Sequence record: MZ501090
Origin: Escherichia phage KarlJaspers
Direction: 5' to 3' (one strand)
DNA: 51,474 nucleotides
The translations under genes were made by a program, and so were the position numbers. The notes under the pieces are model-generated. The model worked only from the letters and a program-made list of their open reading frames with translations. It was not told where the DNA came from and did no database searches. This document shows positions 1-51,474 of this stretch, piece after piece; positions within the stretch are counted from its first letter, which is position 1; every line of letters begins with the position of its first letter.

Positions 1-522
1 ATGGCTAAAAACGTTGAGCCAGCAGTAAAGGCTTGCAATTTTAAAAAACTATATAATAAGAAATATGGCGATATAGCAAAAATGACAAAGGCGCACAAGT
101 ACACGCCGGAGCAGGTATTTGATCTGGCTGTTCGTTACTTTACGTGGGCTGAGGAAAACCATATACAGGCTGCGGAAACGGCATCCTTTCAGGGTGACGT
201 ATACGAAAGCAAGATTCACAAGCCGCGCGTGTTCACCTTAAACGGATTCCGATTATTCGCTGGCCTTTCTGCTTCCGTGCTTGAAAAATGGCGACGTGAG
301 CCAGGATTCAGCGATGTTATGGACTTTATCGACGGCGTTGTTTACGAGCAAAAATTCCAGCTTGCCGCAAACAATATTGTTAACGCCGGATTCATTGGTA
401 AAGAGATCGGCATTGAAAAGCCAGCTACCGTTACCATTGAGAATAACACAAGCGCCAGCGTTGACGCTGTAACGGCGGAGGAAGTCAAAGAGGCGGTAAT
501 TGACATTCTGGAGAAGATATAA
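1..522 (+). CDS. terminase small subunit (putative)
   Basis: 173 aa ORF directly upstream of and overlapping (TAATG) the large terminase; basic N-terminus; position-based call. Confidence 0.5.
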   Translation: MAKNVEPAVKACNFKKLYNKKYGDIAKMTKAHKYTPEQVFDLAVRYFTWAEENHIQAAETASFQGDVYESKIHKPRVFTLNGFRLFAGLSASVLEKWRREPGFSDVMDFIDGVVYEQKFQLAANNIVNAGFIGKEIGIEKPATVTIENNTSASVDAVTAEEVKEAVIDILEKI

Positions 523-2090
523 TGCTGATTTGGGAAGACTTAACAGCGGCGCAAAAACGCGCCATTAAGGAAATGAGCGAATATTCATTCGAAAAGATGA
601 TCCGCATTTGGTTTCAACTTCTCCAGGGGCAAAGGTTCTTAGGAAACTGGCATTTCAGTTACCTATGCAGCGAAGTTGAAAAAATCATCAAAGGCGAGTC
701 ACAGAATGTAATTTTCAACATAACGCCAGGCAGCGGTAAAACAGAGATATTCTCGATCCACATGTCACCTTATGCGTCATTGAAAAGTAAGAAGGTGAGA
801 AATCTTAATTTGTCGTTTAGTGATGGCCTTGTCCAGCAGAACAGCAACCGCATCAAAGAGATTATTGGTTCTCCAGAATGGCAGGAGCTATGGCCTGGAA
901 AGCTGGCAAAGGCGAGCGCAAAGGATTTGATTGTAACCGATGGCGGCAAGGTTAAATTGCAAGTTAACTCGCGATCAATTGGTGGTCAGGTTACTGGTCT
1001 GCGTGGCGGCTACATGGACGATGGTTTTACTGGTATGTTGGTTCTTGATGATCCAGACAAGCCGGATGACATGCTTTCTAAGGTGAAGCGCGAAGCCGGA
1101 CACATGCGCCTAAAGAACACGGTGCGATCGCGTCGAATGAAAGACACTACGCCAATTGTGATGGTTCAGCAACGTCTACACGTCAATGATTCAACATGGT
1201 TCATGACAAACGGCGGCATGGGCGGCATCCAGTTTAAGGTGGTCAGTATTCCAGCGCTCGTTACTAAGGAATATCGCGAAACTCTTCCTGATTGGTTAAA
1301 GCCTGAGTTTGATCGCGATGTTTTGTCCAGTAAGCCAGTGATGATTGATGGCGTTGCTCATTATTCATTCTGGCCTGCTAAGGAAAGCGCTGAGGAATTA
1401 CTTGCACTTCGCAATGCTGATCCGTACACGTTCGCTAGTCAGTATCAGCAACAGCCTGTTGCGCTTGGCGGTAACGTGTTTAAAACAGAGTGGTTTCAGT
1501 ATTACGGCAGCAGCGAGAAATGCACGCTACCAAAACCGGATCGCTTTGAATATACATTTATCACGGTTGATACCGCGCAGAAAACAGGTGAGCTTAACGA
1601 CTACTCCGTGATCTGTTATTGGGGGATGTATAAAGATCGCGTTTACTTCATTGATGGTGTTCGCGGAAAATGGGAAGCACCAGACCTTGAGAATAATTTT
1701 GTTGCGTTCGTTAATCAGTGCTGGAAGCGCAATAAAGAATGCGGAACGTTGCGAAGGATTCATGTTGAAGATAAGTCATCTGGCACTGGCTTGATTCAGA
1801 GTGCAGCGAAAAAAATCATGATCAAGATCAATCCCGTTCAGCGCGATAAAGACAAGGTTACTCGCGCAATGGACGCAGCGCCAGTAATGCGCGCCGGACG
1901 CGTAGCACTTCCAGAATCGCATCCTATGCTGGCTGAGATACTAGCTGAAGTTGCGGCGTTTACATTCGATGATAGCCATCCTCATGATGATATTGTTGAT
2001 AACATCATTGATGCGGTTAACATTGAAATGAACATGGCAGATGATCCGGTTGGAAGAATGAAAAAATTGGCAGGTTTGCGGAACAAATAG
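522..2090 (+). CDS. terminase large subunit
   Basis: 522 aa; Walker A-like PGSGKTE near N-terminus; acidic C-terminal nuclease-like half; gene order TerS-TerL-portal. Confidence 0.85.
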   Translation: MLIWEDLTAAQKRAIKEMSEYSFEKMIRIWFQLLQGQRFLGNWHFSYLCSEVEKIIKGESQNVIFNITPGSGKTEIFSIHMSPYASLKSKKVRNLNLSFSDGLVQQNSNRIKEIIGSPEWQELWPGKLAKASAKDLIVTDGGKVKLQVNSRSIGGQVTGLRGGYMDDGFTGMLVLDDPDKPDDMLSKVKREAGHMRLKNTVRSRRMKDTTPIVMVQQRLHVNDSTWFMTNGGMGGIQFKVVSIPALVTKEYRETLPDWLKPEFDRDVLSSKPVMIDGVAHYSFWPAKESAEELLALRNADPYTFASQYQQQPVALGGNVFKTEWFQYYGSSEKCTLPKPDRFEYTFITVDTAQKTGELNDYSVICYWGMYKDRVYFIDGVRGKWEAPDLENNFVAFVNQCWKRNKECGTLRRIHVEDKSSGTGLIQSAAKKIMIKINPVQRDKDKVTRAMDAAPVMRAGRVALPESHPMLAEILAEVAAFTFDDSHPHDDIVDNIIDAVNIEMNMADDPVGRMKKLAGLRNK

Positions 2091-2106
2091 CACGAATCGA
2101 CAAACC
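2087..2106 (+). promoter_or_regulatory. conserved intergenic motif, variant copy (ATAGCACGAATCGACAAACC)
   Basis: Matches the repeated ATAGCAC...AAAC element; overlaps TerL stop TAG. Confidence 0.4.
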
Positions 2107-2120
2107 AATATATAATCAAA

Positions 2121-2146
2121 GGCTGGTAAATCCAGCCTTTTTTATT
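2121..2146 (+). terminator. rho-independent terminator
   Basis: GGCTGG-taaat-CCAGCC hairpin followed by TTTTTTATT. Confidence 0.75.
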
Positions 2147-2158
2147 GGAGGAAAGATA

Positions 2159-3439
2159 ATGAGTAAATCACGAATCGTTAAGGCTGATGGCTATAACGAG
2201 ATCTTTAAAGGCGAGAATTGCAAATCGCGAGTAGAGCAACCATTCTACATGCAATCAATGCCATACAAGACACTTGCTGACTTTTACGAAAAAGACGGCC
2301 TGGCAAAAAGGGTTATTGACGTAGTACCAGAGGAAATGGTTTCCCCTGGCTTCACGGTTGACGGCGTGGCAGACGAGGCAGCATTCCGTTCTTTGTGGGA
2401 TGAGAAGCGATTGAATGCAAAAATTATTGATGCGCTTTGCTGGTCGCGTTTGTTTGGCGGATCTGCAATCATTGCTCTTGTTCAGGATGGTCGGGCGCTC
2501 AAATCACCTGTAAAACCTGGTGCCATGCTGGAAGACGTGCGCGTTTACGATCGTTATCAGATTCGCGTTGAAGCGCGAGAAACAAATCCCCGCAAGGTTC
2601 GCTATGGTGAGCCAGTGCTTTACACTGTAACGCCAGGCGGAGACTTGCCGGAATACCAGGTACACTACACGCGCGTTTGCATTATCGACGGCGAGCGGAT
2701 ACCTAACGCAAAGCGACGCAGCAATGATGGCTGGGGTGAGTCAGTTCTTAACAAGCGACTTGTTGAGGCTATTGTTGATTATAACTATTGTGAAACATTG
2801 GCAACGCAATTATTGCGGCGGAAGCAACAGGCTGTATGGAAGGCTAAAGGACTCGCTGACTTGTGCGATGATGAGGAAGGTGTTAGCGCGGCACGCCTGA
2901 GACTTGCGCAGGTTGACGACGAGGGCGGTGTTGGCAAAGCAATTGGTATTGATGCTGAGGATGAGGAATATGATGTTCTTAATTCTGACATCAGCGGCGT
3001 TGATTCTTTCTTGGAAAAGAAAATGGATCGCATCGTTTCCCTTTCAGGTATTCATGAAATCATCCTGAAAAATAAAAACGTTGGCGGCGTTAGCGCAAGC
3101 CAAAACACGGCGCTTGAAACATTCTATAAGCTGATTGAACGAAAACGCATTGAGGATTACAAGCCTATCCTTGAATTTCTATTACCGTTCATCATTAGTG
3201 AGCAAGAGTGGAGCATTGAGTTTTCACCTTTGAGCGTACCTAGCGATAAAGATCAGGCTGAAATTCTGAATAAGAATATCGACTCAATCAGCAAGGCTAT
3301 TGATGGTCAGTTCCTTGATGTTGAAGAAGCGCGAGACACGTTGCGAGCAATCGCCCCAAGCGTTAAACTAAAGGACACTAATAAAATCAAGCTGCCGGAG
3401 CCAGCGGAGCCGGAGCCAGGCACACAGGGGAATGAGTAA
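2159..3439 (+). CDS. portal protein (putative)
   Basis: 426 aa ORF immediately after terminase; GGAGG RBS; acidic C-terminus; synteny. Confidence 0.65.
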   Translation: MSKSRIVKADGYNEIFKGENCKSRVEQPFYMQSMPYKTLADFYEKDGLAKRVIDVVPEEMVSPGFTVDGVADEAAFRSLWDEKRLNAKIIDALCWSRLFGGSAIIALVQDGRALKSPVKPGAMLEDVRVYDRYQIRVEARETNPRKVRYGEPVLYTVTPGGDLPEYQVHYTRVCIIDGERIPNAKRRSNDGWGESVLNKRLVEAIVDYNYCETLATQLLRRKQQAVWKAKGLADLCDDEEGVSAARLRLAQVDDEGGVGKAIGIDAEDEEYDVLNSDISGVDSFLEKKMDRIVSLSGIHEIILKNKNVGGVSASQNTALETFYKLIERKRIEDYKPILEFLLPFIISEQEWSIEFSPLSVPSDKDQAEILNKNIDSISKAIDGQFLDVEEARDTLRAIAPSVKLKDTNKIKLPEPAEPEPGTQGNE

Positions 3440-4203
3440 TGAAAGTGAAGGGCGTCGTTAAACAATGGCGCTTTCCTGAAGCAAGCGAGCGGCAATTTAG
3501 CCGCTCAATTCAGGAGGCAATTAGAGATCTTGTGGTTCTCATGCGCAAGCGAACAAAAGCGATGAAGTTTGACGCAACAGATAATGAGATCAACATCGCA
3601 GAAGATGAAATTAACAGCCTGGCAACTGACCTTATAGCTGGCATTGTTTCAGCTCTTCCTGCAATCGCGTTGACCATTTATAAATTCAATGCGAAGCAGT
3701 TTATCAATGTTGCCAAGTCAACTGGCGGAAAGGATAACACGGCGGTAATTGTTTTGATCGCGGTTGGCGCTAACGCTAACGAGGATTGGTATCAGACGCT
3801 ATACGGTCAATGGCACGGGCTTACAGAATCATCGCTAAGGAAGTTATTCACAAATATTGTGTCTGACTGGTCAACAAACATTCGCAATGCAAACTTTCGC
3901 GGAAGCAATGATAAACAGGTTAATGATCTTGCAGAAAAGAGATTTGCTGTTTATAGCTCCTGGGGTAAAACTAGATCAGAAAACATTATCGGCGCGTGGA
4001 ATAGTCGCCTTATGCGCCAGCGCCTTTATGATGCTAAGGTGACTCATTATTTCTGGCATGGAATGTTAGATGATAGAGAGCGCTTGCAGCATGTGTTATG
4101 GGAAGGTAAAAGAATAGCGCTTGATGCAATTCATGATTTCCCTGGTGAGCCGTGGGGTTGCCGTTGCTGGGCGATTCCAGACTGGAATAATAAAGGAGAG
4201 TAA
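3439..4203 (+). CDS. head morphogenesis / minor head protein (putative)
   Basis: 254 aa ORF start-overlapping portal stop (TAATG); position typical for minor head protein. Confidence 0.4.
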   Translation: MKVKGVVKQWRFPEASERQFSRSIQEAIRDLVVLMRKRTKAMKFDATDNEINIAEDEINSLATDLIAGIVSALPAIALTIYKFNAKQFINVAKSTGGKDNTAVIVLIAVGANANEDWYQTLYGQWHGLTESSLRKLFTNIVSDWSTNIRNANFRGSNDKQVNDLAEKRFAVYSSWGKTRSENIIGAWNSRLMRQRLYDAKVTHYFWHGMLDDRERLQHVLWEGKRIALDAIHDFPGEPWGCRCWAIPDWNNKGE

Positions 4204-4206
4204 TTA

Positions 4207-5319
4207 ATGAAGTCAAAACAAAGATTTGATAGCGTCCAGGTTAAGGCGCATTTTGATGATAATGGCTTTTTAGTGGATCGCCCAATTGTGGCGCGAATTG
4301 GTTTGCAGGAGTACCGCACACCGTATGGAATCAGACGAGAGTTCCGACCAGCGTCAGAGGTGTTTAAGGCTGATTCGCTTGCTACGTTCGCAGGCAAGCC
4401 GATCACTATCGGTCACGTCACAGTGACGCCAGACAATGCGGATCAGGTTGTTGTTGGTTCATGCGCTGGCGCTGGTGTTCCAAATGGGATTGGCGTTGAA
4501 GTTCCGTTAAGCATTTACTCAAAGAGAGCAATTGAGAGCGCAAAAAAGAAAGACACGGCGGAAATTTCAGTCGGTTACACATCGGTTGATATTGATAAGC
4601 CAGGATGGGGTAATAATAAAACTGGTGATTACTTGTTTGAGGAAGACCTTAAGGAAGACTGGAAGCCTGATTCTCCTGATTGGGTTAAATTTGACGCCAT
4701 TCAGACGAATATTCGTGTTAATCACATTGCGCTCGTCTTTCGTGGTCGTGCTGGAATTGCCAAATTAAATCTTGATAGCGAACAGGATTTTCCGTATAGT
4801 GACGAGGTTTCAAATGACAAAGGAGATGAGGAAATGACAGTAAAAATCAAACTTGATGGCGCGGTAGAATTTGATGTTCCAAAGGCCGTTGCTGATCATA
4901 TTGAGGCGCTAAAGGCTGACGCAAAAGCTGCAACCGAAAAAGCTGATGGCCTTGAGGCAGAGCGCGACGCCCTGAAAACTAAAGTCGATGGCATTCCGGC
5001 GCAGATTGCAGAAGCTGTTAAGAAGGCGAAGACTGACGCAGAAGAACACGCCAAGCTGGTTGCAGATGCAACTGAAATTGGCATCAAGTGTGACGGCTTG
5101 GACGCTAAAGCGATCAAGGTTGCTTACGTCAAAGAAGTCACTGGCGCTGATATTTCAGAAAAAGCCGATGCATATATTGAAACAGCTTTTGACCTTGCGA
5201 AGCAGTCTGATAAAATGGCGGCGCAGCGTAAATCTGTTAAGGGCGATTCTTTCGAGTCTGGCAAGAGTGAAAAAACCGACTCCCTTGATCCGACTGCGCG
5301 TTTGAAAAAACTTAAATAA
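4207..5319 (+). CDS. prohead protease / scaffolding-like protein (putative)
   Basis: 370 aa; C-terminal half Ala/Lys/Glu-rich predicted coiled coil typical of scaffolds; position before capsid genes. Confidence 0.4.
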   Translation: MKSKQRFDSVQVKAHFDDNGFLVDRPIVARIGLQEYRTPYGIRREFRPASEVFKADSLATFAGKPITIGHVTVTPDNADQVVVGSCAGAGVPNGIGVEVPLSIYSKRAIESAKKKDTAEISVGYTSVDIDKPGWGNNKTGDYLFEEDLKEDWKPDSPDWVKFDAIQTNIRVNHIALVFRGRAGIAKLNLDSEQDFPYSDEVSNDKGDEEMTVKIKLDGAVEFDVPKAVADHIEALKADAKAATEKADGLEAERDALKTKVDGIPAQIAEAVKKAKTDAEEHAKLVADATEIGIKCDGLDAKAIKVAYVKEVTGADISEKADAYIETAFDLAKQSDKMAAQRKSVKGDSFESGKSEKTDSLDPTARLKKLK

Positions 5320-5331
5320 GGAGAAATAAAC

Positions 5332-5844
5332 ATGGCTACAATTGGAGCAAGTTATTTTGCTGTAATGTCTCGTGCGTTACCTGGTCAGGTTTCTGACACT
5401 TCAGCTTATAATATTGATAGCGCTTGTGTTCTTGAGAATGCGGCAGGCAATCAGAATCAGTCTGTTTTTGTTGGTGTGGCGGTCCAGCATGGCGGCGTTG
5501 ATGCGATGGGTAATAAACTGATCAAGCCCATGGCGGCAAGCGGCAAGGCTTACGGCGTTGCAATTCGATCTCACTTTCAGACAACTTCGTCTGACGGTCG
5601 AATGATTTATGAATCTGGCGGCGGGATCAACGTAATGACTGAAGGGCGTGTTTGGATGTTGGCTAAAGACGCATCCGCGCCAGCGTTCGGCGCTACAATC
5701 AAACTTTCTGATGATGGTCAGGTTGATACCGCGTCTGGCACTATCGAAACAAACTGGATCGCGACTGGTGATTTCACCGAGTTTCAAGGCTTGAAGCTGG
5801 TAGAGGTTCAGGTGCAAAAAGTTCCGGCAGTTTCAGCAGGTTAA
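5332..5844 (+). CDS. head-associated protein, paralog A (hypothetical)
   Basis: 170 aa; shares C-terminal W-I-x-T-G motif with next ORF; good RBS. Confidence 0.4.
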   Translation: MATIGASYFAVMSRALPGQVSDTSAYNIDSACVLENAAGNQNQSVFVGVAVQHGGVDAMGNKLIKPMAASGKAYGVAIRSHFQTTSSDGRMIYESGGGINVMTEGRVWMLAKDASAPAFGATIKLSDDGQVDTASGTIETNWIATGDFTEFQGLKLVEVQVQKVPAVSAG

Positions 5845-5851
5845 TAAATAT

Positions 5852-5875
5852 GGCGCTCACTGAGCGCCTTTTTTA
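5852..5875 (+). terminator. rho-independent terminator
   Basis: GGCGC-tcactga-GCGCC hairpin followed by TTTTTT. Confidence 0.7.
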
Positions 5876-5889
5876 TATTTGGGGTTATC

Positions 5890-6324
5890 ATGAGTGATTA
5901 TTCAGTCATTGTTGGCGCTGAGTCGCCAGGGTGCATGGTCGATTCTTCAATAATGGTGATTAACGGATCTTTCGTGTGCGGAGATGAATTTATTGCGCCA
6001 GGTAAGATTGTGCGACTATCACATATAACAAATGGATACAAAATAGCAAGTGTTAATGGGGATCTTGTTATTGGCGTGGCAGTAAGGCCGCCGGACTCGT
6101 GCATATATGAGGAGTGTGATCCCGTCAATGTGGTTAGTAGAGGTAGTGTGTGGTGCTTAACTTCTGAGAGCGAAGCGCCAGAATATGGAGATAAAGTATT
6201 TGTAACGCAAGATGGAGATGCGGCATACAGTGAAGGCGACTTGCTGACTGGTTGGATCTTTACTGGCGAACATGTAAAGATTGATCATGATTCATATATT
6301 GTCGGGGTAAGCATTATCGCATAA
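5890..6324 (+). CDS. head-associated protein, paralog B (hypothetical)
   Basis: 144 aa; similar architecture to previous ORF (TGWIFTGE vs TNWIATGD). Confidence 0.4.
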   Translation: MSDYSVIVGAESPGCMVDSSIMVINGSFVCGDEFIAPGKIVRLSHITNGYKIASVNGDLVIGVAVRPPDSCIYEECDPVNVVSRGSVWCLTSESEAPEYGDKVFVTQDGDAAYSEGDLLTGWIFTGEHVKIDHDSYIVGVSIIA

Positions 6325-6342
6325 CACAAAATTATGTTGCAC

Positions 6343-6361
6343 GTTTAACAAAAAATGCTAT
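6343..6361 (-). promoter_or_regulatory. conserved intergenic motif copy, reverse orientation
   Basis: GTTTAACAAAAAATGCTAT on + strand, 45 nt upstream of capsid start. Confidence 0.5.
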
Positions 6362-6407
6362 CATTGTGGCGTTACATACTAACAGCCTTTATATATGGAG
6401 GAAGAAA

Positions 6408-7382
6408 ATGGAAAAAGAAAAATTTGATCAGCTAGATGCAGATATTGTTTCTAGTTATCTGGCTACTCGCGGCGTTAAAGGTGATGCGTCCGATATGGGT
6501 ATTTGGACCGCTCAAGAGCTACACAAGATTCGCTCTAATGCTTACGAGAAAGAGTATCCGGCAGGTTCGGCGCTTCGTGTGTTCCCTGTAACTAATGAGC
6601 TTTCTGATACTGATAAGACTTTTGAATACCAGACTTTTGATAAAGTTGGTTACGCAAAAATTATCGCTGATTATACCGACGACCTGCCAACTGTTGACGC
6701 TTTAATGTCCAGCGAGTTTGGTAAGGTGTTCCGACTTGGTAACGCGTTCTTGATCTCCATTGACGAAATCAAGGCTGGTCAGCGTACTGGTAAGAGCCTT
6801 TCCACTCGCAAGGCAAACGCAGCGCAAAACGCTCATGATCAGGAAGTTAACCGCCTGGTGTTTAAGGGTTCAAAGCCGCATAAGATTCTTTCGGTGTTTG
6901 AGCACCCTAACCTGACAAAGATCGTGTCAACTGGCTGGTTAAGTGCTGATGAAAACACTAAGTTCCCGCAGGCGGCATCTGATGAACTGGAAAAGGCTAT
7001 TGAAACAATTCAGACCATCACCAATGGTCAGCATCGAGCAACCAACATCCTGATTCCGCCGTCTATGCGCAAGGTTCTTTCCGTTCGAATGGAAAACACC
7101 ACTGAAAGTTATCTGGAATACTTCCAGAAACAAAACAGCGGAATCACCATTGACTCAATCGCAGAGCTTGAGGATATTGATGGCACAGGAACGAAAGGTT
7201 GCCTGGTATATGAGAAAGACCCGATGAACATGTCGATCGAAATTCCAGAAGCATTTAACATGCTTCCGGCGCAACCAAAAGATCTGCATTTCAAAGTTCC
7301 GTGCACTTCAAAATGTACTGGCCTGACGATTTACCGTCCGTTTACGCTAGTGCTTATTACTGGCTTGAAAAAATCAGGTTAA
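6408..7382 (+). CDS. major capsid protein (putative)
   Basis: ATG at 6408 with perfect GGAGG RBS (ORF track begins at upstream GTG 6366); about 324 aa; flanked by strong terminator. Confidence 0.55.
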   Translation: MEKEKFDQLDADIVSSYLATRGVKGDASDMGIWTAQELHKIRSNAYEKEYPAGSALRVFPVTNELSDTDKTFEYQTFDKVGYAKIIADYTDDLPTVDALMSSEFGKVFRLGNAFLISIDEIKAGQRTGKSLSTRKANAAQNAHDQEVNRLVFKGSKPHKILSVFEHPNLTKIVSTGWLSADENTKFPQAASDELEKAIETIQTITNGQHRATNILIPPSMRKVLSVRMENTTESYLEYFQKQNSGITIDSIAELEDIDGTGTKGCLVYEKDPMNMSIEIPEAFNMLPAQPKDLHFKVPCTSKCTGLTIYRPFTLVLITGLKKSG

Positions 7383-7394
7383 TCGTATAACATT

Positions 7395-7425
7395 GGGGAA
7401 TCCTTAACTGGATTCCCTTTTTTTA
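7395..7425 (+). terminator. rho-independent terminator
   Basis: GGGGAATCC-ttaact-GGATTCCC hairpin followed by TTTTTTTATT. Confidence 0.85.
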
Positions 7426-7439
7426 TTGGAGGTTATGAA

Positions 7440-7712
7440 ATGGCTAAAGAAAAAACTGTAACGCTAAAGGTTTCCGGCGTGTGCCTTATCATTGTTGATG
7501 GTGAGCATTATCATCCAGGCAAAGAGTTTGACGTAGAAGAATCAAAATTGAAAACAAGCGCGTTTGAATATCTAATTGCAAAAGGCGATCTGGAGGTTAA
7601 AGACAACTCCGCATTGAATGAAGAAATCAAACAGAGCGCAGCAAGCAAACGTAAAAAAGACCCGCGAGAGGGCAAGAGCAAAGCCGAACTTGAAGACGGC
7701 GGCATCTATTAA
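7440..7712 (+). CDS. hypothetical protein
   Basis: 90 aa ORF with GGAGG RBS; charged C-terminus. Confidence 0.45.
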   Translation: MAKEKTVTLKVSGVCLIIVDGEHYHPGKEFDVEESKLKTSAFEYLIAKGDLEVKDNSALNEEIKQSAASKRKKDPREGKSKAELEDGGIY

Positions 7713-7759
7713 TAAAGAGGGCGCTATAAGCGCCCTTTGTCATATCTGGAGGAAACACA

Positions 7760-8176
7760 ATGGTTGATGAATTTTTCACTGACGCAGAAATCACGCAGCA
7801 AATCGTGAAATTAGCTCCACCGATGAAACAGATTGATCCAGATTTAATGGTGGCATGGATTGATCTGGCAAAGGAATTTGTTTGCAAGAAGCGGTTTAAA
7901 GAATCATATCCAAAAGCGGTTGCCCTTTATACGTTGCACCTTATGACGCTTGACGGAGCTATGAAGCAAGAAGGGGAAAGCGTAGAGAGTTACTCGCGGC
8001 GCGTGGCGTCATTTTCCCTGACTGGTGAATTTAGTCAGACATTTGATCGCGTGTCAGGCGATTCAAGCGGAAAAGAGATTAGACAAACTCCGTGGGGCAA
8101 AATGTATGAGACGTTAAATAGAAAAAAAGGCGGTGGATTTGGCCTTGTGACTGGATTTCGGAGGCGCTGCAAATGA
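7760..8176 (+). CDS. head-tail connector/completion protein (putative)
   Basis: 138 aa ORF with GGAGG RBS between head and tail genes. Confidence 0.35.
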
Positions 8177-8544
8177 ACTATAACGAGATCGCAAGAATGG
8201 CAACCGAAGGAATTAACTTCTTTAGTGATGGCAACGGTGAGTTTAAGTGCATAACGCAGCGCGGAAGCGTTGAAATCATCGGAGGCGAAGAAGTAGAAAA
8301 GCCAGAGATTAGTGTAATGATTAAGGGTTTAATTAGATCCCCCAAAGTCAGAGAGGTTGACGGCGAGACAATACGAGTAACCGATAAGTTGGGAGTTTTT
8401 AACAATAAAGTTGAAATTAAGAACGGGTATCATATTGATGTTGATGGTGAATTATATGTTGTAGTTGAAGCAAGACCAATCAGACAAACCAATGTCACTG
8501 TTGCTTATCGGCCTATTTTGAGAAGGATTTCTGTACATGGCTAA
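8173..8544 (+). CDS. head-tail joining protein (putative)
   Basis: 123 aa, start overlaps previous stop (translational coupling). Confidence 0.35.
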
Positions 8545-8980
8545 AAACTACACGATAAGGGAATTTCACGGCAACATTGATGCGTGGATAAACGCCGTTG
8601 ATAATGGCCTGAAAGATTGCGTTGAGTTGTTCGCCGAAAAAGTGCATACAGATCTTGTTAAGCGTTCTCCGGTTGATACTGGTCGTTACCGTGCAAACTG
8701 GCAGGTAACAGCAAACAAGCCGCCATTGTATGCGCTTAACCAGTACGATAAGCACGGAGACAAAACGATCGCGGAAGGCAAGCGAGCCATATACGCGATT
8801 TTACGAGGTGGCGGCGCAGTAAGAGCCATTTATTTTTCTAACATGCTTATTTATGCTAACGCGCTTGAGTACGGTCATTCAAAACAAGCGCCAGCGGGTG
8901 TGCTTGGGGTTGTAGCGGTTAAGTTGAGATCTTATATGGCTGAAGCAATAAAAGAGTCGAGGGCTAAAAATGCACTATGA
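8537..8980 (+). CDS. tail completion protein (putative)
   Basis: 147 aa, overlapping coupled ORF in head-tail joining block. Confidence 0.35.
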   Translation: MAKNYTIREFHGNIDAWINAVDNGLKDCVELFAEKVHTDLVKRSPVDTGRYRANWQVTANKPPLYALNQYDKHGDKTIAEGKRAIYAILRGGGAVRAIYFSNMLIYANALEYGHSKQAPAGVLGVVAVKLRSYMAEAIKESRAKNAL

Positions 8981-9368
8981 ATTAATGCTATCGGCGCGTA
9001 AGGCGCTGGCGACTGAATACGAAAGCAGATTCATGATCGCTTATGAAAACGTAGAGTTTACGCCACCTGGTGACGGTTCGCCGTGGTTGAAGTTTGACTA
9101 TGCCGAAGTTGACACAGAATACTTGTCATTGGATCGCAAATGCGTTTCTTATATCGGAATGATTCAGGTTGGTATTGTGTTTCCACCAGGTTACGGAACT
9201 GACAGGCCGCGCGTTCTAGCTAAAGAGATTGCGCAATTCTTTTACGATGGTAAAATGCTGGAGCATGGTTATATATATGAGGGTGCAAGAGTTCACAAGC
9301 CGCTCAAGAGTGAAAGCGGTTGGATTCTCCCAATAAGGTTTTATGTTCGAATTGAAACAAAGGAGTAA
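8970..9368 (+). CDS. tail terminator-like protein (putative)
   Basis: 132 aa, coupled ORF immediately upstream of major tail gene. Confidence 0.35.
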   Translation: MHYELMLSARKALATEYESRFMIAYENVEFTPPGDGSPWLKFDYAEVDTEYLSLDRKCVSYIGMIQVGIVFPPGYGTDRPRVLAKEIAQFFYDGKMLEHGYIYEGARVHKPLKSESGWILPIRFYVRIETKE

Positions 9369-9373
9369 AAATT

Positions 9374-10036
9374 ATGCATTTACCAAATGGATCGCAAATT
9401 TTCGTTGAGAGCAATCGCGGAAGCGAAATCCAAGCAACAGCAGTGTCAAACGCCAAAGATCCTGTTTTCACTGTTGCATCTGGCGGCACTGCGTACAAGA
9501 AAGGTGATTATGTGATCATCACTGCGTCTTCTTGGGGTAAGCTGATTGATCGTGTTATGCGTGTAAAGGCTAACGGTGAAGAAACAAGCGTAACTCTTGA
9601 AGGCGTAGATACTACTGATCAGAACGTTTTCCCGTCTGGCGGTACTGCATCTTTTGCCAAAATTGATGCATGGACTGAGATCCCTTGCGTTCAGGATTTG
9701 TCGCAGGACGGCGGCGAACAGCAATACTACACTTATCAGTGTTTGGCAGACGATCAGGAACAGCAGTTACCTACCTATAAGAGCGCAGTTTCTCTGACAT
9801 ACACTTTTGCTCACGAATACGATAACGCGATCTATCCGCTATTGCGTTCAGCAGATGAATCAGGCGCTGTAACGGCGCTTCGTATGTATGTACCAAAAGC
9901 AAAAGAGATGCGTTGCTGGGCTGGTGTACTTTCGTTTAACGAAATCCCGCAGACCACAGTTAACGAAATGGAAACTGTTTCCCTTTCTGTATCACTGAAA
10001 GGTCGATTCACCTTTCTACCTTCTCAAGTAGAGTAA
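9374..10036 (+). CDS. major tail protein (putative)
   Basis: 220 aa; AGGAG RBS; followed by very strong terminator and then chaperone/tape-measure genes. Confidence 0.5.
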   Translation: MHLPNGSQIFVESNRGSEIQATAVSNAKDPVFTVASGGTAYKKGDYVIITASSWGKLIDRVMRVKANGEETSVTLEGVDTTDQNVFPSGGTASFAKIDAWTEIPCVQDLSQDGGEQQYYTYQCLADDQEQQLPTYKSAVSLTYTFAHEYDNAIYPLLRSADESGAVTALRMYVPKAKEMRCWAGVLSFNEIPQTTVNEMETVSLSVSLKGRFTFLPSQVE

Positions 10037-10040
10037 TAAC

Positions 10041-10066
10041 AAGGGGCGTTGCGCCCCTTTTTTTGT
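10041..10066 (+). terminator. rho-independent terminator
   Basis: AAGGGGCG-ttg-CGCCCCTT hairpin followed by TTTTTTT. Confidence 0.85.
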
Positions 10067-10102
10067 TACTGTACAATCATGATACACGATTCATAATCAA
10101 TT

Positions 10103-10122
10103 CTTTTAACAAAAAGTGCTAT
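10103..10122 (-). promoter_or_regulatory. conserved intergenic motif copy, reverse orientation
   Basis: CTTTTAACAAAAAGTGCTAT on + strand directly before RBS of 10136 gene. Confidence 0.5.
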
Positions 10123-10135
10123 CAAGGAGAAAGAA

Positions 10136-10453
10136 ATGTCAAAAATGAAATTGACGATTGGGCCGCTTCCTGACTTTAAATTACCAGTGAAATTTGCAAT
10201 GCCTAACGGAGAAGATCAAACAATTATCTTCACAGTTCGCCACCGCAAAACAAGTGAGATTCACGAGCGCTACACGTCAGATACTCCAATGAGCGATGTT
10301 GAAATGATCACCTTCCTTGCTTCTGGTTGGAATCTTGATGATGAATTTAACGAAGAAAATATTAAACAGCTTCTTGATTACTACCCAGCAACAGCAATCG
10401 GATTAACTAGCGCATACATGAAAGCGCTTGCGGGGCAGCGAGTAAAAAACTAA
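10136..10453 (+). CDS. tail assembly chaperone (G-like)
   Basis: 105 aa ORF directly upstream of tape measure; ends at slippery A_AAA_AAC. Confidence 0.6.
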   Translation: MSKMKLTIGPLPDFKLPVKFAMPNGEDQTIIFTVRHRKTSEIHERYTSDTPMSDVEMITFLASGWNLDDEFNEENIKQLLDYYPATAIGLTSAYMKALAGQRVKN

Positions 10454-10764
10454 AAAGGGCGGTTTACCTGTTTTATCAGAAACCGCCGACAGATGCAGAG
10501 CTTGAGGCTGTTGGCCTTACAAGGGCAGACTATGAAGGAGAAGATCCGCCAGAGGTTATATTTGATGAAAGCATGATGCAATCATGGGATATATTTTGCG
10601 CAATGCAAACGCAATGGAGATGTTCTGGCGGTGGAGCTTACGGATTTGATTATAATGTCTTGCCTATGCTTTTTGAGATTTACAAGGTTGAGGATCGCGA
10701 GATGGCGCTAAACGACTTGCGAATCATGGAGCAAAAAGCACTTGAAATGATGCATTCAAAATAA
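10136..10764 (+). CDS. tail assembly chaperone GT-like fusion via -1 frameshift
   Basis: -1 frame stays open from 10450 to stop at 10764; slippery heptamer 10444-10450; hairpin 7 nt downstream. Confidence 0.5.
10444..10487 (+). other. putative programmed -1 ribosomal frameshift site (slippery heptamer + stem-loop)
   Basis: A_AAA_AAC in G frame, then GGCGGTTT-14 nt loop-AAACCGCC stem. Confidence 0.5.
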
Positions 10765-10786
10765 GCGCCTACGGGCGCTTTTTTAT
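10764..10786 (+). terminator. rho-independent terminator
   Basis: AGCGCC-tacg-GGCGCT hairpin followed by TTTTTT. Confidence 0.7.
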
Positions 10787-10803
10787 TACCTGGAGGATTA
10801 ATA

Positions 10804-13476
10804 ATGTCAGAACAATACGCAGGCTTGACGCTTGGGGTTGATGTATCTCAACTCAACAATGCTGTAAAGTCTTTGCAGCAATTCAAGAAGGCAAACGACG
10901 ACGCAAAGGGAAGCGTTGAGAGTTTTGTTGATTCAGAGGTTGTTGCAAGACAAAGAGCCAAACAACTGGCTGAGGAATTGGCAAAGCAGAAGCAAGAATT
11001 TAAAGCAATTCAGTCGGCAATAGATCCGACAGCAAGCAAAATGGATAAGTTGCGCCAGGCTGCGACACAGCTTGATGCACTATGGAAAAAAGGAATTGTG
11101 CCGGATGATACATTCTTTGAATTAGGTTCAATTCTTGAGACACAGCAAAACAAGCTGATCGCAACGAAAAAGGCGCTAACAGAAGAAGGCCGAGCGGCGA
11201 TTGAGGAAGCAAAGAATAAAGCCAGGGCAGAGGCTGAGGCCAGAAAGTTCATTGCGGCATTACAGGCACAAGCAGACGCAGCAGAAAAGACAAAATCAGA
11301 ACTTGTTGAAATGAGAGCCGCACAACTTGGAGTTAGTGCGGAGGCCGCGCCATTTATTGCAAAAATGAAGGAGCAGGAAAAACAAGCCTCAAAACTTGGC
11401 GTTTCTATGGGGCAGTACAAGCAAGCAATGGCGCAATTGCCAATGCAGATCACTGACGTTGTTACTTCTCTTGCTTCAGGAATGCCAGTATGGATGATCG
11501 CAATCCAGCAGGGCGGGCAGATCAAGGACTCATTCGGCGGTGTTGCTAATACTTTTAAAGCGCTAATGACATTTGTCACGCCGCTAAGTGTTGGAATGAC
11601 GGCGCTGACTGGTGCTCTTGGGTATGCAGCATATAACGCTTACAAAGCCAACGCACAACTGAAGGAGATCACAAAAACCGTTCAGGATGTAACAGGTCTT
11701 TCCGGTGAGTTTGCAGAGCGGATCGCAACTGGAATCCAGGCGCTATCTGACAAGACAGGAGAGAGCGCAGACAATATCGCAAAGGCTTACATAAGCACTA
11801 AGGATGGAGCAAGCGAGGCTATACAAAAACTCGTCGATGTTGGATTTACCTATGACGAAGCAAAGGCAAAAGTAAACGAATACAAAAACGCATCAAGTTT
11901 TGTAAGTCTTAACAATGAAATTGCTGATCACAAAAACAAAGTTCTTGAGCTTGGCGATTCATGGTATGCGGTCTTAAAAGCAAAACGTGATTATGCTTCA
12001 CCGTCCGGCGGGCTGTTGGGGAAAGAGCTTGGTTATGTGAATCCAATGCTGCAATTTGCGAAGAACACCTATGAGGATATAGGAAAGATCGTAAAAGATG
12101 CGAATAAGGATATGGCGGAACGAGCAGCACGCATCGACAGAGAAAACCTTTCCTTAAACAGAGTTCGAGCGGCGCAAGAGGCTTTAAACAAAGCCATAGA
12201 GGATCAGAAGAACGTAGCAAGGACAGCAGACGAAGAGTTGAAAAAACGAGCGGCTGAGAACGTGGAGTTCAGGAGAAAAGAGCTTGAAGAGGCGAAGAAG
12301 GCGCAGCAGCAAAAGGAAAAAGTTGGTGGAGTTGTAAAAGCACCAACAGAGCAGCTTGATAAGGAGCTATATGTTCTCAAAGCGCAACTTGAAACTCTGA
12401 AAGAGCACCGAACTGTAAATGATGTTATTTCACGCCAGAGGCAATCTTTGTGGAGTATTGAAAAGCAGATCCAGATCCTGGAGGAAGCGCAAAGCAAACG
12501 TAAGCTGACAAAAGCGGAACAGGCGTTACTAAACGAGCAAAAAACAGTTCTTGCCATGGCAAAAGAAAAGGCCGAGATAGGCGATCAGATTGTTTTGCAA
12601 CAGAGAAAGAACAAGCAATACCAGGAAGGGCTAAAGTTCATTCAGCAAACTTCAGATGCCATTGATGCTATGAACTTGCGACAGTCTGGAGCTACAGATC
12701 TGCAAATCCAGCGAGAGCTTGAATTGAAAAAGTTGCGAACTGATTATGTTGCTGGCGGAGGTAGTATCGACGATGAAATTTATCAGCAGATGGAAGAAAA
12801 GCTGAAGGAGTATTACGCCACTGAGGATCAGCTAAGAAATAACTGGATTGCAGGAGCAAAAAACGCATGGGAGGTTTACGGACAAGATGCAATGGATATG
12901 TACGGAAACGTGCAAGATATTGCAAGCGAGGCGCTCAACGGTCTAACCAACCAAATGGCTACATTCCTTGCAACAGGCAAGGCAAACTTTAAGAGCTTCG
13001 CAACGTCAATCATCCAAATGATTATCCAGATGATCACGAAGATGGTTATCTTTAATGCCATATCTGGTGCGATTGGCGGTGACACTTGGACGATTGGAAG
13101 CCTTCTTAAAAATGTTGGATTTGCAACTGGTGGATACACTGGCGACGGCGGGAAGTATGAGCCAGCAGGTGTTGTCCATAAAGGCGAGTTTGTCATGACG
13201 AAGGAGGCCACGAAGCGGATCGGAGTTGGAAATCTTTACAAAATGATGCGCGGTTATGCAAATGGCGGCGTTGTTGGCGGAACTTCATACACTGGCGGCG
13301 GAGTTTCATCTGGAGCAACAAATCTTAATATTGGTGGGATCAGCGTTGATATTAACAACGGAAACGATCCGAAAGGGTTGGAGACTGGCGTAAAAATGAT
13401 TTTCACTGATATGATTAAGCGTTCCTGTACGCAGGGTGGGGAAGTTTACGAATTTGTTATGTCTAAGCGGGGGTGA
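10804..13476 (+). CDS. tail tape measure protein
   Basis: 890 aa; long coiled-coil-like Ala/Lys/Glu/Gln-rich region, hydrophobic segments, Gly-rich C-terminus; follows G/GT pair. Confidence 0.9.
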
Positions 13477-13532
13477 TAGTGAAACTTGAGCAATTCAAAT
13501 GGTGCACGCAAACGCAAGGAGGCGGCGGCACT

Positions 13533-13829
13533 ATGACCACATCAAATAACGACAGGGAAATCTCATTTGGTAATGGTTACACGCAGGTTGCGTCAGGAGG
13601 GTTTAACACTGTACGCAGGGAGTTTTCCATTGTCTATGTGGGTAATGATTACCGAGATGTTGTTGACTTCCTGAATGGTCACAGGTTGAAGCCGTTTTTA
13701 TGGTTTATGCCTGACGGTCAACCTGGTCTATTCAGGGTGAAATCTGGTAGCGTTGGATTGACTCCAATATCAGCAACTGTTCAGGAAGTGAAAGCAACAT
13801 TTACTGAGCAATTTACATCAATGCAATAA
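13533..13829 (+). CDS. minor tail protein (lambda M-like, putative)
   Basis: ATG 13533 with AAGGAGG RBS (track ORF begins at GTG 13473); about 98 aa; first gene after tape measure. Confidence 0.45.
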   Translation: MTTSNNDREISFGNGYTQVASGGFNTVRREFSIVYVGNDYRDVVDFLNGHRLKPFLWFMPDGQPGLFRVKSGSVGLTPISATVQEVKATFTEQFTSMQ

Positions 13830-13832
13830 TTC

Positions 13833-13857
13833 AAGCCGCCTTTGTGCGGCTTTTTTA
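13833..13857 (+). terminator. rho-independent terminator
   Basis: GCCGC-ctttgt-GCGGC hairpin followed by TTTTTT. Confidence 0.7.
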
Positions 13858-13890
13858 TTGATGATACAATGCACGAAAGGAGGTGCAATT

Positions 13891-14652
13891 ATGGCTAATG
13901 AAACAACAGGTCGCGCGGATCTTGAAAATTGTCTGCAAAGCCTTTACCCTGGCGAGATTATCACGCTAATTGAGATTGACGGCACAAAGTTTGGCGCAAA
14001 CATTTACCGCATACACAATGAGAATATCTCATACACTGCGGAAGAATTATTACAGGCGCGAGAAACTGGAGTTCTTCCGCCGAAAGAGATTACATTCCGT
14101 GGTGAGGTTTACGGCGCTCGCCCGTTCGGAATATCTGGAATAAACTTCACAAGCAACGGAAAGGCTGATAAGCCACAATTGATACTATCAAACCTTGATA
14201 GCCAGGTGAGCGCGATGATTCGTAACTTTAACGGCATGATGCAAGCAAAGGTGACAATATGGATCACGCCAGCCGAATTGATGGGAAAAGATGGTAGCAT
14301 TAAAGATGGTGCTTCAAGAAGGCTGGTTTATTACATTGAACGACCAAGCCATTACAATAGAATGATGGCAAAATTTGATCTGACATCGCCTTATGATATG
14401 GATGGAATAATGATTCCTCCGCGAATAACTCAAAGCGTTTGTTATTGGGCGCAGCGTGGATGGTATCGAAGCGGAAAAGGTTGCGGATACAATGGATCGC
14501 GAATGTTTGATAAAGACAACAATCCTGTAACAGATCCATCTCAAGACTTTTGCGCCGGAACTGTAACAGCGTGCAAACTTCGTTTTGGTGCAGATCAGCA
14601 GCTTGATTTTGGCGGCGCACCAGTAGCAAGCCTGTTAAGGAGAAGTCAGTGA
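13891..14652 (+). CDS. minor tail protein (lambda L-like)
   Basis: ATG 13891 with AAGGAGG RBS; C-terminal cysteine cluster (CYWAQ...GCGYNG...FCAGTVTAC) like the Fe-S site of lambda gpL. Confidence 0.65.
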   Translation: MANETTGRADLENCLQSLYPGEIITLIEIDGTKFGANIYRIHNENISYTAEELLQARETGVLPPKEITFRGEVYGARPFGISGINFTSNGKADKPQLILSNLDSQVSAMIRNFNGMMQAKVTIWITPAELMGKDGSIKDGASRRLVYYIERPSHYNRMMAKFDLTSPYDMDGIMIPPRITQSVCYWAQRGWYRSGKGCGYNGSRMFDKDNNPVTDPSQDFCAGTVTACKLRFGADQQLDFGGAPVASLLRRSQ

Positions 14653-15383
14653 TGATTAGTGCAAAAATAAAACTTGAAATAATGCAGCACGTAAAAGATG
14701 AATACCCGCGCGAGGCGTGCGGTGTTATCACTCAAAAGTCGCGGGTACAGAAATATCACCGCATCACCAACGTGCATGATGATCCTGAAAATCATTTTGA
14801 AATGGATGCGGTTGAATACGTTGAAGCGTGTGAAAGTGGAGAGCTTATTGCTGTTGTGCATAGCCATACTGGAGACGGGGCAAGCACAATTCCAAGCGCA
14901 CATGATACATGCATGTGTGATGAAATGGGCGTTTCATGGATTATTGTTTCATGGCCTGAAGGCGACATGAGAATCATTGAGCCTGAATCTCGTCCATTGA
15001 TTGGTCGTCCGTGGTCGCTTGGGGCATATGATTGCTGGGGTCTTATTATGGCATGGCACAAGCAACATGGCGTTATCCTGAATGATTTCAGGAAACCATA
15101 TGAATGGTGGAAGCCTGAGCACGGCGAAAATCTTTACCAGGAAAATTATCTGAAAGAGGGTTTTGTTGAAACAGGAGAGCCGCCAAAACCTGGTGATATG
15201 GTTATCTTCCAGCTTTCCGCGCCAGTGTGGAATCATGCAGGCATTTATCTTGGCAACAATCAGTTGCTTCATCATGCCTTTGGTAAGTTGTCGAGGGTTG
15301 ATTTGTATTCTGGATGGTATCAGGAACATGCAAAAATGGTTTGTAGACATAAGGATCTGAAATATGACTTTGAAGGTAATTAA
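14652..15383 (+). CDS. tail tip assembly protein (lambda K-like; JAB/MPN + NlpC/P60)
   Basis: EACGVI...HSHTGDGASTIPSAHD JAMM-like motif and DCWGL NlpC/P60-like Cys. Confidence 0.75.
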   Translation: MISAKIKLEIMQHVKDEYPREACGVITQKSRVQKYHRITNVHDDPENHFEMDAVEYVEACESGELIAVVHSHTGDGASTIPSAHDTCMCDEMGVSWIIVSWPEGDMRIIEPESRPLIGRPWSLGAYDCWGLIMAWHKQHGVILNDFRKPYEWWKPEHGENLYQENYLKEGFVETGEPPKPGDMVIFQLSAPVWNHAGIYLGNNQLLHHAFGKLSRVDLYSGWYQEHAKMVCRHKDLKYDFEGN

Positions 15384-15960
15384 ATTATCTGGATCTTTAG
15401 GCCGAAGATTTGGAGTATTTCATAAGCTGGCTGTTGATTCATACCCCGAAGCAATACGCGCACTATCTTCGCAGGTGGAAGGATTCAAGGACTACATGCA
15501 AAGCGAAGTAGGATCGCGAATGCGTTATGCTGTATTTGTTGACGGTAATAATGTAGGACAGCACGATGAAAAATCGTGGCAATGCGCAAAGGAAGTGAGG
15601 ATTATTCCAATCCCAACAGGTTCAAAGTCTGGCGGGTTGTTTCAGGTTGTTCTTGGCGCGGTTATTATGGCGACTGCATTTTTCACTGGCGGCGCTTCAC
15701 TTGCTTTGATGGGCGCTTTTGCATCTTCTGCTTTCATGATGGGTGGTGCTATGGTGCTTGGCGGAGTAATGCAAATGATTTCACCGCAGCAAGGAGGATC
15801 AAGATTGTCCTCACAGTCAGCAGAAAACAAACCGTCTTATGCTTTCGGTGGCGCTGTTAACACAACGGCAGCAGGATACCCAATACCATTGCCATATGGT
15901 CAAAGGACCGTTGGGGGAGCTATCTGGTCGGCTGGCAGCTATGCAGAAGATAAGGCTTAA
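15364..15960 (+). CDS. tail assembly protein (lambda I-like)
   Basis: 198 aa, overlapping K-like gene; Gly/Ala-rich hydrophobic C-terminal half; synteny. Confidence 0.6.
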   Translation: MTLKVIKLSGSLGRRFGVFHKLAVDSYPEAIRALSSQVEGFKDYMQSEVGSRMRYAVFVDGNNVGQHDEKSWQCAKEVRIIPIPTGSKSGGLFQVVLGAVIMATAFFTGGASLALMGAFASSAFMMGGAMVLGGVMQMISPQQGGSRLSSQSAENKPSYAFGGAVNTTAAGYPIPLPYGQRTVGGAIWSAGSYAEDKA

Positions 15961-15968
15961 TATAAAAG

Positions 15969-15996
15969 AGTCGCGCGTTGCGCGGCTTTTTTTTTG
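15969..15996 (+). terminator. rho-independent terminator
   Basis: GC-rich hairpin (GTCGCGCG-ttg-CGCGGC) followed by TTTTTTTTT. Confidence 0.8.
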
Positions 15997-16040
15997 CCCG
16001 TATAATTCAACAAATCAAATAGCACAAAAGGTGAAAAAGC

Positions 16041-19000
16041 ATGGCTGAAAATATGATAACGGGCAGTAAGGGTGGATCATCAAAACCTTATGTGCCGAAA
16101 GAGATGGAAGATAACCTGATCTCAATCAACAAAATCAAAATCCTTCTTGCCGTTTCCGATGGTGAGTGCGATCCAGATTTCACGCTTCGCGATCTGTATC
16201 TCGATGATGTTCCGGTAATTGCAGATGATGGAACTGTTAACTATCAGGGTGTGAAAGCTGAATTTCGACCCGGAACGCAGACGCAAGATTACATCCAGGG
16301 GTTTACTGACACATCAAGCGAAGTGACGCTGGCGCGTGACATTACGACGACAAATCCTTATGTAATTTCCGTAACCAACAAAACATTATCGGCTATCAGA
16401 ATCAAAATGCTAATGCCAACAGGCATTAAGCAAGAGGATAACGGCGATCTTGTCGGCGTTAAGGTTACTTATGCTGTTGATATGGCTGTTGACGGAGACT
16501 CTTACAAAGAGGTATTGCTAGACACTATCGAAGGTAAAACGCGTTCCGGTTACGACAGAAGCCGGAGGATTGACCTTCCGGCATTTAATGATCGCGTATT
16601 ACTTAGGGTTAGAAGGGTTACGGCAGACAGCACATCTTCTCGTGTTACTGATCTGATTAAACTACAAAGTTACGCTGAGGTTATTGATGCAAAATTCCGT
16701 TATCCTCTGACTGGTCTTGTTTACGTTGAATTTGACAGCGAATTGTTCCCAAATCAGATCCCTAACATTTCAATCAAGAAGAAATGGAAGCTGATTAACG
16801 TTCCGAGTAACTACGATCCTGTTTTGAGAGAGTATCACGGTTCATGGGATGGAACATTCAAAAAAGCATGGTCAAATAATCCAGCATGGGTGCTTTATGA
16901 CATTATCACAAACCAGCGATATGGATTAGATCAGCGAGAGCTTGGTGTGCAGGTTGACAAATGGAGTCTTTACGAAGCGGCGCAATACTGCGATCAGAAA
17001 GTGCCGGACGGAAAAGGCGGCACAGAGCCGCGTTATCTATGCGACGTTGTGATTCAAAGCCAGATTGAGGCTTATCAGCTTATTCGTGATATTTGCTCAA
17101 TCTTCAGAGGCATGAGCTTTTGGAATGGAGAGAGCTTGTCAATCGTCATTGATAAGCCGCGCGATCCGTCGTACATCTTCACAAATGACAATGTTGTTGA
17201 TGGTGATTTTCAGTACACAACAGCAAGTGAAAAGAGCATGTACACGCAGTGCAACGTGACGTTCGATGACGAACAAAACATGTATCAACAGGACGTAGAG
17301 GGTGTATTCGACACAGAGGCCGCATTGCGATTTGGATACAATCCTACAAGCATAACCGCGATCGGATGTACACGCAGGAGTGAGGCTAATCGGCGCGGTC
17401 GATGGATACTAAAAACCAACTTGCGCAGCACTACGGTAAACTTTGCTACTGGACTGGAAGGCATGATCCCATCAATAGGTGATGTGATTGCTATTGCTGA
17501 CAATTTTCACAGCAGCAACCTTAAATTAAACCTATCAGGGCGCGTGATGGAAGTTTCCGGCTTGCAGGTGTTCGTTCCGTTTAAGATTGACGCGCGACCA
17601 GGTGATTTCATTATCATCAACAAGCCGGACGGAAAGCCAGTTAAGCGCACAATCTCAAAAGTAAGCGGTGACGGAAAAACCATTGAACTAAACATTGGGT
17701 TTGGGTTTGAAGTTAAACCTGACACGGTTTTTGCAATCGACCGCACTGATATTGCATTGCAGCAATACGTTGTAACGAGTATCGGCAAAGGTGATGATGA
17801 TGATGAATTTACATACTCCATCACGGCTGTTGAATATGACCCTAACAAATACGACGAGATTGATTATGGAGTAAACATTGACGACAGGCCAACTTCAATT
17901 GTCCAGCCTGACACAATGGCAGCGCCTGAAAATGTGCAAATATCCTCATACTCGCGAATTGTCCAGGGTGCAAGCGTTGAGACAATGGTTGTGTCGTGGG
18001 ATAAAGTACCTTACGCATCGCTGTATGAAATGCAATGGCGAAAAGGTGATGGCAACTGGCTGAATACACCACAGACCGCAAACAAAGAAATTGAGGTTGA
18101 AGGTATTTATTCAGGAAACTACCAGGTAAGGGTTAGATCTGTTTCCGCTTCAGGTTCTACGTCTCCGTGGTCCAGAATTGTGACAGCATCACTGACTGGT
18201 AAGGTAGGAGAGCCAGGCGCGCCAGTTAACTTAACCGCATCCGACAATGAAGTGTTTGGCATTCGTGTTAAGTGGGGGATGCCAGAAGGGAGCGGAGACA
18301 CGGCATACATTGAGCTTCATCAGTCGCCGGATGGAACGGCTGAAAACTCAAGCCTGCTAACGCTGATCCCGTATCCACAATATGAATACTGGCACGGTAC
18401 GCTTCCGGCTGGTCATGTTGTATGGTATCGGATCAGGAGCGTAGACAGGATCGGCAACGTTTCCGGTTGGACTGATTTTGTTAGAGGTATGGCTTCAGAT
18501 GATGTGGAGGCTGTTTTAGGAGATATTCTTGATAAGATTTTTGATACTGAAGCAGGTCAGGATCTTAAAGAGAACGCCATTGACAGTGCAAACAAGATAA
18601 AGGACCAGGCGCAAGCAATCATCCAGAATGCTCTTGCTAATGATGCTGATATTAAGTGGACGCGAGTACAAAATGGAAAGCGAAAGGCTGAATATGGTCA
18701 CGCGCTTGAGCTTATCGCCACAGAGACTGAGGCGCGAGTTACGCAGATTGAAGAATTGAGGGCGTCAATCGACGAGGATATTGTTTCAAGCATAAAGACA
18801 GTGCAGGAGGCTATCGCCACAGAATCTGAAACGCGAGCAACTCAAATAAATGCTTTGGATTCAAAATTCACAACTGAAATTGACGGTGTAAAACGCGATA
18901 CAGCCGCAAGCATTAATCAGGTTAATCAAACCATTGCCAATGAGTCAGAAGCGCGCGCGCAGGCCGTTAACGCGCTTGATGCGAAGTTCACAAAGGAGAT

Positions 19001-19619
19001 CGAAGATTTAAACGGAGTCATTAAGACTGAGGTTGAGGCTAACATCTCTGAAGTGAAACAGGCTATCGCTAACGAGACAGAGGCAAGGGTGCAGGCTGAC
19101 CAGGCGTTAACAGCTAAGTTTGGAGACGTTGAATCTGCATTAGCTCAAAAACTTGATTCGTGGGCTGGCGTTGATTCGGTTGGCGCTAAGTACGCCATGA
19201 AATTGGGCCTTACTTACAACGGGCAGAAGTACAGCGCAGGAATGGTAATGCAGCTTTCTCAGAGTTCATCCGGCCTTATCTCGCAAATTTTGTTTGATGC
19301 GAATAGGTTTGCGATTATGACTAGCTCGACTGGCGGAGTGTATACGCTGCCTTTCGTTGTTGAAAATAACCAGGTATTCATCAATAGCTTGTTAGTTAAA
19401 AACGGATCAATAAACAATGCGATGATCGGTAACTTCATCCAATCAAACAATTACGTTTGGAATCAAACAGGATGGAGGTTGGATAAAAACGGCACGTTTG
19501 AAAATTATGGTTCTACTCCTGGAGAGGGAGCCATGAAAATGACAAACGAAACGATCAGCGTTAGGGATGCAAACGGCGTTTTGCGTGTTCAGATTGGGCG
19601 TATCACAGGTTATTGGTAA
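16041..19619 (+). CDS. tail tip / host-specificity protein (lambda J-like)
   Basis: 1192 aa; position after M-L-K-I; central repetitive region and C-terminal coiled-coil repeats (TETEARxxQ...). Confidence 0.85.
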   Translation: MAENMITGSKGGSSKPYVPKEMEDNLISINKIKILLAVSDGECDPDFTLRDLYLDDVPVIADDGTVNYQGVKAEFRPGTQTQDYIQGFTDTSSEVTLARDITTTNPYVISVTNKTLSAIRIKMLMPTGIKQEDNGDLVGVKVTYAVDMAVDGDSYKEVLLDTIEGKTRSGYDRSRRIDLPAFNDRVLLRVRRVTADSTSSRVTDLIKLQSYAEVIDAKFRYPLTGLVYVEFDSELFPNQIPNISIKKKWKLINVPSNYDPVLREYHGSWDGTFKKAWSNNPAWVLYDIITNQRYGLDQRELGVQVDKWSLYEAAQYCDQKVPDGKGGTEPRYLCDVVIQSQIEAYQLIRDICSIFRGMSFWNGESLSIVIDKPRDPSYIFTNDNVVDGDFQYTTASEKSMYTQCNVTFDDEQNMYQQDVEGVFDTEAALRFGYNPTSITAIGCTRRSEANRRGRWILKTNLRSTTVNFATGLEGMIPSIGDVIAIADNFHSSNLKLNLSGRVMEVSGLQVFVPFKIDARPGDFIIINKPDGKPVKRTISKVSGDGKTIELNIGFGFEVKPDTVFAIDRTDIALQQYVVTSIGKGDDDDEFTYSITAVEYDPNKYDEIDYGVNIDDRPTSIVQPDTMAAPENVQISSYSRIVQGASVETMVVSWDKVPYASLYEMQWRKGDGNWLNTPQTANKEIEVEGIYSGNYQVRVRSVSASGSTSPWSRIVTASLTGKVGEPGAPVNLTASDNEVFGIRVKWGMPEGSGDTAYIELHQSPDGTAENSSLLTLIPYPQYEYWHGTLPAGHVVWYRIRSVDRIGNVSGWTDFVRGMASDDVEAVLGDILDKIFDTEAGQDLKENAIDSANKIKDQAQAIIQNALANDADIKWTRVQNGKRKAEYGHALELIATETEARVTQIEELRASIDEDIVSSIKTVQEAIATESETRATQINALDSKFTTEIDGVKRDTAASINQVNQTIANESEARAQAVNALDAKFTKEIEDLNGVIKTEVEANISEVKQAIANETEARVQADQALTAKFGDVESALAQKLDSWAGVDSVGAKYAMKLGLTYNGQKYSAGMVMQLSQSSSGLISQILFDANRFAIMTSSTGGVYTLPFVVENNQVFINSLLVKNGSINNAMIGNFIQSNNYVWNQTGWRLDKNGTFENYGSTPGEGAMKMTNETISVRDANGVLRVQIGRITGYW

Positions 19620-19625
19620 AAGCAA

Positions 19626-19653
19626 AGGGAGGCGCATTGCCTCCCTTTTTTTA
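19626..19653 (+). terminator. rho-independent terminator
   Basis: AGGGAGGC-gcatt-GCCTCCCT hairpin followed by TTTTTTT. Confidence 0.85.
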
Positions 19654-20310
19654 TTAGTCATATTTTGATGCGTCTATAGCAAGTATTGATGAAGAATAAT
19701 AAACCCCAAGCGGACCAGGCGTTTGAGCAACCTGCTTTGATATTGAGTAAATATTTGATCCAGATGCGCCGGATTGTGATTCAAATATCATGTGACCGCC
19801 AAGTTGAGGATTTGGAACGGAGTTTATTGCCGTTTGAAATGGCGTTACAGCGCATGTATAACCCAAATAAACATCAAATGTTATTCCGCTAACTGGTATT
19901 TGGTGAGCCTCTAAAGGCTTCATTTTTCCGTGGTATGTCATTTGACCAGCGGAATTATAAAACGCTATTCCGTGACTACCAGGACTTGTTACCATATCGC
20001 TAAAAGCGTAAACCCTAATCCATCCAGGGTTGTCCGTCCTATCAATCCTAAGTGCATGATAACCACCATTATTTATGTGAGAAAAAGCAGTGTATGCACG
20101 AGATCCCATTCTCACAAAGAAAAAGCATACACGATCAAATGGTATTGATGTTTGATAAATGGAGCCGTTATAAACCCCCATATCACCTCGATTAATTAAA
20201 TTCACAGGCGTAAAATCAGGACTTAGCCAAATTGACCCATCCGGCTTTGTGATCTGCATTCCGTACATGTTACCCCCAAAACGTATATATATATCTTGAC
20301 TCGCCAGCAT
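19654..20310 (-). CDS. hypothetical protein (C-terminal part of gene split at TA tract)
   Basis: 218 aa ORF; its first 41 nt overlap the upstream 94 aa ORF in another frame. Confidence 0.4.
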   Translation of the reverse strand: MLASQDIYIRFGGNMYGMQITKPDGSIWLSPDFTPVNLINRGDMGVYNGSIYQTSIPFDRVCFFFVRMGSRAYTAFSHINNGGYHALRIDRTDNPGWIRVYAFSDMVTSPGSHGIAFYNSAGQMTYHGKMKPLEAHQIPVSGITFDVYLGYTCAVTPFQTAINSVPNPQLGGHMIFESQSGASGSNIYSISKQVAQTPGPLGVYYSSSILAIDASKYD

Positions 20311-20554
20311 TAAGACCAGACCACGAAACAGTATTCCCGCTAACGTTTATTGTTGGTGCTCCCCAGTTAACTCCAGCCCACGTCTGCGTTCCAATATATC
20401 CAGCCTTTAATGTTTTTCCTGGCGGCTGATTGTAATATGTCTTGCTTCCTGATGGTTGTGTGAATCTATCCAGGAAGAATACAGGAGTTAATAAACCAGT
20501 AACATCCCTTCCTTGTTCGTCGTAAATTGCGTAACCGTATGCCATTATTTGCAC
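20270..20554 (-). CDS. hypothetical protein (N-terminal part of split gene)
   Basis: 94 aa ORF ending YIYTFWG encoded across (TA)5 tract at 20284-20294. Confidence 0.4.
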   Translation of the reverse strand: MQIMAYGYAIYDEQGRDVTGLLTPVFFLDRFTQPSGSKTYYNQPPGKTLKAGYIGTQTWAGVNWGAPTINVSGNTVSWSGLNAGESRYIYTFWG

Positions 20555-20814
20555 TCCACATAATCAAAATTATCCTCGCTTTGCCACCTGTGAACGAAAG
20601 TTACATATTTTTGTGATGGAGCTACGCGATAGTGTTTTTCACCGAATCTGTTTTCGCGCACAGCGTTTATTTTCACAGGATAGCTATCATTTACAGGGAA
20701 TGTTTTCACCATGTATGAGCCAACGCAATCAACCTCTTTATAGCCCCCATCCATTGACGCAGAACAACCAGTCAGGGCAACGGCGGCAATCAAAACGGCT
20801 ATTAACTTTTTCAT
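20545..20814 (-). CDS. outer-membrane lipoprotein, Cor-like superinfection exclusion (putative)
   Basis: 89 aa; signal peptide with lipobox LTGC; location after tail tip gene as for cor in T1/phi80-type phages. Confidence 0.5.
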   Translation of the reverse strand: MKKLIAVLIAAVALTGCSASMDGGYKEVDCVGSYMVKTFPVNDSYPVKINAVRENRFGEKHYRVAPSQKYVTFVHRWQSEDNFDYVECK

Positions 20815-20869
20815 TTTGGTGTCTCCTTAGTTGTTGTTGGTTGCAACTATACACGATCTTGCGGTGGGC

Positions 20870-20888
20870 GTTTAGCAAAAAGTGCCAT
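20870..20888 (-). promoter_or_regulatory. degenerate copy of conserved motif upstream of cor-like gene
   Basis: GTTTAGCAAAAAGTGCCAT; minus-strand TATAGT and AAGGAG RBS follow. Confidence 0.35.
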
Positions 20889-20959
20889 TCTGTTCTTTTT
20901 GTTCTCCTGCGTTCTCAAATCTGCGGAGGCTTAAATTTAGCTCAAAATGTGAGCAACAA

Positions 20960-21130
20960 TAGAGCGATATACATACAGATAAATATATATACATACATAT
21001 AAATCAATAAGTTAGTAGTATATATATTTATATTTGTTCTTTATTGTTATCTATGTTTTGTGTGATTTTGTGTGTCTGGTGATTTTTCTGTGATTATGTA
21101 TGTGTCAGTGGTTGTGTGTGTCTATATATC
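20960..21130. repeat. AT/GT-rich non-coding island, copy 1 (homologous to 43100-43300)
   Basis: Shares about 48 bp core beginning AAATCAATAAGTTAGT plus GT-rich tracts with second island. Confidence 0.7.
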
Positions 21131-21258
21131 TATATCCGGCGCAAATTGAGGAACAAGAGAACAAAAAGACAACAAAGATATTTATCAATCACTTACATGT
21201 AAGTTTTGTTATCAAAGATGTCTAGAACGTTGTTAGAACAGAAAAAACAAAATAACTA

Positions 21259-21286
21259 TTGACTAAACGCATCAAATAGCTACAAT
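21259..21286 (+). promoter_or_regulatory. sigma70-like promoter for recombination operon
   Basis: TTGACT - 16 nt - TACAAT, 30 nt upstream of 21316 start. Confidence 0.5.
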
Positions 21287-21315
21287 GCAGACATACCAAC
21301 CAATGAGGGCAAATC

Positions 21316-22377
21316 ATGAATAAGTTTATGGCGTACACCAGCGAAGAAATGAGCAACGAGCTTTATCACAATCCAGAAGCGTGGACTGCTGATTATGTTA
21401 GCGGTTCAAGCCTGGCAGAGATTTACAGCACATGCCCGGCAGCGTGGAAGTTCAAGCCGCGTGACGACAAGAGCAAGGCGCTAGTTTTTGGTACGCAGTC
21501 GCATACCAATTTTGAAAGCAAGGAGCTTTTCGAAAAAACCTATCGCCGTGCGCCAGCGCCAGAAGACTTTAAGGATCTGATAACCAGCCAAACGGCGCTT
21601 GCTGCAAAGCTAAAATCATTTGGCCTGAAAGGTACAACAGGAAAGACTTACCCTGAACTTATAAAAATGTTGGTTGACTGCGGAGAAGACCTTAACGTCA
21701 TGTGGTTAATCGACATGATCGCAGAAAGTCAAGCCAGGGCCGATGGGGTTCAGTTAATCGAAGCTAAAGATTACGATGCGTGCGTGGCAATGCGCCAGGT
21801 TCTGGAATCAATACCGGAACATAACGCATGTATGAATAGCAAGACGGCACAACGTGAATTATCGTTATTCGGTGAAATCAACGGCGTAAAAGTCAAAGTG
21901 CGATGCGATCACGTTGACGTAACAAAGAACGTGACAGCAACTCTTATTGATGGTTACGATGAAAAAGGTCAGCCGATTTGCCGCGATATTATTTATCCAG
22001 AAGCTATTGTGATCACTGACTACAAAACAACAATGAGCGCTAATCCGGTTGAGTTTATGCGCCTGGCTTACAATCACGGCTATTATTTGAAAATGGCGTT
22101 GCAATGTGATTTATTCAGAAAAGCGTATCCAGAAGAAAAGCGACCTATAGTTGTGCGACTGTTAGCGCAAGAGAAGAAAGAGCCTTATTTGCCGTTGGCT
22201 TTTCGCATGAATAGCGAGCAATTAAAGATCGGGCGCATTCAGTACATGAGCGTGATTAACCAGTTTGCCATGTGCCAGCAGCATGACGTTTGGCCTTCGT
22301 ATTCAAACGGTGAGCCGGAGGTTTGCCTTGATACTCCTGATTGGGTGCGCCGCCAGTTTAAGCAATATCTTATTTAA
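21316..22377 (+). CDS. PD-(D/E)XK-family recombination exonuclease (putative)
   Basis: 353 aa; VITDYKTT motif; first gene of exonuclease-annealase-SSB module. Confidence 0.5.
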   Translation: MNKFMAYTSEEMSNELYHNPEAWTADYVSGSSLAEIYSTCPAAWKFKPRDDKSKALVFGTQSHTNFESKELFEKTYRRAPAPEDFKDLITSQTALAAKLKSFGLKGTTGKTYPELIKMLVDCGEDLNVMWLIDMIAESQARADGVQLIEAKDYDACVAMRQVLESIPEHNACMNSKTAQRELSLFGEINGVKVKVRCDHVDVTKNVTATLIDGYDEKGQPICRDIIYPEAIVITDYKTTMSANPVEFMRLAYNHGYYLKMALQCDLFRKAYPEEKRPIVVRLLAQEKKEPYLPLAFRMNSEQLKIGRIQYMSVINQFAMCQQHDVWPSYSNGEPEVCLDTPDWVRRQFKQYLI

Positions 22378-22458
22378 ACAGCACAAATAGCTAAACAAAT
22401 GAAAAATGCGGTGTTATAATTCACAGCATAAGTTAACAGTAAACGAGAGGAAATAAAT

Positions 22459-22740
22459 ATGGAAAACAATAAATCAGTATCAGCGGTAGCAGTTCACATC
22501 AATAATTTTGCCACTGGCATGGCTATGTTGCTTCGTGATTTTGTAGCGCCGCTTGACCCAACGGCAGGCGCAGAAGAAATGGAGTACATCAGAAAAGTAA
22601 TGGATGCAGTCGATAACGTCATACTTATTGCAACAATGAGCGAAGACAACGAGGAAGCAATCAAGGCGGTAAAAGAAAGTTCCGATCGCATGATGGAAAA
22701 TCTGATTAAATTACACACCAAAGAAGAAACAAAACATTAA
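22459..22740 (+). CDS. hypothetical protein
   Basis: 93 aa ORF with GAGAGGAAA RBS. Confidence 0.4.
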   Translation: MENNKSVSAVAVHINNFATGMAMLLRDFVAPLDPTAGAEEMEYIRKVMDAVDNVILIATMSEDNEEAIKAVKESSDRMMENLIKLHTKEETKH

Positions 22741-22785
22741 CAGCAATAAGGCGGCGAAAGCCGCCATTAATTACGGGAATTAATC

Positions 22786-23442
22786 ATGAAACTATCAGAG
22801 CAATTCGACAAGGTTTTACCAGCACTGCATAAGGCGCGTAGTTTGTTTGTAAAGGTGAAGAAGGATAAGCAAAATACGCACCTTAAAAACCGTTACGCAA
22901 CACTTGATGCCGTACTTGATGCAATCACTCCAGCATTGAACGATAACGAGCTAATGTTGATGCAGGATATGATTGAAAGCGAACAACCTAACAGAATCAA
23001 GGTTGAGACAACAGTTCTTCATGTTTCTGGTCAGTGGGTTAAATTTTACGCAGAGCTACCAATCGTCAAAAACGATCCTCAAGGCGTCGGATCTGCATTC
23101 ACATACGCGCGTCGTTATGCAGCCGCAGCAGCATTTGGCTTAAGCCAGGCAGACGATGATGCACAAATTGCTGTTAAATCTGCAAACGACTGGAAACGTG
23201 ACATTGAGAAATGCGAGAGCGTAAACGAATTGCAAGAAGTGCTAAAATCAGCATGGAAGGCAAGCGATCCGGCAAGCAAGCAGGTAATTAAAGAGCATTA
23301 CGAAAAGCGCAAGGCAGAGCTTGAGATCGGCAAAGCACGAGGATTTAATCCAGCGCAACCAAAGCAAAATCTTGCCTCGCCAGAAGTTGACACAAAAAAC
23401 GACGAGCAAGTAAAATCACAAAGTATCACTGATTTTGAATAA
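22786..23442 (+). CDS. Erf-like single-strand annealing protein
   Basis: [18 protein letters not shown] resembles the conserved SYARKYA motif of Erf-family recombinases (from memory). Confidence 0.55.
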
Positions 23443-23450
23443 TTGACATG

Positions 23451-23472
23451 GGGCGCTTGCGCCCCTTTCTTA
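23451..23472 (+). terminator. rho-independent terminator (weak)
   Basis: GGGGCGC-ttg-CGCCCC hairpin followed by TTTCTT. Confidence 0.5.
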
Positions 23473-23486
23473 CAGGAGTATAAAAC

Positions 23487-23939
23487 ATGCATATTATTAC
23501 TGGTGAGATCCGAAAAGAGCCGCGAGTAAAGCAAATGCCTAACGGCAGCACACTTTATGTAGTTGAACTTCCAGAGCGATACAAAGATAAAGATGGAAAC
23601 TGGCAATATACAAACTACAGTTTCTTTTTTAATGCTAAAACAGAAGGTATTAAGGGTTGGTATGATGAGGCGTTCCAGGTTGGCAAGGTTATTTCTGTAT
23701 CTTGCGACACTCTGCGCATTGAAACGCGAGAATACAACGGAAAGATGTATTCAAGTTTAATGCCAGGAGGATTTGCAAATCTTATCTTCAGTCAGCGCGG
23801 GGAAAGCCAGCAACAATATCAGCAGCGAACGCAATGGGGATGGGGCCAACCACAACAACAGAATCAACCGCAACAACCGCAACAGCCAAGACAAAGCAAT
23901 CAGCCACCTATGGATTTTGACGACGACATCCCTTTTTGA
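23487..23939 (+). CDS. ssb: single-stranded DNA-binding protein
   Basis: 150 aa; Gln/Pro-rich linker; acidic C-terminal tail DFDDDIPF characteristic of SSB. Confidence 0.85.
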   Translation: MHIITGEIRKEPRVKQMPNGSTLYVVELPERYKDKDGNWQYTNYSFFFNAKTEGIKGWYDEAFQVGKVISVSCDTLRIETREYNGKMYSSLMPGGFANLIFSQRGESQQQYQQRTQWGWGQPQQQNQPQQPQQPRQSNQPPMDFDDDIPF

Positions 23940-23944
23940 TCAGT

Positions 23945-23967
23945 AAAGGGGCATTACGCCCCTTTTT
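23945..23967 (+). terminator. rho-independent terminator between convergent genes
   Basis: GGGGC-attac-GCCCC hairpin followed by TTTTT. Confidence 0.6.
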
Positions 23968-24211
23968 CACCCTCAGCCATCCCAAGAACAGCAATCACCT
24001 TAACAGCAATTCGCTTTGCAAGTTCAGTTTGATGAGCGTTCAGCTTTCCAGTGGTCATTATTGACAACATTCCGCTCATACTTCCAAGCCCGTTAAAATC
24101 TGACATTGCCGATTTCATGATTGATATTGGTGAGTGACCCTCATCAGCTATTGTGTGCGCTCTCTCTGACAGGTCTTTAACTACCTGAGCAATTCCTTCA
24201 CTTTTCGTCAT
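23954..24211 (-). CDS. hypothetical protein
   Basis: 85 aa ORF, last gene of leftward 4-gene operon. Confidence 0.4.
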   Translation of the reverse strand: MTKSEGIAQVVKDLSERAHTIADEGHSPISIMKSAMSDFNGLGSMSGMLSIMTTGKLNAHQTELAKRIAVKVIAVLGMAEGEKGA

Positions 24212-24689
24212 TTGCTTTTCCTTCAGGAGTTGATTGCTGTTCTGGCATTACAGGCCACGGGCTAATTGATTCCCTTTCTGCTACTGGCTTTTCAGGTTCA
24301 ATTCCTAAAAACTTTCCTACAAACTCACCAACAAAATTTGAGCTATCGCTTACATAAACATGCATCCTGTCTAGATCTGCAACAGTAACGCTATTTGGTG
24401 CGATCATGATCCTCTGTTGGTGAAAACCGATATACATCACATTAGCCGGACGCTCAAGAGTCCCCATATTTGGCGCAATTACGCCCATTATCCAACAATA
24501 ATGAATGTTGCCATCAAGCGGCTCACATCCAGCGTTAAGCCAGTTTACTTTCTGGTGAGGAAACGCCATTGATGAATCAGTAGCATCACGCCGTAACGAC
24601 CATTTAACTCCGCCAATCTCAATGATTTGTTTCGGCCTCATCCCGTTGAATTGAGTCACGCCAGCGCCATTTTGATTAATGTTTTGCAT
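24198..24689 (-). CDS. hypothetical protein
   Basis: 163 aa ORF overlapping neighbours by a few codons. Confidence 0.45.
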   Translation of the reverse strand: MQNINQNGAGVTQFNGMRPKQIIEIGGVKWSLRRDATDSSMAFPHQKVNWLNAGCEPLDGNIHYCWIMGVIAPNMGTLERPANVMYIGFHQQRIMIAPNSVTVADLDRMHVYVSDSSNFVGEFVGKFLGIEPEKPVAERESISPWPVMPEQQSTPEGKANDEK

Positions 24690-24703
24690 ATCGGTTAACC
24701 TTT

Positions 24704-25027
24704 TTACATTGATTTCATTTTACGCAATGCGCAGATACAAGCGGCAGCAAGATCGGTTAATTCTTTCTCAATGCCATGATGCGAGCCGTCTGCCTTTTCG
24801 GTCATTAGCTCTTTGTATTCCATTTCTACAATCGACATTAAGCCGCCTGGCTTGTCAATGTGCGCGTCCCAGGTTTTAGGATAGTGCTTAGTTCTTTCCA
24901 TAACACTTCCCATAACTGAATCATGTTTGCTATCTCGCTCATAATCATCATCATGATCATCACTCCCGATTGAAACTCGCGGCAAATGAATGCGCGGTAT
25001 TTTATAGCCAGCATAACGGATCTTCAT
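24704..25027 (-). CDS. MazG-like nucleotide pyrophosphohydrolase (tentative)
   Basis: EMEYKELMTE and EKELTDLAAA segments resemble paired EExxE/ExxxD helices of MazG-type NTP-PPases; start uncertain. Confidence 0.3.
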   Translation of the reverse strand: MKIRYAGYKIPRIHLPRVSIGSDDHDDDYERDSKHDSVMGSVMERTKHYPKTWDAHIDKPGGLMSIVEMEYKELMTEKADGSHHGIEKELTDLAAACICALRKMKSM

Positions 25028-25076
25028 TATCTCACCCTCTTGATGAAAAGCGCCCCGAAAGGCGCTTGATTTATTA

Positions 25077-25778
25077 TCAGCCGCAACAGCCAGTAGGCGG
25101 AGTCTGAGGAGTAGGCAACTTGAAGTTTACCAATTGCTCTACCTGGTTGATTTTGCAATTCAGTGCGGCGGTCTGGTTTGCCTGAGATAGAGCAAAACGC
25201 GCTTCCTGCAACTGAGCTTTCATATCGCAAATCAAAACAGCCTGAGAATCAGCAAACTGTTGACGAATCAGATCTCGCGTTGCGTTACCTTGTCGCTCAA
25301 TGTTCAGGTTAGTCTCGCAGCAACATCTTTCGGCTGCAATCTGCGCCTGATAGGAACGCTCAAGAGCATTAACATCAGCAGCATTAATCGCAGCAACTGT
25401 CTGGTTAGTACCGCTAACAATCGCGGTATTCAGTCCGGCAAAACCTTGCACCGATGCAAGCAGGCTTTGCGTATTCTGGCTGGTAATGCCGTTAAATGTT
25501 GATGCGGCGGAGCGCTCAACGGTAAGGTTTGTGGAGTTTTGGCCTTGCAGAGTTTGCAGCCCCAGGTTGTTTACGCCTGTCTGGATGTTATTAATACCAT
25601 CAAGAACAGCGTTAGCACCGACAGCAACAGCAGCACCATCACCACCATAACCACCACGACCATTAAAGCCATTACCAAACCAAGACCCAATCAGGCCACC
25701 AACAGCACCGCCAAGACCAGCCGCGCCAGCTTCGCCACCAAAACCACCACCAGTAGGGAGTAAAGTCATATCTGACAT
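25077..25778 (-). CDS. glycine-rich protein with glycine-zipper N-terminus and Cys-rich C-terminus (unknown function)
   Basis: 233 aa; GGGFGGEAGAAGLGGAVGGLIGSWFG; Asn/Gln/Ser/Thr-rich middle; CCC and terminal GCCG. Confidence 0.5.
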   Translation of the reverse strand: MSDMTLLPTGGGFGGEAGAAGLGGAVGGLIGSWFGNGFNGRGGYGGDGAAVAVGANAVLDGINNIQTGVNNLGLQTLQGQNSTNLTVERSAASTFNGITSQNTQSLLASVQGFAGLNTAIVSGTNQTVAAINAADVNALERSYQAQIAAERCCCETNLNIERQGNATRDLIRQQFADSQAVLICDMKAQLQEARFALSQANQTAALNCKINQVEQLVNFKLPTPQTPPTGCCG

Positions 25779-25911
25779 AGTAAATTCCTCTTTGACGTTA
25801 AAAAAATTAAAAAAAAGTTTGTAACATTTGCGTTACGACAAATAGTATGCGCCTAACTGTCAGGAATAGATATAAAGAATTTGTAAGCGATATGTCAGCA
25901 ACTGGCATAAA

Positions 25912-25943
25912 GGCGAAAAAAGGCGCAGCCTGAGCCGCGCCTT
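25912..25943 (-). terminator. rho-independent terminator (minus strand)
   Basis: Minus strand AAGGCGC...GCGCCTT hairpin followed by TTTTTT, downstream of tail-fibre gene. Confidence 0.7.
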
Positions 25944-25947
25944 GTGA

Positions 25948-26625
25948 TTAAATGTTGTTATTTTTTATTGATTCAATTTGGCTTTTTAATTGCTCTATTT
26001 CTTCTTTCATCCGTTTCACATGATGAATTAGCGGAACAACCAAACGCTCATACATAACGCCTTCTGCAACCATGCCATTGCTTGAGGCGATTTCTGGATC
26101 ATCACCTTCTTGTAATGGCCTCCAGTGAACGTATTCAGACGCAATCTCTCCAACTTCTTCGGCGATCAGTCCATACCAACCCCAATCTTTTCTGTCATTC
26201 TCGCAAATCGACCGATACCAGACAGGACGCATGTCAAACATTCGATCTGCATATTCATCCATAACAGTTTCAACAGATCTTTTGTATCTTTCGGAAGACG
26301 TTGAACGAAGAACGCTTGACACTGCGGCATCTGGATTGAGATACAAGTTTGCGCCAGCGGTTGTTGTTCCAAGTCTAAAAAAGTAAACGGCCTCTTGTGC
26401 TGTTAATGGGTAAAAGTTTCCGCTATGTGTTCCGCCCTCTAATTCATTTGAAAGCTCGCTTTTCTTCATGTACGTCTTTAACTTGTTGTCAACGTCAGAG
26501 CTTGATGGCTTTGTGTTAACTTCTTGCTGCAACGTGGAAACATTGCCTTGCAACGTGGAAACATTGCCTTTTAAAGCAGTTATATCAGCCGGAATATTTG
26601 TTACGGTAGCCATGATTAAGCCCAC
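25948..26625 (-). CDS. tail fibre protein with C-terminal intramolecular chaperone-like domain (putative)
   Basis: 225 aa; tandem NVSTLQG repeat; C-terminal WGWYGLIAEEVGEI...ERLVVPLIHHVK resembles S74 chaperone domains. Confidence 0.5.
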   Translation of the reverse strand: MGLIMATVTNIPADITALKGNVSTLQGNVSTLQQEVNTKPSSSDVDNKLKTYMKKSELSNELEGGTHSGNFYPLTAQEAVYFFRLGTTTAGANLYLNPDAAVSSVLRSTSSERYKRSVETVMDEYADRMFDMRPVWYRSICENDRKDWGWYGLIAEEVGEIASEYVHWRPLQEGDDPEIASSNGMVAEGVMYERLVVPLIHHVKRMKEEIEQLKSQIESIKNNNI

Positions 26626-26894
26626 TCCCTAAGTTTTTGATCCGTCACAACGGTTCTGCTATTGAATAATTTCGCATCGTAATTATCATTAATGATGCGA
26701 GCGTTCACAAAATAACCATCATTTTTCTCTACAATTTCCTCTCCTTCTTCCGTTACAGATACAACAGTGTAAGTGTTCCCGATAACGTCGAGAAGAATTG
26801 CATCCTGAATGGATTCGTTTTCGTTCCATTCAATTTCTTCAAGAAAGGCAGAAAACTCTGCCTTGTCTGCAAATTTCAGTGTTAAATCTCTCAT
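26616..26894 (-). CDS. hypothetical protein (tail-fibre associated)
   Basis: 92 aa ORF coupled between two tail-fibre genes. Confidence 0.4.
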   Translation of the reverse strand: MRDLTLKFADKAEFSAFLEEIEWNENESIQDAILLDVIGNTYTVVSVTEEGEEIVEKNDGYFVNARIINDNYDAKLFNSRTVVTDQKLREWA

Positions 26895-28849
26895 TATACA
26901 ATTTCCCCCAATTGATGATCTGTTAATGCCTTATGCCAGATCCTAAAGTTTCTAATGTGTCCAAACAAATGGCGCTCTCCAGTTCCTGTTTGTCCGCCAA
27001 ACCTGATATTTTTATCTCCTGTTACGCCTATGTAATCGCAGTATGAATCAGACACTGCTATAGCATTGGTGACAACATGAAATTTGCCATCAGATTTTGC
27101 AATGCATCCAAAAGTGGATTTTTTTGCAAACACATCAGATGCCGCGCTATTAATATATGCCCCAGCAGGCGTTGATAAACTCATGTATAATTTTCCACTT
27201 CCTCTATTTATTGCCGCAATTGCTGATTGACCAGTATTTGCAGCAGCTATATCCCAAACACGAGGGGCAGAATTTGGAGCAACATCCCAACACTTACTAA
27301 CCTCAAGCAAAAAAGTAAACGGCAATTTATATAGGTTGTTTTTTGTTGGAATGCTAACAAGATCGCTAGCTCTCGTTGTTGGCATTGAAGTTATAATAAA
27401 TGACGATGCTGTATTTCCAAGTTCAATTTGCGGCGTAGCCATCGTTAACGTTGAATCAGAATAAAATGGTTCGTTGTTAATTTTATTAGTCATGTAAAAT
27501 GCACAATTAACAGTGTCAACATTTGTATTGGCTGTATATGTCGCTTGATAATACATCCATTCGCCATCCTGTTCCACTTTAGCGGTTATAAGTGAAGTGT
27601 CTCCACTTACCGATGCAACCAAAGTATCAAGATCCAAATAAGAATCAGCAGAAAATGTATCTACTCCATCAATAATTGTAGACACTCGAAGCCTGCATCT
27701 TGCTTTAGCACCTTTAACCCTACAAGAAAAGGTGAAACTTTCACCTGACACCAAAGGGAATCTATCGGCTGTAACAACTCCATGAACGGTATAACCTCCA
27801 GTAGTACCAACAATACTTTCTACAGGGGTGACTGTAGCGTAGTTAAAACCACGATCATCCGTTCCGAAAGTTTTATTTAAAGAAGAATGAATAGTCCAAG
27901 AATCTGTTTTATTTGAGTTTCTTAGATAGTTAGTTCTTTGCCCTTCGATTAAAAGACCTTCTTTTTCAAAACGAGGTTCGTCAATCTCCGCAACAGTCAA
28001 TACACCTGATTTGTTAATATAAGTTGCTGTTGAAGCGCGTGAAAATGTAACTACTTTATCTGTTGGCATAGTTATAACATCATTACCAACTGTTATTTTT
28101 TTGTAACCAGGTGCAAAGCCTGTAATCATCTCAAGAGAATCATTAAACGGTATCCACACGTCGGGCAGCGGTTGCAATAAATCTTTGTAAGGTTCTGCGG
28201 CCTGCCTTGCGTATTCCTCCGCTTGATCTCGCGCACTTTCAGCTCCTGCCTTTGCAGTGTTCGCAGCGTTACGCGCGGATTCAGCGCCAGACTTTGCTGT
28301 TTCAGCGCCAGTCTTTGCAGTGTTTGCAGCGTCGCGCGCGGATTCAGCAGCGGTCTTTGCAGTATCAGCGCCTTTCTTGCTGTTTTCTGCATTTGTTGCG
28401 CTTTTCTTCGCGTTATTCTCGCTAGTTTTAGCGGCCTTCTGGCTTGCTGCGGCCGCAGCAGCATCGCTCTTTACGTCAGCCTGTATCTGTTGAAGTTTAT
28501 CCCAATCAAATGTTTCGATGATCTCAATGAATCTGGCAAATTCAGTTTCTTTACCCTGGTAATATCGCAGTGTTTCAGCGACATCTTGCGCCAGGCCATC
28601 AACAGTTATTGAATCATGAAGCATGATCAGATAGTTTGTCTTTGCTACAACAGCGCCGCCAGTAGTAATGGCGCGAATGCTTGTGTCGCTAATAACCTCA
28701 GTGATTACAGCGGCTTGCATTGGATTTGTTAAGAAAAATATTGTTGCACCAGGGCGAATGAGTGTTAGCTGTTCGCGCCATTTTGTGCCGTATCCAGTTA
28801 TATAACCTTGCGCGTCCATTGACGCCTGTCCGGTTCTGTAAATTGCCAT
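26894..28849 (-). CDS. tail fibre protein (Ala-rich repeat shaft, lectin-like C-terminus)
   Basis: First ATG at 28849 with GGGAG RBS (track ORF starts TTG 28903); repeats AxTAKxGAESARxAANTAK; C-terminus RFGGQTG...NFRIW. Confidence 0.6.
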
Positions 28850-28906
28850 GCGTTTTCTCCCATGTTGTATGTTAATGTCAATGCAGATAATAGCATTTGA
28901 CAAGGC

Positions 28907-28930
28907 AAAAAAAAACCCCGCAATGCGGGG
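28907..28930 (-). terminator. rho-independent terminator (minus strand)
   Basis: Minus strand CCCCGC-att-GCGGGG hairpin followed by TTTTTTTTT, downstream of primase gene. Confidence 0.8.
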
Positions 28931-28947
28931 TAAAGTAGCAGTGACAT

Positions 28948-29880
28948 TTAGAGAATTGATTCAGGTTTGAAAACCTTCCTCTCTATCCCTTGCCTGTAAT
29001 TATCATTAATCGGCATCATAATTTCAAGTCCTCTTTCCTCGGCAGCAATGATCGCGTCACGGTCTGTACTCTTACAGACAACTCTCATTCTTCTGTTTCC
29101 CTTATACCTGTAAGCCACAATCTCAATGTTAGTTGCATCAAAGCAGGCCCAGACCTCTTGACCAGTTGCAAGGTGGATGTGTTGCGCATCAATCCAGTCA
29201 ACGCAAAGATAGATCGTCTTATCTGTACTTCCTGTTCTCACAATCGACCCTCGCGTGTAGTCCTTTGCGAGAAAAGACTGATTGCCGTCTTCATCAATGA
29301 AAAGCACATTGCACATTTCATCATCAATCTCATCTGAGTGTACCAGGTGACACGGTAACGCGTGAATGTATCGGCCATCTTTTACGCCGCAATCATAATG
29401 ACCATCTTCAGGCGGGTATATTCCTTCATATGTGCTTAACGGCGTGCGATCAAATTTTAGTGTTTTTGACATAACGCGCTCGCAGCATTCATGGCTTGCC
29501 TGTTTCCCAAACGAATAACCAGAATCACGAGATACTCGCTTATTTGCCTTGATCCTATAGTCCTGCGGAACTTTTCCAAGAAAACGGCCCAAAATATTGA
29601 TCACTTCGCTGTAAGGTTCTCCGGTTAGCTTCATGATCCAACCAATTCCGGTATCATTACCGCACACGTTGCAGATCGCACCGCCATCGCCTTTTTTATC
29701 GCCAAGTTTATCCGTCCATCTGAAGCGATCCTTTCCGCCGCAGTGTGGGCAAGATTGATGCTTTCCGTTAAAAACTTCATTTGGAAGACCGCAAATACTT
29801 TGTAGCGCCTCACGCCACAATCCTTGCATATATGGGAGAACATCTTCCTTTTGATAAACCATAAAGTTTTCGTTATTCAT
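28948..29880 (-). CDS. DNA primase (zinc-ribbon type, putative)
   Basis: CPHCGG...CNVCG zinc-binding motif and acidic DEIDDE segment; start ambiguous (29880 with GAGGTG RBS, or 29982). Confidence 0.55.
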
Positions 29881-29935
29881 ATACACCTCAAACAAAAAAG
29901 CCTGACAGATGATAACATCATGCCAGGCATTGTTT

Positions 29936-30409
29936 TTAGCAATTAGTGCTTTCAGGTTTATACAGGAATCCGCCAGGTTCATAATCTGACATTCTTACCA
30001 CTCGCAACATTTCACGCTTATCACATCTCTTTGTGAGCGGTTTGCCATTGGAATCAAATCGCAGGTCTGGACGACAGAATGATGCGCGATAGCCTTGACA
30101 TCCATATTTTTTGTAATCGTTATGCACCTTTTGAGCGCCAGCGGCTGAAATCATACCGCGAACGCGCCACTGATTTACAGTTTGCTGGCTAACGTTAAGA
30201 CGTTTTGCCATTGCTGACACGCTTCCGTAATACTCAATAAGGATGTCAAGTCGCGCTTTTAGTCCGGCGCGCACTTCATCTTTTAAAACATAGTATCCCG
30301 TAGGGCGCTTGCGCTTCTTCTTATCCTTTCCTCTTCGAGTTCCGTTATTGCCATTAATTGTGCGCTTGTCAATCTTGCCTGTTGATACTGCGATTCGTTG
30401 CTCTTTCAT
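29936..30409 (-). CDS. HTH DNA-binding protein (putative transcription regulator)
   Basis: 157 aa; basic N-terminus; helix-turn-helix-like SVSAMAKRLNVSQQTVNQW. Confidence 0.5.
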   Translation of the reverse strand: MKEQRIAVSTGKIDKRTINGNNGTRRGKDKKKRKRPTGYYVLKDEVRAGLKARLDILIEYYGSVSAMAKRLNVSQQTVNQWRVRGMISAAGAQKVHNDYKKYGCQGYRASFCRPDLRFDSNGKPLTKRCDKREMLRVVRMSDYEPGGFLYKPESTNC

Positions 30410-30422
30410 TATTCATTCTCCA

Positions 30423-30441
30423 ATAGCATTTTTTGTTAAAC
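30423..30441 (+). promoter_or_regulatory. conserved intergenic motif copy upstream of helicase
   Basis: ATAGCATTTTTTGTTAAAC, then TATTAT about 19 nt downstream. Confidence 0.5.
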
Positions 30442-30498
30442 GATGATTTAATGATTGTGTATTATACACGCCAAATGGCATTACTCAAAGGTTTTAGA

Positions 30499-32538
30499 AT
30501 GATTCCAAACATTGAAAAGCAAATATCAACACTTGGTGAAACGGTAATTAAATCCATTCAGGAGCGATTCACTGTTGGCGAGATTGTGCCTTACCATTAC
30601 CAGTGCGTTGCATACGCTGAGATCGCAAAGCGTATGAAAAATTATGAGCATCCATTCTTTGTTAAAGCGTCCGTATCGGCTGGCAAAACATTGATGTTTG
30701 CAATGGTTGCTCACCAGTGCCGGAAAATGGGCTTGAAAATGATGGTCCTTGCTCGCCAGGCTGAGATTGTGGATCAGGATTCTGAAGAGATAACAAATCT
30801 TGGTGTGCCGAACTCCATCTATTGTGCAGGACTGAAGACAAAAAGCGCATACTTTCCGATCGTTGTTGGTTCTGAGGGAACTGTAGTTAATGGACTGTTT
30901 AAAGCGCTTGGCGACTATGTTCCGCACGTTATCGGGATTGACGAGTGTCACCAGGTGGATTGGGAAGACCTTGCCGACGCAATAGAGAAAGACGAATCAT
31001 TTTTACAAATGACAACGAAGAAAGGCGAAAAAGTACCAAATCCAGATTATGACATAACGAGCGATAACGAATGCGAAGAGTTCCTGATTGGTGAGGATGG
31101 CTTGCCAATGGAGGGAACAGGCCGCACACAATACACTGTCATTATCATGGAAATGATGCGCCGCTGCCGGAAAACATATGGTCATGAACTGCGCATATTT
31201 GGCATGACTGGATCGGAGTTTCGCGGCGTAGTCCCGATCCTGGTAGAAGACAAAAAACAGAAAGGATTCTGGCGTGAACAGGTTACTAATATTGACACCA
31301 ACTACCTGATCAAATTCGGTTCTGTTGTGCCAACAAATTTTGGCGACGTTGGCGATCTAGGGTATGACCTTTCAGAGTTTGAGGCATCCAGTGAGGATGG
31401 AGTTGCAGACTTTGACGCTAAAACGCTTCGCAGGATGGAACAAAAAATTCATGAAGAAGCGACCATGACAAAGCGCATCATGGCGAAAGTTCACGAGATC
31501 TGTAAAAACCGCAACGGCGTACTTGTGACATGTGCAGGAGAAAGGCATTGCAAAGAGGCAGCGGCAGCGTTGCCACCTGGAACTACTTACAGGATCATTA
31601 CTGGTAAGACTGGCGACAATCAGCGCAAGGAGTGGTTGAGGGAAGCATACGAAGGGAAGGTAAAATACATCTTCCAGGTTCAGGCGCTAACTACTGGCGT
31701 TAACGTGCCGTTTTGGGATACGTCTGTTATTCTGCGTAAGATTGGATCGCTAACTTTGCTGATTCAGCTTTTAGGACGCGGAATGCGACTTCTTAAGAAA
31801 TGGCATAAGGAACAAGGCTTCAAGAAAGATGATCACCTGGTTATGGATTTTTCAGGAACGATGGACGAGTTAGGTGAGCTTTATTTTGATCCGATACTGG
31901 AACAGGCGCAACATCAGAAGCGATTCAGGAACGGTAAAGATCCGAAGCCTTGTCCTGTTTGCGGAACTCTTAATAGCTATTATGCTCGTCGTTGTATGCA
32001 CGTAGACGAAAACGGCAACAGATGCGAGTGGTTCTTTAAATTCAGGACATGTGATGATCAGATTGACCCGCGCACTAAAAAGATTATTCAGCGCGGTTGT
32101 GGAACGAAAAATGATATTGCGGCCAGGGTATGCAGACATTGCGACATGTCATTGATTGACCCTAACGAGAAGTTAAGCGGAAAGCACTACACAAAAAACG
32201 ACTGGTTTCAGGTGCAATCTTTCTCGGTTGACATGACGAAAAACCAGAAAGGGATAATATTTAATTATGAGCTTTCCGATGGCATAGATACTTTCAGGGC
32301 GAGAGAGATATTTTTCCCTGAATCTGAGAGCCAAATTTGCCGCGCAAAATGGCGAAGCGTTGCTCTTAAGCACATACCAGATCGCCGTGTTGCTGGCATG
32401 GTGGCGAGCTATCGTAATGCACGAAAAATAATGCAATATGTTAATCACATTATGCCGCCATCGCGTGTTACTCACAGAAAGACTAGCAATGGCGAAGATA
32501 ATTTATACAAGAAGGACTTTAATTATGGCAATGACTGA
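30499..32538 (+). CDS. ATP-dependent DNA helicase (SF2, DEAH-like)
   Basis: Walker A SAGKT, IGIDECHQ motif II, C-terminal Cys4 zinc ribbon; start 30499 chosen because motif overlaps track start 30433. Confidence 0.75.
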   Translation: MIPNIEKQISTLGETVIKSIQERFTVGEIVPYHYQCVAYAEIAKRMKNYEHPFFVKASVSAGKTLMFAMVAHQCRKMGLKMMVLARQAEIVDQDSEEITNLGVPNSIYCAGLKTKSAYFPIVVGSEGTVVNGLFKALGDYVPHVIGIDECHQVDWEDLADAIEKDESFLQMTTKKGEKVPNPDYDITSDNECEEFLIGEDGLPMEGTGRTQYTVIIMEMMRRCRKTYGHELRIFGMTGSEFRGVVPILVEDKKQKGFWREQVTNIDTNYLIKFGSVVPTNFGDVGDLGYDLSEFEASSEDGVADFDAKTLRRMEQKIHEEATMTKRIMAKVHEICKNRNGVLVTCAGERHCKEAAAALPPGTTYRIITGKTGDNQRKEWLREAYEGKVKYIFQVQALTTGVNVPFWDTSVILRKIGSLTLLIQLLGRGMRLLKKWHKEQGFKKDDHLVMDFSGTMDELGELYFDPILEQAQHQKRFRNGKDPKPCPVCGTLNSYYARRCMHVDENGNRCEWFFKFRTCDDQIDPRTKKIIQRGCGTKNDIAARVCRHCDMSLIDPNEKLSGKHYTKNDWFQVQSFSVDMTKNQKGIIFNYELSDGIDTFRAREIFFPESESQICRAKWRSVALKHIPDRRVAGMVASYRNARKIMQYVNHIMPPSRVTHRKTSNGEDNLYKKDFNYGND

Positions 32539-32944
32539 TAAAGGCGATTATCTTGAGTTTTACGAAAGAGATCCGACGGATACGCTAAAAGAGGAATCAC
32601 ACCAGATTGGGGCGTTTCAATGGTTAACTTATGCTCATCCTGAATTGCTGGCATGGCATACGAAAAACGAGGGCGACAAGGGAATCGCCACAGCAATGAT
32701 GGATCAGCAAGCTGGACTTGTTAAGGGAGTAAGTGATTTTATCATCCTGATTGGATTAAAAGGCCGTTACCCGTTCGCGGCAATAGAGATGAAGCGCGTC
32801 AATAAGTCCGGCAAGGGGAAGGCTTCACCAGTCAGCAAGGAGCAAAAAGCCTTCTTGCGCCGCGTGCGTGAGCTTGGCGGATTCGCTGCCGTAACATACG
32901 GATATAAGCAATTCATGATCGCGGTAGAATACATGATGAAATAG
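32525..32944 (+). CDS. VRR-NUC domain nuclease
   Basis: GVSDFIILIGL...AIEMKR...KEQKAFL typical VRR-NUC signature; ATG 32525 with AAGGA RBS. Confidence 0.65.
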   Translation: MAMTDKGDYLEFYERDPTDTLKEESHQIGAFQWLTYAHPELLAWHTKNEGDKGIATAMMDQQAGLVKGVSDFIILIGLKGRYPFAAIEMKRVNKSGKGKASPVSKEQKAFLRRVRELGGFAAVTYGYKQFMIAVEYMMK

Positions 32945-32960
32945 CACTTTTTGTTAAAAC
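32941..32960 (+). promoter_or_regulatory. conserved intergenic motif copy
   Basis: ATAGCACTTTTTGTTAAAAC overlapping stop TAG; followed by GGCGC...GCGCC hairpin and ATAATA. Confidence 0.6.
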
Positions 32961-33018
32961 AGGCGCGAAGGATTGCGCCATAATAACACAAGTTCAACAA
33001 GCAACAGGTAATTAAGAA

Positions 33019-33720
33019 ATGAGTAAAGAAACTGAAGTGACATTTGAACAAATAGAACGAGAAACATTCATTGGCAATGCTCTTGCTACTGGAGGCCATT
33101 ACCAGGCTGTTAAACCAAATCAATATTTCAAAGTGACTGGCAACCGCTATAACGGCAGCAATACGCCTGACATTGTGCGCGATTTGTGGTCTACGCCGTA
33201 TGAACTTGTCGCATGGATGGAAAGCGAATACGGTGATTATGACATCGACGCGGCGGCAAGCAAAGAAAATGCTGTATGTGAAAAATTCTACAGCAAGGAA
33301 ACAAATTGCTTAAAGCGTTGGTGGGGTAGTAACAAGCATATATGGCTGAATCCGCCGTACAGCAATATAACGCCTTTCGTTAAGAAAGCGATTGAGCAAA
33401 TGGAGCACAATAACCAGATCGACATTCTGTTACCTTGCGACACATCAACAGGATGGTTTTATGAAGCGCAGCAGCGCGCAGCGGAAATCATCTGGATCAC
33501 TGGCGAAGTTTACCAGGAGGACGGAACAGAATATTCCCGCACAGGACGCCTTGCGTTTACCTCTGCTCTTACAGGTAAACCAGTACAGGGAAACAACAAA
33601 GGAAGCGTTATTTTCATCATGCGCGAACTTAAAGAAGGTGAGCAGCAGAAAACTCGATACGTTAAAATCAGCGACATTTGCCCTTCGGTGGCAGACCGTC
33701 GCGCACGGAAACGGAGCTAA
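33019..33720 (+). CDS. dam: DNA N6-adenine methyltransferase (phage Dam-type)
   Basis: NPPY catalytic motif (HIWLNPPYSN); 233 aa. Confidence 0.8.
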   Translation: MSKETEVTFEQIERETFIGNALATGGHYQAVKPNQYFKVTGNRYNGSNTPDIVRDLWSTPYELVAWMESEYGDYDIDAAASKENAVCEKFYSKETNCLKRWWGSNKHIWLNPPYSNITPFVKKAIEQMEHNNQIDILLPCDTSTGWFYEAQQRAAEIIWITGEVYQEDGTEYSRTGRLAFTSALTGKPVQGNNKGSVIFIMRELKEGEQQKTRYVKISDICPSVADRRARKRS

Positions 33721-33724
33721 AACA

Positions 33725-33985
33725 ATGCAGAAAGAAAGAAGAGTTGTACTTAATGAAGATGGCGAATTTCTTTTGTATCGCGCTATGGTATGCGATGCAC
33801 TTGATAAAAACCCTAACGTGAAAAAGATGATTGATTGCGATCCGTGGGAATTTTCAAGCGCATTAGATATGAGCTTTGAGGAGACAAAAAAACTCCCACT
33901 TGAAAAATGGCACGAACAAATCAGAAATGACATGCAAGAATTTGTCGATTCGTGGAATTTTCAGAACGGAATGATCCACCAATAG
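33725..33985 (+). CDS. hypothetical protein
   Basis: ATG 33725 after Dam stop; track ORF 33392-33985 upstream part overlaps Dam out of frame. Confidence 0.4.
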   Translation: MQKERRVVLNEDGEFLLYRAMVCDALDKNPNVKKMIDCDPWEFSSALDMSFEETKKLPLEKWHEQIRNDMQEFVDSWNFQNGMIHQ

Positions 33986-34001
33986 CACTTTTTGTTAAAA
34001 C
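33982..34001 (+). promoter_or_regulatory. conserved intergenic motif copy
   Basis: ATAGCACTTTTTGTTAAAAC overlapping stop TAG; GCCCGAC-cttgt-GTCGGGC hairpin then ATAATT. Confidence 0.6.
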
Positions 34002-34057
34002 GCCCGACCTTGTGTCGGGCATAATTATTTCATCAAAACGAACAAGAGGAAAACAAA

Positions 34058-34237
34058 ATGGTTGTTTACGATCCACGCGCTTTTAAAATTGCTCAAGAAG
34101 TTTCACGCGAATCTGTTGCTGGCGGTTCGGTTAACGGATATCAGTTTGATTGGTCGGCAGCAATGACCCTGCTTAAGGTTGCATATGGTCACGCGCCAAT
34201 TGAAACAGCGGAGGAATATTATAAGCATGAAGGTTGA
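34058..34237 (+). CDS. hypothetical small protein
   Basis: 59 aa ORF (below track cutoff) with GAGGAAAA RBS, downstream of motif copy. Confidence 0.4.
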   Translation: MVVYDPRAFKIAQEVSRESVAGGSVNGYQFDWSAAMTLLKVAYGHAPIETAEEYYKHEG

Positions 34238-34469
34238 ACAAGGTAGGCAGGCCGTATGGGATCACGCAAAGGAGTGCGGGATCTCTGAAGACATAGCCAT
34301 GATAGCAAAATATTTTGATATTGCTGACATAAGCATTATCAGCGGCGACAAAATGACATTTCTCAATGAACGACCGCGCAAGATGCATCGCGTACCAGCA
34401 ATACCAACAAAGATTGATTTCAAAGAGGCTATGGCGAAAATTCGCGAGCCGCGCAAATACTACAAATGA
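34227..34469 (+). CDS. hypothetical protein
   Basis: ATG 34227 with GGAGGA RBS, overlaps previous small ORF. Confidence 0.35.
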   Translation: MKVEQGRQAVWDHAKECGISEDIAMIAKYFDIADISIISGDKMTFLNERPRKMHRVPAIPTKIDFKEAMAKIREPRKYYK

Positions 34470-34567
34470 GGATTATTATCATGTGGCGTTTGTTACTTTT
34501 GCCCTTACCTGTTATGATGGCGATCTCTATTGTATACGTTGTCATAATGAGATAAGGAGAATTTTTG

Positions 34568-35683
34568 ATGAAGCAAATCAAAATCACAGATGAACAATTT
34601 ATCAATGAGCGCAAGCAGGGAAAGACATATAAGCAGATCGCTAATGAGTATGGCATGAACGTTCGCAGCATTGAGCGCCGCGCGGCACGATTAGCAAAGC
34701 AAGGTAAAGTTACAACCATCGGATCGCCTGGTTTTGGTGTTACTGGAGAATCAAAGCTAATTGATAAAGATGGCAATGTGGTTATGACATGGATTAAGAC
34801 AAGTAAGGACCGCGAACAGCTAGAAGCATTAATGCAGGCCGCTATTGATGCATTTAGCGAAGAAGTCCCTCGACTTGATCCGCAGCCAGAATCACAAAAG
34901 GATTATAGCGAGACGTTATCACTGTATCCGATCTTTGATATGCACTTGGGCGCAATGGCGCATAAGCATGAATGCGGCGAGAACTGGGATACAGCAACAG
35001 CAGAGCGCGTAATGAATAATTTCATTGATTATTCCATCCAGTGCGCGCCGGATAGCGAAAATGCTGTTTTGCTGATTGGTGGTGACATGCTGCATAGTGA
35101 CGGCCTGGAAGCGGTGACACCTGCAAGCGGTCACGTATTGGATCAAGATAGTCGATACGCAAAACTTGTTTATGTTGCCATCCGGTCAGTGCGTAGAGCA
35201 ATTACAAAGCTGTTATCAAAACACAAAAACGTCGAGATTCAGATCATTGAAGGCAACCACGACCAAAGCGGCATGATCTGGTTGCGCGCAGCAATGGCGG
35301 CAGCATATGAGAATGAGCCACGAGTGCATGTTGATGTGTCTCCGCGAGTAGTTCATCACACACAATATGGCAAAACATTCCTGGCATACCATCACGGGCA
35401 CACTATCCGCAAGCCTGAAACATTGCTCATGATGTGCGCAGCAGACTGGCGCGAAGACTTCGGCAATTCAAAAATGATGTATGCTCACGTAGGGCATTGG
35501 CATCATCAAACAGTAACCGAAACAAGCCTGGGAATTGTTGAAGTGCATAGCACTATGGCGGCAAAAGATGCATATGCGGCGCGCGGTGGATGGCGTTCTC
35601 GCCGCCGTGCGGCTGTTATTGTTTATGATAAAGAATACGGAGAAGTGGGGCGATTTATGCATTATCCAGAAATTGCTGGTTGA
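34568..35683 (+). CDS. calcineurin-like metallophosphoesterase with N-terminal HTH-like region
   Basis: DMHLG, GGDMLH, GNHD, HHGH, GHWHH motifs; N-terminal KTYKQIANEYGMNVRSIERR helix-turn-helix-like. Confidence 0.6.
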   Translation: MKQIKITDEQFINERKQGKTYKQIANEYGMNVRSIERRAARLAKQGKVTTIGSPGFGVTGESKLIDKDGNVVMTWIKTSKDREQLEALMQAAIDAFSEEVPRLDPQPESQKDYSETLSLYPIFDMHLGAMAHKHECGENWDTATAERVMNNFIDYSIQCAPDSENAVLLIGGDMLHSDGLEAVTPASGHVLDQDSRYAKLVYVAIRSVRRAITKLLSKHKNVEIQIIEGNHDQSGMIWLRAAMAAAYENEPRVHVDVSPRVVHHTQYGKTFLAYHHGHTIRKPETLLMMCAADWREDFGNSKMMYAHVGHWHHQTVTETSLGIVEVHSTMAAKDAYAARGGWRSRRRAAVIVYDKEYGEVGRFMHYPEIAG

Positions 35684-35726
35684 ACTTTTAATCATTAAAA
35701 TATAAATATAAATCATCAATTTAATT

Positions 35727-35756
35727 GGGCGTGGCATTTTGCTTCGCCCTTTTTTT
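35727..35756 (+). terminator. rho-independent terminator
   Basis: GGGCG-13 nt loop-CGCCC hairpin followed by TTTTTTT. Confidence 0.65.
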
Positions 35757-35829
35757 ATTCCTTTTTGTGCGTTCAATGGTTAGGATACAAACAATTAATT
35801 GTTGACTTTTATATACAGGAGATCTAATC

Positions 35830-36045
35830 ATGAAAGATTTTTTAAACGCTGCAACTTCCGGCACTGGCGGCGCGTCAATCACTGGCGCGGTAACTGGTCA
35901 AACAACTATTGCAATAGCCAGCTTCGTTTTGATGGCTGCATTTGGTATGTGGGGCGCTTATCTTCGCTGGCGTGATAGTAAGGCGCTACGTGACGCGCTT
36001 GAATGCGGTGATATTAAGAAAGCTATTGAGATCAGAGGGAAATAA
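35830..36045 (+). CDS. holin (putative)
   Basis: 71 aa; one clear TM segment, charged C-terminus; immediately upstream of endolysin. Confidence 0.55.
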
Positions 36046-36533
36046 TGAGTATAAAACAAAGAGTGACCGCTGCGGCTTTTGGCGTTGCTCTTGCCCTTAC
36101 TTCTCCGCTACTGGAGGAAATAGAAGGAGTAAAACATAAGCCGTACAAAGATATTGCTGGGATATGGACGGTTTGCGCCGGAATAACTGGACCTGACGTA
36201 ATACAAGGCAAAACGTACACACAAAGAGAGTGCGATGCACTACTGGCAAAGCATATCAAGATCGCAAAGGATGAAGTTGATAAGCGTGTAAAGGTTGACA
36301 TTCCTGATACAATGCGCGCAGCAATGTATTCATTCACATACAATGCTGGAACTGGAGCTTTTAGAAATTCAACCATGCTTAAGCTGATTAATAACGGTCG
36401 TTATATGGAAGCGTGCAATCAGTTATGGCGATGGACAAAATACACCAATCCAAAAACAGGAAAGAAAGAAACGTCTAAAGGACTGCGCAACCGCCGCGCG
36501 GTGGAATTTAAATATTGCATTAAGGATCTGTAA
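36045..36533 (+). CDS. SAR endolysin (T4-lysozyme-like muramidase)
   Basis: N-terminal signal-anchor-release helix; catalytic E-D-T spacing ([23 protein letters not shown]). Confidence 0.85.
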
Positions 36534-36535
36534 TC

Positions 36536-36934
36536 ATGAGAAAGTTATCAGCAATCGCGATCGCTGTTATTTTGTCTGGATGTTCAAGCGTTACGCCACT
36601 GACCGGATTAATCGGTAGTAAGCCGGAAATCACAGCACAGGCAGGAGCGGAGAACGTAAAGCAGACCGTTGGCGTTACCGCAAAGCAGGACACCAGCACA
36701 AAACAGGAAACTACAATAAAGGAATCTGCGGTTGATAAGGTGGACACTTCCAGCAAGAAGGATTTCACTACGTCAACCATTCAGGCTAACACCATCAAGG
36801 CTGATAAAATCCAGGTTGTGCAGGGTGAGCAAAGTAAGTGGTACGATCCTATAATCTATTGCGCTGCAATTTTCAGTGGTCTTTTGTCAATGCTTTACTT
36901 TTCCTACCGCAAAGGCAACAAAAAGGAGGCTTAA
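36536..36934 (+). CDS. unimolecular spanin (lipoprotein with C-terminal TM)
   Basis: Lipobox ILSGCSS at N-terminus plus C-terminal TM helix; architecture as described for T1 gp11. Confidence 0.7.
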   Translation: MRKLSAIAIAVILSGCSSVTPLTGLIGSKPEITAQAGAENVKQTVGVTAKQDTSTKQETTIKESAVDKVDTSSKKDFTTSTIQANTIKADKIQVVQGEQSKWYDPIIYCAAIFSGLLSMLYFSYRKGNKKEA

Positions 36935-36950
36935 CGCCTCCTTTGTTTTA
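36924..36950. terminator. bidirectional terminator-like hairpin between convergent genes
   Basis: AGGAGGC-ttaac-GCCTCCT hairpin with T-rich flanks on both strands. Confidence 0.45.
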
Positions 36951-37184
36951 TAGTGAATCCATCAAATCTTGAAAGCTGTTTCCGCTATAATCATTCTCGA
37001 CAAGAATGTAAGCACCTTTCTTCTTTATATCCCATAGCATTTCATTGTATTCGTAACGATTTATTTCAAACGTGCTGCCATCTTCTCTTGTCGCAGTTCC
37101 TTTGTCGTTGAAAACATCAAAAGTTACATTGATGATTTTTGTCTCTTTCTTTGTTACTTTGATAGCCATTTTTAAAATCCTCAT
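36948..37184 (-). CDS. hypothetical protein
   Basis: 78 aa ORF downstream of motif copy 37227-37246. Confidence 0.4.
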   Translation of the reverse strand: MRILKMAIKVTKKETKIINVTFDVFNDKGTATREDGSTFEINRYEYNEMLWDIKKKGAYILVENDYSGNSFQDLMDSL

Positions 37185-37226
37185 ATTCGTTCCGATGAAA
37201 CAAATATACCCGATACGAGATCGGGA

Positions 37227-37246
37227 GTTTTAACAAAAAGTGCTAT
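37227..37246 (-). promoter_or_regulatory. conserved intergenic motif copy
   Basis: Minus strand ATAGCACTTTTTGTTAAAAC, then CCCGAT-ctcgt-ATCGGG hairpin and TATATT. Confidence 0.6.
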
Positions 37247-37437
37247 TCAATACGCTTTACAGTAACCAACAAAACGCCGTCCTCATCACACAAATTATGC
37301 TCTGATATATCAAACGCTCGCATGTCAGAATGAATGAGCGTTAACATTGCGTGCATGAAGTCGTCATGTGAGATTGAACTTACGGCGCAGAACTTCAATA
37401 TTTTGTCTATTAGCATTTGACGTAAACAATTCTTCAT
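37243..37437 (-). CDS. hypothetical protein (uncertain)
   Basis: 64 aa ORF overlapping 37364-37756 by 74 nt in another frame. Confidence 0.25.
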   Translation of the reverse strand: MKNCLRQMLIDKILKFCAVSSISHDDFMHAMLTLIHSDMRAFDISEHNLCDEDGVLLVTVKRIE

Positions 37438-37756
37438 CGCTCATTTCTCCGATCCTTAAAACATCCCTTACCCATTCGTTTTGCATACCTTCCAGGCTGT
37501 AAAGTTCAAACGAGAAAGGGCGATTTGCTGATCCTTTCTTACACCAGAACTTTCCACCAACTCCATCAAGATAACCAGCGGTCATCATTCTTGCGCAAAA
37601 CTCTTTTGAAACGGCGGTTGCAAACATTCTCGGCGTAAATCCTGCGGCCCTTGCGAGCCGCTCACATTCTCTATGCTGAAATATAAATTTTGCGATATGT
37701 TGACGTGTAAACCATTCGAATGACTCACACCAGCGATACAGATCCAGAAGAAACAT
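37364..37756 (-). CDS. hypothetical protein
   Basis: 130 aa ORF immediately downstream of DUF3987-like gene. Confidence 0.4.
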   Translation of the reverse strand: MFLLDLYRWCESFEWFTRQHIAKFIFQHRECERLARAAGFTPRMFATAVSKEFCARMMTAGYLDGVGGKFWCKKGSANRPFSFELYSLEGMQNEWVRDVLRIGEMSDEELFTSNANRQNIEVLRRKFNLT

Positions 37757-37758
37757 AA

Positions 37759-39342
37759 TTACCCCAGCAATGTTGGATTTACGAAAACAACGCCATTAAT
37801 CACACAAATATAATTTCTTTCCTCAAGCATCGGAAGCAGTTGCGTTTCCATGCGCTTCATTACGCCAGCCTGACCAACAAACGGCTTAACTTTTCGTGCA
37901 GCCTCATATATGGCGCGAACATTCAAGATTCCCTTATTAGCCTTTCCGTGTCGAGTGATGATCTCGATTAGTTTACCCATTTCAGCATCATCACCAGCGT
38001 AGCCAGAAGCGTTGGCGGCGCTAATGTATGTTTTGCTCAACTCGCTAAACATCAACAATGCTTCCTGAACGGTTTCAACCTCAATTTCTTTCGACTTCTG
38101 AGGGTATCCACCAGGATTAAACCAGTTGCGGATAGTGTGCAAAACTGAAGCAATCCTGATCACCTGCTTATCCATTTTGCCAAGCGCGCCGCGCAGCATT
38201 GTATGCGAATACTTTCCGCCATCGGCAAGGTGCGGTTCCATCTCCTGACGAGCCATGTTAAGAACTCGCATTGCTGATTTGCTGATCTTAAGCTGGATGT
38301 TTGATTCGCTCATTATGTTATGGATCAGCTTGAAATATTGGCTTTTCAGTTCCCCGTCAACAGGTTCATAAGTAGAATCACCGTTATCATCAACAAACTT
38401 TCTACGGCCTAAAAATGATTCCTCACGCACAAGCAAATAACGCTCACTTACACCGATACCGCGCGATCCTGCATCCATGATGGCATTGATTGTTTCATCC
38501 TGGGCAATTACCGCCATACAGCCAAGAGCTTTAAAACTCATATTGTTGTCAGCGTTTGCACGAGCTATAGAAACATGACCATGATCCCAGGCTTTTAATA
38601 CAAGTTCGCTGTTGGTTTTACGTTCGCTATTGGCATATGTCAGACCTAAAAGGCTGTTAATACTCGTTGCCTCGTCTGAAATTACAGCAAAGTTTCCCTG
38701 GCGGTTGTTGATTCTTGCAAGTCCTTCCGGCGTGGTGTCGGAGACAGGGAAAACAATGTCACACATCTTTTCCAGTTTTTCTTCCAGATCTTCTTTCTCC
38801 TGGTATAGCGATTCCATATCAGCGCCGGAACGCTCGCTTTTCATCTCTTTTGCAAGACCTGCCAACTTTGCCTGAATCTTTTTTCTTTCCTTCTTTCGCT
38901 GATCGTTAATTCTTTCCACTTCTGCAACCATTGGAGCAAGTGCCAGGCTGTTAACGGCAGACTTACCAGTTGAAGGAGGCTGGCTTGTAACAACGTACAG
39001 AGCGGTTGGTTGATCCGTTCCGTGATACTCAACCGTGAAGCGTCCAAGCATTGCAGCAGACACGCAGCCGATAAAATGCATATATGCCGATGATTCAGGG
39101 AATTGAACAGATCGAGCAATGTTGCGCGCCAACTTTCCAACAACATCAACATCATTGCCAAGAGAAATTATAGGGTAGCGATCGTTTCCGTTATTAACAT
39201 CATTAACCTCACCCCAAAAGCTGGACGATTGACGGTATCCGTTTGCCTGAATGGACACGCGCACCGGAGACAATCCTTGTGCATCAGCTAATTCGATAAT
39301 TTGTTTTGGTGTTAGTTTATTGGTTTCAAACGAAAAATTCAT
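37759..39342 (-). CDS. P-loop protein, DUF3987-like (putative replication/primase-associated)
   Basis: 527 aa; Walker A-like SQPPSTGKSA; family assignment from memory, unverified. Confidence 0.4.
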   Translation of the reverse strand: MNFSFETNKLTPKQIIELADAQGLSPVRVSIQANGYRQSSSFWGEVNDVNNGNDRYPIISLGNDVDVVGKLARNIARSVQFPESSAYMHFIGCVSAAMLGRFTVEYHGTDQPTALYVVTSQPPSTGKSAVNSLALAPMVAEVERINDQRKKERKKIQAKLAGLAKEMKSERSGADMESLYQEKEDLEEKLEKMCDIVFPVSDTTPEGLARINNRQGNFAVISDEATSINSLLGLTYANSERKTNSELVLKAWDHGHVSIARANADNNMSFKALGCMAVIAQDETINAIMDAGSRGIGVSERYLLVREESFLGRRKFVDDNGDSTYEPVDGELKSQYFKLIHNIMSESNIQLKISKSAMRVLNMARQEMEPHLADGGKYSHTMLRGALGKMDKQVIRIASVLHTIRNWFNPGGYPQKSKEIEVETVQEALLMFSELSKTYISAANASGYAGDDAEMGKLIEIITRHGKANKGILNVRAIYEAARKVKPFVGQAGVMKRMETQLLPMLEERNYICVINGVVFVNPTLLG

Positions 39343-39394
39343 TAATGATAACTCCTTTTTTGATGCGGCAATAATACCGCACCAATGCTACCCG

Positions 39395-39414
39395 CATTTA
39401 ACAAAAAATGCTAT
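39395..39414 (-). promoter_or_regulatory. conserved intergenic motif copy
   Basis: Minus strand ATAGCATTTTTTGTTAAATG, then palindrome TGCGGTATTATTGCCGCA. Confidence 0.55.
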
Positions 39415-39632
39415 TTGATCCGCTCTATGCTAACTAAGATTTTTTCTGGTTCCCTTGCGCTATAGCAATTCGCGGTTACGGAATCAGCAAAATCAAAATA
39501 AAGTGATTTGTGGTAAGAAAGACCAATCAGCCATCCAACCATCGTTTTCTTTATTGGCCTGACTATATCGCCAGGCTTGAAGGTTTTTGTTGCTGAATGA
39601 GTCACCTTATAGCGATATTCAGCCTTGATCAC
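39411..39632 (-). CDS. hypothetical protein
   Basis: 73 aa ORF. Confidence 0.4.
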   Translation of the reverse strand: MIKAEYRYKVTHSATKTFKPGDIVRPIKKTMVGWLIGLSYHKSLYFDFADSVTANCYSAREPEKILVSIERIK

Positions 39633-40015
39633 TTATACATAGCCTCAAACAAATGACATCCACCAGCGGAAAAGCCTACTTCTTCGCGGTATAGCGTCCA
39701 GCGGTCGCCAGCTTCATCAAACACATAACCAGCAACAGCGCCAAGCGCGCGGCCTTGCTCAATCTGGTAGCGCTTTCCTTCTTTGAAATGCTTTTTGCAC
39801 GGGATCTTGTGATCTACAAAGGTGCATTTAATTGTTTTTGTCTTGATATGACGATAGTCAGACTCAACAGCGTTTTGCCACTTGCTACCCTTTGTAATGC
39901 TCTTTACCTGGAATTGTTCCAATTCGATCACATCATCGCTACCAGCAATTTTTTCGTATACAGCTATATAACGACCGTTCATCAAAACATTGGTTTTATT
40001 GCAGATAACTTTCAT
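39629..40015 (-). CDS. hypothetical protein
   Basis: 128 aa ORF downstream of motif copy. Confidence 0.4.
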   Translation of the reverse strand: MKVICNKTNVLMNGRYIAVYEKIAGSDDVIELEQFQVKSITKGSKWQNAVESDYRHIKTKTIKCTFVDHKIPCKKHFKEGKRYQIEQGRALGAVAGYVFDEAGDRWTLYREEVGFSAGGCHLFEAMYK

Positions 40016-40070
40016 CGTTTATTTCTCCTTTCGTTCCGGTGAAGTGATTATGCCAGGCTTTTACACCTGG

Positions 40071-40090
40071 CTTTTAACAAAAAGTGCTAT
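40071..40090 (-). promoter_or_regulatory. conserved intergenic motif copy
   Basis: Minus strand ATAGCACTTTTTGTTAAAAG, then GCCAGG...CCTGGC hairpin and ATAATC. Confidence 0.6.
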
Positions 40091-40797
40091 TTTGCGTTTG
40101 CTTCAAAGACGGCGCGAGCAAAACCGCGCGGTGTGAGGGAGCGGATCATCTTTGTGCGAGATGATTTTCCGCCAGTTTTGGCCCAACCAGGATTATCCTT
40201 GTCGTCCTCTTTCGGAAGGATTGTTGCGCGCGGAGGAATAACAAAACCGTTTCCAGTCCAAAGACATGTTTTCTTAAAGTACCGATCCCGCGCCGGAATA
40301 ATATCAGGGAAGTCGGGATGCTTATCATCTTCCGGCAGATAGCCAGCATAATCGCACGGATGGAACGTATAATCAGGCTTGCGCCATAACGTTGACAGCT
40401 TGCCTACAGGATTCTCTATCATGTACGGAACACCGAAATAATCAGCGATATGCGACGCAATTTTGCAAGTGTCGGCGGCCTCATCCTGGAAAGATGGATT
40501 CTCAAGGCGTTTTTTGGCCCAATGGCGAGATCCGCTATTTGCAAGGTCAGTGCATGGAGGGAATGCCATAATAAAATCAGGCTTACCCCAATTTTCAAGT
40601 TTTGCGGTATATTTGAATAGCTCATCAATCCACACATTAACGTAAAAAATATTGTCGTGGATTATGCGCACTGATTGGTAGTCGCCATGATCTGCATCAT
40701 CGTAATTAAAGCAAATGCACTTATATCCAGCGTCGGCCCAATCTTTAACAGCCTTTCCAGATCCATCAAACAAAGAGAAAATTAAACCTTTATACAT
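40087..40797 (-). CDS. C5-cytosine DNA methyltransferase-like protein (compact)
   Basis: Motif I LFDGSG, motif IV FPPCTDLANSG, ENV-like MIENPVG, motif IX-like RSLTPRGFARA; only 236 aa. Confidence 0.5.
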   Translation of the reverse strand: MYKGLIFSLFDGSGKAVKDWADAGYKCICFNYDDADHGDYQSVRIIHDNIFYVNVWIDELFKYTAKLENWGKPDFIMAFPPCTDLANSGSRHWAKKRLENPSFQDEAADTCKIASHIADYFGVPYMIENPVGKLSTLWRKPDYTFHPCDYAGYLPEDDKHPDFPDIIPARDRYFKKTCLWTGNGFVIPPRATILPKEDDKDNPGWAKTGGKSSRTKMIRSLTPRGFARAVFEANAK

Positions 40798-40806
40798 TTC
40801 ATTACC

Positions 40807-41031
40807 TCAAAACGGAAAGCATCTAGGACAGTTCGGATCAAAATTGCAACCACAATCATTAACAATCATAGTTGGATCTGCAAATGCAGCGCCGCATTCA
40901 TGGTTCATATCCATTTCACCCAACGCATCATCAAGCGTCCTGATTTTATATGCGACTTCAAGCGCTGCCTCTTTATTCAGTCCGGCATCTTCTGCTTTTT
41001 GCAGTCGCTCAAAAAAACCGTCTTGACTCAT
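40807..41031 (-). CDS. hypothetical Cys-rich small protein
   Basis: 74 aa with HECG and CGCNFDPNCPRC cysteine cluster. Confidence 0.4.
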   Translation of the reverse strand: MSQDGFFERLQKAEDAGLNKEAALEVAYKIRTLDDALGEMDMNHECGAAFADPTMIVNDCGCNFDPNCPRCFPF

Positions 41032-41141
41032 TTAATAAACTCCTTAACAACAGCAAGAATAATCACAAGCCCAGCAGTAAAAACAAGCAAACCGACAAGG
41101 CCAATCATAACACCAAATAAAATATCAAGCGTCTTAATCAT
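41028..41141 (-). CDS. small single-TM membrane peptide (37 aa)
   Basis: MIKTLDILFGVMIGLVGLLVFTAGLVIILAVVKEFIK; stop TGA overlaps next ATG (ATGA); not in ORF track. Confidence 0.35.
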   Translation of the reverse strand: MIKTLDILFGVMIGLVGLLVFTAGLVIILAVVKEFIK

Positions 41142-41188
41142 TTATTCACCATTGATAAAACGGGAGTCGGAAACCTCCCATTGATTAA

Positions 41189-41449
41189 TCATACAGCCTT
41201 CCAGCTTTCAATAAACATGCTGTTTTCTTCCAGCAGTTTAATCAATTCTTCGCGCGTATATTTGCGGATTTTACTACCTGGATGTGAGCCAACAACAAAC
41301 ACACCTTTACCACTCGTGATTGTTAACTGGTTGATTCCGCAAGATTTATCCATCTTAATGGCGACGCGGTGATGTGCATCAACAGTGTGCATGATGTTAG
41401 TGACTTTAGCTTTCATTATGCGATCCTCATTGTACTTAGTGTAGGACAT
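41189..41449 (-). CDS. hypothetical protein
   Basis: 86 aa ORF. Confidence 0.4.
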   Translation of the reverse strand: MSYTKYNEDRIMKAKVTNIMHTVDAHHRVAIKMDKSCGINQLTITSGKGVFVVGSHPGSKIRKYTREELIKLLEENSMFIESWKAV

Positions 41450-41454
41450 TATAT

Positions 41455-41688
41455 TTACTTCAAATTCTCGATCTTGTTATTGCCAATTGAAGAATGAACG
41501 CAACGCTCTTGCGACTCCTTGTCGCCATGAACATCAATATAATAACCAGGTATGACAGTAAAAAACCAATTGCCACGCCAGAAGAAATAAAGGCCATGCT
41601 TGCTTCCTTTCGCGCATTTATTAGCATTTTTAGGTATTGGAAGTCCGTGTACTCTACGCAATTCTACATTCTTGTTAAAATTTGGCAT
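41455..41688 (-). CDS. hypothetical protein
   Basis: 77 aa ORF. Confidence 0.4.
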   Translation of the reverse strand: MPNFNKNVELRRVHGLPIPKNANKCAKGSKHGLYFFWRGNWFFTVIPGYYIDVHGDKESQERCVHSSIGNNKIENLK

Positions 41689-41882
41689 TACACAACCTCC
41701 ATAATAGTATTGAATCCACGCAGTTTGAAAGCATTTCCATGTTTAACAACGTTCCATGTCAGGCCGGAGTGATACGCAACCATATCCTCAAGATCAATGG
41801 TGATGATAGCGCCTTTCTTAAAGATTCCTTTCTCGTGAGTAGTGTCACGCTGTACAACTTTAACATCAACTTGATTTTCCAT
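41688..41882 (-). CDS. hypothetical protein
   Basis: 64 aa ORF downstream of motif copy. Confidence 0.4.
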   Translation of the reverse strand: MENQVDVKVVQRDTTHEKGIFKKGAIITIDLEDMVAYHSGLTWNVVKHGNAFKLRGFNTIMEVV

Positions 41883-41937
41883 TTTTAAATCCTCGTTCGT
41901 TGTCGATGCGCATAATATACCAATCAGAGGCGCATCG

Positions 41938-41957
41938 GTTTTAACAAAAAGTGCTAT
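41938..41957 (-). promoter_or_regulatory. conserved intergenic motif copy
   Basis: Minus strand ATAGCACTTTTTGTTAAAAC, then 8-bp CGATGCGC stem with TATATTAT in loop. Confidence 0.6.
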
Positions 41958-42263
41958 TTAGTCCAGGAGTTCGATTTCGCGCTCGCCAGTTAACGGATCT
42001 TTAATCCAGAATCCAAGCGCCTCACCGTAAATACCGCCATAGAATCCAAGCGCCGACAGTTCCTCACCTTTAACAAATACCAGATCACCGCTACGGCTTA
42101 CGTGAGACACGTTAACGATAACCGGAAATGTGCGGTTTTTAAATGCAGGCCGCAGGGCGTAACACCCGTTATTGAGAAAACGTGCTTTGCGCTTAACTGG
42201 AATAGGTGCATTGATTCGCGCCATCTTTATTTCTCCTTCATTGTTGATCGTGTTTAACGGCAA
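41958..42263 (-). CDS. hypothetical protein
   Basis: 101 aa ORF. Confidence 0.4.
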   Translation of the reverse strand: MPLNTINNEGEIKMARINAPIPVKRKARFLNNGCYALRPAFKNRTFPVIVNVSHVSRSGDLVFVKGEELSALGFYGGIYGEALGFWIKDPLTGEREIELLD

Positions 42264-42483
42264 TCAGAACATCACAGGACTCGTTAATAAATTTTGCCAT
42301 GCGCTTATCATCACCAACAGGGATTAGCGCATTACACTCGCGCTTGCTACTGAATACCGTCACTTTATGAAACGATGCGAACGGCATCGACGGGAACTCG
42401 ACTGTTTGCGTCAAGATCCGCAATCCCATCTTTTTGGCCCTTACCTGGGCCTCGGCAAGTTCAAAATCCACTTCATTAATCAT
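42238..42483 (-). CDS. hypothetical protein
   Basis: 81 aa ORF. Confidence 0.4.
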   Translation of the reverse strand: MINEVDFELAEAQVRAKKMGLRILTQTVEFPSMPFASFHKVTVFSSKRECNALIPVGDDKRMAKFINESCDVLIAVKHDQQ

Positions 42484-42752
42484 TTCTTGATCTCCTCAGC
42501 AATAAATTTCAGGACTTTGCGCAAAAACACTTCATTATTGATGGTCGCTGGCAATTCCTCTTTCACTTCTTGCGGCAGGTAAACGTTGCCATGCCAGGTC
42601 AAGCAATCGTAGTTGATACGATAAGAGCAAAGCCACTCGCAATCGTTATCCGCTTCCCAAATGCAGAGTTGCAGAACATCGCCGAAGTCTTCAACAGTCA
42701 GGTCCAGACCGTGACGCTTTGCAAAGTTGAAAGTGGTTTTGCTGATGTTCAT
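42480..42752 (-). CDS. hypothetical protein
   Basis: 90 aa ORF, first gene of leftward early operon. Confidence 0.4.
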   Translation of the reverse strand: MNISKTTFNFAKRHGLDLTVEDFGDVLQLCIWEADNDCEWLCSYRINYDCLTWHGNVYLPQEVKEELPATINNEVFLRKVLKFIAEEIKK

Positions 42753-42815
42753 TTGCTTTCTCCTGATGGGTATCTCGTTTCGATGGGATAACTATACCAG
42801 GTTATCCCGATCGTG

Positions 42816-42834
42816 CTTTAACAAAAAGTGCTAT
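42816..42834 (-). promoter_or_regulatory. conserved intergenic motif copy
   Basis: Minus strand ATAGCACTTTTTGTTAAAG, then GGGATAA...TTATCCC hairpin with TATAGT. Confidence 0.6.
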
Positions 42835-43099
42835 TTGCTGACTGGTCATTATTCCACATATTCCATTAATCAGGAATAACAGGAATAATTCATTCGCGAT
42901 CACCTGGATTGTGAGACTTTGAGTTTGATCAATTTTAATCAGTTGATTAACTTTTTGTGTGGAGGGGATAGAGAAATGCGGCCCTCTTGCATCCTTTCCG
43001 GCAATCCTGGCGCGCACATCTGTTATTTCTGTTCCCCGTGTTATCTCAAATAAGCCTCCGCACTTTTAGATAACAGAATCGGCGTTCATCAACAAAAAG

Positions 43100-43300
43100 A
43101 ACAAAATAAAATTTATATATATACCCATAAAATCAATAAGTTAGTTATATATGTATTTATATTTGTTATTTACTGTTGAGCTTGTTCTATTGGTATATGG
43201 TGGGGTGGTATTGTTTGTGGTGATATGTATGTGTGATTGTATATTTTTTAATCAATGGTGATGTGTGGTGATTTTTGTATGTATATATATGGGTATGGGG
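43100..43300. repeat. AT/GT-rich non-coding island, copy 2 (homologous to 20960-21130)
   Basis: Core AAATCAATAAGTTAGT at 43130-43145 plus GT-rich tracts (GGTGATTTTTGTATG). Confidence 0.7.
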
Positions 43301-43424
43301 CAATCCTCCGTCAACCAAGTCAACAAGGTCATTTTTAACAGAAAAACCAATGGCTTAACTGAAGCATTTTGTTATCTTTAAACACGCCATGCGCCAAAAA
43401 TTGTTATTAAAACACAAAAATACA

Positions 43425-43455
43425 TTGACATGCAGGAAGGGCAAGGCAATAATGC
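43425..43455 (+). promoter_or_regulatory. candidate promoter for rightward early operon
   Basis: TTGACA at 43425-43430; -10 assignment ambiguous (TAATGC at 19 nt). Confidence 0.3.
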
Positions 43456-43489
43456 ATTAAGTTTAAACGCAACAAAAGGAGTAGATGCC

Positions 43490-43960
43490 ATGATCGAAGA
43501 AAATATTAGCACCATGTCGCGTAGTGAGTTCTGCGATATGCTTCGCGACCTGGGCGCGGCAATTGGTAGTGGTGAGCGTAATAATGTATTCATGCCAGCG
43601 CTTTTTTTGTGCGCTAATGTGGAGAACGGCGAAGCAATTACGGCATCGTACATGCGCCAGGTTGTCAACCGCGTACCTGAAGTAAAGCAAAAAGGCGTGA
43701 TCAGCATTAAGCGAAAGGTGACTGATGAGGGTGATGGCTTTGTGTTTGCGCTCACTGAAGCCAAAAGCAAACCTCGTGTTCTGACTGGGGATGATATAGC
43801 GAAACTTGAAATCAAGTGGCGAGCAAAGTTTATTGCTCAACTACTGAAAACACAGCCGCGAATCAGTGATCTGGAAGGTGAGCGCCTGGAGGGTGCGGCA
43901 ATCGCACTTGAGCGAATGAATGAAATGCTCAACGAGATGGTAAAGGTGGGGGATGAATAA
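43490..43960 (+). CDS. hypothetical early protein
   Basis: ATG 43490 with AAGGAG RBS (track start 43430 lacks RBS); 156 aa. Confidence 0.45.
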   Translation: MIEENISTMSRSEFCDMLRDLGAAIGSGERNNVFMPALFLCANVENGEAITASYMRQVVNRVPEVKQKGVISIKRKVTDEGDGFVFALTEAKSKPRVLTGDDIAKLEIKWRAKFIAQLLKTQPRISDLEGERLEGAAIALERMNEMLNEMVKVGDE

Positions 43961-44220
43961 TGAATAAGGCATTAATTGGAGTTTTGATTGCAATTGCTAC
44001 CCTGACCGGATGCGAAAAGGCATCTGAATCAACGGTAGTCGTAGGCGTGGAGTCAGATTTTAAAGTCGGTCGCCTGTTTACTGTTGATGGATGCACTGCG
44101 TACCGATTCTATGACAACGGTCGGGCAATCTATTACACCAATTGTAAGGGCGCAACGGATAGCACATACCGCAGCGGCAAAAACGTAATGCACCAACAAG
44201 TCACAACAGATATGAAATAG
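43960..44220 (+). CDS. early lipoprotein (possible exclusion protein)
   Basis: Signal peptide with lipobox LTGC; 86 aa. Confidence 0.5.
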   Translation: MNKALIGVLIAIATLTGCEKASESTVVVGVESDFKVGRLFTVDGCTAYRFYDNGRAIYYTNCKGATDSTYRSGKNVMHQQVTTDMK

Positions 44221-44236
44221 CACTTTTTGTTAAAAC
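44217..44236 (+). promoter_or_regulatory. conserved intergenic motif copy
   Basis: ATAGCACTTTTTGTTAAAAC overlapping stop; GCCAGG-tgcaaat-CCTGGC hairpin then ATAATA. Confidence 0.6.
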
Positions 44237-44292
44237 GCCAGGTGCAAATCCTGGCATAATAGCCTCATCGAAACGAGATTGAGGAAAACAAA

Positions 44293-44478
44293 ATGGCACG
44301 TCGCATTACCAAAGACCTTAAAGTACTGAACAAAGAAAACGTAGTTAAAATCCTGGTAATCTGGGGATACAACGAAGAAACAGCAAAGCAGAAGGTAGAT
44401 GCGGGTTATGACCTGGCTGTAAAAGCAATGCCAAACGACGACGCCAAAGGCATTGCAAACTATGTAGCTTTCTTTTAA
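44293..44478 (+). CDS. hypothetical protein
   Basis: 61 aa ORF with GAGGAAAA RBS. Confidence 0.4.
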   Translation: MARRITKDLKVLNKENVVKILVIWGYNEETAKQKVDAGYDLAVKAMPNDDAKGIANYVAFF

Positions 44479-44493
44479 TTAGCAGGTGAATAA

Positions 44494-44679
44494 ATGAAAA
44501 CGAAATTAGTCCATAAATCAGAAATCAAGATCGGCGATACTGTGATTCACAACGGAGAGCTTAGAACGGTTGGCAAAGAGTCAATAAGCCGCGATGAATT
44601 TATGGGGATCTTGTTGTTCGGTGACTCTTATCGGCTGGGTTATAAAATGGTTGAGCTTGTGGAAGAGGTAAAATTCTAA
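44494..44679 (+). CDS. hypothetical protein
   Basis: 61 aa ORF. Confidence 0.4.
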   Translation: MKTKLVHKSEIKIGDTVIHNGELRTVGKESISRDEFMGILLFGDSYRLGYKMVELVEEVKF

Positions 44680-44699
44680 ATAGCACTTTTTGTTAAAAC
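44680..44699 (+). promoter_or_regulatory. conserved intergenic motif copy
   Basis: ATAGCACTTTTTGTTAAAAC directly after stop TAA; ATAATA downstream. Confidence 0.55.
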
Positions 44700-44777
44700 T
44701 CAAAAACGATAACCAGGCATAATACACACATAGGGCGGCACGGCGTCGCCCAGTTAAACCAATCAGGAGAAAGCACT

Positions 44778-45668
44778 ATGTTAAAACTTGCTAACATTAA
44801 ATTCCCGATCACCTTCGAATCTCGCGGCGTTGGTCACTTCATGTTTTCCGACAAAAATACATGCACTAAGTTTAACGAATACGGAAAGCCTGATGTTTCA
44901 ACAATGGAGATTGAGCACCTCATTGATGCGCACAATAAGCACTACAACTCGCTTAAAGACTATGGCTACGCAATGCCAGGCTATACATGTTTTCACTACA
45001 AGCCATATAAGGGCCAGGTGTTACCAGTGCGCTCACCGGAACGCGCAGAGATTCCGATGGTCGAGATGAAAACCTGCGACTATAAAAAATTGTGGTGCTT
45101 AAGAGTGGATAACATCAAGTATCCGATCACGTTCTACACGGCTGGTAATTCAACGATTCGCTTCACATCGCGCGAAAATGGCGTTTATAGCGATGGTACG
45201 AAATCAGAGTTGAAAGTTGATTTCTTTGTCAATGGTCACAACAAATTCAATCCGCACAACGAAGAGGATAAGGTTTACTACGTGGAAGACATTACAAAAC
45301 ACTTGTTTGGAGATGCGCCAATTGGCGGCGGGAAGACGTCAATTCAGCAAATCATTGGCGAGGAGATCCACAAGGCAGCCGTTAAAATGAAAGCACCTGT
45401 AGGCTGGCGTATTGACAAGAGCGCCTTTGCATATCAAGAAATCGTAACGCAGGGCAAAATTGAAGATATGCCGCTTGGCGCTTCAATCATCGGCATCAGA
45501 GACAATAACGGCGACTGGAATGATGTTTCATTCCCTGTCAAGCGGATCGAGTTGCACGAAGACCTGATTTGCATCCTGGCGCATCATGGCAGCTATAAGG
45601 ACAAGCCATTCGCCGCCGAGCTTAACATCAAGCGCGGAACTATGGTTAAGTGGAAAGTCAAAGTGTAA
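44778..45668 (+). CDS. hypothetical protein with internal duplication
   Basis: 296 aa; NIKFPITFESRG (N-terminus) repeated as NIKYPITFYTAGN about 100 residues later. Confidence 0.45.
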   Translation: MLKLANIKFPITFESRGVGHFMFSDKNTCTKFNEYGKPDVSTMEIEHLIDAHNKHYNSLKDYGYAMPGYTCFHYKPYKGQVLPVRSPERAEIPMVEMKTCDYKKLWCLRVDNIKYPITFYTAGNSTIRFTSRENGVYSDGTKSELKVDFFVNGHNKFNPHNEEDKVYYVEDITKHLFGDAPIGGGKTSIQQIIGEEIHKAAVKMKAPVGWRIDKSAFAYQEIVTQGKIEDMPLGASIIGIRDNNGDWNDVSFPVKRIELHEDLICILAHHGSYKDKPFAAELNIKRGTMVKWKVKV

Positions 45669-45688
45669 ATAGCACGAATTGTTAAAAC
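45669..45688 (+). promoter_or_regulatory. conserved intergenic motif copy (GAATT variant)
   Basis: ATAGCACGAATTGTTAAAAC; GGCC...TATAAT...GGCC downstream. Confidence 0.55.
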
Positions 45689-45741
45689 TCAAATGTGGGG
45701 CCAGGTATAATGGCCTCACTTTCAACGAAGGAGATAAAACG

Positions 45742-45960
45742 ATGTACATTAGCAAGAAGATGAAATGCGTTTCCGTTAATTATGGTTGTGCTGGAATGTT
45801 CAAGCCTGGCGAAATCTATACGGCGCAAAAACTGAAATCATCAACCGGATCCTTTTACGTCAGCAACAGCAAAGGGCATCGCATGTTCCTGAACGGAGGT
45901 GAAGGCACTAAGGTTATGGCACACGCTATGGTAATTGCTGAATTTGAGGAAGTGAAATAA
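45742..45960 (+). CDS. hypothetical protein
   Basis: ATG 45742 with AAGGAG RBS; 72 aa. Confidence 0.4.
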   Translation: MYISKKMKCVSVNYGCAGMFKPGEIYTAQKLKSSTGSFYVSNSKGHRMFLNGGEGTKVMAHAMVIAEFEEVK

Positions 45961-46499
45961 TGAAAAAATACGAATTTGAACTTTGGGGCAGCAAATACCA
46001 TTTTTCCACTAGCAAGCCGATTGTTATCGTTGACCTGGACGGAACGTTATCAGACGGAACGCATCGCTTACACCTTCTTCCGACAGAGGATTTACACCTT
46101 ACAGAAAGCTGGTCTGAGTTCAATAAGGCGGCTGTTGGCGATTCGCCGATTAAGAGCACTGTTGCAGTGGTTAACGGTTTGTGGATGTCAGGATTTGCCA
46201 TCGTTATCCTGACCGGACGTAGCGATGAAGTGATGGAGGACACCTGCAAATGGATTAACGAAAACGGCATCAAGTACGATGCGTTAATCATGCGCCGCAA
46301 GGAAGACAACCGCAAAGACACAATCATCAAAGAAGAAGTCTTGCGCGCTATCGGACTGGAAAACATTGTGTGCGCTTTTGATGATTCGCCGAACGTGGTT
46401 AAGCACTTCCGAAGCCTGGGAATCACAACCTATCAGGTCACGGAATACGACAAGCCACACAATCATATCCAATCGCATGGCGTGGAGGAATTGAAATGA
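45960..46499 (+). CDS. HAD-family phosphatase (T4 Pnk phosphatase-domain-like)
   Basis: DLDGT motif I, TGR motif II, RKDTIIKEEVL and FDDSP; resembles T4 Pnk phosphatase (recalled from memory). Confidence 0.55.
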   Translation: MKKYEFELWGSKYHFSTSKPIVIVDLDGTLSDGTHRLHLLPTEDLHLTESWSEFNKAAVGDSPIKSTVAVVNGLWMSGFAIVILTGRSDEVMEDTCKWINENGIKYDALIMRRKEDNRKDTIIKEEVLRAIGLENIVCAFDDSPNVVKHFRSLGITTYQVTEYDKPHNHIQSHGVEELK

Positions 46500-46657
46500 C
46501 CTGGATTCTATTTGTGATTATCACAAGCTACAATTCAGCCGCCATTGAGTCTCGCGAGTTCCACGGTGAATCAAGATGTCAGGCCGCGAGAGAGCAAGTA
46601 ATTTTGCATATGTCAGATAACGATAAAGAAGTTGAAGTATTCTGCATTCGTAAATAG
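46496..46657 (+). CDS. hypothetical small protein (53 aa)
   Basis: ORF below track cutoff; hydrophobic N-terminus WILFVIITSY; stop TAG inside motif copy. Confidence 0.3.
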   Translation: MTWILFVIITSYNSAAIESREFHGESRCQAAREQVILHMSDNDKEVEVFCIRK

Positions 46658-46673
46658 CACTTTTTGCAAAAAC
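46654..46673 (+). promoter_or_regulatory. conserved intergenic motif copy (variant)
   Basis: ATAGCACTTTTTGCAAAAAC; GGGCTT...AAGCCC hairpin enclosing TATAGT downstream. Confidence 0.55.
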
Positions 46674-46728
46674 AGATTGTCGGGCTTGCGGTATAGTAAG
46701 CCCATCGACAACAAACGAGGATTAAATC

Positions 46729-46992
46729 ATGGTTAATAAAGTTGAGTTTTTCAAAGCGGTAGACAAGATTGACGGCGCGCCAAGTTTCTTTGCTATCCAT
46801 TCCATTGACGGCGAAGACGTTGAATACAACGTGATTAGTCGAGACGGTATATCAAAACTTAGTGACCTGGTGGGTTATATTGTGGCGAACGGGAAATGTG
46901 CATGGCCCGATTCACCACGAGAGCCGCGCCGCCGCGACATGCAAAATCCAGTTCTGCTTTACACGCTGGTAATTGAAGTAGTCAACAAATGA
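46729..46992 (+). CDS. hypothetical protein
   Basis: 87 aa with GAGGA RBS. Confidence 0.4.
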   Translation: MVNKVEFFKAVDKIDGAPSFFAIHSIDGEDVEYNVISRDGISKLSDLVGYIVANGKCAWPDSPREPRRRDMQNPVLLYTLVIEVVNK

Positions 46993-47174
46993 TTTGGTTA
47001 CTTGTATTTTTAGTAGTTTTCTTTTATATTTCAGGCTTATTCATCTTCCGCGCATTGGTTAAAGAGTGTGATTGCACTGATAAAGATCAGCCTCTTGTTC
47101 TGATGTTCTGGTTTGTGTGGTTTTGGGTGGCGCTTTACCAGATTGTACGGGATGAAAGCGGTTTTAAGTGGTGA
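46989..47174 (+). CDS. small membrane protein (two predicted TM helices)
   Basis: 61 aa; LLVFLVVFFYISGLFIF and LVLMFWFVWFWVALY hydrophobic stretches. Confidence 0.4.
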   Translation: MIWLLVFLVVFFYISGLFIFRALVKECDCTDKDQPLVLMFWFVWFWVALYQIVRDESGFKW

Positions 47175-47229
47175 TTCTTACTATAGCGCATTCACGCAGT
47201 GCGCTATGTTGAGATAACAACAGGAGTTC

Positions 47230-47367
47230 ATGAAGATGCGAAACTTCGAAAAAATCGTAACCAAGAAAAAGCGCTACAGCTACGACGAGCACCGCGAGAT
47301 GAATCAACGCTATCGCAAGAAGCGCCAGCGCACAGGTAAACATTCAAGCAGATATGGAGAAAACTAA
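47230..47367 (+). CDS. hypothetical small basic protein (45 aa)
   Basis: CAGGAG RBS; Lys/Arg-rich; stop adjoins kinase start; not in ORF track. Confidence 0.3.
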   Translation: MKMRNFEKIVTKKKRYSYDEHREMNQRYRKKRQRTGKHSSRYGEN

Positions 47368-47368
47368 T

Positions 47369-47959
47369 ATGAAGCGAGACATTATCATCCTTAACGGACC
47401 GCCAGGAGTTGGCAAGGATACGCTTGCGGCATACTTAACTGGCCATCGTTACGCAGCCGTTAAAGCGTCGTTTAAGCAACCGATGTTTGATATTGCATTC
47501 TCCATGCTTGGCGTTTACCTATATGACGAGTTCATTGATCTGTATAACGACCGCGAGCAGAAAGAAAAGCCTCAAGCAATCTTGCAAGGCAATTCGCCTC
47601 GCAAGTTCATGATCTGGATTAGCGAAGAAGTCATGAAGCCAGCTTTTGGCGAGCAATATTTCGGAAATCGCATGGTTGAGCAAGTACACGAGATGTACAG
47701 AGATTTGGCTGTTGTAATTAGTGATGGCGGATTCCCTGAAGAAATCAAGCCGCTCGTTAAGGCAGGCCATGAAGTTCACATTTGCCGACTGCATCGCGAA
47801 GGATTCACGTTTGATGGCGATTCGCGAAACTATATTGACCTGAGCGGATACCATCACCGAGTCAAGCATTACGACTTCACAATGATTGATGGCGAGCCAG
47901 AAAAGACTGTTGACGAGATCATCAAAACGGTGCAGTGGAAACACACAAAGATTGAATAG
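47369..47959 (+). CDS. P-loop nucleotide kinase (dNMP kinase-like, putative)
   Basis: Walker A GPPGVGKDT near N-terminus; ATG 47369 preferred over 47354 (GGAG 9 nt upstream). Confidence 0.5.
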   Translation: MKRDIIILNGPPGVGKDTLAAYLTGHRYAAVKASFKQPMFDIAFSMLGVYLYDEFIDLYNDREQKEKPQAILQGNSPRKFMIWISEEVMKPAFGEQYFGNRMVEQVHEMYRDLAVVISDGGFPEEIKPLVKAGHEVHICRLHREGFTFDGDSRNYIDLSGYHHRVKHYDFTMIDGEPEKTVDEIIKTVQWKHTKIE

Positions 47960-47975
47960 CACGAATTGCTAAAAG
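47956..47975 (+). promoter_or_regulatory. conserved intergenic motif copy (GAATT variant)
   Basis: ATAGCACGAATTGCTAAAAG overlapping stop TAG; TATAAT downstream. Confidence 0.5.
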
Positions 47976-48029
47976 CGGGGCACAATGCCTCGCTATAATA
48001 CAAACACCAATCAACGAGAGGAAATCATC

Positions 48030-48431
48030 ATGGTAGAGTTAAACGACATTCGCGTTGGGACAAAATTTCGCGTAACCTGGGCAGATAAATATTGCGGAGT
48101 TAGCAAGGGCCAGATTGTTACTGTGGATAGTATTTATCGCGGATGCAGCAAAGACTTTCGGCGCCCACGCATCAAGAATGGCTATATCATTACTCGCCGT
48201 TTTGGGTTTGATCATTATTGCGTAGTGTCAACTCAAGGCGCTTTGATTGAGCTTAAGCGAATAAGCGATCATCGCGGCTGTCATGTTAAGACAATGAAAA
48301 CACCATTTCAGCGAGCGCGATACGATGCGCGACGGATGCGCCGACTTGCTCGAAATGCGATCAAGTTCAAAAAGCCTGGCAGTAATTTTTACAGAATGTA
48401 CAAAGGGATTGCGCGAAATGCTGGGAAATAA
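48030..48431 (+). CDS. hypothetical protein
   Basis: ATG 48030 with GAGAGGAAA RBS; basic C-terminus. Confidence 0.4.
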   Translation: MVELNDIRVGTKFRVTWADKYCGVSKGQIVTVDSIYRGCSKDFRRPRIKNGYIITRRFGFDHYCVVSTQGALIELKRISDHRGCHVKTMKTPFQRARYDARRMRRLARNAIKFKKPGSNFYRMYKGIARNAGK

Positions 48432-48530
48432 CAACAACGCAACCAATCCAAAGCCGCCATTTGATTTTCATGAAATCATGATTGTGTTATTCTTGATTCT
48501 CTTAGTTGTTTATTCAGTGAGGGCCGCAAT

Positions 48531-48794
48531 ATGGTTTTTAATGCACTAAAACGAATCTTTAAACCTGAATACCGGATCGTTGCTTGCACAGAATGTAAGA
48601 TTTATTACCTGCAACGCCGCCGCGTTATTAGTGGGGATTGTGAATATCTAACTGATGATGCTTTCGGATTTTGGGCTATGGAGTTCAATAGCTACAGCGA
48701 AGCGCGTGAATACGCTAAAAAGTTGCACAAGTTCAGACCTTACAAGCTGCGTTTGCTGGTTGTCAAAAAATGCGATGTGTGGGATCACGAATGA
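48531..48794 (+). CDS. hypothetical protein
   Basis: 87 aa ORF. Confidence 0.35.
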   Translation: MVFNALKRIFKPEYRIVACTECKIYYLQRRRVISGDCEYLTDDAFGFWAMEFNSYSEAREYAKKLHKFRPYKLRLLVVKKCDVWDHE

Positions 48795-48970
48795 AAAGAG
48801 TAATTATCATTTTTATTGCCGTTATCGCTGGTTGTTACCTGGCTTATAATTATAGCGGCATTGTTGAGTCAATCGGCGGGTTGATTATCTTCATGGCTGG
48901 TGGGTATGCTGGCTATTGTGATGGATTCGAGAACGGAAAGCGTTACGTGCTGACCGGAAAAAAGAAGTAA
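48791..48970 (+). CDS. small membrane protein
   Basis: MKRVIIIFIAVIAGCYLAY and GGLIIFMAGGYAGY hydrophobic segments. Confidence 0.35.
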   Translation: MKRVIIIFIAVIAGCYLAYNYSGIVESIGGLIIFMAGGYAGYCDGFENGKRYVLTGKKK

Positions 48971-49013
48971 TGTTAACCGCGCCGCTTCGGTGGCGCTAAA
49001 AGGAGGAAACAAA

Positions 49014-49301
49014 ATGGCTAAAAGCAATCGTAAAATGTTGATTAACGCATTCGAAAAGGAAGCGCTTGAGCGTGGTTGGAATGACTCATTTCACACAGCA
49101 AACTGTATCCGCCGTTACGGATTCAAGGATTGCCGATCCTGGGCGCGTCAAATGGCTTCATGGTATGATCTTGATGCGCATTACCTTGATATGGATTGCG
49201 CCCTGGTTGAAATGATTGAGCAGGCCGCACTAGAGGATCGACCATTAACGCAATCTGATTTTGACGATTTTGTGCGCGATGAAATCTATTACATGAGCTA
49301 A
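49014..49301 (+). CDS. hypothetical protein
   Basis: ATG 49014 with AAAGGAGGAAA RBS; 95 aa. Confidence 0.45.
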   Translation: MAKSNRKMLINAFEKEALERGWNDSFHTANCIRRYGFKDCRSWARQMASWYDLDAHYLDMDCALVEMIEQAALEDRPLTQSDFDDFVRDEIYYMS

Positions 49302-49320
49302 TAGCACTTTTTGTTAAAAC
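49301..49320 (+). promoter_or_regulatory. conserved intergenic motif copy
   Basis: ATAGCACTTTTTGTTAAAAC overlapping stop TAA. Confidence 0.55.
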
Positions 49321-49376
49321 TTCCGCGAGGGCATTTGTTAAAGTGTCCTCATTGAAGCGAAACAGAGTAAATCAAA

Positions 49377-49589
49377 ATGAAAATTCGAATCACCAGGGTT
49401 GACATTGACCGTAACGACGGAAGCATTACCCTTGAACAATGTGGATTCAAAGTTGGTGACATTGTAGAGGTTGACGGATTCTTTCGCGATGGTTCTTACT
49501 GCGTGTTAGCAATCCGCAACACGGAAGAAATTCGAATCGGTGATAACATCGGCGTAAACCATGACGAATGCGAGGTAGTAGAGGAATGA
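49377..49589 (+). CDS. hypothetical protein
   Basis: 70 aa ORF. Confidence 0.4.
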   Translation: MKIRITRVDIDRNDGSITLEQCGFKVGDIVEVDGFFRDGSYCVLAIRNTEEIRIGDNIGVNHDECEVVEE

Positions 49590-49894
49590 TCACGATTAAC
49601 CTTTCAGAAGAGCAAGCAAAGAAACTCCTGCATGCTGTAGGTTCTCGTGCGCTTTGCGGATCAACTGATGAAATGATGATTGATCATGAGGTTGCAAGAG
49701 AGCTTTTTACTCAGCTTGAGCAAAAATTCTCACCACGTCCGACTGACGCGGCAGAAACCGCAAAATGGCTTGCTGAGAATGGATACACGGCTTTAAAAGT
49801 TCATAACTGGAAGCGAAAGAATGAAAGCATGGAGTCGGCATTTGCCAATTACGCCAAATCAGTTGCAAAGCAGGTAACGGAGAAATATAAATGA
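49586..49894 (+). CDS. hypothetical protein
   Basis: ATG 49586 overlapping previous stop (ATGA), GAGGTAGTAGAGGA upstream. Confidence 0.4.
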   Translation: MITINLSEEQAKKLLHAVGSRALCGSTDEMMIDHEVARELFTQLEQKFSPRPTDAAETAKWLAENGYTALKVHNWKRKNESMESAFANYAKSVAKQVTEKYK

Positions 49895-50205
49895 TTTACA
49901 TTCACTACTACCATATCGGGACAAACGAAAACAAGCAGGAGCGCAGAACAATTTGTGACACACTCGACGATGCTAAAGCACAGCAACGCGTTTTGGGTGG
50001 TGTAATTCAGGCTTTTGAGCCAGTGGAAGACATAGAGCACCGAGAGCATTTGAAAGAGATTATTGTTGATGAAATTTCATCACTAATCGACGACATGACA
50101 AATCACGGTCCTGGTTCTACGTGGGAAGAAGCTGGATCGACGGAGTGGGATTGTGCTAAGGTTGCAACGCTTAACAACTTTCGTGAGTTGCTCGACGATT
50201 TTTAA
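49891..50205 (+). CDS. hypothetical protein
   Basis: 104 aa ORF, coupled start. Confidence 0.4.
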   Translation: MIYIHYYHIGTNENKQERRTICDTLDDAKAQQRVLGGVIQAFEPVEDIEHREHLKEIIVDEISSLIDDMTNHGPGSTWEEAGSTEWDCAKVATLNNFRELLDDF

Positions 50206-50215
50206 TTAAAATTGA

Positions 50216-50260
50216 ATGCCTCATACAGCGAACAGGACGCATTTTGACGAGGCATTTTTT
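50216..50260 (+). terminator. terminator-like hairpin
   Basis: ATGCCTC...GAGGCAT stem with long loop followed by TTTTTT. Confidence 0.45.
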
Positions 50261-50275
50261 AGGTAAGGTGATTCA

Positions 50276-50404
50276 ATGGATAGCTACATAAAACCGTCGC
50301 AGTGGTGCGCACAGAAGCAAGAGGAAGCATTGGAGCGCGGCGATACTGAAACAGCAATGCACTATTTCGAAATGTACAACTTGTGGAAGGGTAGAGGTCT
50401 GTAA
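50276..50404 (+). CDS. hypothetical small protein (42 aa)
   Basis: AAGGTGA RBS; stop overlaps next ATG; not in ORF track. Confidence 0.3.
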   Translation: MDSYIKPSQWCAQKQEEALERGDTETAMHYFEMYNLWKGRGL

Positions 50405-50634
50405 TGTTTGGAATGAATGAGGCGCAATTCAACGCTGCAAAACGCCAGGCTAAGAAGTGCGGCGAGGCAATGAAGGCGGATGTTGAAAAGCGCGGGAAGT
50501 ATGTTGATGAAGTCATGAAGGGCATTATTGCCGAACATTATCAGCCAGTTGCGCCAATGCTGACAATTACCCAATTCATCTGGTTGTGTGGTTATCTTCG
50601 TGGGAGATGGGGAAACGCATTTGACCGCGAATGA
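50404..50634 (+). CDS. hypothetical protein
   Basis: 76 aa ORF. Confidence 0.4.
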   Translation: MFGMNEAQFNAAKRQAKKCGEAMKADVEKRGKYVDEVMKGIIAEHYQPVAPMLTITQFIWLCGYLRGRWGNAFDRE

Positions 50635-50663
50635 TTGACAACGATTTCCTGATTGGTTAGCAT
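50635..50663 (+). promoter_or_regulatory. sigma70-like promoter
   Basis: TTGACA - 17 nt - TAGCAT. Confidence 0.5.
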
Positions 50664-50669
50664 ATTCAA

Positions 50670-50770
50670 CGTTTACATAAGAGCGGCATTAGTGCCGAAC
50701 GGGTGGCGCGGTTGCCACGCAACAACGGCGATATGCAGGTTTTTACCGTAAGACGTATCGCCTTTTTTTT
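50670..50770 (+). ncRNA. candidate small RNA or leader/attenuator (three hairpins ending in terminator)
   Basis: Downstream of promoter: CGGCA...TGCCG, GTGGC...GCCAC, GGCGATA...TATCGCC + TTTTTTTT; no ORF. Confidence 0.3.
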
Positions 50771-50782
50771 ATAGGTGAATAT

Positions 50783-51016
50783 ATGGAAAAGTACAAATTA
50801 ACTTTCATGTTTAATAGCATGGTGATGAATCCATTAAATGGTTACGCTTGCAATAGCTTTTCTGTTACCGTTAATGAGGATGAAATTGATGATGATGGAA
50901 AACTCATTCGAATTGGTGAATACTTGTACCCCGTTCACAATATCAATTGCATCAAACGCGAGATCGTAAAAGATGAAGTACAAGGTAAGGTTGACGATCA
51001 GGCGAATGGGGCGTAA
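50783..51016 (+). CDS. hypothetical protein
   Basis: 77 aa ORF with AGGTGA RBS. Confidence 0.4.
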   Translation: MEKYKLTFMFNSMVMNPLNGYACNSFSVTVNEDEIDDDGKLIRIGEYLYPVHNINCIKREIVKDEVQGKVDDQANGA

Positions 51017-51158
51017 TTGCTCGTCATGTAGACAAAGTTTTGAATGTGAGGTTGAAGCGCGCGGAGAGCTTGAGGCAGCAGCAAGAGCAAAAGAGTTGTC
51101 CGGCGCTAATCAAGACACTCACCAGTTTTCAATAGATCTTGTAAGGAAAATGTCATGA
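50973..51158 (+). CDS. hypothetical protein (start uncertain)
   Basis: 61 aa ORF overlapping previous gene in a different frame. Confidence 0.25.
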   Translation: MKYKVRLTIRRMGRNCSSCRQSFECEVEARGELEAAARAKELSGANQDTHQFSIDLVRKMS

Positions 51159-51394
51159 GTTCTGTAATTATTGGTTTGGTTGCTTTAATCATTGGTGTTC
51201 TAATCGGCTTTGTTGCTGTATCTTTCGTGGTGGCTGTCGGTGTTCGCTATAAGTCAAAAAAAGGTGAATTTGCTTTAGCGTTTTGGGATGAAGAACAGAA
51301 AGTTTGGCAGGTTCGCGGTCACTATTTATCAATCGGTGGCAGGATTCACAGCACTATGAAGACAAATCCAGAAAAAGTAAAATACAAGTATTGA
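51155..51394 (+). CDS. small membrane protein
   Basis: 79 aa; N-terminal TM helix VIIGLVALIIGVLIGFVAVSFVVAV; AAGGAAA RBS. Confidence 0.45.
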   Translation: MSSVIIGLVALIIGVLIGFVAVSFVVAVGVRYKSKKGEFALAFWDEEQKVWQVRGHYLSIGGRIHSTMKTNPEKVKYKY

Positions 51395-51401
51395 ACAACT
51401 A

Positions 51402-51425
51402 CCCGCCAAATGGCGGGTTTTTTAT
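51402..51425 (+). terminator. rho-independent terminator
   Basis: CCCGCC-aaat-GGCGGG hairpin followed by TTTTTTAT. Confidence 0.8.
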
Positions 51426-51474
51426 TGCCTGCAATTTGTCTATAATGAGGCTTTGTTATAAAGGAGGGCGCATT

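Follow-up and report, generated by a model that had tools for sequence, protein, structure and literature searches.

The tail module of Escherichia phage KarlJaspers carries, between the genes for the tail tube and the tape measure protein, two overlapping open reading frames (ORFs), the second of which lies in the −1 frame relative to the first. Is the second ORF translated on its own, or is it reached only by ribosomes that slip back by one nucleotide at the end of the first? We addressed this question in the whole 51,474-nt stretch of sequence record MZ501090 (hereafter the window; coordinates are positions in it, and the features from the tail tube gene to the tape measure gene all lie on the + strand) and in homologous loci. 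Very probably, the second ORF is reached by a programmed −1 frameshift of the ribosome, through which this T1-like siphovirus makes two tail assembly chaperones, G and GT. Such a frameshift is already known and ordinary: this is one more G/GT instance, and others are annotated in the same family. A joined product has been stated for T1-like phages (PMC4319613), and a phage annotation guide treats GpG/GpGT as a standard case (PMC8785237).

The tail module and the G-like chaperone gene

About 1.5 kb around the site display 96–98% identity to many Escherichia and Shigella phages of Hanrivervirus, with vB_EcoD_Fulano1, JLBYU09, aaroes and pSf-1 among the near-identical relatives at the locus, and the window can therefore be assigned to a T1-like virulent siphovirus of Hanrivervirus (Drexlerviridae, Tempevirinae). 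For comparison, we assembled 111 loci, drawn from phages in GenBank, from IMG/VR and from two genome contigs. That the genome collection, as opposed to the phage sources, yielded only 2 related loci is consistent with virulent phages rather than prophages.

The genes of the tail module are ordered as terminator, tube, G, T and tape measure, followed by genes that Pfam relates to lambda M, L, K and I. The tail terminator gene (8970–9368, PF13554) precedes the gene for the major tail (tail tube) protein (9374..10036; PF08813 Phage_tail_3, 2.6e-64; phrog_584, major tail protein), which is the upstream neighbour that defines the position of G/GT. The downstream neighbour is the tape measure protein gene (10804..13476; TMP_2, 5.4e-35, and Tape_meas_lam_C, 6.5e-22; PF06791, PF09718), whose product is the presumed client of G and GT. 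Both ORFs lie between these two genes, and the interval on either side of them contains a terminator-like hairpin with a T run. The first, between the tail tube gene and G (10041..10066), was detected by a terminator scan and is annotated at the same place in T1 and G29-2; we infer that it functions as an intrinsic terminator. The second, detected by the same scan between T and the tape measure gene (10763..10786), has annotated counterparts in T1, G29-2, Stevie and Shelby. Located on both flanks, these hairpins probably reduce expression of G/T relative to the tail tube gene.

The first ORF (10136..10453) encodes a G-like tail assembly (tape measure) chaperone of 105 aa and 12.0 kDa. Pfam matches were judged against the curated gathering threshold over the full domain, and this protein matches PF08748 (Phage_TAC_4) over its full length, residues 1–105 (1.8e-30, 106.2 bits versus a cut-off of 21.1). 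Records of relatives name the homologue of G a tape measure chaperone. The start codon is preceded at a distance of 6 nt by a Shine-Dalgarno sequence that can be read directly from the DNA, AAGGAG (10124..10129), and the 3′ end of the gene reads CGA GTA AAA AAC TAA, with the stop codon at 10451..10453.

The T segment has no start of its own and is predicted to be the second half of GT

The T segment (10450..10764) comprises 104 codons and a stop in the −1 frame. This frame had been predicted to be open from 10450 to 10764 and is indeed open over that range, but the opening already begins at 10411 and extends to the stop at 10762–10764. Joining 10136–10450 to 10450–10764 gives a predicted GT fusion (10136..10764) of 105 + 104 = 209 aa with the junction ...AGQRVKN-LKRAVYLFYQKPP..., that is, ...RVKN-LKRAV.... 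Its computed mass is 24.1 kDa, close to the roughly 23 kDa of the original prediction, if slightly larger. Fusion residues 127–206 match PF08809 (DUF1799; 3.5e-12, 46.8 bits versus a cut-off of 26). Moreover, in the single 213-position profile phrog_17368, the first half corresponds to G and the second to T; one profile covers both parts, and fused proteins must therefore have been deposited already. A tblastn search with the fusion identified 1143 phage records, 1076 of them covering at least 80% of the query, and among the matches listed this coverage consisted of two pieces, as expected for a change of frame. Comparison of the GT fusion with PDB sequences by phmmer gave only chance matches (E of at least 0.4) and no relation to a solved chaperone structure, and in the literature searched we found no protein-level evidence of GT for KarlJaspers or any T1-like phage.

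From 10411 to 10572, the −1 frame is devoid of ATG, GTG and TTG. Its first ATG is at 10573, so that 41 startless codons follow the slip site, and no Shine-Dalgarno sequence is seen before this ATG. Thus, no independent ribosome-binding site or start was found for the downstream ORF, which overlaps the first in the −1 frame. Nonetheless, one could suppose that recoding is absent, that the slippery heptamer at the end of G is coincidental and that the downstream ORF is translated from ATG 10573 into a protein of 63 aa (7.5 kDa). Most GenBank records of close relatives would agree with this, as would those of JakobBernoulli, JLBYU09, Henu8 and T1 in particular, which annotate a short CDS and no join, as would the chance-level frequency of AAAAAAC in the KarlJaspers genome. 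However, such a start would remove the 20 residues of the DUF1799 match that precede it, and the starts annotated in relatives vary (+120, +48, +9 and +3 nt past the G stop), so that there is no conserved start. Furthermore, the 41 codons before the ATG are conserved as protein. In the 42 nt after the G stop, column entropy is 0.78, 0.80 and 1.48 at positions 1, 2 and 3 of the −1 frame, and this third-position variability implies that the −1 frame is coding from the slip site on. The peptide LKRAVYL.YQ, encoded in this region, is conserved family-wide, indicating that the post-slip region evolves as protein-coding sequence in the new frame. Together with the retention of the slip site at one family-wide position, described below, these observations make separate translation very improbable. 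We predict instead that T is translated solely as the C-terminal half of GT.

The slip site is retained at the end of G

As had been predicted, the G-like ORF ends with the heptamer A_AAA_AAC (10444..10450) just before its stop, and the heptamer stands in the X_XXY_YYZ register, forming the last two sense codons of G. As a bare motif, the heptamer is at chance level; what sets it apart from chance is where it stands and how well it is kept. The window contains 20 copies of AAAAAAC versus 21.9 expected, and we therefore rejected enrichment as proof of function. In-frame X_XXY_YYZ heptamers number 43 in ~14,840 codons (67 long ORFs), and the chance that one would occur anywhere in the 13-codon overlap of the two frames is ~4%. 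Two of the 43 precede more than 100 open codons of the −1 frame, namely, the site at 10444 and another at 8122. The latter (A_AAA_AAA, 8122–8128) was considered as a second frameshift site and rejected as a chance occurrence: it is not conserved in T1, and its open frame runs into the next gene.

Conservation was assessed by searching 110 loci and the window for homologues of G and T, both of which were found in 108 sequences representing 69 distinct contexts, with G identity as low as 22–40%. T is in the −1 frame in 105 of the 108 loci. The exceptions (5 loci, 3 contexts) have obvious indels; one of them, Shigella phage 2019SD1, has an A5 run in place of A6. The last two sense codons of G form the slip site in each of the 56 distinct −1 contexts. 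The most common version, A_AAA_AAC, is found in 44 distinct contexts, including T1, Rtp and Dhillonvirus, followed by G_GGA_AAC in 6 (Vibrio phage Marilyn, Ralstonia phage Dina and metagenomic contigs) and A_AAG_GGT in one (L022, WaterSpirit). These 51 contexts carry a full X_XXY_YYZ heptamer. The other five retain only its X_XXY part, as A_AAG_GTC in three contexts of the L070–L076 group, A_AAA_GTT in Shelby (Webervirus; one context) and A_AAG_CCC in L109 (one context).

The first base of the heptamer occupies a silent third-codon position, and it matches in every context. Where this base is A, the codon GTA, GCA, ACA or GAA precedes AAA or AAG; where it is G, the codon ACG, CGG, TTG or GAG precedes GGA. 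In KarlJaspers the codon is GTA, which accounts for only 19% of Val codons. Since the matching base is silent, selection must act on the nucleotide sequence and not on the protein. Thus, the overlap contains an in-frame slippery sequence that is conserved among relatives, and its retention at one exact position in dozens of diverged lineages is far beyond chance.

The run of six consecutive A residues (10444–10449) raises the possibility that the RNA polymerase, rather than the ribosome, slips. A transcript with one additional A would encode a G–T fusion of equal size with the junction ...VKK-LKR.... Efficient transcriptional slippage in E. coli requires runs of ~8–9 or more, though, and relatives with G_GGA_AAC, A_AAG_GGT or A_AAG_GTC, in which runs do not exceed 3–4 bases, keep the two-frame arrangement. 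Because the arrangement persists without a homopolymer, and because a conserved in-frame register and a silent first base that always matches characterise ribosomal and not polymerase sites, polymerase slippage appears extremely improbable. A different candidate for an additional element, the G-rich GCGGGG (10430–10435) upstream of the ribosomal slip site, was examined as a Shine-Dalgarno-like stimulator; it corresponds to conserved Ala-Gly codons and varies between relatives, and we make no claim for it.

One or two tRNAs may re-pair at the slip site

If the ribosome slips, then the same product could be made in two ways. In the preferred reading, Lys-tRNA on AAA and Asn-tRNA on AAC would shift in tandem. 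Alternatively, a single peptidyl-tRNA could slip in the P site at a moment when the A site is vacant or contains the TAA (a ‘shifty stop’), in which case the stop would be part of the signal. The stop directly follows the slip site in all 56 distinct −1 contexts, including KarlJaspers, and the second tRNA cannot re-pair in the five contexts with A_AAG_GTC, A_AAA_GTT or A_AAG_CCC. Furthermore, A_AAG is known to be slippery by itself in E. coli, and ‘shifty stops’ are well established (PMC5009743). On the other hand, 51 of the 56 contexts retain the full heptamer, and the switch from A_AAA_AAC to G_GGA_AAC preserves AAC, pointing to selection on both codons. A slip of the Asn-tRNA alone, from AAC to AAA, would leave the first four bases free to vary, yet they are conserved. 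On balance, we regard the slip of a single tRNA as unlikely. Nevertheless, the five X_XXY-only contexts, which would be unable to shift by tandem re-pairing, suggest that it operates at least in those lineages, and the tandem model may not apply family-wide. A contribution of the adjacent G stop to the shift is possible under tandem slippage as well.

About half of the lineages carry a hairpin downstream of the slip site

Downstream of the heptamer, GGCGGTTT (10458–10465) pairs with AAACCGCC (10481–10488) after a spacer of 7 nt (10451–10457). Folding recovers the 8-bp stem of the original prediction at this distance and adds three inner pairs within the loop (CTG 10468–70 with CAG 10477–79), the whole hairpin spanning 10458..10488. 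Folded alone, the hairpin has an energy of −13.5 kcal/mol; a 55-nt segment reaches −15.1, corresponding to z = −2.5 against dinucleotide shuffles. To account for the coding content, the first 17 codons of T were recoded synonymously according to the codon usage of the phage, with the first two codons fixed. Only 0.1% of the recodings (p ~0.001) were as stable as the real hairpin in KarlJaspers, and none of 1000 in each of T1, L012, L023 and Vibrio phage Marilyn. The last of these has a different stem, GGTCGGG/CCCGACC, and also a different peptide, with the same 7-nt spacing, whereas Dhillonvirus forms GGCGGCG/CGCCGCC at the equivalent position.

The hairpin is not universal: of 57 distinct contexts, 29 have it. 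Lineages without it include Rtp-like phages, Webervirus, L013, L061, L092, L094 and L110, and it is also missing from L022, L040 and L068, even though these encode the identical peptide LKRAVYLFYQKPPTDAE. Thus, although significant in the KarlJaspers lineage, the stem is no constant component of the cassette across the family. Over 56 distinct sequences, 69.6% of the cells of the stem can pair versus 64.5% in shuffles. Covariation was rejected as proof of a conserved structure, as the score of 0.149 compares with 0.158 in the control slid by −1. A possible pseudoknot between the hairpin loop (CUGU) and a downstream ACAG was likewise discarded; it would amount to no more than 4 bp, and L010 does not preserve it. 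A scan of 10000–10900 against Rfam returned only sub-threshold chance matches and no family.

These results can be read in two ways. The stem at 10458–10488 may be an inherited by-product of the R-A-V...K-P-P codons in one clade, without any stimulatory effect. Its absence from many lineages, including the three with the identical peptide, is compatible with this, as is covariation barely above that of slid controls, and the hairpin-bearing lineages are related, so that shared ancestry inflates the shuffle statistics. We consider this reading quite possible, though we lean against it. Few or no recodings reach the observed stability in KarlJaspers and the four other lineages; different stems, in Marilyn with a different peptide, occupy the same location in Marilyn and Dhillonvirus; and the spacing is that of known −1 stimulators, dnaX-type signals among them, which use 6–7 nt. 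Moreover, all A_AAG-type contexts lack the hairpin, a pattern that would follow if its role were to make up for a weak heptamer. We conclude that in Tempevirinae and Tunavirinae lineages the hairpin appears to be real and maintained by selection. A stimulatory role is plausible, but the hairpin is dispensable: since only about half of the lineages have it, it could at most be an optional enhancer, and the cassette is not defined by it.

A model for the synthesis of G and GT

In the mechanism that we favour, the majority of ribosomes would read the G-like gene to TAA and release the 12-kDa chaperone. A minority would slip by −1 on A_AAA_AAC, with Lys-tRNA on AAA and Asn-tRNA on AAC, read CTA AAA AGG GCG next, remain in the −1 frame up to 10764, and thereby produce the 209-aa GT. 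The hairpin 7 nt downstream, possibly together with the adjacent stop, where termination at TAA could be slow, would pause the ribosome and raise the rate of slippage. If lambda is a guide, G in many copies and GT in few would then coat the tape measure protein through their G part, and the T domain of GT would recruit the tail tube protein; both G and GT would be missing from the finished virion. To judge from lambda, both products would be required, in a balanced ratio.

In E. coli, A_AAA_AAC has been reported to be far less shift-prone than A_AAA_AAG, and the ratio of GT to G in lambda is roughly 1:30 (PMC5009743). Given the weakness of A_AAA_AAC in this host, efficiency in KarlJaspers is possibly low; the weak heptamer would fit a low, lambda-like GT:G ratio as well as a need for a stimulator. 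A frameshift efficiency of a few percent is expected for GT, compared with ~50% for dnaX.

A broader proposal, which we put forward with considerable doubt, is that the frameshift signal of this chaperone family is modular and turning over. The stop would be part of the signal and the slip site would be pinned to the end of G, while lineages would trade a weak heptamer with a hairpin at 6–7 nt against shifty A_AAG-type sites that have neither a second slippery codon nor a hairpin. The hairpin is found in none of the seven contexts whose site is neither A_AAA_AAC nor G_GGA_AAC. If the proposal were true, the family would constitute a natural series for studying how G:GT stoichiometry is tuned.

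Rtp-like phages have A_AAA_AAC without a hairpin, an observation that argues against a strict trade-off between heptamer and hairpin.

Consequences for annotation

For biology, the significance of the KarlJaspers site is small; its practical value concerns annotation. In most Hanrivervirus genomes and many other Drexlerviridae, including T1, the second gene is called as a truncated ORF of 55–102 aa or omitted, and RefSeq labels for both halves read ‘tail length tape measure protein’. Start annotations that vary or are missing among relatives are what would be expected when no real start exists. The correct annotation is a joined CDS, 10136..10450 plus 10450..10764. In addition, the family-wide comparison yields a clean collection of variant slip sites that all occupy the same position and are usable in E. 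coli reporter assays of heptamer and hairpin strength; the turnover of slip-site type and hairpin across the family is a modest side result.

Comparison with known systems

Xu, Hendrix and Duda reportedly described in 2004 a conserved frameshift of the tail assembly genes of dsDNA phages. The agreement of KarlJaspers with the G/GT arrangement of long-tailed phages, asserted at the outset from the sequence of the locus, is borne out by gene order, by the two Pfam halves and by conservation of the −1 frame. The best-known representatives are the G/GT chaperones of lambda (Levin, Hendrix and Casjens 1993; Xu, Hendrix and Duda 2004, 2013, 2014; considered here as presented in PMC5009743). In lambda, the binding partner of G is the tape measure protein and that of the T domain is the major tail protein (PMC5009743); by analogy, we infer corresponding contacts of G with the tape measure and of T with the tail tube in KarlJaspers. 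As in lambda, the major tail gene and the tape measure gene enclose two overlapping ORFs, the second of these, in the −1 frame, has no start codon to itself, an X_XXY_YYZ heptamer is found near the end of G, and homologues of M, L, K and I are nearby. A large excess of G over GT is expected in both cases. Unlike lambda, however, KarlJaspers encodes members of the Phage_TAC_4 and DUF1799 families without detectable sequence similarity to lambda G/T, and its heptamer is A_AAA_AAC, whereas that of lambda is G_GGA_AAG. Furthermore, the KarlJaspers slip site directly abuts the stop, and a downstream hairpin is present in its lineage. The lambda frameshift is not known to need a downstream structure.

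The stem-loop is shared instead with the dnaX signal of E. coli, which consists of A_AAA_AAG, an upstream Shine-Dalgarno-like element and a downstream stem-loop. The two sites have in common an A-rich heptamer, the use of Lys-tRNA, the host and a stable stem-loop a few nucleotides downstream. They differ in the last base of the heptamer, which in KarlJaspers is C and not G, a form reported to be far less shifty in E. coli (PMC5009743), and no clear conserved upstream Shine-Dalgarno-like element was found at the KarlJaspers site.

The closest annotated counterparts belong to the same family, Drexlerviridae. Citrobacter phage Stevie (KM236241, Tlsvirus) and Klebsiella phage Shelby (MK931445, Webervirus) encode homologous proteins in the same gene order, and in both the joined CDS is annotated as a −1 frameshift product, whereas Hanrivervirus phages are annotated without a join in the records inspected. 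Shelby differs from KarlJaspers in having GCA AAA GTT TAA, an X_XXY-only site, and no hairpin. By contrast, Stevie (L045), which belongs to the same subfamily as KarlJaspers, Tempevirinae, displays the identical GTA AAA AAC TAA followed by the same GGCGGTTT/AAACCGCC stem.

Transcription around the G/T cassette

The G/T cassette is flanked on both sides by strong terminator-like hairpins followed by T runs on the + strand, one at 10041–10066 and the other at 10763–10786. Altogether, five terminator-like hits were observed in the G/T region, compared with 0.9 expected. The same terminator layout around G/T is annotated in phages T1, G29-2, Stevie and Shelby, and this common arrangement of predicted signals therefore suggests that transcription may be attenuated stepwise from the tail tube gene through the chaperones to the tape measure gene.

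Annotation and sequence variants of G and T in related phages

Annotation of the T part varies among JakobBernoulli, JLBYU09, Henu8, damhaus, JK16 and T1 (loci L001–L003, L015, L017 and L019), where it is given as an ORF of 55–65 aa, labelled ‘hypothetical protein’ or left out altogether. In RefSeq, G and T alike carry the product name ‘tail length tape measure protein’, evidently a propagated PHROG label. In Escherichia phage vB_EcoS_G29-2 (MK373798), a single G-to-T change gives the T frame an ATG codon in place of AGG (L004 1583–1585, corresponding to 10456–10458 in the window). The depositors let a 102-aa ORF begin at this ATG, located 3 nt past the G stop; the change is limited to this single context and leaves the stem unaffected.

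Shigella phage 2019SD1 (MT360681), whose contig contributes both L007 and L035, has A5 instead of A6 at the slip site (GTAAAAACTAA, L007 1808–1815). As a result, G is extended by 17 codons read in the wrong frame and T is placed in the +1 frame. The shortened run is probably a homopolymer sequencing error, although it is located exactly at the recoding site. In Salmonella phage 36 (KR296690; L032 and L098), the homologues of G and T are interrupted by frame breaks and annotated as several short ORFs whose product names (portal protein, minor tail fiber) are implausible, and the record looks like a low-quality assembly.

T1-like G/T cassettes with 47–51% identity in G were also found on two contigs assigned to unrelated bacteria, one labelled as a Fibrobacter sp. 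MAG (JABUUR010000187, L109) and the other attributed to Nitratidesulfovibrio liaohensis (NZ_VSMK01000220, L110). The latter is 46.7 kb long, approximately one whole phage genome. Both contigs probably come from phages and were binned or co-assembled together with the host data.

Other slippery heptamers in the window

An in-frame A_AAA_AAA is present at 8122–8128 (+) in ORF 7760–8176, 15 codons upstream of the stop. It is followed by 138 open codons in the −1 frame, because the next gene (8173–8544), which overlaps the ORF through ATGA, is read in that frame. Since T1 lacks any slippery sequence at the equivalent place and the gene overlap there differs, the heptamer is most likely a chance occurrence. 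Another in-frame heptamer, C_CCT_TTT at 23930–23936 (+), abuts the stop codon of ORF 23487–23939. The site has the same geometry as the G/T slip site, and the −1 frame after it is open for 42 codons, a length that would not be unusual by chance.

Follow-up and report, generated by a model that had tools for sequence, protein, structure and literature searches.

The window analysed here is the whole 51,474-nt stretch of sequence record MZ501090, from Escherichia phage KarlJaspers (Bas06). It belongs to Hanrivervirus (Drexlerviridae) and is a T1-like coliphage, and its terminal receptor is recorded as BtuB (BASEL phage table, supplementary file 5). Positions 20545–20814 encode, on the minus strand, an 89-aa Cor/Llp-like lipoprotein (lipoprotein 1), a putative BtuB-directed superinfection-exclusion protein. 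Its N-terminus reads MKKLIAVLIAAVALTGC, and the protein scores 21.2 bits against the Pfam model LPAM_1 (cut-off 20). The lipid-bearing cysteine would be Cys17, with Ser at position +2, and two further cysteines, Cys30 and Cys88, are invariant in the family. A ribosome-binding site, AAGGAG, lies 8 nt upstream. The gene is kept across 82 phage records, and Hanrivervirus phiE31-2 has a locus with 99% identity to this one.

Lipoprotein 1 heads an operon of three genes that converges with the gene for the J-like tail tip protein, gpJ (16041–19619, plus strand); a hairpin terminator at 19624–19648 separates the two. The second gene (20270–20545, minus strand), whose ATG overlaps the lipoprotein 1 stop codon (TAATG), encodes a 91-aa protein assigned to PHROG 557, ‘outer membrane protein’. 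The third (19654–20268, minus strand) encodes a 204-aa member of PHROG 425, a probable receptor-binding protein (RBP). Neither of these RBP-locus proteins matched a family in an NCBIfam search. On the other side of the operon, an element at 20846–20888 (minus strand), 32 nt upstream of where lipoprotein 1 starts, consists of the T1-like 21-nt intergenic repeat (PMC11447400), ATGGCACTTTTTGCTAAA..., followed by a -10-like TATAGT. Elsewhere this repeat is situated mostly between non-structural genes. A scan for sigma-70 promoters in front of lipoprotein 1 gave no minus-strand site. The sequence-only reading had called lipoprotein 1 late; this is doubtful because the gene has an upstream region of its own with the 21-nt repeat. 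It also lies on the strand opposite to the tail genes and behind the hairpin terminator, and the label is unsupported.

A lipobox scan over all ORFs of the window gave as lipoprotein candidates 20545–20814, 43960–44220 and 36536–36934. The second of these, lipoprotein 2, is 86 aa long and is described below. The last (plus strand, 132 aa) is the window's third lipoprotein, the u-spanin: it matches PHROG 1804 (Rz-like spanin) with E=3e-49, its JakobBernoulli counterpart is annotated as u-spanin, and it stands outside the systems of both other lipoproteins. There is a further lipobox-like match in a 59-aa hydrophobic ORF at 48791–48970, but this ORF is more suggestive of a small membrane protein than of a lipoprotein. 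Lipoproteins 1 and 2 are real genes, as their ribosome-binding site or coupled start, their conservation and their invariant cysteines attest.

When the two signal peptides are aligned at the lipid cysteine, 11 of 16 residues are identical, which is above the level typical of unrelated lipoprotein signal peptides (mean about 4–5 of 16). The mature domains are unrelated, since BLASTP aligns those 16 residues only. Different codons are used at 6 of the 11 identical residues, so nothing points to a recent exchange of DNA between the signal peptides. We therefore rejected the idea that the two proteins are paralogues or the product of a recent signal-peptide swap: only 16 residues align, and synonymous sites differ. 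The original observation, namely two small lipoproteins with similar signal peptides that are distinct from the spanin lipoprotein, is borne out on each point, as both ORFs and both lipoboxes are present and the u-spanin is a separate ORF.

The cassette and its exchange between phages

Comparison with relatives of known receptor specificity showed that the three cassette proteins change together. Against the BtuB-dependent phage FritzSarasin (Bas04), lipoprotein 1 is 57% identical, the 91-aa protein 70% and the 204-aa protein 66%. Against the FhuA-dependent phages JakobBernoulli (Bas07) and T1, the corresponding figures are 35–36% for lipoprotein 1, no significant similarity for the 91-aa protein, and about 20–23% for the 204-aa protein, which is a homologue of T1 gp31 and of a Bas07 protein. 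Lipoprotein 1 and both RBP-locus proteins thus switch jointly between BtuB-type and FhuA-type phages. Gene order differs as well: in the FhuA type J, gp32 and gp31 are read in one direction and cor in the other, whereas in the window and in Bas04 J is followed by the genes for the 204-aa protein, the 91-aa protein and the lipoprotein, all facing it. The C-terminal part of gpJ, from about 18841 onward, also diverges from the FhuA-type relative.

The edges of the swapped module are sharp. Homology with FhuA-type genomes ends at 19649 and returns at 20764, in the Cys17 codon, placing the left edge at approximately 19649 and the right edge 0–3 nt from that codon. The stretch that encodes the signal peptide of lipoprotein 1 (codons 1–17; 20764–20814, minus strand) accordingly belongs to the conserved backbone. 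A junction at the lipobox cysteine codon recurs in two further phage pairs. This position shows how such phages swap receptor binding and self-exclusion together, leaving export signal and upstream region in place.

The region downstream of gpJ is where cognate superinfection-exclusion lipoproteins are encoded (PMC8594841, PMC9586334), and BtuB-dependent Tempevirinae have Cor-like proteins (PMC13164509). Warwickviruses with the window's lipoprotein 1 allele are reported as not FhuA-dependent (PMC10373560). The cassette is found, too, in an E. coli prophage, at whose end it adjoins host genes. The lipoprotein 1 locus is a known exchangeable cassette with an RBP and a superinfection-exclusion protein and, by its sequence affinities, is the BtuB-associated allele, replaced in FhuA-dependent phages. 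Earlier work on this phage group has described the cassette locus together with its putative exclusion proteins, and their presence here will not surprise specialists.

The lipoprotein 1 family and its similarity to Cor

A deep profile search with lipoprotein 1 gave only 31 representative clusters, 27 of which were retrieved. The family members are mostly 82–108 aa long, and a lipobox is present in all 27 retrieved sequences. In an alignment of 29 sequences (these 27, the window's lipoprotein 1 and one closer homologue), the lipid cysteine and two further cysteines, corresponding to Cys30 and Cys88 of the window protein, are invariant; 21 of the 29 match PHROG 1119 (Cor).

Full-length lipoprotein 1 itself matches PHROG 1119 with E=4e-11, and a full-length hhalign comparison with the Cor of T1 and Bas07 gives a probability of 98% with both cysteines aligned. 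When the signal peptide is removed, the PHROG 1119 match of the mature domain falls to E=0.028, and the mature-domain hhalign comparison gives a probability of 50% (E=1.7e-4, 21% identity), again with both cysteines aligned. As a gauge of what a signal peptide can contribute, the unrelated u-spanin also matches PHROG 1119 (E=4e-5), by virtue of its signal peptide. Against the NCBIfam Cor equivalog NF047972, lipoprotein 1 scores 19.5 bits, under the cut-off of 31. The database similarity to Cor thus seems to come largely from the signal peptide, and similarity of the mature domain appears marginal.

In a Foldseek search of BFVD with the lipoprotein 1 model, the best matches were lipoproteins of Providencia and Proteus phages, with E-values of 2e-5 to 1.6e-4 (TM 0.54–0.67) that may be inflated because the alignments take in the signal peptide. 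The same listing includes the ‘receptor-blocking protein’ of Yersinia phage phiR2-01; we take this phage and the Providencia and Proteus phages to be T5-like. Against the PDB, Foldseek returned nothing at E<=0.001, and the solved Llp fold was not matched. PDB sequence searches with a Cor-like profile, with the single window protein and with T1 Cor gave chance matches only, Llp not being among them.

Lipoprotein 2 and its surroundings

Lipoprotein 2 (43960–44220, plus strand) is a DUF4884-type protein with the N-terminus MNKALIGVLIAIATLTGC, a predicted lipid Cys18 with Glu at +2, invariant Cys45 and Cys62, and the conserved core RLFTVDGCTAYRFxDxGRxIYYTNC. It is kept in 119 phage records. Its score against PF16225 (DUF4884) is 24.5 bits, under the Pfam cut-off of 30, and precomputed PF16225 assignments are found in 38 of 38 database homologues. 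The match to PHROG 6360 has E=1e-11 at full length and 1e-5 for the mature domain alone; rtp3 of phage Rtp (DUF4884/PHROG 6360) is 56% identical. No NCBIfam family was matched, and the literature searched reports no function for DUF4884 proteins. The lipoprotein 2 model is poor (pLDDT 66) and matched neither Llp nor any other solved structure.

The start codon overlaps the stop of an upstream DUF7174 gene (TAATG; 43490–43960, plus strand), whose probable start is 43490, with the frame open back to 43430. A sigma-70-like site, TTGACA-17-AATAAT (11/12; 43425–43453, plus strand), lies 37 nt upstream of this operon. Promoter calls are only suggestive, because matches of at least 11/12 are no commoner across the whole window than in shuffled sequence. 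The two genes are co-translated, probably from an immediate-early host-type promoter. That lipoprotein 2 is early, as had been proposed, is therefore plausible, given its place in a region of small early ORFs and the near-consensus site.

The distribution of lipoprotein 2 differs from that of the cassette. It is 97.7% identical in Bas07, 98.8% in JLBYU41 and 90.7% in PeterMerian, all FhuA-dependent, and Bas07 departs from the window in its receptor cassette as well as in its lateral-fibre locus. BtuB-type phages, in turn, carry either the window's allele or one about 45% identical to it. Homologues are found in Rtp and in phages of Pantoea, Pseudomonas, Serratia, Erwinia and Xanthomonas, and in every case small early ORFs surround them; the core is highly conserved across these phages of distant hosts, and the tether and C-terminus vary. 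T1 has no homologue, and a scan of 185,579 bacterial genomes confirmed no relatives. No RBP gene adjoins the lipoprotein 2 gene in the window or in the other phage contexts examined. We considered a 296-aa ORF at 44778–45668 as a possible RBP partner and rejected it, because its PHROG matches are all of unknown function and Pfam gave none. A related record annotates the counterpart of this ORF as ‘tail fiber’.

Function and comparison with known exclusion proteins

We consider it probable that lipoprotein 1 is the exclusion protein of a BtuB-allele cassette and that lipoprotein 2 is an unrelated DUF4884-type protein acting on a conserved envelope component. By analogy with the action of T5 Llp on FhuA, lipoprotein 1 most likely masks BtuB, approaching it from the periplasm. 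It would be exported and lipidated at Cys17, and its 72-residue beta-rich domain would be stapled by a Cys30–Cys88 disulfide. Attachment to BtuB's periplasmic face would hold the receptor in a state that the RBP no longer recognises. Such masking would prevent superinfection and spare progeny from being lost on cell debris. For lipoprotein 2, independence of the receptor and fibre modules together with conservation in phages of distant hosts suggests that its target is most likely a conserved envelope component rather than a receptor.

Two other accounts of lipoprotein 1 were weighed. That it is a classical Cor, inactivating FhuA as in T1, phi80 and N15, would explain the full-length PHROG 1119 match (E=4e-11), the aligned cysteine pair, and also the signal peptide and genomic slot held in common with cor of T1 and Bas07. 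The mature domain, however, is only about 21% identical and the protein scores under the NCBIfam cut-off; the whole cassette matches that of BtuB-dependent FritzSarasin and not those of FhuA phages; and KarlJaspers is recorded as BtuB-dependent, while Warwickviruses with this allele do not depend on FhuA. We regard this account as highly improbable. Alternatively, lipoprotein 1 might be no exclusion factor at all and instead be needed to make or attach the receptor-binding proteins with which it is co-transcribed and coupled in translation. It does head one operon with two RBP-locus genes, in which stop and start codons overlap, and in FhuA-type phages cor is transcribed separately. Yet an exported, lipid-anchored periplasmic protein could hardly act on virion assembly in the cytoplasm, the same signal peptide and slot hold a proven type of exclusion protein in relatives, and the end of an E. 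coli prophage, beside host genes, is a place where an exclusion gene makes sense. A role in RBP assembly is thus very unlikely. The earlier description of lipoprotein 1 as Cor-like stands as regards slot, size and cysteine pair, and needs qualifying in that the allele is BtuB-associated and its similarity to Cor lies largely in the signal peptide.

If both proteins were receptor blockers, lipoprotein 2 would mask a second receptor (e.g. a TonB-dependent transporter) or else the primary one. It resembles Llp, Cor and Rtp45 in its lipobox, the lack of Asp at +2, its two invariant cysteines and a small mature domain modelled as beta-rich, and it is probably expressed early. Against this, it never adjoins an RBP gene, it stays near-identical where receptor cassette and lateral fibres differ, and one and the same BtuB-type cassette accompanies either of its two allele groups. 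Its core motif is moreover kept in Pseudomonas, Xanthomonas, Serratia and Pantoea phages, and these hosts would not be expected to have a variable surface receptor in common with E. coli. We consider a second blocker unlikely. The proposal that such lipoproteins mediate receptor blocking is thus retained for lipoprotein 1, on account of its cassette and Cor/Llp-type architecture, and is unsupported for lipoprotein 2, which has no RBP neighbour and does not co-vary with the receptor. Its extension, that two proteins point to two receptors, finds no positive support; its other branch, two stages, is possible.

It is possible, though we do not favour it, that lipoprotein 2 acts at a different conserved envelope stage, such as passage of DNA through the periplasm, cell-wall enzymes or the timing of lysis; in that event it might shut out heterologous phages or condition the envelope and leave receptors alone. 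Conservation of the core across distant hosts, a place in the early region behind a near-consensus host-type promoter and independence of the receptor modules are all consistent with this, whereas the low-confidence model with no fold match, the lack of a homologue in bacterial genomes and the absence of the gene from T1 count against it. More ambitiously, lipoprotein 2 might found a new class of early lipoproteins, spread over unrelated phages of Escherichia, Serratia, Pantoea, Pseudomonas and Xanthomonas, that targets a conserved periplasmic or outer-membrane machine and blocks rivals after adsorption or conditions the envelope, so providing receptor-independent exclusion beside the Cor-like protein; we hold this to be doubtful. 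As the family is widespread, a simple expression test could assign its function.

The preferred reading of lipoprotein 1, as a BtuB-directed exclusion protein, has wider implications. If it masks BtuB, exclusion by periplasmic “reverse allostery” would reach a third receptor, after FhuA and LptD, and a small portable tool would become available for making cells resistant to BtuB-dependent phages and colicins. We infer BtuB binding and an exclusion phenotype by analogy with the T5 Llp–FhuA and Rtp45–LptDE pairs.

Among known systems, Cor (T1, phi80, N15, HK022; FhuA-directed) holds the same slot beside the RBP genes downstream of gpJ. Its signal peptide is nearly that of lipoprotein 1 (MKKLI..LTGC), the two proteins are similar in size and predicted to be all-beta, and they align in a pair of cysteines, one close to each end of the mature domain. 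Lipoprotein 1 differs in being 14 residues longer, in a mature domain only about 21% identical, and in sharing a transcript with the RBP genes, which run opposite to J, whereas the FhuA-type cor is a separate transcript; furthermore, it travels with BtuB specificity and Cor with FhuA specificity. Rtp45, whose complex with LptDE has been solved by cryo-EM, is likewise a small lipoprotein; it contains an intramolecular disulfide and binds its receptor on the periplasmic side (10.1101/2025.07.07.663478). No sequence relationship between the two was detected and both the receptor, LptD, and the RBP family differ, but the cassette position downstream of gpJ is the same and both phages are Drexlerviridae. 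T5 Llp, known from its complex with FhuA (PDB 8A60), comes from another phage family and its target differs from BtuB, the probable target of lipoprotein 1. It is a small outer-membrane lipoprotein whose gene, like that of lipoprotein 1, adjoins an RBP gene. In Llp a disulfide, Cys11–Cys58, constrains the termini (PMC9586334), and the invariant Cys30 and Cys88 of lipoprotein 1 are a candidate pair for a comparable bond.

Lipobox ORFs and the Cor match

A lipobox scan covering every ORF in the window returned lipoprotein 1 (20545-20814, minus strand, 89 aa, N-terminus MKKLIAVLIAAVALTGC), lipoprotein 2 (43960-44220, plus strand, 86 aa, N-terminus MNKALIGVLIAIATLTGC), a 132-aa ORF at 36536-36934 and a lipobox-like ORF at 48791-48970. 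The first two agree with the sequence-only reading in coordinates, lengths and signal-peptide starts; ribosome-binding sites precede both genes, which occur in 82 and 119 phage records, respectively. The third lipobox ORF matches an Rz-like spanin PHROG (E=3e-49), and the equivalent ORF of a close relative is annotated as u-spanin. The 59-aa ORF at 48791-48970 (plus strand, N-terminus MKRVIIIFIAVIAGC; PHROG 14912, unknown function) is also hydrophobic past its lipobox-like start, and probably encodes not a fourth lipoprotein but a small membrane protein. With the lipid cysteines superimposed, the signal peptides of lipoproteins 1 and 2 share 11 of 16 residues, where those of unrelated lipoproteins share ~4-5 of 16 on average, bearing out their proposed similarity. 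Since BLASTP of the two proteins gave no alignment past these 16 residues and the codons differ at six of the 11 identical positions, the likeness is confined to the protein level, and the two mature domains are not related.

Lipoprotein 1 had been called Cor-like. At full length it matches PHROG 1119 (Cor) with E=4e-11, and a profile-profile comparison with the T1/Bas07 Cor gave 98% probability with both cysteines aligned. However, PHROG 1119 is matched by the unrelated u-spanin as well (4e-5), the mature domain of lipoprotein 1 alone yields only E=0.028 against PHROG 1119 and 50% probability against Cor in hhalign (E=1.7e-4, 21% identity), and the NCBIfam Cor equivalog model scores 19.5 bits, under its 31-bit cut-off. 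The Cor match therefore stems largely from the signal peptide. The remaining similarity between mature domain and Cor is about that reported for the T5 protein Llp versus Cor (~20%, disulfide included; PMC9586334).

When 1.84 billion representative proteins were searched exhaustively with a profile, only 31 clusters emerged, mostly of 82-108 aa. A lipobox is present in 27/27 retrieved family proteins, the lipid cysteine, Cys30 and Cys88 are invariant in the family alignment, and 21 of 29 aligned sequences match PHROG 1119. The AlphaFold model (mean pLDDT 77) is all-beta in its mature part (78-89). Foldseek found no match to it in the PDB; the best BFVD matches were Providencia and Proteus phage lipoproteins (E 2e-5 to 1.6e-4, TM 0.54-0.67), along with a 'receptor-blocking protein' of Yersinia phage phiR2-01 (E=0.018), to be read with caution as the alignments contain the signal peptide. 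These phages are T5-like. We therefore class lipoprotein 1 among the receptor-masking lipoproteins of Cor/Llp type, as a divergent member and without treating it as a Cor equivalog.

The receptor cassette

Lipoprotein 1 heads a tight three-gene operon on the minus strand, which converges on gpJ (16041-19619) across a hairpin at 19624-19648. The 91-aa gene (20545 to 20270, minus strand; PHROG 557) has an ATG overlapping the lipoprotein 1 stop codon (TAATG), and the 204-aa gene (20268 to 19654, minus strand; PHROG 425) follows; the PHROG names of these two proteins are those of T1 gp32 and gp31. The locus downstream of gpJ is known to carry receptor-binding proteins (RBPs) and cognate superinfection-exclusion proteins, with alleles that match the terminal receptor (PMC8594841; bioRxiv 10.64898/2026.04.02.716166; PMC13164509). 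KarlJaspers/Bas06 (MZ501090) is a Hanrivervirus with BtuB as terminal receptor (BASEL phage table, supplementary file 5), and around lipoprotein 1 the window shows 99% identity to Hanrivervirus phiE31-2 (Drexlerviridae, Tempevirinae).

The alleles sort by receptor. Compared with BtuB-dependent FritzSarasin/Bas04, lipoprotein 1 and the 91-aa and 204-aa proteins show 57%, 70% and 66% identity; compared with FhuA-dependent JakobBernoulli/Bas07 and T1, lipoprotein 1 is 35-36% identical, mostly in the signal peptide, the 91-aa protein has no significant match and the 204-aa protein is about 20-23% identical. Gene order differs as well, being J> gp32> gp31> <cor in FhuA-type phages and J> <204 <91 <lipoprotein in BtuB-type phages, the window included. 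The Warwickviruses JLBYU01, 10, 16 and 19, reported as FhuA-independent (PMC10373560), carry the same lipoprotein 1 allele. The same BtuB-type cassette (93, 92 and 204 aa) is also found at an E. coli prophage end (GCA_024611435.1, contig DAILGH010000013.1, 6001-7169), convergent with a gpJ gene and beside genes that share their Pfam families with the abg operon of the host, which parallels the FhuA-type cor of lambdoid phages. A gene with a Peptidase_S74 domain, typical of tail fibres, adjoins it. About 20 'Campylobacter phage' records (MG065636-MG065681, host C. jejuni) are ~95% identical to the window across the locus and are probably mislabelled or contaminant phages.

The window is colinear with Bas07 (gpJ starts at 16041 and 16040, respectively), and homology between them ends at 19649, right after the gpJ terminator, to restart at 20764, the last base of the lipoprotein 1 Cys17 codon. 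In the BtuB-versus-FhuA comparisons of the window and of FritzSarasin with PeterMerian the junction lies 0-3 nt from this codon, while the BtuB-type pair of window and FritzSarasin aligns without a break through the cassette. These junctions indicate that the mature exclusion domain is exchanged together with the RBP genes as one unit. The signal peptide and the region upstream of the gene are part of the conserved backbone, which also accounts for the MKKLI...LTGC signal peptide being common to all Cor alleles; its coding sequence seems to act as a constant flank in cassette swapping. Towards its C-terminus the J-like protein has no homology to Bas07 over 18841-19060, with 84% identity over 19060-19649 and 96% upstream, in keeping with reported co-variation between GpJ tip and RBP type.

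Expression of the two operons

Upstream of the lipoprotein 1 operon lies one copy of the 21-nt intergenic repeat of T1-like phages (consensus aaATAGCACnnnTTGnTAAAA), the function of which has been posed as a question for these phages (PMC11447400). The window holds about 20-21 copies (ATAGCACnnnTTGnTAAA) against 0.7 expected by chance, for example at 20871-20888(-), 33982-33999(+), 37229-37246(-), 44217-44234(+) and 49301-49318(+), mostly between non-structural genes and oriented with transcription. The ten best copies are followed by 14-15 nt, often forming a small hairpin or inverted repeat, then by a -10-like hexamer at fixed distance (CATAAT, TATATT or TATAGT) and a gene start. At 44217-44234 the TAG of the repeat is the lipoprotein 2 stop codon, and at several other copies it appears to be the stop of the preceding gene. 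The label 'late' finds no support for lipoprotein 1, whose operon lies on the strand opposite the tail genes and has its own upstream repeat copy; since the RBP genes share its transcript, the operon must also be expressed during virion assembly.

The label 'early' for lipoprotein 2 is plausible. Its gene forms a bicistron with a DUF7174 gene, stop and start codons overlapping, that opens a long rightward block of small ORFs, just as rtp1-rtp3 at the left end of Rtp form the first unit of such a block. A TTGACA-17-AATAAT site lies 37 nt upstream of the probable DUF7174 start at 43490, but is only suggestive, as promoter matches of at least 11/12 are not commoner in the window than in shuffled sequence. 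The divergent intergenic regions upstream of the two operons (20960-21130 and 43090-43300) share ~150 nt in the same orientation, with a 48-nt core (21001-21048 and 43130-43177, 90% identity) bordered by an AT-rich ATATACATA block and direct repeats resembling GTGATTTTGTGTGTCT; the shared stretch may stem from duplication of a regulatory or origin-like region. Further along, the 296-aa ORF at 44778-45668(+) has two stretches of similarity to PHROG 7116 (unknown function), perhaps through an internal duplication; the 'tail fiber protein' annotation of a closely related record found no backing in any Pfam family or functionally annotated PHROG.

Lipoprotein 2 and the proposed roles

Lipoprotein 2 matches PHROG 6360 (E=1e-11 at full length, 1e-5 for the mature domain alone) and, at 24.5 bits, falls under the threshold of 30 for Pfam DUF4884; PF16225 is carried by 38/38 of its database homologues. 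In their alignment the tether and the C-terminus vary, and the core between them (RLFTVDGCTAYRFxDxGRxIYYTNC) is nearly invariant and contains two cysteines that never change. Among the phages with a homologue are a Pantoea siphovirus (49% identity), Pseudomonas phage Dolphis (56%), Serratia phage MTx (37%) and phages of Erwinia and Xanthomonas, while a scan of bacterial genomes confirmed none. Phage T1 is without a DUF4884 lipoprotein gene; its early left arm encodes an unrelated 57-aa lipobox protein, ST72 (2099-2272, plus strand). In these phages, small early lipoproteins may be accessories that recur but can replace one another.

The sequence-only reading suggested receptor blocking for both lipoproteins, at two receptors or two stages. 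The distribution of lipoprotein 2 argues against a second receptor: it is 97.7% identical in Bas07 even though the two phages differ at the receptor cassette (19649-20764) and the lateral-fibre locus (25960-28544), and in the contexts examined its homologues always lie among small ORFs, never adjoining an RBP gene. Identity is 98.8% in JLBYU41 and 90.7% in PeterMerian, both FhuA-dependent, and phages with a BtuB-type cassette have either the allele of the window or one ~45% identical. Rtp and JeanPiccard carry a 56% identical allele; AugustePiccard and JeanPiccard are LptD-dependent, and the RBP locus of Rtp is the same allele as that of AugustePiccard (PMC8594841). By these comparisons lipoprotein 2 follows no host-recognition module. 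Such independence, together with conservation in phages of distant hosts, leads us to argue for a separate early lipoprotein with a conserved envelope target; it may also act in exclusion at another stage.

Receptor blocking holds up better for lipoprotein 1, which has the architecture of an exclusion lipoprotein and is co-inherited with the BtuB-type receptor module. The locus type, putative exclusion lipoproteins and Cor-like proteins in BtuB-dependent Tempevirinae were already known (PMC13164509; PMC8594841; PMC9586334). Added here are the reassignment of lipoprotein 1 to BtuB, the largely signal-peptide-driven nature of database 'Cor' matches, the placing of the cassette junction at the lipobox codon and the absence of co-variation between lipoprotein 2 and the receptor modules. 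The best-supported reading is that lipoprotein 1 is a self-exclusion protein matched to the phage's receptor BtuB, with BtuB binding and an exclusion phenotype inferred by analogy. It would act on BtuB from the periplasmic face, as has been shown structurally for Llp on FhuA (PMC9586334) and for Rtp45 on LptDE (10.1101/2025.07.07.663478).

Follow-up and report, generated by a model that had tools for sequence, protein, structure and literature searches.

What is the role of the two long non-coding islands that lie 22 kb apart in the otherwise dense genome of Escherichia phage KarlJaspers? The window analyzed here (MZ501090, 51,474 nucleotides) is the complete genome of a T1-like phage of the genus Hanrivervirus, family Drexlerviridae. 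T1 belongs to the seven classical T phages, and its family is frequent in sewage and in phage-therapy collections and is also met as a laboratory contaminant. To our knowledge, neither the replication origin nor the early transcription programme of T1 has ever been mapped. No description of the paired islands and no transcript-mapping data for T1-like phages were found in the literature searched; the genome papers of T1 (2004) and Rtp (2006) may mention the islands.

The original prediction saw two homologous islands with a common core of about 48 bp and proposed that they act as replication origins, as nucleoid-protein binding and bending sites, or as shared early-promoter control regions. 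The observation itself is real, but the homology reaches further than stated, and each island has features that went unnoticed: a promoter, inverted arms and a second IHF-like site.

Homology of the two islands

The core sequence AAATCAATAAGTTAGT occurs exactly twice in the window, at 21001 (island A) and at 43130 (island B). Both copies are on the plus strand, in the same orientation as predicted. Over the core as a whole the islands agree at 43 of 51 positions. Local alignment of 20941-21140 with 43090-43300 gave a score of 58, compared with 15.6±2.6 (maximum 27) for 1000 dinucleotide shuffles and 27 for the reverse-complement control. This corresponds to z = 16.6 and bears out the claim of homology. 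The match is not confined to the core: a repeat search aligned 21001-21110 with 43130-43239 over 110 nt without gaps at 71% identity, and GGTGATTTTT is common to both islands (21078 and 43267).

Relatives of the islands were gathered by protein-anchored retrieval of flanking DNA. For island B, a search with the DUF7174 protein alone led to two loci, and a three-sequence alignment was used; an exact scan of viral contigs with the 14-mer AATCAATAAGTTAG gave, among the matches listed, mostly chance occurrences in unrelated contigs. The main alignment comprised 12 sequences, namely both islands of six genomes from five genera. In these six genomes the alignment of island A with island B spans their whole length of about 400 bp, so that the homology runs from the left arm to the promoter rather than over some 48 bp. 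The blocks follow one another from left to right as a repeat arm, a TA tract, an IHF-consensus core, a T-block of phased TGTT, a variable GT tract, a second TA tract, an inverted arm, a second IHF-like site, an A-tract unit and a rightward consensus sigma-70 promoter. In the T1 subfamily this architecture is kept in outline.

It could be argued that the similarity is just low-complexity AT content, or that the islands encode a small structured RNA. The region is indeed AT-rich, and TATATA is 46-fold enriched in the islands. However, the alignment score far exceeds that of the shuffles and the blocks keep their order over about 400 nt. As single strands the cores fold no better than shuffled sequence (z = -0.16 for island A and +1.15 for island B), the islands have no Rfam or tRNA match, and no promoter-like site reads into the core in either of them. 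We therefore give almost no credence to either proposal.

Each genome examined has exactly two such islands, at the same loci. In the stretch that runs from the right arm to the promoter, identity of island A is 57-67% with island A of other genomes and 47-54% with island B of the same genome. This indicates that the duplication predates these genera and that both copies are under constraint, and gene conversion is not able to explain the shared architecture. The core behaves differently: in the window, islands A and B are 80% identical there over 79 alignment columns, compared with 56-60% against island B of other genera.

Such patchy homogenisation would be expected if the core were a functionless AT-rich spacer between divergent units, in which gene conversion takes place now and then and which at most provides a patch of homology for module exchange. 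Mosaic breakpoints in island B (Fulano1 and A16a match up to about 43204; ESh4, vB_EcoP_06 and 2019SD1 up to about 43044) agree with this idea, as does the GT tract, whose composition is conserved between genera while its sequence is free to vary. On the other hand, the five genera have kept, in island A as well as in island B, the block order, the T-block, the CCGGCG..AAAT motifs and the arms. Outside the core, island A resembles island A of other genomes more than island B of its own genome, and dense genomes retain exactly two islands each. We consider a mere spacer improbable. A miniature transposable element with inverted arms and an AT core was rejected, as the homology runs past the arms to the promoter and the loci are the same in all relatives. 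Judged from these alignments, the islands go back to an ancient duplication of one cis-acting cassette, about 400-450 bp in length, two copies of which are present in every T1-like phage examined.

Both islands are situated at divergent junctions, as predicted, but the genome has a third one, a short junction at 30410-30499 without the cassette architecture. The non-coding gaps measure 501 bp (20815-21315) and 737 bp (42753-43489), the latter if the minus-strand ORF 42802-43017, which shows no protein-level conservation outside the genus, is counted as spurious. T1 has corresponding gaps of 527 and 700 bp, TLS of about 411 and 783 bp, and SECphi27 of 501 and 692 bp. By conserved annotation these are the largest ORF-free stretches, which was also predicted; the statement fails in a lenient six-frame ORF count, where short chance ORFs fill both islands. 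A naive ORF-free measure with a 35-aa threshold was uninformative and was discarded, AT-rich DNA being full of chance ORFs.

Anatomy of island A

Sequence analysis of island A identified the following elements.

20870 to 20889, minus strand: copy of the 21-nt family repeat, AATGGCACTTTTTGCTAAAC, matching the TLS consensus aaATAGCACnnnTTGnTAAAA; conserved in the island-A alignment
20894 to 20925: left arm, three phased TGTTC and then CTCAAATCTGCG; inverted copy of the right arm
20967 to 21000: first TA tract, in which purines and pyrimidines alternate; falls within the 60- and 100-nt windows of lowest stability
21001 to 21015, plus strand: core motif AAATCAATAAGTTAG, within which AATCAATAAGTTA is an exact IHF-consensus match
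21019 to 21051, plus strand: T-block TATATATATTTATATTTGTTCTTTATTGTTATC, its TGTT repeats spaced by about 10 nt; conservation in both islands of five genera is stronger here than in the other central blocks
21052 to 21122, plus strand: G+T-skewed tract with GTGAT repeats; G+T 0.84, the genome maximum
21123 to 21147: second TA tract and then CCGGCGCAAATT; both islands have kept TATATA..CCGGCG(T/C)AAAT in the different genera
21140 to 21169: right arm CGCAAATTGAGGAACAAGAGAACAAAAAGA, phased GAACA repeats and an A-tract; inverted repeat of 20894-20925
21182 to 21195, plus strand: second IHF-consensus site TATCAATCACTTA; centre about 104 nt upstream of the predicted transcription start
21223 to 21256, plus strand: promoter-proximal GAACA/A-tract unit, about -72 to -38; aligns with the right arm, GAACGTT..AACAGAAAAAACAA conserved
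21259 to 21286, plus strand: predicted sigma-70 promoter TTGACT-16-TACAAT of the recE-like / erf / ssb operon; homologous to TLS P51

Aligned with the right arm, the reverse complement of the left arm is identical in about 26 of 32 columns, and TTTTGTT..GTGTTC within the left arm is conserved across genera. The core of island A reads AATCAATAGTTTA or AATCAATTAGTTA in many relatives, although not in all. The cor-like operon has a leftward promoter, whose predicted upstream element, by its match to the family repeat, is 20870-20889. The promoter-proximal unit at 21223-21256 appears UP-element-like when compared with the published UP consensus.

Anatomy of island B and the adjacent pac-like zone

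Island B has the same blocks, preceded by a zone of its own.

42816 to 42836: copy of the 21-nt repeat at the left edge of the island
42865 to 42973: pac-like zone of GGAATAA, TAATCA and GATTG repeats; beside island B only and outside the shared cassette
43020 to 43047: left arm CTGTTATTTCTGTTCCCCGTGTTATCTC; paired with the left arm of island A in the alignment of 12 sequences
43070 to 43111, plus strand: unit 1, with ..AACAAAAAGAACAAAATAAAA; aligns with the island-A right arm
43112 to 43187, plus strand: first TA tract, followed by the IHF-consensus core (43130-43144) and the T-block; over 79 alignment columns, 80% identity with the island-A core
43188 to 43296, plus strand: G+T-skewed tract and second TA tract; G+T 0.82 at 43198
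43313 to 43359, plus strand: right arm CAACCAAGTCAACAAGG..AACAGAAAAACC and IHF-like site AACCAATGGCTTA, one mismatch; the site is 80 nt from the -35 hexamer
43396 to 43453, plus strand: promoter-proximal A-rich unit and predicted sigma-70 promoter TTGACA-17-AATAAT (43425-43453); homologous to TLS P01

The island B promoter faces the early right operon, the first gene of which belongs to the DUF7174 family and extends from 43490 to 43960. Transcription is predicted to begin near 43460 here and near 21293 in island A. Within unit 1, AACAAAAAGAACAAA is also present in islands A and B of TLS.

The pac-like zone raised the question of whether the islands are packaging sites or part of such sites. 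In GenBank, both the TLS and the T1 record open a short way left of the island-B core, at a pac end whose position was approximated by experiment. The TLS record begins at the zone homologous to 42865-42973, which is its deduced pac site, and its first HindIII site at 5876 fits the published pac-HindIII fragment of 5,882 bp. The T1 record also begins in this zone, annotates a repeat region at 1-2800 and has motifs in common with the window. However, the repeats at 42865-42973 lie outside the shared cassette and have no counterpart in island A, and TLS digests show a single submolar pac fragment. A packaging role for the islands is accordingly very unlikely.

Promoters, IHF-like sites and short repeats

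On its right-hand side each island ends in a near-consensus rightward sigma-70 promoter, which agrees with the consensus (TTGACA and TATAAT, spacer of 16-18 nt) at 10 of 12 positions in island A (21259-21286) and at 11 of 12 in island B (43425-43453). It is this feature that makes shared early-promoter control the best supported of the three roles originally offered. Strong promoter-like sites number one per island, fewer than in shuffled sequence. TTGAC(T/A/G)-16-TAnAnT, mostly TTGACT with TAnAAT, is present in 43 of the 44 island-A sequences scanned, the T1 group included, and most island-B sequences have TTGAC(A/G)-16/17-TAnnAT. Only three consensus sigma-70 promoters are described in TLS, P01 in island B, P51 in island A and P57 of the regulator-primase operon, the other units having the 21-nt repeat (PMC11447400).

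The IHF consensus WATCAANNNNTTR has 10 matches in the genome, compared with 4.1±1.9 expected, and four of the ten are inside the islands: 21002, 21183 and 43131 on the plus strand and 42936 on the minus strand. TA tracts lie 5′ of the matches at 21002 and 43131. The site nearer the promoter persists as AATCAnnnACTTA in a wide range of relatives and frequently deviates from the IHF consensus at one position. Its distance to the -35 hexamer in island A (24 sequences) is 76-79 nt; in island B it takes values of 46, 66-67 or 77-80 nt. These values differ by about one or two helical turns. Relative to other islands, island B of the window has a 10-nt insertion and an 11-nt deletion that together preserve this distance. 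The core site is less constant, being absent from island A of TLS, island B of SECphi27 and others. In a Keio screen with the T1-like phage LL5 only LPS genes, tolC, secB and ppiB were required and no host DNA-binding protein was recovered, so that IHF would be at most auxiliary. The predicted binding and bending sites are thus supported at the level of sequence, by the share of matches within the islands and by the helical phasing, and not by growth dependence.

Short repeats are the third component. GAACA, TTGTT and AACAAAA are enriched in the islands (P from 1e-5 to 1e-3); island A alone has six copies of GAACA where 0.68 are expected (P = 7e-5). In the arms and the T-block, GAACA/TGTTC and TGTT repeats are spaced 8-11 nt apart, and inverted and direct copies of a unit of about 30 bp, CGCAAAT..GAACA..GAACAAAAAGA, flank the core. 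The dominant repeat is GAACA, GTAAC or GTAAT depending on the lineage; it is coherent within an island and present in 5-13 copies per island. Such lineage-specific change suggests that the repeats are bound by a phage-encoded protein.

The reading that we prefer, while holding it with reserve, is that the islands are duplicated immediate-early promoter control cassettes. Launching early gene expression would be the most likely function of the cassette, which may also be the best candidate for the replication origin of the family. Host RNA polymerase would use both island promoters immediately after injection, that of island A driving recE-erf-ssb and that of island B the early operon of small genes. 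The bend site would bring upstream A-tract units to the alpha subunits of the polymerase, as at lambda pL, and the TA/GT core between the diverging transcription units would absorb negative supercoils. A phage-encoded protein recognising the lineage-specific repeats would then occupy the cassette, resulting in early shut-off or take-over, and the same protein-bound melted core could additionally start replication.

Several observations do not fit easily with control of promoters only. Consensus promoters rarely require 250-300 bp of extra upstream DNA, and the third early promoter fits in a 90-bp gap without arms or an AT core. Transcription offers no obvious reason why an upstream region that is not transcribed should have a strand-specific G+T skew. 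The IHF-consensus core is not found in all lineages, and the LL5 screen also speaks against a need for a host bending protein. Finally, the left arm of island B is about 185 bp away from the leftward promoter and hence is no proximal element of that promoter.

Duplex stability and the possibility of a replication origin

The islands are the two least stable duplex windows of the genome at 60, 100 and 200 nt (z 4.7-5.3, next best 3.2). The same was true of all five complete genomes compared, which represent four genera (z 4.2-5.8, with no more than 3.6 elsewhere). Two statements about composition were also upheld. The G/T-skewed tracts have the two highest G+T fractions of the genome in 80-nt windows of the plus strand (0.84 at 21042 and 0.82 at 43198; mean 0.50, sd 0.07), and purine-pyrimidine alternation, claimed for the AT tract, reaches its genome maximum at 20964.

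These properties could be explained if the cores were replication origins of Drexlerviridae, either as an independent pair or as one origin with a cis-acting helper in the manner of ori/crr. The TA tract, T-block and GT tract would form the unwinding element, and an initiator or helicase encoded by the phage would bind the flanking AACA/TGTT-type repeats as its iterons. The complex would be given its shape by IHF-type bends while divergent early transcription drives negative supercoils into the core, where the primase (28948-29982, minus strand) and the DUF3987 helicase (37759-39342, minus strand) would load. Precedents exist in oriL/oriR of SPP1 and in the activation of oriC by outward transcription.

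Beyond low stability, this proposal accounts for repeats about 9-11 nt apart, direct and inverted, that flank the core and vary between lineages as iterons do. It also accounts for a G+T skew that is conserved when sequence is not, for cores that are unfolded as single strands, and for an upstream region far in excess of what a consensus promoter needs and absent from the third early promoter. Homology exists between the phage primase and the primase domain of P4 alpha (E = 8e-14). Replication of P4 relies on two distant iteron sets, ori and crr, whose unit is TGTTCACC; GTGAACA is present in the arms of TLS and SECphi27, and an exact TGTTCACC is found in island B of SECphi27. The 2024 re-annotation of TLS reported no origin-like repeats anywhere in that genome and did not locate an origin for the family (PMC11447400).

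Other data argue against it. The cassette is always joined to a promoter with constrained spacing, and the RecE, Erf and SSB homologues may mean that T1-like phages rely largely on recombination-driven replication. Pfam and PHROGs scans of the early and replication proteins revealed no replication initiator. A structure model of the DUF7174 protein was uninformative for an initiator role. The 157-aa protein encoded at 29936-30409 on the minus strand has a Cro-type helix-turn-helix and is 55-78% identical across subfamilies; with four genomes only, its recognition helix could not be matched up with the repeat variants. No counterpart of the origin-binding domain of P4 alpha was detectable in this Cro-like protein or in the DUF3987 helicase, and a profile of the latter had no match in PDB. 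Homology to the P4 origin was rejected: when P4 ori and crr were compared with 19 islands, most z values stayed below 2 and those of the window were close to 0, with only short iteron-like words in common. Among classical bacterial signals, the DnaA box TTATCCACA is absent genome-wide and TTWTNCACA is absent from the islands, which also have no Chi site and no GATC cluster (one GATC in about 1 kb of island DNA in total, and 273 in the genome). No DNA similar to the islands was found in a plasmid collection. On balance an origin is the main alternative to promoter control; it is possible, and we would not call it probable.

Precise coordinates and a block anatomy are now given for two conserved cis-acting cassettes, which combine two of the three host-type early promoters with the most meltable DNA of the genome and candidate protein-binding repeat arrays. 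The start site of replication and the set-up and shut-off of early expression become directly testable as a result. Should the cassettes be only upstream regions of promoters, they would represent a useful annotation and ordinary biology.

Comparison with known systems

Within the family, a parallel is offered by the 21-nt repeat aaATAGCACnnnTTGnTAAAA (PMC11447400), another family-wide and unexplained cis element, one copy of which marks the left edge of each island. It differs from the cassette in being present about 20 times per genome before non-early units, whereas the cassette is present twice and with consensus sigma-70 promoters.

Like the islands, ori and crr of P4 are two distant sets of short repeats beside A/T-rich DNA, and the P4 unit TGTTCACC resembles the GTGAACA/TGTTC of several T1-like islands. 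In the window, however, the repeats are GAGAACA/GTTAT and not TGTTCACC, there is no overall similarity, and only the alpha primase domain is held in common. SPP1 is also a pac-type siphovirus that depends on the host polymerase and has its own helicase, and its oriL and oriR are two distant copies of initiator repeats next to an AT-rich stretch. Its initiator is G38P and one of its origins lies inside the initiator gene, whereas both T1-like islands are intergenic and joined to promoters.

For transcription, the upstream activating sequence of ilvPG offers an IHF site in a destabilised AT-rich region upstream of a sigma-70 promoter, and supercoil-induced destabilisation is relayed there by IHF. 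The ilvPG site is at about -92, while the T1-like core is centred about 285-320 nt upstream with the second IHF-like site in between. OL-PL and OR-PR of lambda are likewise two homologous control regions, each driving an early operon and having repeated protein-binding sites. They measure about 80-100 bp, diverge around a repressor gene and have known repressors, whereas the T1-like cassettes measure about 400 bp, point in the same direction, lie 22 kb apart and belong to a virulent phage.

A parallel to our preferred reading, promoter control cassettes, is lambda pL, which reportedly has an IHF site and a distant UP-like element upstream (work of Giladi, Oppenheim and colleagues). Like pL, the predicted island promoters would be strong early promoters for host RNA polymerase, with a putative IHF-type site about 90-110 nt upstream and A/T-rich, A-tract DNA beyond it, and the face of the helix would matter in them too. 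The T1-like upstream region is 3-4 times longer than that of pL, contains the least stable DNA of the genome, has phased lineage-specific repeats and exists in two paralogous copies.

Location of the two islands

The window represents a complete T1-like coliphage genome (51,474 bp; Drexlerviridae, Tempevirinae, Hanrivervirus), with which vB_EcoD_Fulano1 is collinear. Island A is matched by phiE31-2 at 99.6% identity and by pSf-1, vojen, damhaus, Henu8 and others at 92-96%. About 20 GenBank MG0656xx records titled 'Campylobacter phage' (host Campylobacter jejuni; database matches H7-H11, H21-H33 and H59-H61) are 93-95% identical to the islands and have T1-like sizes of 47-50 kb; they look like mis-assigned or contaminant T1-like coliphages.

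Islands and neighbouring genes
20545-20814 (-): cor-like superinfection-exclusion lipoprotein gene, left neighbour of island A
20815-21315: island A, between the cor-like and recE-like genes
21316-22377 (+): recE-like exonuclease VIII gene, right neighbour of island A
42480-42752 (-): last of the small early genes that are left neighbours of island B
43490 (real start, ATG): DUF7174 gene, right neighbour of island B

The start of the DUF7174 gene was assigned to ATG 43490 because ATG 43430 sits within the promoter. This gene (phrog_4841, 43490-43960) is the first past the island-B promoter and is conserved from T1 (ST77) to TLS (gp01). In the AlphaFold model of its product two long helices follow an N-terminal half arranged helix-strand-helix-helix-strand-strand, which in the model appears winged-helix-like; no significant structural match to the model was found. 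Elsewhere, a 63-nt in-frame tandem duplication (83% identity, 28237-28362) lies within ORF 26894-28903 (-, 669 aa), whose position corresponds to the tail-fibre gene in related genomes.

The islands are copies of one cassette

The original prediction described a shared core of roughly 48 bp in the same orientation. The 16-mer AAATCAATAAGTTAGT is indeed present exactly twice in the window, both times in one orientation, and 43 of 51 core positions are identical. Local alignment of the islands scored 58, compared with 15.6±2.6 in 1000 dinucleotide shuffles (z = 16.6) and 27 in the reverse-complement control. The similarity was confirmed but not its extent, since the islands are homologous over the whole ~400 nt. 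The noted G/T skew and purine-pyrimidine alternation were likewise found: G+T of the + strand reaches 0.84 and 0.82 in the islands, the genome's two maxima (0.50±0.07 overall), and the strongest alternation in the genome is at 20964, in island A. At all window sizes tried, duplex stability is lowest in the two islands (z 4.7-5.3; next 3.2). Fulano1, T1, TLS and SECphi27 each have exactly two outlying windows (z 4.2-5.8), which are homologous to island A and island B.

For comparison, 44 island-A loci (~20 clusters below 90% identity) were fetched via the flanking recE-like gene and 16 island-B loci via the DUF7174 gene, and the complete T1, TLS and SECphi27 records were added. Islands A and B of six genomes from five genera can be aligned along their full length, ~400 nt, with a common block order.

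Blocks of the cassette
1: A 20894-20925, B 43020-43047; left arm with phased TGTTC repeats (12-island alignment)
2: both islands; CCGGCG/CCGCA..AAAT motif
3: both islands; AACAAAAAGAACAAA unit
4: A 20967-21000, B 43112-43128; first TA tract
5: A 21001-21015, B 43130-43144; IHF-consensus core (sequence match)
6: A 21019-21051, B 43145-43187; T-block TATATnTATTTGTT..TTGTT
7: A 21052-21122, B 43188-43277; G+T-skewed tract, composition kept, sequence variable
8: both islands; second TA tract, then CCGGCG..AAAT
9: A 21140-21169, B 43313-43348; right arm GAGGAACAAGAGAACAAAAAGA
10: A 21182-21195, B 43345-43359; second IHF-like site AATCAnnnACTTA (sequence match)
11: both islands; TTTTGTTATC
12: A 21223-21256, B 43396-43424; GAACA/A-tract unit, ending at about -38
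13: A 21259-21286, B 43425-43453; predicted sigma-70 promoter

The two arms of island A make up an inverted repeat of 32 bp (~26 positions identical). In the T1 subfamily the blocks are arranged likewise, but the repeat word is another. The phage specifies a Dam-type methylase, and GATC occurs 273 times in the window (~1 per 188 bp); yet the islands, ~1 kb in all, contain just one site, at 20855.

Promoters and IHF-like sites

A role in early-promoter control, also proposed originally, is favoured by predicted rightward near-consensus sites, TTGACT-16-TACAAT in island A and TTGACA-17-AATAAT in island B. Each island has exactly one strong promoter-like site, below the count in shuffled sequence, and of 44 island-A sequences scanned, 43 contain TTGAC(T/A/G)-16-TAnAnT. 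For TLS, the 2024 re-annotation recognizes just three consensus sigma-70 promoters genome-wide, P01, P51 and P57, the last driving the operon of a Cro-like regulator and primase (PMC11447400). P01 and P51 are homologues of the island-B and island-A promoters.

The IHF-like site nearer the promoter begins 76-79 nt 5' of the -35 hexamer in 24 sequences of island A and 46, 66-67 or 77-80 nt 5' of it in island B; these distances are about one or two turns of the helix apart. Compared with other islands, island B of the window has an insertion of 10 nt and a deletion of 11 nt, mutually offsetting. Such spacing would be the signature of a site fixed to one helix face relative to the promoter. WATCAANNNNTTR has 10 matches in the genome (4.1±1.9 expected), four within the islands. 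The consensus matches expected for IHF binding and bending exist; an essential role for IHF was rejected, as LPS genes, tolC, secB and ppiB were all that a Keio screen with the TLS-like phage LL5 yielded, with no DNA-binding protein among them.

A third divergent junction (30410-30499) holds two back-to-back promoters in 90 bp, with neither arms nor AT core: on the + strand a 21-nt-repeat promoter for an SNF2-type helicase, on the - strand sigma-70 TTGAGT-16-TATAAT, which serves the operon of the Cro-like regulator and primase. The remaining TLS transcription units carry this repeat, aaATAGCACnnnTTGnTAAAA, whose function was left open (PMC11447400). The window has ~18 copies.

Copies of the 21-nt repeat
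+ orientation: 2085, 30422, 32939, 33980, 44215, 44678, 45667, 46652, 47954, 49299
Reverse orientation: 6344, 10105, 20870, 37229, 39397, 40073, 41940, 42817

Many copies are followed by a short G+C hairpin and then, ~20-22 nt downstream, by a -10-like hexamer with TG or G in front of it (TGGCATAAT and TGGTATAGT are examples), with no good -35 hexamer. In its layout this recalls 'middle' promoters that depend on an activator, the T4 MotA box type among them. Copies 6344 and 10105 are oriented against late genes.

Overall, these sequence data speak directly for duplicated immediate-early promoter control cassettes, a reading with a nearly even chance of being right. No description of paired cassettes was found in the literature searched, which did not extend to the first genome papers on T1 and Rtp.

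Short repeats and their putative binder

Both islands are enriched for GAACA, TTGTT and AACAAAA (P 1e-5 to 4e-2), and the short repeats follow each other at intervals of 8-11 nt. Which word dominates is set by lineage and coherent inside an island.

Dominant words (L, retrieved loci)
GAACA: window, TLS, L167
GAAAC: L135, L184
GTAAC: T1 island A, L151, L152
TTAAC and GTAAT: T1 island B
GTAAT, 13 copies: L164

We infer a phage-encoded binder, because a host factor should keep the word constant among same-host phages. Of the proteins scanned, just one is annotated as DNA-binding, a 157-aa Cro-type helix-turn-helix protein (29936-30409, -), 55-78% identical across subfamilies and predicted to be expressed from the third early promoter. 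A search of its own promoter region found none of the island repeats.

Age of the duplication

From right arm to promoter, island A is 57-67% identical to island A of other genomes and 47-54% to its own island B. The duplication is therefore older than these genera, and both copies have been retained. In the core, identity between the two copies of the window is 80% (79 columns), versus 56-60% to island B of other genera, which points to patchy homogenisation in the window lineage; this explains the sharp 48-bp core originally perceived.

Mosaic breakpoints between related phages fall within island B (42840-43490 against matches H67-H80), where matches in several genomes stop at ~43204 (T-block end) or ~43044 (left arm). 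Each half of the cassette, left or right, therefore moves along with the operon on its own side.

Packaging site and structured RNA

The islands were rejected as a pac site: the pac-like zone, 42865-42973, lies beyond the shared cassette and is missing from island A. It is directly left of island B, ~8 kb upstream of the small terminase gene, and its repeats (GGAATAA-N-GGAATAAT, TAATCA, GATTG, ..GAGGGGAT) are common to T1, TLS and SECphi27. This zone is likely the pac region, because the T1 and TLS GenBank records begin there, at the experimentally approximated pac end. Each record opens at the mapped end of the first headful, a little to the left of the island-B core, and the first HindIII site of TLS, at 5876, agrees with the published 5,882-bp pac fragment. 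Two ORFs inside islands, annotated or callable, are probably spurious: a 71-aa ORF across the zone (42802-43017, -), with no protein-level conservation beyond the genus, and Fulano1 gp26 (locus L001, 21202-21327), a 41-aa 'putative exodeoxyribonuclease VIII' within island A. Structured RNA was also rejected, Rfam, tRNA search and folding giving no support.

Possible replication origins

The cassette reading leaves unexplained 250-300 bp of highly meltable, strand-skewed, repeat-flanked upstream DNA, puzzling because the third early promoter manages without it. Replication origins, as first proposed, would account for this DNA and are compatible with promoter cassettes; we regard them as the somewhat less likely of the two readings. 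An iteron-type origin would be expected to look like this: the genome's least stable DNA bordered by phased repeats in both orientations, with predicted IHF-type bend sites and a strand-asymmetric tract free of self-folding in both islands, between diverging transcription units. The TLS paper (PMC11447400) places no origin for T1-like phages. However, no direct test placed the islands among such origins: they lack DnaA boxes, Chi sites and GATC clusters, Pfam and PHROGs scans revealed no initiator family, and the plasmid collection searched contained no similar DNA. P4 ori and crr differ from the T1-like islands in having no significant overall similarity to them, and no counterpart of the P4 alpha origin-binding domain was detected. 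The likeness to P4 lies in two far-apart iteron sets (unit TGTTCACC) and in the primase domain of alpha, to which the window primase is homologous (E = 8e-14); GTGAACA occurs in the TLS and SECphi27 arms, and exact TGTTCACC in SECphi27 island B.

Follow-up and report, generated by a model that had tools for sequence, protein, structure and literature searches.

What is the function of the four leftward-oriented genes located at the junction of the ssb gene and the lateral-tail-fibre genes in Escherichia phage KarlJaspers (sequence record MZ501090; the whole 51,474-nucleotide stretch that was analysed is designated below as the window)? The phage is a Hanrivervirus (T1-like coliphage), and the window shares 97.7% identity with phiE31-2 and other members of this genus. 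Siphophages of the T1-like, Seurat-like and related groups serve in therapy and as models (e.g., in the BASEL collection), and about half of their genes are without known function. Only a few blocks of such genes clearly form a unit, among them the cassette considered here, with its genes designated as g1-g4. A first-pass annotation, made by a model from the sequence alone, had described it as a four-gene operon headed by an unusual glycine-zipper protein, for which membrane activity, injection, a role in the regulation of lysis or in anti-defence had been considered.

Organization and expression signals of the cassette

The cassette consists of four minus-strand open reading frames, g1 (25077..25778), g2 (24704..25027), g3 (24198..24689) and g4 (23954..24211), encoding proteins of 233, 107, 163 and 85 amino acids, respectively; the four-gene leftward arrangement is thus present as first described. 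All four proteins match PHROG families listed as being of unknown function with E values of 1e-42 to 1e-124 (e.g., g1, phrog_9288, E = 2.5e-124; g4, phrog_7239), and therefore g1-g4 are real conserved genes rather than chance ORFs. The genes are closely spaced, with 49 nt between g1 and g2 and 14 nt between g2 and g3. Furthermore, the start of g4 lies over the end of g3, with 14 nt in common, which suggests translational coupling.

Both flanking terminators that had been proposed, one on the ssb side and one on the tail-fibre side, are real as judged by folding. The upstream boundary of the cassette is an intrinsic terminator hairpin on the minus strand (25920..25943; 10-bp stem followed by a U-run, -18.8 kcal/mol, z = -2.5), located 3' of the gene for the S74-domain tail-fibre tip. 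At the downstream boundary, a bidirectional hairpin (23945..23965), recovered in the folds of both strands, is common to ssb (plus strand, followed by U5) and g4 (minus strand), and the stop codon of g4 lies inside its loop. As for the proposed single operon, the cassette is indeed a conserved unit, its order being kept in five unrelated lineages, but a third hairpin had been missed. This GC-rich minus-strand hairpin followed by UUUU (25049..25066, about -12 kcal/mol by folding) is located between g1 and g2, directly 3' of g1, and a terminator-like site was also detected on the opposite strand at this place. A hairpin at the same position after g1 is present in KurtStettler, eiAU and the gut contig L090, i.e., in four lineages together with the window. 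It is a likely attenuator or 3' stabiliser, by which g1 would become more abundant than g2-g4; since it stands directly after g1, the four genes are probably unequally expressed. The g1 start is preceded by a strong Shine-Dalgarno sequence (AAAGAGGAA). A scan for sigma-70 promoters in front of g1 yielded none that passed, and promoter-like sites occurred in the region no more often than in shuffled sequences.

Sequence and predicted structure of the four proteins

The g1 protein combines a Gly-rich N-terminus with a long helix, an invariant CCC motif and a Pro/Cys tail. It contains 32 Gly (27 of them within residues 10-48), 22 Asn, 21 Gln and 18 Thr; its cysteines are found at positions 152-154, 184, 208, 231 and 232, and the protein ends with GCCG. 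These counts agree with the composition given in the first-pass annotation, which had spoken in addition of about 50 residues of GxxxG repeats. A glycine zipper does exist, but the latter statement was exaggerated, as conservation singles out one zipper, G23-x3-G27-x3-G31-x3-G35 (GGAVGGLIGSWFG, codons at 25674..25712, minus strand). Among 57 homologues, G27 and G31 never vary, G23 and G35 are retained by at least 90%, and hydrophobic residues are found between the glycines. The zipper of the window protein is only weakly hydrophobic (best 19-residue Kyte-Doolittle mean of 0.96) and, taken alone, is not predictable as a transmembrane helix. Note that eight GxxxG matches are present in g1, and that such matches are expected by chance in so Gly-rich a stretch.

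The N-terminal motif MSDMTL(L/I)P is conserved as well. Alignments show that Cys152-Cys153-Cys154 (codons at 25317..25325, minus strand) and the initiator Met are the sole residues invariant over the whole superfamily sample. The C-terminal tail PTPQTPPTGCCG (codons at 25080..25115, minus strand) contains a Pro/Thr motif conserved in the enterobacterial group; terminal cysteines are found in most members, not in all, and distant members possess an equivalent Pro-rich and CGCGC tail. In the AF2 model, residues 1-55 are disordered and residues 56-218 form a single helix; this is a low-confidence monomer model (pLDDT 62, pTM 0.24) that is silent on oligomerisation. The helix has a weak periodicity of 3.5-3.7 in parts, and the analysis of heptads and hendecads was not decisive.

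The g2 protein has a variable His/Asp-rich N-terminus and a conserved C-terminal domain of ~60 residues with two predicted helices, which carry E70-x2-E73 and, after a gap of 15 residues, E89-x2-D92. All of 35 homologues have E70, E73 and E89, and at least 90% of them have D92. This is the ExxE...ExxD metal-binding signature of the all-alpha NTP pyrophosphohydrolases of the MazG/PRA-PH (HisE) type. Matches to the Pfam families PRA-PH and MazG were found for 7 (best E = 4.4e-4) and 3 (best E = 3.3e-3) of the 35 homologues, respectively, none of them reaching the Pfam gathering score (in one example, 16.0 bits with a cut-off of 21.3), and a weak PDB match was to 2p06. The window protein itself matched neither MazG (PF03819) nor PRA-PH (PF01503) at E ≤ 1. 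Unlike MazG, the g2 domain is shorter than the full MazG unit and is preceded by the variable His/Asp-rich (in some homologues poly-His) segment, which is atypical of MazG. By its motif and the weak matches of its homologues, g2 is weakly MazG-like.

For g3, a confident alpha/beta core (residues about 15-130) followed by a disordered acidic tail is predicted, and many His, Cys, Asp and Arg residues are conserved. The predicted fold of g3 had no match; a sequence match to TdcF in the PDB (E = 0.22) is due to chance or composition. g4 is a small protein. Inspection of the sequences revealed neither a signal peptide nor a lipobox in any of the four proteins.

None of g1-g4 is given a function by Pfam, PHROGs, NCBIfam or PADLOC. 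In PADLOC, which holds models of defence and not of anti-defence systems, none of the four proteins had a match at E ≤ 1, and a Pfam scan of 34 diverse members of the g1 family gave scattered chance matches only. Sequence searches of the PDB with single sequences and profiles of g1-g4 returned nothing significant, and a Foldseek search of the PDB with the g1 model returned zero matches. The PDB matches of g1 to HA2 and Mce (E about 0.04) are compositional or chance matches. Accordingly, g1 could be assigned to a characterised family no more than in the first-pass annotation (Pfam, NCBIfam, PADLOC and the PDB searches by sequence and fold were null, and PHROGs gives unknown function). Homology to a characterised structural protein, which that annotation had named as the result that would speak against its view, was likewise found neither in PHROGs nor in the PDB by sequence or with Foldseek. 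After this broad testing, no known kind fits g1 or the cassette, which does not amount to proof of a new mechanism.

The labels 'lateral tail fiber chaperone', 'TerL', 'matrix protein', 'transcriptional regulator' and 'sugar-binding protein' that are attached to these genes in GenBank have no support from the family libraries. In KurtStettler, the chaperone label stems from an ORF in which an S74-domain protein is fused to g1 without its first 16 residues. The S74 Pfam match of this fusion is at residues 208-259, outside the g1 part; the domain is that of the upstream 225-aa protein, found likewise in the N-terminal portion of the fusion. The label 'TerL' comes probably from the adjacency to terL in 9NA-like genomes. 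Like tail-fibre chaperones, g1 is located directly downstream of lateral-tail-fibre genes; unlike them, it has no similarity to S74 or Tfa, and its sequence does not vary in step with the fibre allele.

Distribution, mobility and decay

In phage T1, the interval from the ssb terminator to the tail fibre is empty. Similarly, within the genus Nonagvirus, 9g lacks the cassette and JenK1 and JenP1 possess it; the virion proteome of 9g is therefore irrelevant for the question, and the paper on P400 contains no proteomics. The gene order g1-g2-g3-g4 is common to Seuratvirus/Nonagvirus, PY100 and eiAU at differing genome positions, and KurtStettler, PY100 and eiAU have the same order as the window. 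The gut contig L090 keeps this order at 33% g1 identity next to lysis genes; its fourth gene (72 aa) was not detected by the g4 profile. Altogether, the adjacency and order of g1-g2-g3 are retained at 33-50% g1 identity in five lineages. In Hanrivervirus, Seuratvirus, eiAU and T5-like phages, the cassette comes immediately after the lateral-tail-fibre genes; in PY100 it is surrounded by early genes, and in 9NA a remnant of it stands 3' of terL. Cassettes that are at least 94% identical stand next to differing lateral-tail-fibre alleles.

In the BASEL phage Bas07, g1 carries a natural nonsense mutation (codon 78, CAA to TAA; ochre stop at Q78). As this mutant was isolated and propagated as such, g1 is not needed for plaques; in T1 and 9g, the whole cassette is absent. 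The g1 of KurtStettler is fused to the S74-domain protein and N-terminally truncated, T5-like phages contain only g1, in broken fragments, and 9NA contains only g3 and g4, with a truncated g3 after terL. The partial cassettes of 9NA and T5-like phages, being made of truncated ORFs, look like decay products. The absence of the cassette in T1, its varying positions and the broken or decayed genes in Bas07, 9NA and T5-like phages imply that it is a mobile, non-essential accessory module. It is neither a core part of the virion nor the lysis cassette, which is located elsewhere.

A profile search yielded about 120 representatives of the g1 family (at 50% identity), many of them from phage or prophage sequences that binning had placed with Clostridia and Negativicutes. 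Members are present in genomes of Clostridia (Oscillospiraceae, Lachnospiraceae and others), among them the genome of an isolate, Flintibacter muris; note that many of the remaining host assignments derive from MAG bins and carry little weight. At the position of the zipper, 31 of 129 family members have a hydrophobic helix (Kyte-Doolittle mean of at least 1.8; range 1.8-2.4). In these 31 proteins, the N-terminal tail has a net charge of -2.3, and Lys and Arg outnumber Asp and Glu in the C-side flank. These small charge differences in distant relatives suggest that the N-terminus of the transmembrane-type members may be outside and the remainder in the cytoplasm.

The modules of the Firmicutes type share g1 only, and the neighbours differ. 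In gut-phage loci from IMG/VR, the gene after the g1-like gene encodes a protein of ~140 aa in 66 of 80 cases, which matches the C-terminal domain of F-BclA (PDB 9h38, E = 2e-8) and BclA (3twi, E = 1e-3); 9h38 is the trimeric C1q-like head of F-BclA (PMC12357932). The likeness to these spore-appendage heads of Bacillus is restricted to this neighbour: the window cassette has no such gene, and the phage proteins lack the collagen stalk and the exosporium leader. In line with this, g2-g4 are unrelated to the neighbours of the gut-phage g1-like genes (hhalign probabilities all ≤ 2.1%). In prophages, the g1-family locus has lysis genes on one side and the integrase or DNA of the host on the other, together with its own HTH gene, a typical cargo position.

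Possible functions of the cassette

Co-inheritance, movement, repeated loss and dispensability in the laboratory are the usual signature of genes that are useful in particular hosts or in competition, i.e., genes for exclusion, anti-defence or host manipulation. We tentatively propose, as a possibility and with more doubt than confidence, that the cassette is a membrane-tethered host-manipulation module that is conditionally useful (e.g., in phage exclusion or in countering host defence) and is not a part of the virion or a canonical lysis component. In such a module, g1 would be made in excess over g2-g4 thanks to its strong ribosome-binding site and the hairpin after the gene, and would be anchored in the cytoplasmic membrane via the N-terminal glycine-zipper helix, with its rod of roughly 160 residues, the CCC motif and the Pro/Cys tail in the cytoplasm. 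The rod would probably oligomerise, and the cysteines would bind metal or cross-link. g2 would be a small MazG-like nucleotide pyrophosphohydrolase, g3 possibly an enzyme or a metal-binding protein with a new fold, and g2, g3 and g4 would be the cytoplasmic partners of g1; they are taken as cytoplasmic because they have no export signal. The membrane activity that had been ascribed to g1 is thus plausible, inasmuch as distant homologues have a true transmembrane helix aligned with the zipper, but is weakened by the low hydrophobicity of the window zipper itself. Nothing points specifically to the injected protein or the lysis regulator that had been suggested as well, and the anti-defence role is no more than a guess.

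The adjacency to tail-fibre genes in several lineages and the neighbour resembling the C1q/BclA head in Firmicutes-type loci fit a fibre equally well. In that case, g1 would be a dispensable fibre, whisker or decoration of the virion, a trimeric alpha-helical rod cross-linked through cysteines after lysis, with g2-g4 as assembly factors or minor components, comparable to the non-essential fibritin or Hoc of T4. The single predicted helix of ~160 residues, the strong translation signals and the hairpin lowering g2-g4 are as expected for a structural subunit with its chaperones encoded downstream, the homologue of a trimeric C1q-like head follows the g1-like gene in the gut phages, and non-essentiality is compatible with a decoration protein. 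However, we regard a virion fibre as unlikely: identical cassettes are found next to quite different fibre alleles, among early genes in PY100, by lysis or regulatory genes in L090 and as cargo in prophages, distant members have a true transmembrane helix, a nucleotide-hydrolase-like g2 would be an odd fibre partner, and no similarity to structural proteins was found in the PDB or PHROGs. That g1-g4 have no joint function at all, being unrelated ORFans that travel together through linkage to the recombination-prone tail-fibre locus, is improbable. The Firmicutes-type modules with g1 only and the partial cassettes of 9NA (g3 and g4) and T5-like phages (g1) would agree with it, but the g1-g2-g3 order is kept across the five lineages also outside tail-fibre loci (PY100, L090), the overlap of g3 and g4 suggests translational coupling, and the partial cassettes look like products of decay.

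A fusion-peptide-like segment followed by a long helix, cysteines and a Pro-rich tail recalls spanins, and g1 might accordingly assist lysis or remodel membranes (as a spanin-like, fusogenic or holin-regulating protein), its Gly-rich N-terminus serving as fusion peptide and its rod as coiled-coil fusion machine. The N-terminus weakly resembles the fusion peptide of influenza HA2 (PDB, E = 0.04-0.07; Pfam Hemagglutinin, E = 0.012 in one member), HA2 chains being the top, non-significant (E ≥ 0.04) PDB sequence matches to residues about 13-89, and the gene adjoins lysis genes in L090 and in many gut-phage loci. The likeness to HA2 is, however, compositional, and phages of this type already possess a complete holin-endolysin-spanin set: in grams (97.5% identical), about 8.5 kb separate the cassette from the annotated holin, which adjoins the endolysin, an Rz-like spanin is next to the endolysin, and Cor is located elsewhere than the cassette, too. 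Spanins (lambda Rz/Rz1, T1 gp11) share with g1 an N-terminus that is membrane-anchored (in g1, putatively), a helical rod of periplasmic length, conserved cysteines and a Pro-rich C-terminal part. In contrast to them, g1 lies outside the lysis cassette, has no signal peptide or lipobox and shows a charge bias pointing to a cytoplasmic rod, and its family is not restricted to diderms, as it reaches loci binned with monoderm Clostridia (including the Flintibacter muris isolate), where there is no outer membrane to fuse. A holin is rejected as well, because g1 has 233 aa with a soluble helix of 160 residues and the annotated holin is elsewhere. Moreover, the Bas07 nonsense mutant still forms plaques. 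On the whole, we consider a role in lysis or fusion distinctly unlikely.

Microcins and the phiX174 pilot protein H typically have a glycine zipper and a Gly-rich N-terminus, and together with the conserved MSDMTL(L/I)P motif these features of g1 could indicate a released or injected membrane-active toxin (glycine-zipper bacteriocin or pilot-protein type) with a small downstream gene for immunity. This is very improbable, as there is no export signal, double-glycine leader context or transporter, no bacteriocin family of Pfam is matched, the 233-aa protein with its long helix is unlike known microcins, and the named organisms listed by tblastn of the phage genome collection with g1 were all enterobacterial tailed phages. 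In architecture alone, protein H and HA2 do resemble g1, as an N-terminal Gly/Ala-rich membrane-inserting segment is followed in them by a long Gln/Asn-rich helix; unlike them, g1 is dispensable and comes from tailed phages with a tape-measure protein, and neither H nor HA2 has the CCC motif and the Pro/Cys tail. The Pfam glycine-zipper families (Gly-zipper_Omp, Gly-zipper_YMGG, Rick_17kDa_Anti) have the same G-x3-G-x3-G-x3-G helix face. However, they are short outer-membrane or lipoprotein domains rather than the head of a 160-residue helix, and their profiles did not match g1; among 34 family members, one matched Gly-zipper_Omp (E = 0.043).

Once the function of g1 is found, hundreds of phage genomes could be annotated at once, and a new membrane-associated phage function could be revealed; if g1 is only a decoration fibre, the gain would be modest. 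A wider and quite unlikely reading takes g1 as the proteobacterial branch of an unrecognised superfamily of phage proteins, which would extend over phages and prophages whose hosts are Proteobacteria, Clostridia, Negativicutes and perhaps further phyla. These proteins would be helical rods anchored in the membrane, with the CCC motif and Cys tail, that self-assemble at the host membrane, linked by cysteines or metal, and remodel or gate this membrane with the help of lineage-specific partners (a MazG-like enzyme and two new proteins in enterobacterial phages; a C1q-like head and others in Firmicutes phages). If so, they would represent a new kind of phage-host interface machine.

Layout of the cassette

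The 2-kb cassette region is 94-98% identical to that of many Hanriverviruses (Drexlerviridae, Tempevirinae; e.g., phiE31-2, grams, pSf-1 and the BASEL phage JakobBernoulli), so that the window is the genome of a T1-like virulent coliphage. The four minus-strand ORFs, g1 (25778..25077, 233 aa), g2 (25027..24704, 107 aa), g3 (24689..24198, 163 aa) and g4 (24211..23954, 85 aa), are present exactly as described in the first-pass annotation; the reading frames of g3 and g4 share 14 nt, and gaps of 14 and 49 nt separate g2 from g3 and g1 from g2, respectively. All four proteins gave full-length matches to PHROGs of unknown function (E 1e-42 to 1e-124), so these are real, conserved genes.

The placement of the cassette between the ssb and tail-fibre terminators was confirmed by RNA folds of both flanking hairpins, i.e., the terminator 3' of the S74-domain fibre-tip gene (25943-25920, minus strand, -18.8 kcal/mol, followed by a U-run) and a bidirectional hairpin common to the g4 side and ssb (23945-23965, both strands). 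RNA folding revealed also a third hairpin, absent from the earlier account, which is GC-rich, is followed by UUUU and lies directly 3' of g1 (25066-25049, minus strand). This hairpin, separating g1 from g2-g4, recurs in four lineages. Together with the strong ribosome-binding site of g1 (AAAGAGGAA), it suggests that g1 may be made in excess over g2-g4.

The lead protein g1 and its partners

Of the 32 Gly of the g1 protein, 27 fall within residues 10-48; the protein also contains 22 Asn, 21 Gln and 18 Thr, and has Cys at positions 152-154, 184, 208, 231 and 232. Among the GxxxG repeats noted earlier, what stands out is a single conserved zipper (G23-G27-G31-G35) whose glycines are separated by hydrophobic residues; GxxxG matches as such are expected by chance in a stretch this rich in Gly. 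AlphaFold2, run on a 57-sequence alignment, predicted residues 1-55 to be disordered, followed by one continuous helix (56-218) and a short unstructured tail (mean pLDDT 62; 74-86 over much of the 110-210 stretch, dipping near residues 150-160). A Foldseek search of the PDB with this model gave no match, and the sequence search of the PDB gave insignificant matches only; the best of these, to a helical region of Mce/MlaD and to the fusion-peptide region of influenza HA2 (both E about 0.04-0.07), were taken as compositional.

A profile search covering 1.84 billion representative proteins retrieved 121 family members at E <= 1e-3 (47 of these at E <= 1e-10), mostly of 190-290 aa and matching over the full length. 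Across a diverse sample, nothing but the initiator Met and the run of three Cys (CCC) is invariant; the Arg of an 'ATR' motif is nearly so, QGF(A/S)G(L/V)N repeats recur upstream of CCC, and LCDAK and SQxAQT are found downstream of it. Many distant members possess a true hydrophobic helix (e.g., WIWVILLFAIF) exactly at the position of the zipper, and their C-terminal end carries a Pro-rich segment and CGCGC-type tails, echoing PTPQTPPTGCCG of g1. As judged from sequence, the zipper is homologous to a transmembrane (TM) helix. A strongly hydrophobic segment is present in 31 of 129 family members; their N-tails are acidic (net charge -2.3) and, at about 27 residues, short, and Lys/Arg exceed Asp/Glu in the C-side flank. 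Read by the positive-inside rule, these flank charges suggest, from small numbers, that the N-terminus is outside and the rod in the cytoplasm; a cytoplasmic rod would be consistent with the many cysteines and with the lack of export signals in any partner protein.

For one member of the TM type, P0302, IMG/VR contains 261 relatives, the majority of them from samples of the human gut, and a genome scan gave 38 loci in Oscillospiraceae (including a Flintibacter muris isolate), Lachnospiraceae, other Clostridia, Negativicutes (Phascolarctobacterium, Megasphaera) and various MAGs. The neighbours at these loci are unlike g2-g4, yet conserved too: a small HTH or sigma-region-4-like gene, a ~157-aa Gln-rich, a ~74-aa Met/Gln-rich, the g1-like, a ~140-aa and a DUF7841 protein. 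Examples are the gut phage/prophage loci L099 (2099-4612) and L095 (3863-6627), the loci ranging from L009 to L131. The ~140-aa protein matches the C1q-like head of F-BclA (PDB 9h38, E = 2e-8), a Bacillus spore-appendage tip protein (PMC12357932). In prophages, the TM-type module follows the lysis genes at the prophage end adjoining integrase or host DNA, which is a typical cargo position. Profile-profile comparison of its neighbours with g2-g4 revealed no relation; g1 is therefore the shared core, combined with lineage-specific partners.

The N-terminal part of g2 is variable and His/Asp-rich; in the alignment of g2 homologues this half is hypervariable, with a poly-His or poly-Asp tract in several of them (e.g., HHHHHYHHGHH). 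These tracts, together with conserved Cys/His of g1 and g3, hint at a metal-binding theme in the cassette. The C-terminal domain of g2 is conserved (E70, E73 and E89 invariant, D92 near-invariant) and shares the ExxE-(15)-ExxD signature with MazG-type all-alpha NTP pyrophosphohydrolases, a likeness of motif only. PRA-PH was matched by 7 of 35 g2 homologues (best E = 4.4e-4) and MazG by three (best E = 3.3e-3), one match with a given cut-off scoring 16.0 bits against the required 21.3; g2 of KarlJaspers itself matched neither. In the PDB, a weak match was to the structural-genomics protein 2p06. The g2 protein is probably MazG-like, family membership being unproven. The small protein g4 gave no informative match, and PADLOC and NCBIfam gave none for any of the four proteins. 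The first-pass failure to assign g1 to a characterised family thus holds, and for g3 and g4 as well none was found in Pfam, PHROGs, NCBIfam, PADLOC, the PDB (by sequence) or fold libraries. In this limited sense the cassette lies outside every known kind tested; no new mechanism is claimed.

Distribution and mobility

The g1-g4 genes are already deposited in >130 phage genomes as hypothetical proteins; therefore, the KarlJaspers cassette is not new as an instance, although its kind is unnamed. The four genes are present in unchanged order in Seuratvirus KurtStettler, Yersinia phage PY100 (ORF29-32; close PY100 relatives bear myovirus 'vB_YenM' names) and Edwardsiella phage eiAU (gp08-11), with pairwise identities of 30-73%. 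In a gut viral contig (L090), a g1 homologue (33% identical) is followed by g2- and g3-like genes (HMM E = 4e-18 and 2e-27, respectively) and a small fourth gene that does not match the g4 profile. There, the cassette adjoins lysis and regulatory genes, not fibre genes, and in PY100 it is flanked by small early-type genes on one side and dam/ssb on the other. In phage T1, the corresponding junction is empty, the ssb terminator directly abutting the tail-fibre gene, and Nonagvirus 9g lacks the cassette that its relatives JenK1 and JenP1 possess. Just a truncated g3 and a g4 are left in Salmonella phage 9NA, directly after terL, and in T5-like phages the cassette is reduced to g1 fragments. Among Hanriverviruses it is at least 94% identical despite completely different adjoining lateral-tail-fibre genes (669 + 92 + 225 aa in the window, 455 aa in grams, 741 aa in Bas07). 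Furthermore, g1 of the BASEL phage Bas07 (JakobBernoulli, MZ501079.1) carries a CAA-to-TAA change at codon 78, and KurtStettler (MZ501091.1) has a 510-aa ORF (locus positions 3981-5513) that is an in-frame fusion of an S74-domain protein with a g1 homologue without its first 16 residues.

It follows that g1 is dispensable for growth on laboratory E. coli. It does not co-vary with the fibre, and the cassette moves and decays like accessory genes. The cassette is a co-inherited, movable, non-essential four-gene unit.

The 225-aa protein directly upstream (25948-26625, minus strand) contains only an N-terminal coiled coil and a Peptidase_S74 domain (E = 1.6e-4), an intramolecular-chaperone domain, and is preceded by a 92-aa ORF (26616-26894, minus strand). 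As such an ORF and an S74-domain protein likewise precede the cassette in KurtStettler (locus 3693-5513), the cassette may sometimes be exchanged together with the fibre-tip genes, in a single larger block. The KurtStettler fusion reflects either natural loss of the terminator/promoter region between the two genes or an assembly artefact. The decayed 9NA copy (4870-5851 of the compared locus) consists of truncated g3, g4 and two small ORFs, and is located between terL and portal, where an insertion is unusual.

Possible function and database records

It is possible, though we hold this view tentatively, that the cassette is a membrane-tethered host-manipulation, exclusion or anti-defence module. 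In such a module, g1 would be abundant and oligomeric, N-terminally tethered to the inner membrane, its rod lying in the cytoplasm, and Cys-linked, through metal in the reducing cytoplasm or through disulfides after lysis; g2 would hydrolyse a nucleotide, and g3 and g4 would be cytoplasmic partners. As the main rival, the cassette would encode a non-essential fibre or decoration of the virion together with the factors for its assembly; its location downstream of fibre genes and the C1q-like protein next to g1 in Firmicutes phages favour this view. However, the independence from the fibre allele, the non-structural gene contexts, the true TM helices of the family and the MazG-like partner speak against it, and we regard it as rather unlikely.

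A lysis or fusion factor is improbable, as a complete lysis cassette is present elsewhere (in grams, 97.5% identical, holin, endolysin, Rz-like spanin and Cor are annotated away from g1-g4) and the family occurs in genomes of monoderm bacteria. That the four genes have no joint function is very unlikely given the gene order conserved at low identity, and a bacteriocin-like or injected toxin, for which there is no supporting context, is extremely unlikely. Unknown genes are common in phages; this cassette, however, is a well-defined unit, the family of its lead protein extends over several bacterial phyla, and experimental tests are straightforward.

In Bas07, g1 (5175-5879 of the compared locus) is annotated as two genes, split by the single codon-78 change, and the label 'putative sugar-binding protein' on the downstream piece is unsupported, family-library scans of g1 giving no sugar-binding match. 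The KurtStettler annotation 'putative lateral tail fiber chaperone' has the S74-g1 fusion ORF as its sole basis. No profile match supports 'putative TerL protein' or 'matrix protein' for g3 homologues, 'transcriptional regulator' for g4 homologues or 'tail length tape measure protein' for the 92-aa protein encoded between exo and erf; 'TerL' was probably carried over from 9NA-like genomes, in which truncated g3 comes after terL. Nineteen GenBank records named 'Campylobacter phage' (host Campylobacter jejuni) match the cassette region as well, and two of them (MG065669.1, MG065675.1) are ~97% identical to the E. coli T1-like phage studied here; these records look like contamination or mislabelling.

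Follow-up and report, generated by a model that had tools for sequence, protein, structure and literature searches.

A 21-bp tandem repeat in Escherichia phage KarlJaspers (sequence record MZ501090; the window analysed here is the whole stretch of 51,474 nucleotides) is probably the trace of one fixed duplication of a single heptad, GNVSTLQ, in the stalk at the N-terminal end of a small protein encoded in the lateral tail fibre locus. Replication slippage or unequal exchange would have duplicated the 21 bp once, in the common ancestor of the Hanrivervirus-like clade that includes the window phage, and the duplication would have become fixed in that clade. The affected coiled-coil segment would thereby have grown from three heptads to four, a gain of approximately 1 nm, with its register unchanged. 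The C-terminal Peptidase_S74 domain of the protein would drive its trimerisation and then release itself by cleavage at the Thr105-Ser106 bond.

The repeat and the gene that carries it

The repeat is a perfectly periodic run of 43 nt (2 x 21 + 1) in a minus-strand gene (Table 1). Tandem Repeats Finder describes it as period 21, 2.0 copies, 100% matches and a score of 86, and a repeat search of the window resolves it into two 21-nt copies (26528-26548 and 26549-26569) of 100% identity. The initial annotation, which had reported the duplication, called it both perfect and identical at 20 of 21 bases. Both descriptions are right and differ only in phase: with the copies placed at 26530-26550 and 26551-26571, 20 of the 21 bases agree, and a shift by two bases makes all 43 nt perfectly periodic. 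The accompanying statement that NVSTLQG is encoded twice needs a similar adjustment, as the phase chosen there gives NVSTLQG followed by NVSTLQQ, whereas in codon phase the peptide GNVSTLQ is doubled exactly and the sole difference between the copies is CAA against CAG, both encoding Gln.

At an offset of 21 there are 22 consecutive matches, the longest run in the window for periods of 6 to 100. The longest run in 200 first-order Markov simulations was 15, in none of the 200 was a unit of at least 12 nt perfectly doubled, and the analytic chance expectation of the repeat is approximately 4e-7. The 21-bp repeat is thus a non-chance feature. It lies, as had been noted, in frame in the N-terminal part of a protein from the lateral tail fibre locus, where it occupies codons 16-29 of a 221-aa gene.

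Table 1. Features of the repeat, its gene and the surrounding locus, in window coordinates.
Feature	Position	Strand	Description	Basis
S74 mini-protein gene	25948..26613	-	221 aa; stop codon 25948-25950	ORF list, Pfam, PHROG, cluster look-up
92-aa gene	26616..26894	-	phrog_1361, function unassigned; conserved middle gene of three-gene module	
Lateral tail fibre gene	26894..28849	-	651 aa from ATG; 669 aa from TTG at 28903 (ORF finder)	phrog_1419 tail protein, E 1.6e-177
Tandem direct repeat	26528..26570	-	plus-strand unit TGCAACGTGGAAACATTGCCT; coding-strand unit AGGCAATGTTTCCACGTTGCA	TRF, repeat search, offset-run statistics
Heptad copy 1 (codon phase)	26548..26568	-	aa 16-22, GNVSTLQ = GGC AAT GTT TCC ACG TTG CAA	sequence and translation
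Heptad copy 2 (codon phase)	26527..26547	-	aa 23-29, GNVSTLQ, ends TTG CAG	single-copy allele with AGGCAATGTTTCCACGTTGCA duplicated
Whole heptad array, four units	26512..26595	-	aa 7-34, IPADITA LKGNVST LQGNVST LQQEVNT, then KP; probable coiled-coil segment delimited by Pro8 and Pro36	
Peptidase_S74 / intramolecular chaperone auto-processing domain	25951..26298	-	aa 106-221; ends in long helix aa 188-219	PF13884, Foldseek, AF2
Predicted autoproteolytic scissile bond	26296..26301	-	codons Thr105-Ser106	27-homologue alignment
Partner Lys111 codon	26281-26283	-		27-homologue alignment

The window phage is a T1-like coliphage of the BASEL collection. The deposited phages closest to it are phiE31-2 (Hanrivervirus, Tempevirinae, Drexlerviridae; 99%) and morffagbaw (93%). 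The gene with the repeat is the third of a three-gene module on the minus strand, behind a lateral tail fibre gene and a gene encoding a 92-aa protein, and in all relatives examined it keeps this place, two genes downstream of the fibre gene. The module of fibre, 92-aa protein and S74 mini-protein is common to Drexlerviridae, a phage contig of approximately 59 kb and E. coli prophages. The assignment of the lateral tail fibre gene also agrees with the annotations of phiE31-2, morffagbaw and PeterMerian. That gene has a repeat of its own, in which 63 bp occur twice at 28237-28362 (TRF, repeat search).

In the KarlJaspers annotation (QXV82288.1), the product of the third gene is a "putative lateral tail fiber chaperone" of 225 aa that begins at a GTG at 26625; the translation is identical. 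The same length had been given in the initial annotation. Translation probably begins at the ATG at 26613, which would make the 225-aa version too long, because all homologues open with MATVT or MTTVT, the GTG directly abuts a Shine-Dalgarno-like AGGGAG, and the stop codon of the upstream 92-aa gene lies 2 nt ahead of the ATG. Frameshifted copies of the gene occur in relatives, but the frameshifts fall at homopolymer runs between nt 245 and 373, beyond the heptad array, and are unrelated to the repeat.

The protein consists of a short N-terminus, the heptad array, two short helices, a beta module of approximately 45 residues and the C-terminal Peptidase_S74 domain. It matches phrog_3299 (E 2.6e-91) at positions 1164-1384 of a 1385-position profile and the tail fiber family phrog_454 (E 1.3e-29), with further matches to phrog_1699 and phrog_1980; the tail fibre PHROGs are long fibre profiles, which the protein matches at their C-terminal end. 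By homology and by position in the fibre locus it would count as a tail fibre protein. It is nonetheless distinct from the main fibre, and the earlier description as a fibre protein is better replaced by that of a small S74-domain protein of the lateral tail fibre locus, encoded two genes downstream of the 651/669-aa fibre.

The match to PF13884 (Peptidase_S74) covers aa 106-162 and positions 1-57 of the 58-position profile, with a marginal score of 22.4 bits against a cut-off of 22, and precomputed matches to the same family are present on many homologues. Seven residues (S104, T105, S106, S107, Y110, K111 and E115) do not vary among 27 homologues, and they include a Ser with a Lys at +5 and a Thr before it. 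In T5 pb1, the scissile bond is Thr1263-Ser1264 and Lys1269 stands at +5 (PMC4690869). In the AF2 monomer model, pLDDT values of 65-82 are reached only in the C-terminal domain, for which a helix at 188-219 is predicted. The best three families found by Foldseek are all ICA/IMC domains: MyRF ICA (7dc3, E 3.4e-3, probability 1.0), T5 pb1 with its IMC (4uw8) and the endoNF IMC (3gw6), both of the latter at E ~1, with TM scores of 0.3-0.55. The S74 domain is therefore expected to drive trimerisation and then to cleave itself at Thr105/Ser106, which would leave a mature fragment of 105 residues, and more than half of the 221-aa protein lies in the part predicted to be cleaved off. The 105-aa pre-cleavage part contains no recognisable receptor-binding domain. 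The mature fragment may be incorporated into the virion, where it could have an effect on adsorption. Neither Pfam nor the PHROGs gave a match to tail fibre assembly or chaperone families of the Tfa, gp38 or gp57A type, the only matches being to S74 and tail fibre families. Since no trans-acting tail fibre assembly family matches, the "chaperone" label in GenBank probably derives from the name of the S74 domain, although a function in trans is conceivable.

One heptad in a predicted coiled coil

The heptad array was compared across 21 distinct homologous arrays, which hold 56 distinct heptads. Among these heptads, a hydrophobic residue stands at position 1 in 98% and at position 5 in 100%, while each of the remaining positions has one in at most 12%. 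The resulting pattern is I/L-x-x-D/N-V/I-S/T-T, in which the hydrophobic residues at 1 and 5 have the 4-3 spacing of coiled-coil a and d positions. All 21 arrays have lengths that are 0 mod 7 (21, 28, 35, 42 or 63 aa, corresponding to 3, 4, 5, 6 or 9 units), and insertions and deletions in the family are thus quantised in heptads. The 21-bp unit is exactly one heptad. Proline is confined to position 2 of segment-starting units, as in segmented coiled coils, and in longer relatives the Pro-containing IPxDITx unit recurs in mid-array, producing a segmentation.

On these patterns, aa 7-34 probably form an alpha-helical coiled-coil segment built as a trimer, the trimeric state being suggested by the S74 domain only. 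DSSP assigns a helix to aa 12-31 of the AF2 monomer, where pLDDT is 27-39, and values stay below 40 across the N-terminal 100 residues. The best matches to aa 4-42 in a phmmer search were 4lin, a gp26 tail needle (E 0.023), and the T4 fibritin entries 1avy and 1aa0 (E ~0.4), none of them significant, and these coiled-coil matches in the PDB may reflect shared composition alone. A search of PDB sequences with the family profile found no relative, its sole match being a spurious one to an antibody.

Standard coiled-coil geometry has a rise of approximately 0.148 nm per residue. The extension of the first coil segment from 21 to 28 residues would accordingly be modelled as the approximately 1 nm given above, with a small superhelical rotation. 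As the unit is exactly one heptad, only length would be altered and the register would be kept, so that of the two effects named in the initial annotation, a change of fibre length or of register, the former is retained and the latter is not. The extra heptad would probably also stabilise the short coil somewhat.

Distribution and history of the duplication

The locus was aligned for 14 independent sequences, comprising the window, two GenBank phages, one IMG/VR contig, one ENA assembly and nine Logan assemblies, and a midpoint-rooted neighbour-joining tree of the 14 loci was built from 788 ungapped columns. Copy number, for which a comparison across isolates had been proposed, is not invariant. 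Eight of the 14, namely the window, phiE31-2 and six further assemblies, have two copies and group together as one clade, and the remaining six (morffagbaw, ERZ28645655 and four Logan assemblies) have one copy and form its sister clade. Within the two-copy clade, the number is 2 in 8/8 despite up to 26/788 differences elsewhere. In one member, SRR24907419, the AAT of copy 2 has become GAT, which yields GNVSTLQGDVSTLQ. Sequences whose proteins share at least 90% identity include both one-copy and two-copy alleles, which are separated by 17 to 43 further substitutions. For the one-copy alleles found in neighbouring sequencing runs, the number of further substitutions relative to two-copy alleles is 21, because of which they are co-circulating strains of separate lineages and not products of slippage.

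When AGGCAATGTTTCCACGTTGCA is duplicated in the single-copy allele of ERZ28645655, the result is exactly the window sequence, and the morffagbaw type is similar. Because this doubling reproduces the CAA/CAG difference as well, that difference would follow from the phase of the duplication and not from a later mutation, and the window sequence would have accumulated zero change since the event. Three-copy alleles were absent from the protein cluster, the phage records, IMG/VR and the metagenome matches listed, and the scans of IMG/VR gave one relevant contig only, with two copies. Metagenome matches to a 17-mer of the unit (AATGTTTCMACGTTGCA) came from at least 120 loci; among those listed, none had the gene and none had two matches, and they are apparently chance matches in unrelated contigs. 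Two copies in 8/8 and one in 6/6, with no other number, suggest a single, old, fixed event of the slippage type and not a hypervariable locus. The proposal that copy number changes by slippage thus finds support in the difference between the clades and in the heptad indels of the family; within the clades, the number is fixed.

Elsewhere in the family, array length varies more widely. Warwickvirus tonn has three units and PeterMerian four, and SECphi27 and JLBYU01 have six, which arose via a 63-bp duplication of a whole three-heptad block, the Pro-containing first unit included. The E. coli prophage versions have five or six units and P0016/17, the phage contig of approximately 59 kb, has nine. 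The fourth unit of PeterMerian would be an older gain of one that has since diverged, and at the level of the family, heptad-sized changes have been repeated and independent.

Two other histories can be weighed against a single fixed duplication. A contingency-type repeat, in which frequent slippage of 21-bp units would maintain mixed copy numbers and so tune fibre length and adsorption, is unlikely. It could draw on the presence of both copy numbers among closely similar proteins, on the recurrence of heptad indels in the family and on the small 7-bp hairpin that each 21-bp unit can form (-4.3 kcal/mol as DNA, z = -2.0). However, there are just two copies, a number that stays constant in the two-copy clade even where a substitution has arisen inside a copy; three-copy alleles are missing from the sources listed above, and the substitutions between one-copy and two-copy alleles are many. 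The repeat region as a whole, moreover, folds no more stably than its shuffles (z = -0.7, not significant), and promotion of slippage by the hairpin was set aside on that ground. The polarity of the event, for its part, rests on midpoint rooting and on three-unit outgroups of the tonn type, while outgroups of the PeterMerian type have four. It is quite improbable that the ancestor had four heptads, of which the morffagbaw-type sister clade lost one, with the identity of the copies due to conversion or chance conservation. The PeterMerian-type Warwickvirus homologues and a tree that is only midpoint-rooted would be compatible with such a loss. Yet the window copies are identical over 43 nt, whereas units 2 and 3 of PeterMerian have come to differ (AATGATGTTTCTACGATAAAT and CAGGATGTTTCGACACTAAAA); three units occur in Warwickvirus tonn and in both one-copy Hanrivervirus-like lineages; and a clean 21-nt duplication of the single-copy allele is sufficient to yield the window sequence.

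Other alternatives concern what was duplicated. If the stalk had a non-helical trimeric fibre fold, such as a beta-layer or beta-spiral, the duplication would have added one more beta repeat. A fold of this type would suit the high content of Ser, Thr, Asn, Gly and Asp in the units, the Pro of the IPxDITx units and the very low AF2 confidence at the N-terminus. It is nevertheless very unlikely, given the strict 4-3 spacing of hydrophobic residues (1, 5) with polar residues elsewhere, as in canonical a/d positions, the restriction of Pro to position 2 of segment-starting units and the helix that DSSP assigns on the model; the closest sequence matches are, in addition, solved trimeric alpha-helical coiled coils (fibritin GNISSLQGDVQALQ; gp26 NVSALDGRVTTAENNISALQ). 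An artefact of assembly or sequencing, or an element acting at the DNA or RNA level, such as a binding site, promoter or hairpin, is extremely improbable. Short tandem repeats can be misassembled, although nothing specific points to this here, and the two-copy sequence is found in eight independent assemblies from different studies. An antisense ORF of 54 aa (26468-26632, plus strand) spans the repeat but is without support. No promoter-like or terminator-like sites were found at the repeat, their counts being at the level of shuffles, and the fold energy is ordinary, whereas the repeat keeps both the reading frame and the phase of a heptad array found across the family. A fixed one-heptad duplication in a coiled-coil stalk is thus the preferred reading.

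Significance and comparison with known systems

The duplication provides a clean natural example of how the coiled coils of phage fibres may change length by whole heptads, through tandem duplication and with the register undisturbed. The 214-aa and 221-aa alleles of closely related phages are ready test pairs that are close to isogenic. The annotation gains a probable start at ATG 26613, a mini-fibre-like protein with a predicted self-cleaving S74 domain and a shared three-gene module, and the current view of phage adsorption is unchanged by the duplication. A more far-reaching possibility is that heptad count, which ranges from 3 to 9, is an adaptive ruler of length or stability. The self-cleaved 105-aa trimer, a coiled coil with a minimal beta cap, would then be a virion stub or a branch on the lateral tail fibre, its reach retuned by gain and loss of heptads as host surface glycans change; the duplication in the KarlJaspers clade would be a recent selected step, and the module an undescribed fibre architecture. 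This extended scenario is, on present indications, rather unlikely.

Several characterised appendages resemble parts of this protein. The gp26 tail needle of P22-like phages, with T4 fibritin the closest precedent, has a trimeric coiled-coil shaft with 11 heptads in P22 and Sf6 and 16 in HS1, a range of 11-16 (PMC3741392). Heptad number thus varies among relatives there too, the motif resembles that of the window protein (NVSALDGRVTTAENNISALQADV), and no PDB sequence matches aa 4-42 better than 4lin, although this match (E 0.023) is not significant and does not imply homology. The needle differs in having its own N-terminal plug domain, a C-terminal tip or knob and a much longer coil, and in lacking an S74 chaperone.

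T4 fibritin (gp wac) reportedly forms a trimeric coiled coil that is divided into segments and carries a C-terminal trimerisation element. Its heptad motif is nearly the same (AKGNISSLQGDVQALQEA vs LKGNVSTLQGNVSTLQQE), and its segmentation resembles that of the longer relatives of the window protein. In fibritin, however, an uncleaved foldon takes the place of the S74 autoprotease, the protein is a neck whisker, and the match has an E value of only ~0.4.

Intramolecular chaperones of the S74 type have been well characterised in T5 pb1 and the K1F endosialidase (PMC4690869). The window protein shares with pb1 the Thr-Ser pair followed by Lys at +5; a C-terminal helix that may serve a trimeric coil is predicted for it, and its best Foldseek matches are to the domains of MyRF, pb1 and the endosialidase. 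In those systems the domain caps a large fibre or spike, with pb1 having 1396 aa, whereas the pre-cleavage part here is 105 aa and its cleavage is predicted.

A lateral fibre locus split into more than one structural gene is also found in the T5-like phages DT57C and DT571/2, in the form of the two-protein, branched lateral fibres LtfA/LtfB (PMC10713586), and for small siphoviruses the BASEL study notes a like diversity of architecture (PMC8594841). LtfB, unlike the window protein, is a full-size receptor-binding fibre, and attachment of the 221-aa protein to the 651-aa fibre is hypothetical. According to the BASEL study, the lateral fibre loci of Drexlerviridae are very diverse, one or several proteins per fibre are possible, and binding of O-antigen by these fibres has never been directly demonstrated (PMC8594841). 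Variation of heptad number in the trimeric coiled-coil appendages of phages is already established, and the KarlJaspers case is a further instance of it; what is mildly unusual is the very small size of the protein that hosts the S74 domain, and that it is kept with a 92-aa partner behind the fibre genes.

Heptad repeats

The N-terminal array of seven-residue units in the S74 mini-protein (a 221-aa Peptidase_S74 protein), which carries the 21-bp duplication in KarlJaspers, is expanded separately, and on a larger scale, in two Warwickvirus relatives. In SECphi27 and JLBYU01 (nucleotides 301-450 of loci L148 and L149; protein P0014), a 63-bp tandem repeat doubles the entire three-heptad block, including its proline-containing first unit, to give IPGDITN LKNDVST LKQDVAT followed by IPGDITK LKSDVST LKQDVAG.

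A second in-frame repeat lies in the KarlJaspers lateral tail fibre gene, where TRF reports 2.2 copies at 28233-28372. Its unit encodes 21 residues, or three heptads, in a stretch rich in Ala, Lys, Ser and Glu. The repeat is probably a further one of coiled-coil or fibre-shaft type at the locus that also holds the 21-bp duplication.

Start and integrity of the S74 mini-protein gene

The deposited KarlJaspers annotation, which gives 225 aa from a GTG start, is probably four codons too long (region 26611-26625). The ATG at 26613 agrees with the start of all homologues. It also comes 2 nt after the TAA of the upstream gene, a spacing that suggests translational coupling between the two genes.

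Several deposited relatives carry a truncated or interrupted S74 mini-protein gene, with breaks that fall mostly in homopolymer runs and outside the heptad array (see table). These could be sequencing errors, or they could reflect true loss on rough laboratory hosts.

Features of the locus in KarlJaspers and breaks in the S74 mini-protein gene of relatives
Sequence	Feature	Position	Strand	Detail
KarlJaspers	Glycine-rich protein, 233 aa (MSDMTLLPTGGGFGGEAGAAGLGG…; CCC, C-terminal GCCG)	25077-25778	-	phrog_9288, E 2.5e-124
KarlJaspers	Two in-frame tandem copies of a 63-bp unit, inside lateral tail fibre gene 26894-28849	28237-28362	-	83% identity
orkinos, AV105	Gene break	nt 245		C5 to C6
JLBYU10	Gene break	nt 250		+CC
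ityhuna	Gene break	nt 373		-G
IMG/VR contig UViG_3300009997_000011	Gene break			GAA to TAA stop
phiE31-2, SECphi27	Gene break	A-run near 3' end of gene		1-nt changes

Gene neighbourhood

The glycine-rich protein gave no match in a Pfam search. In the Hanrivervirus-like loci examined, a gene of 233-236 aa, near it in size, lies immediately downstream of the S74 mini-protein gene. Upstream, the gene order is conserved, with a large fibre (645-712 aa) followed by an 89-92-aa protein (phrog_1361) and then the S74 mini-protein (214-269 aa). In KarlJaspers the fibre gene occupies 26894-28849 and the gene for the small phrog_1361 protein 26616-26894. Drexlerviridae, a ~59-kb phage contig and an E. 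coli prophage all keep this order; in the prophage, the three genes adjoin the integrase. The trio behaves as a mobile three-gene module.
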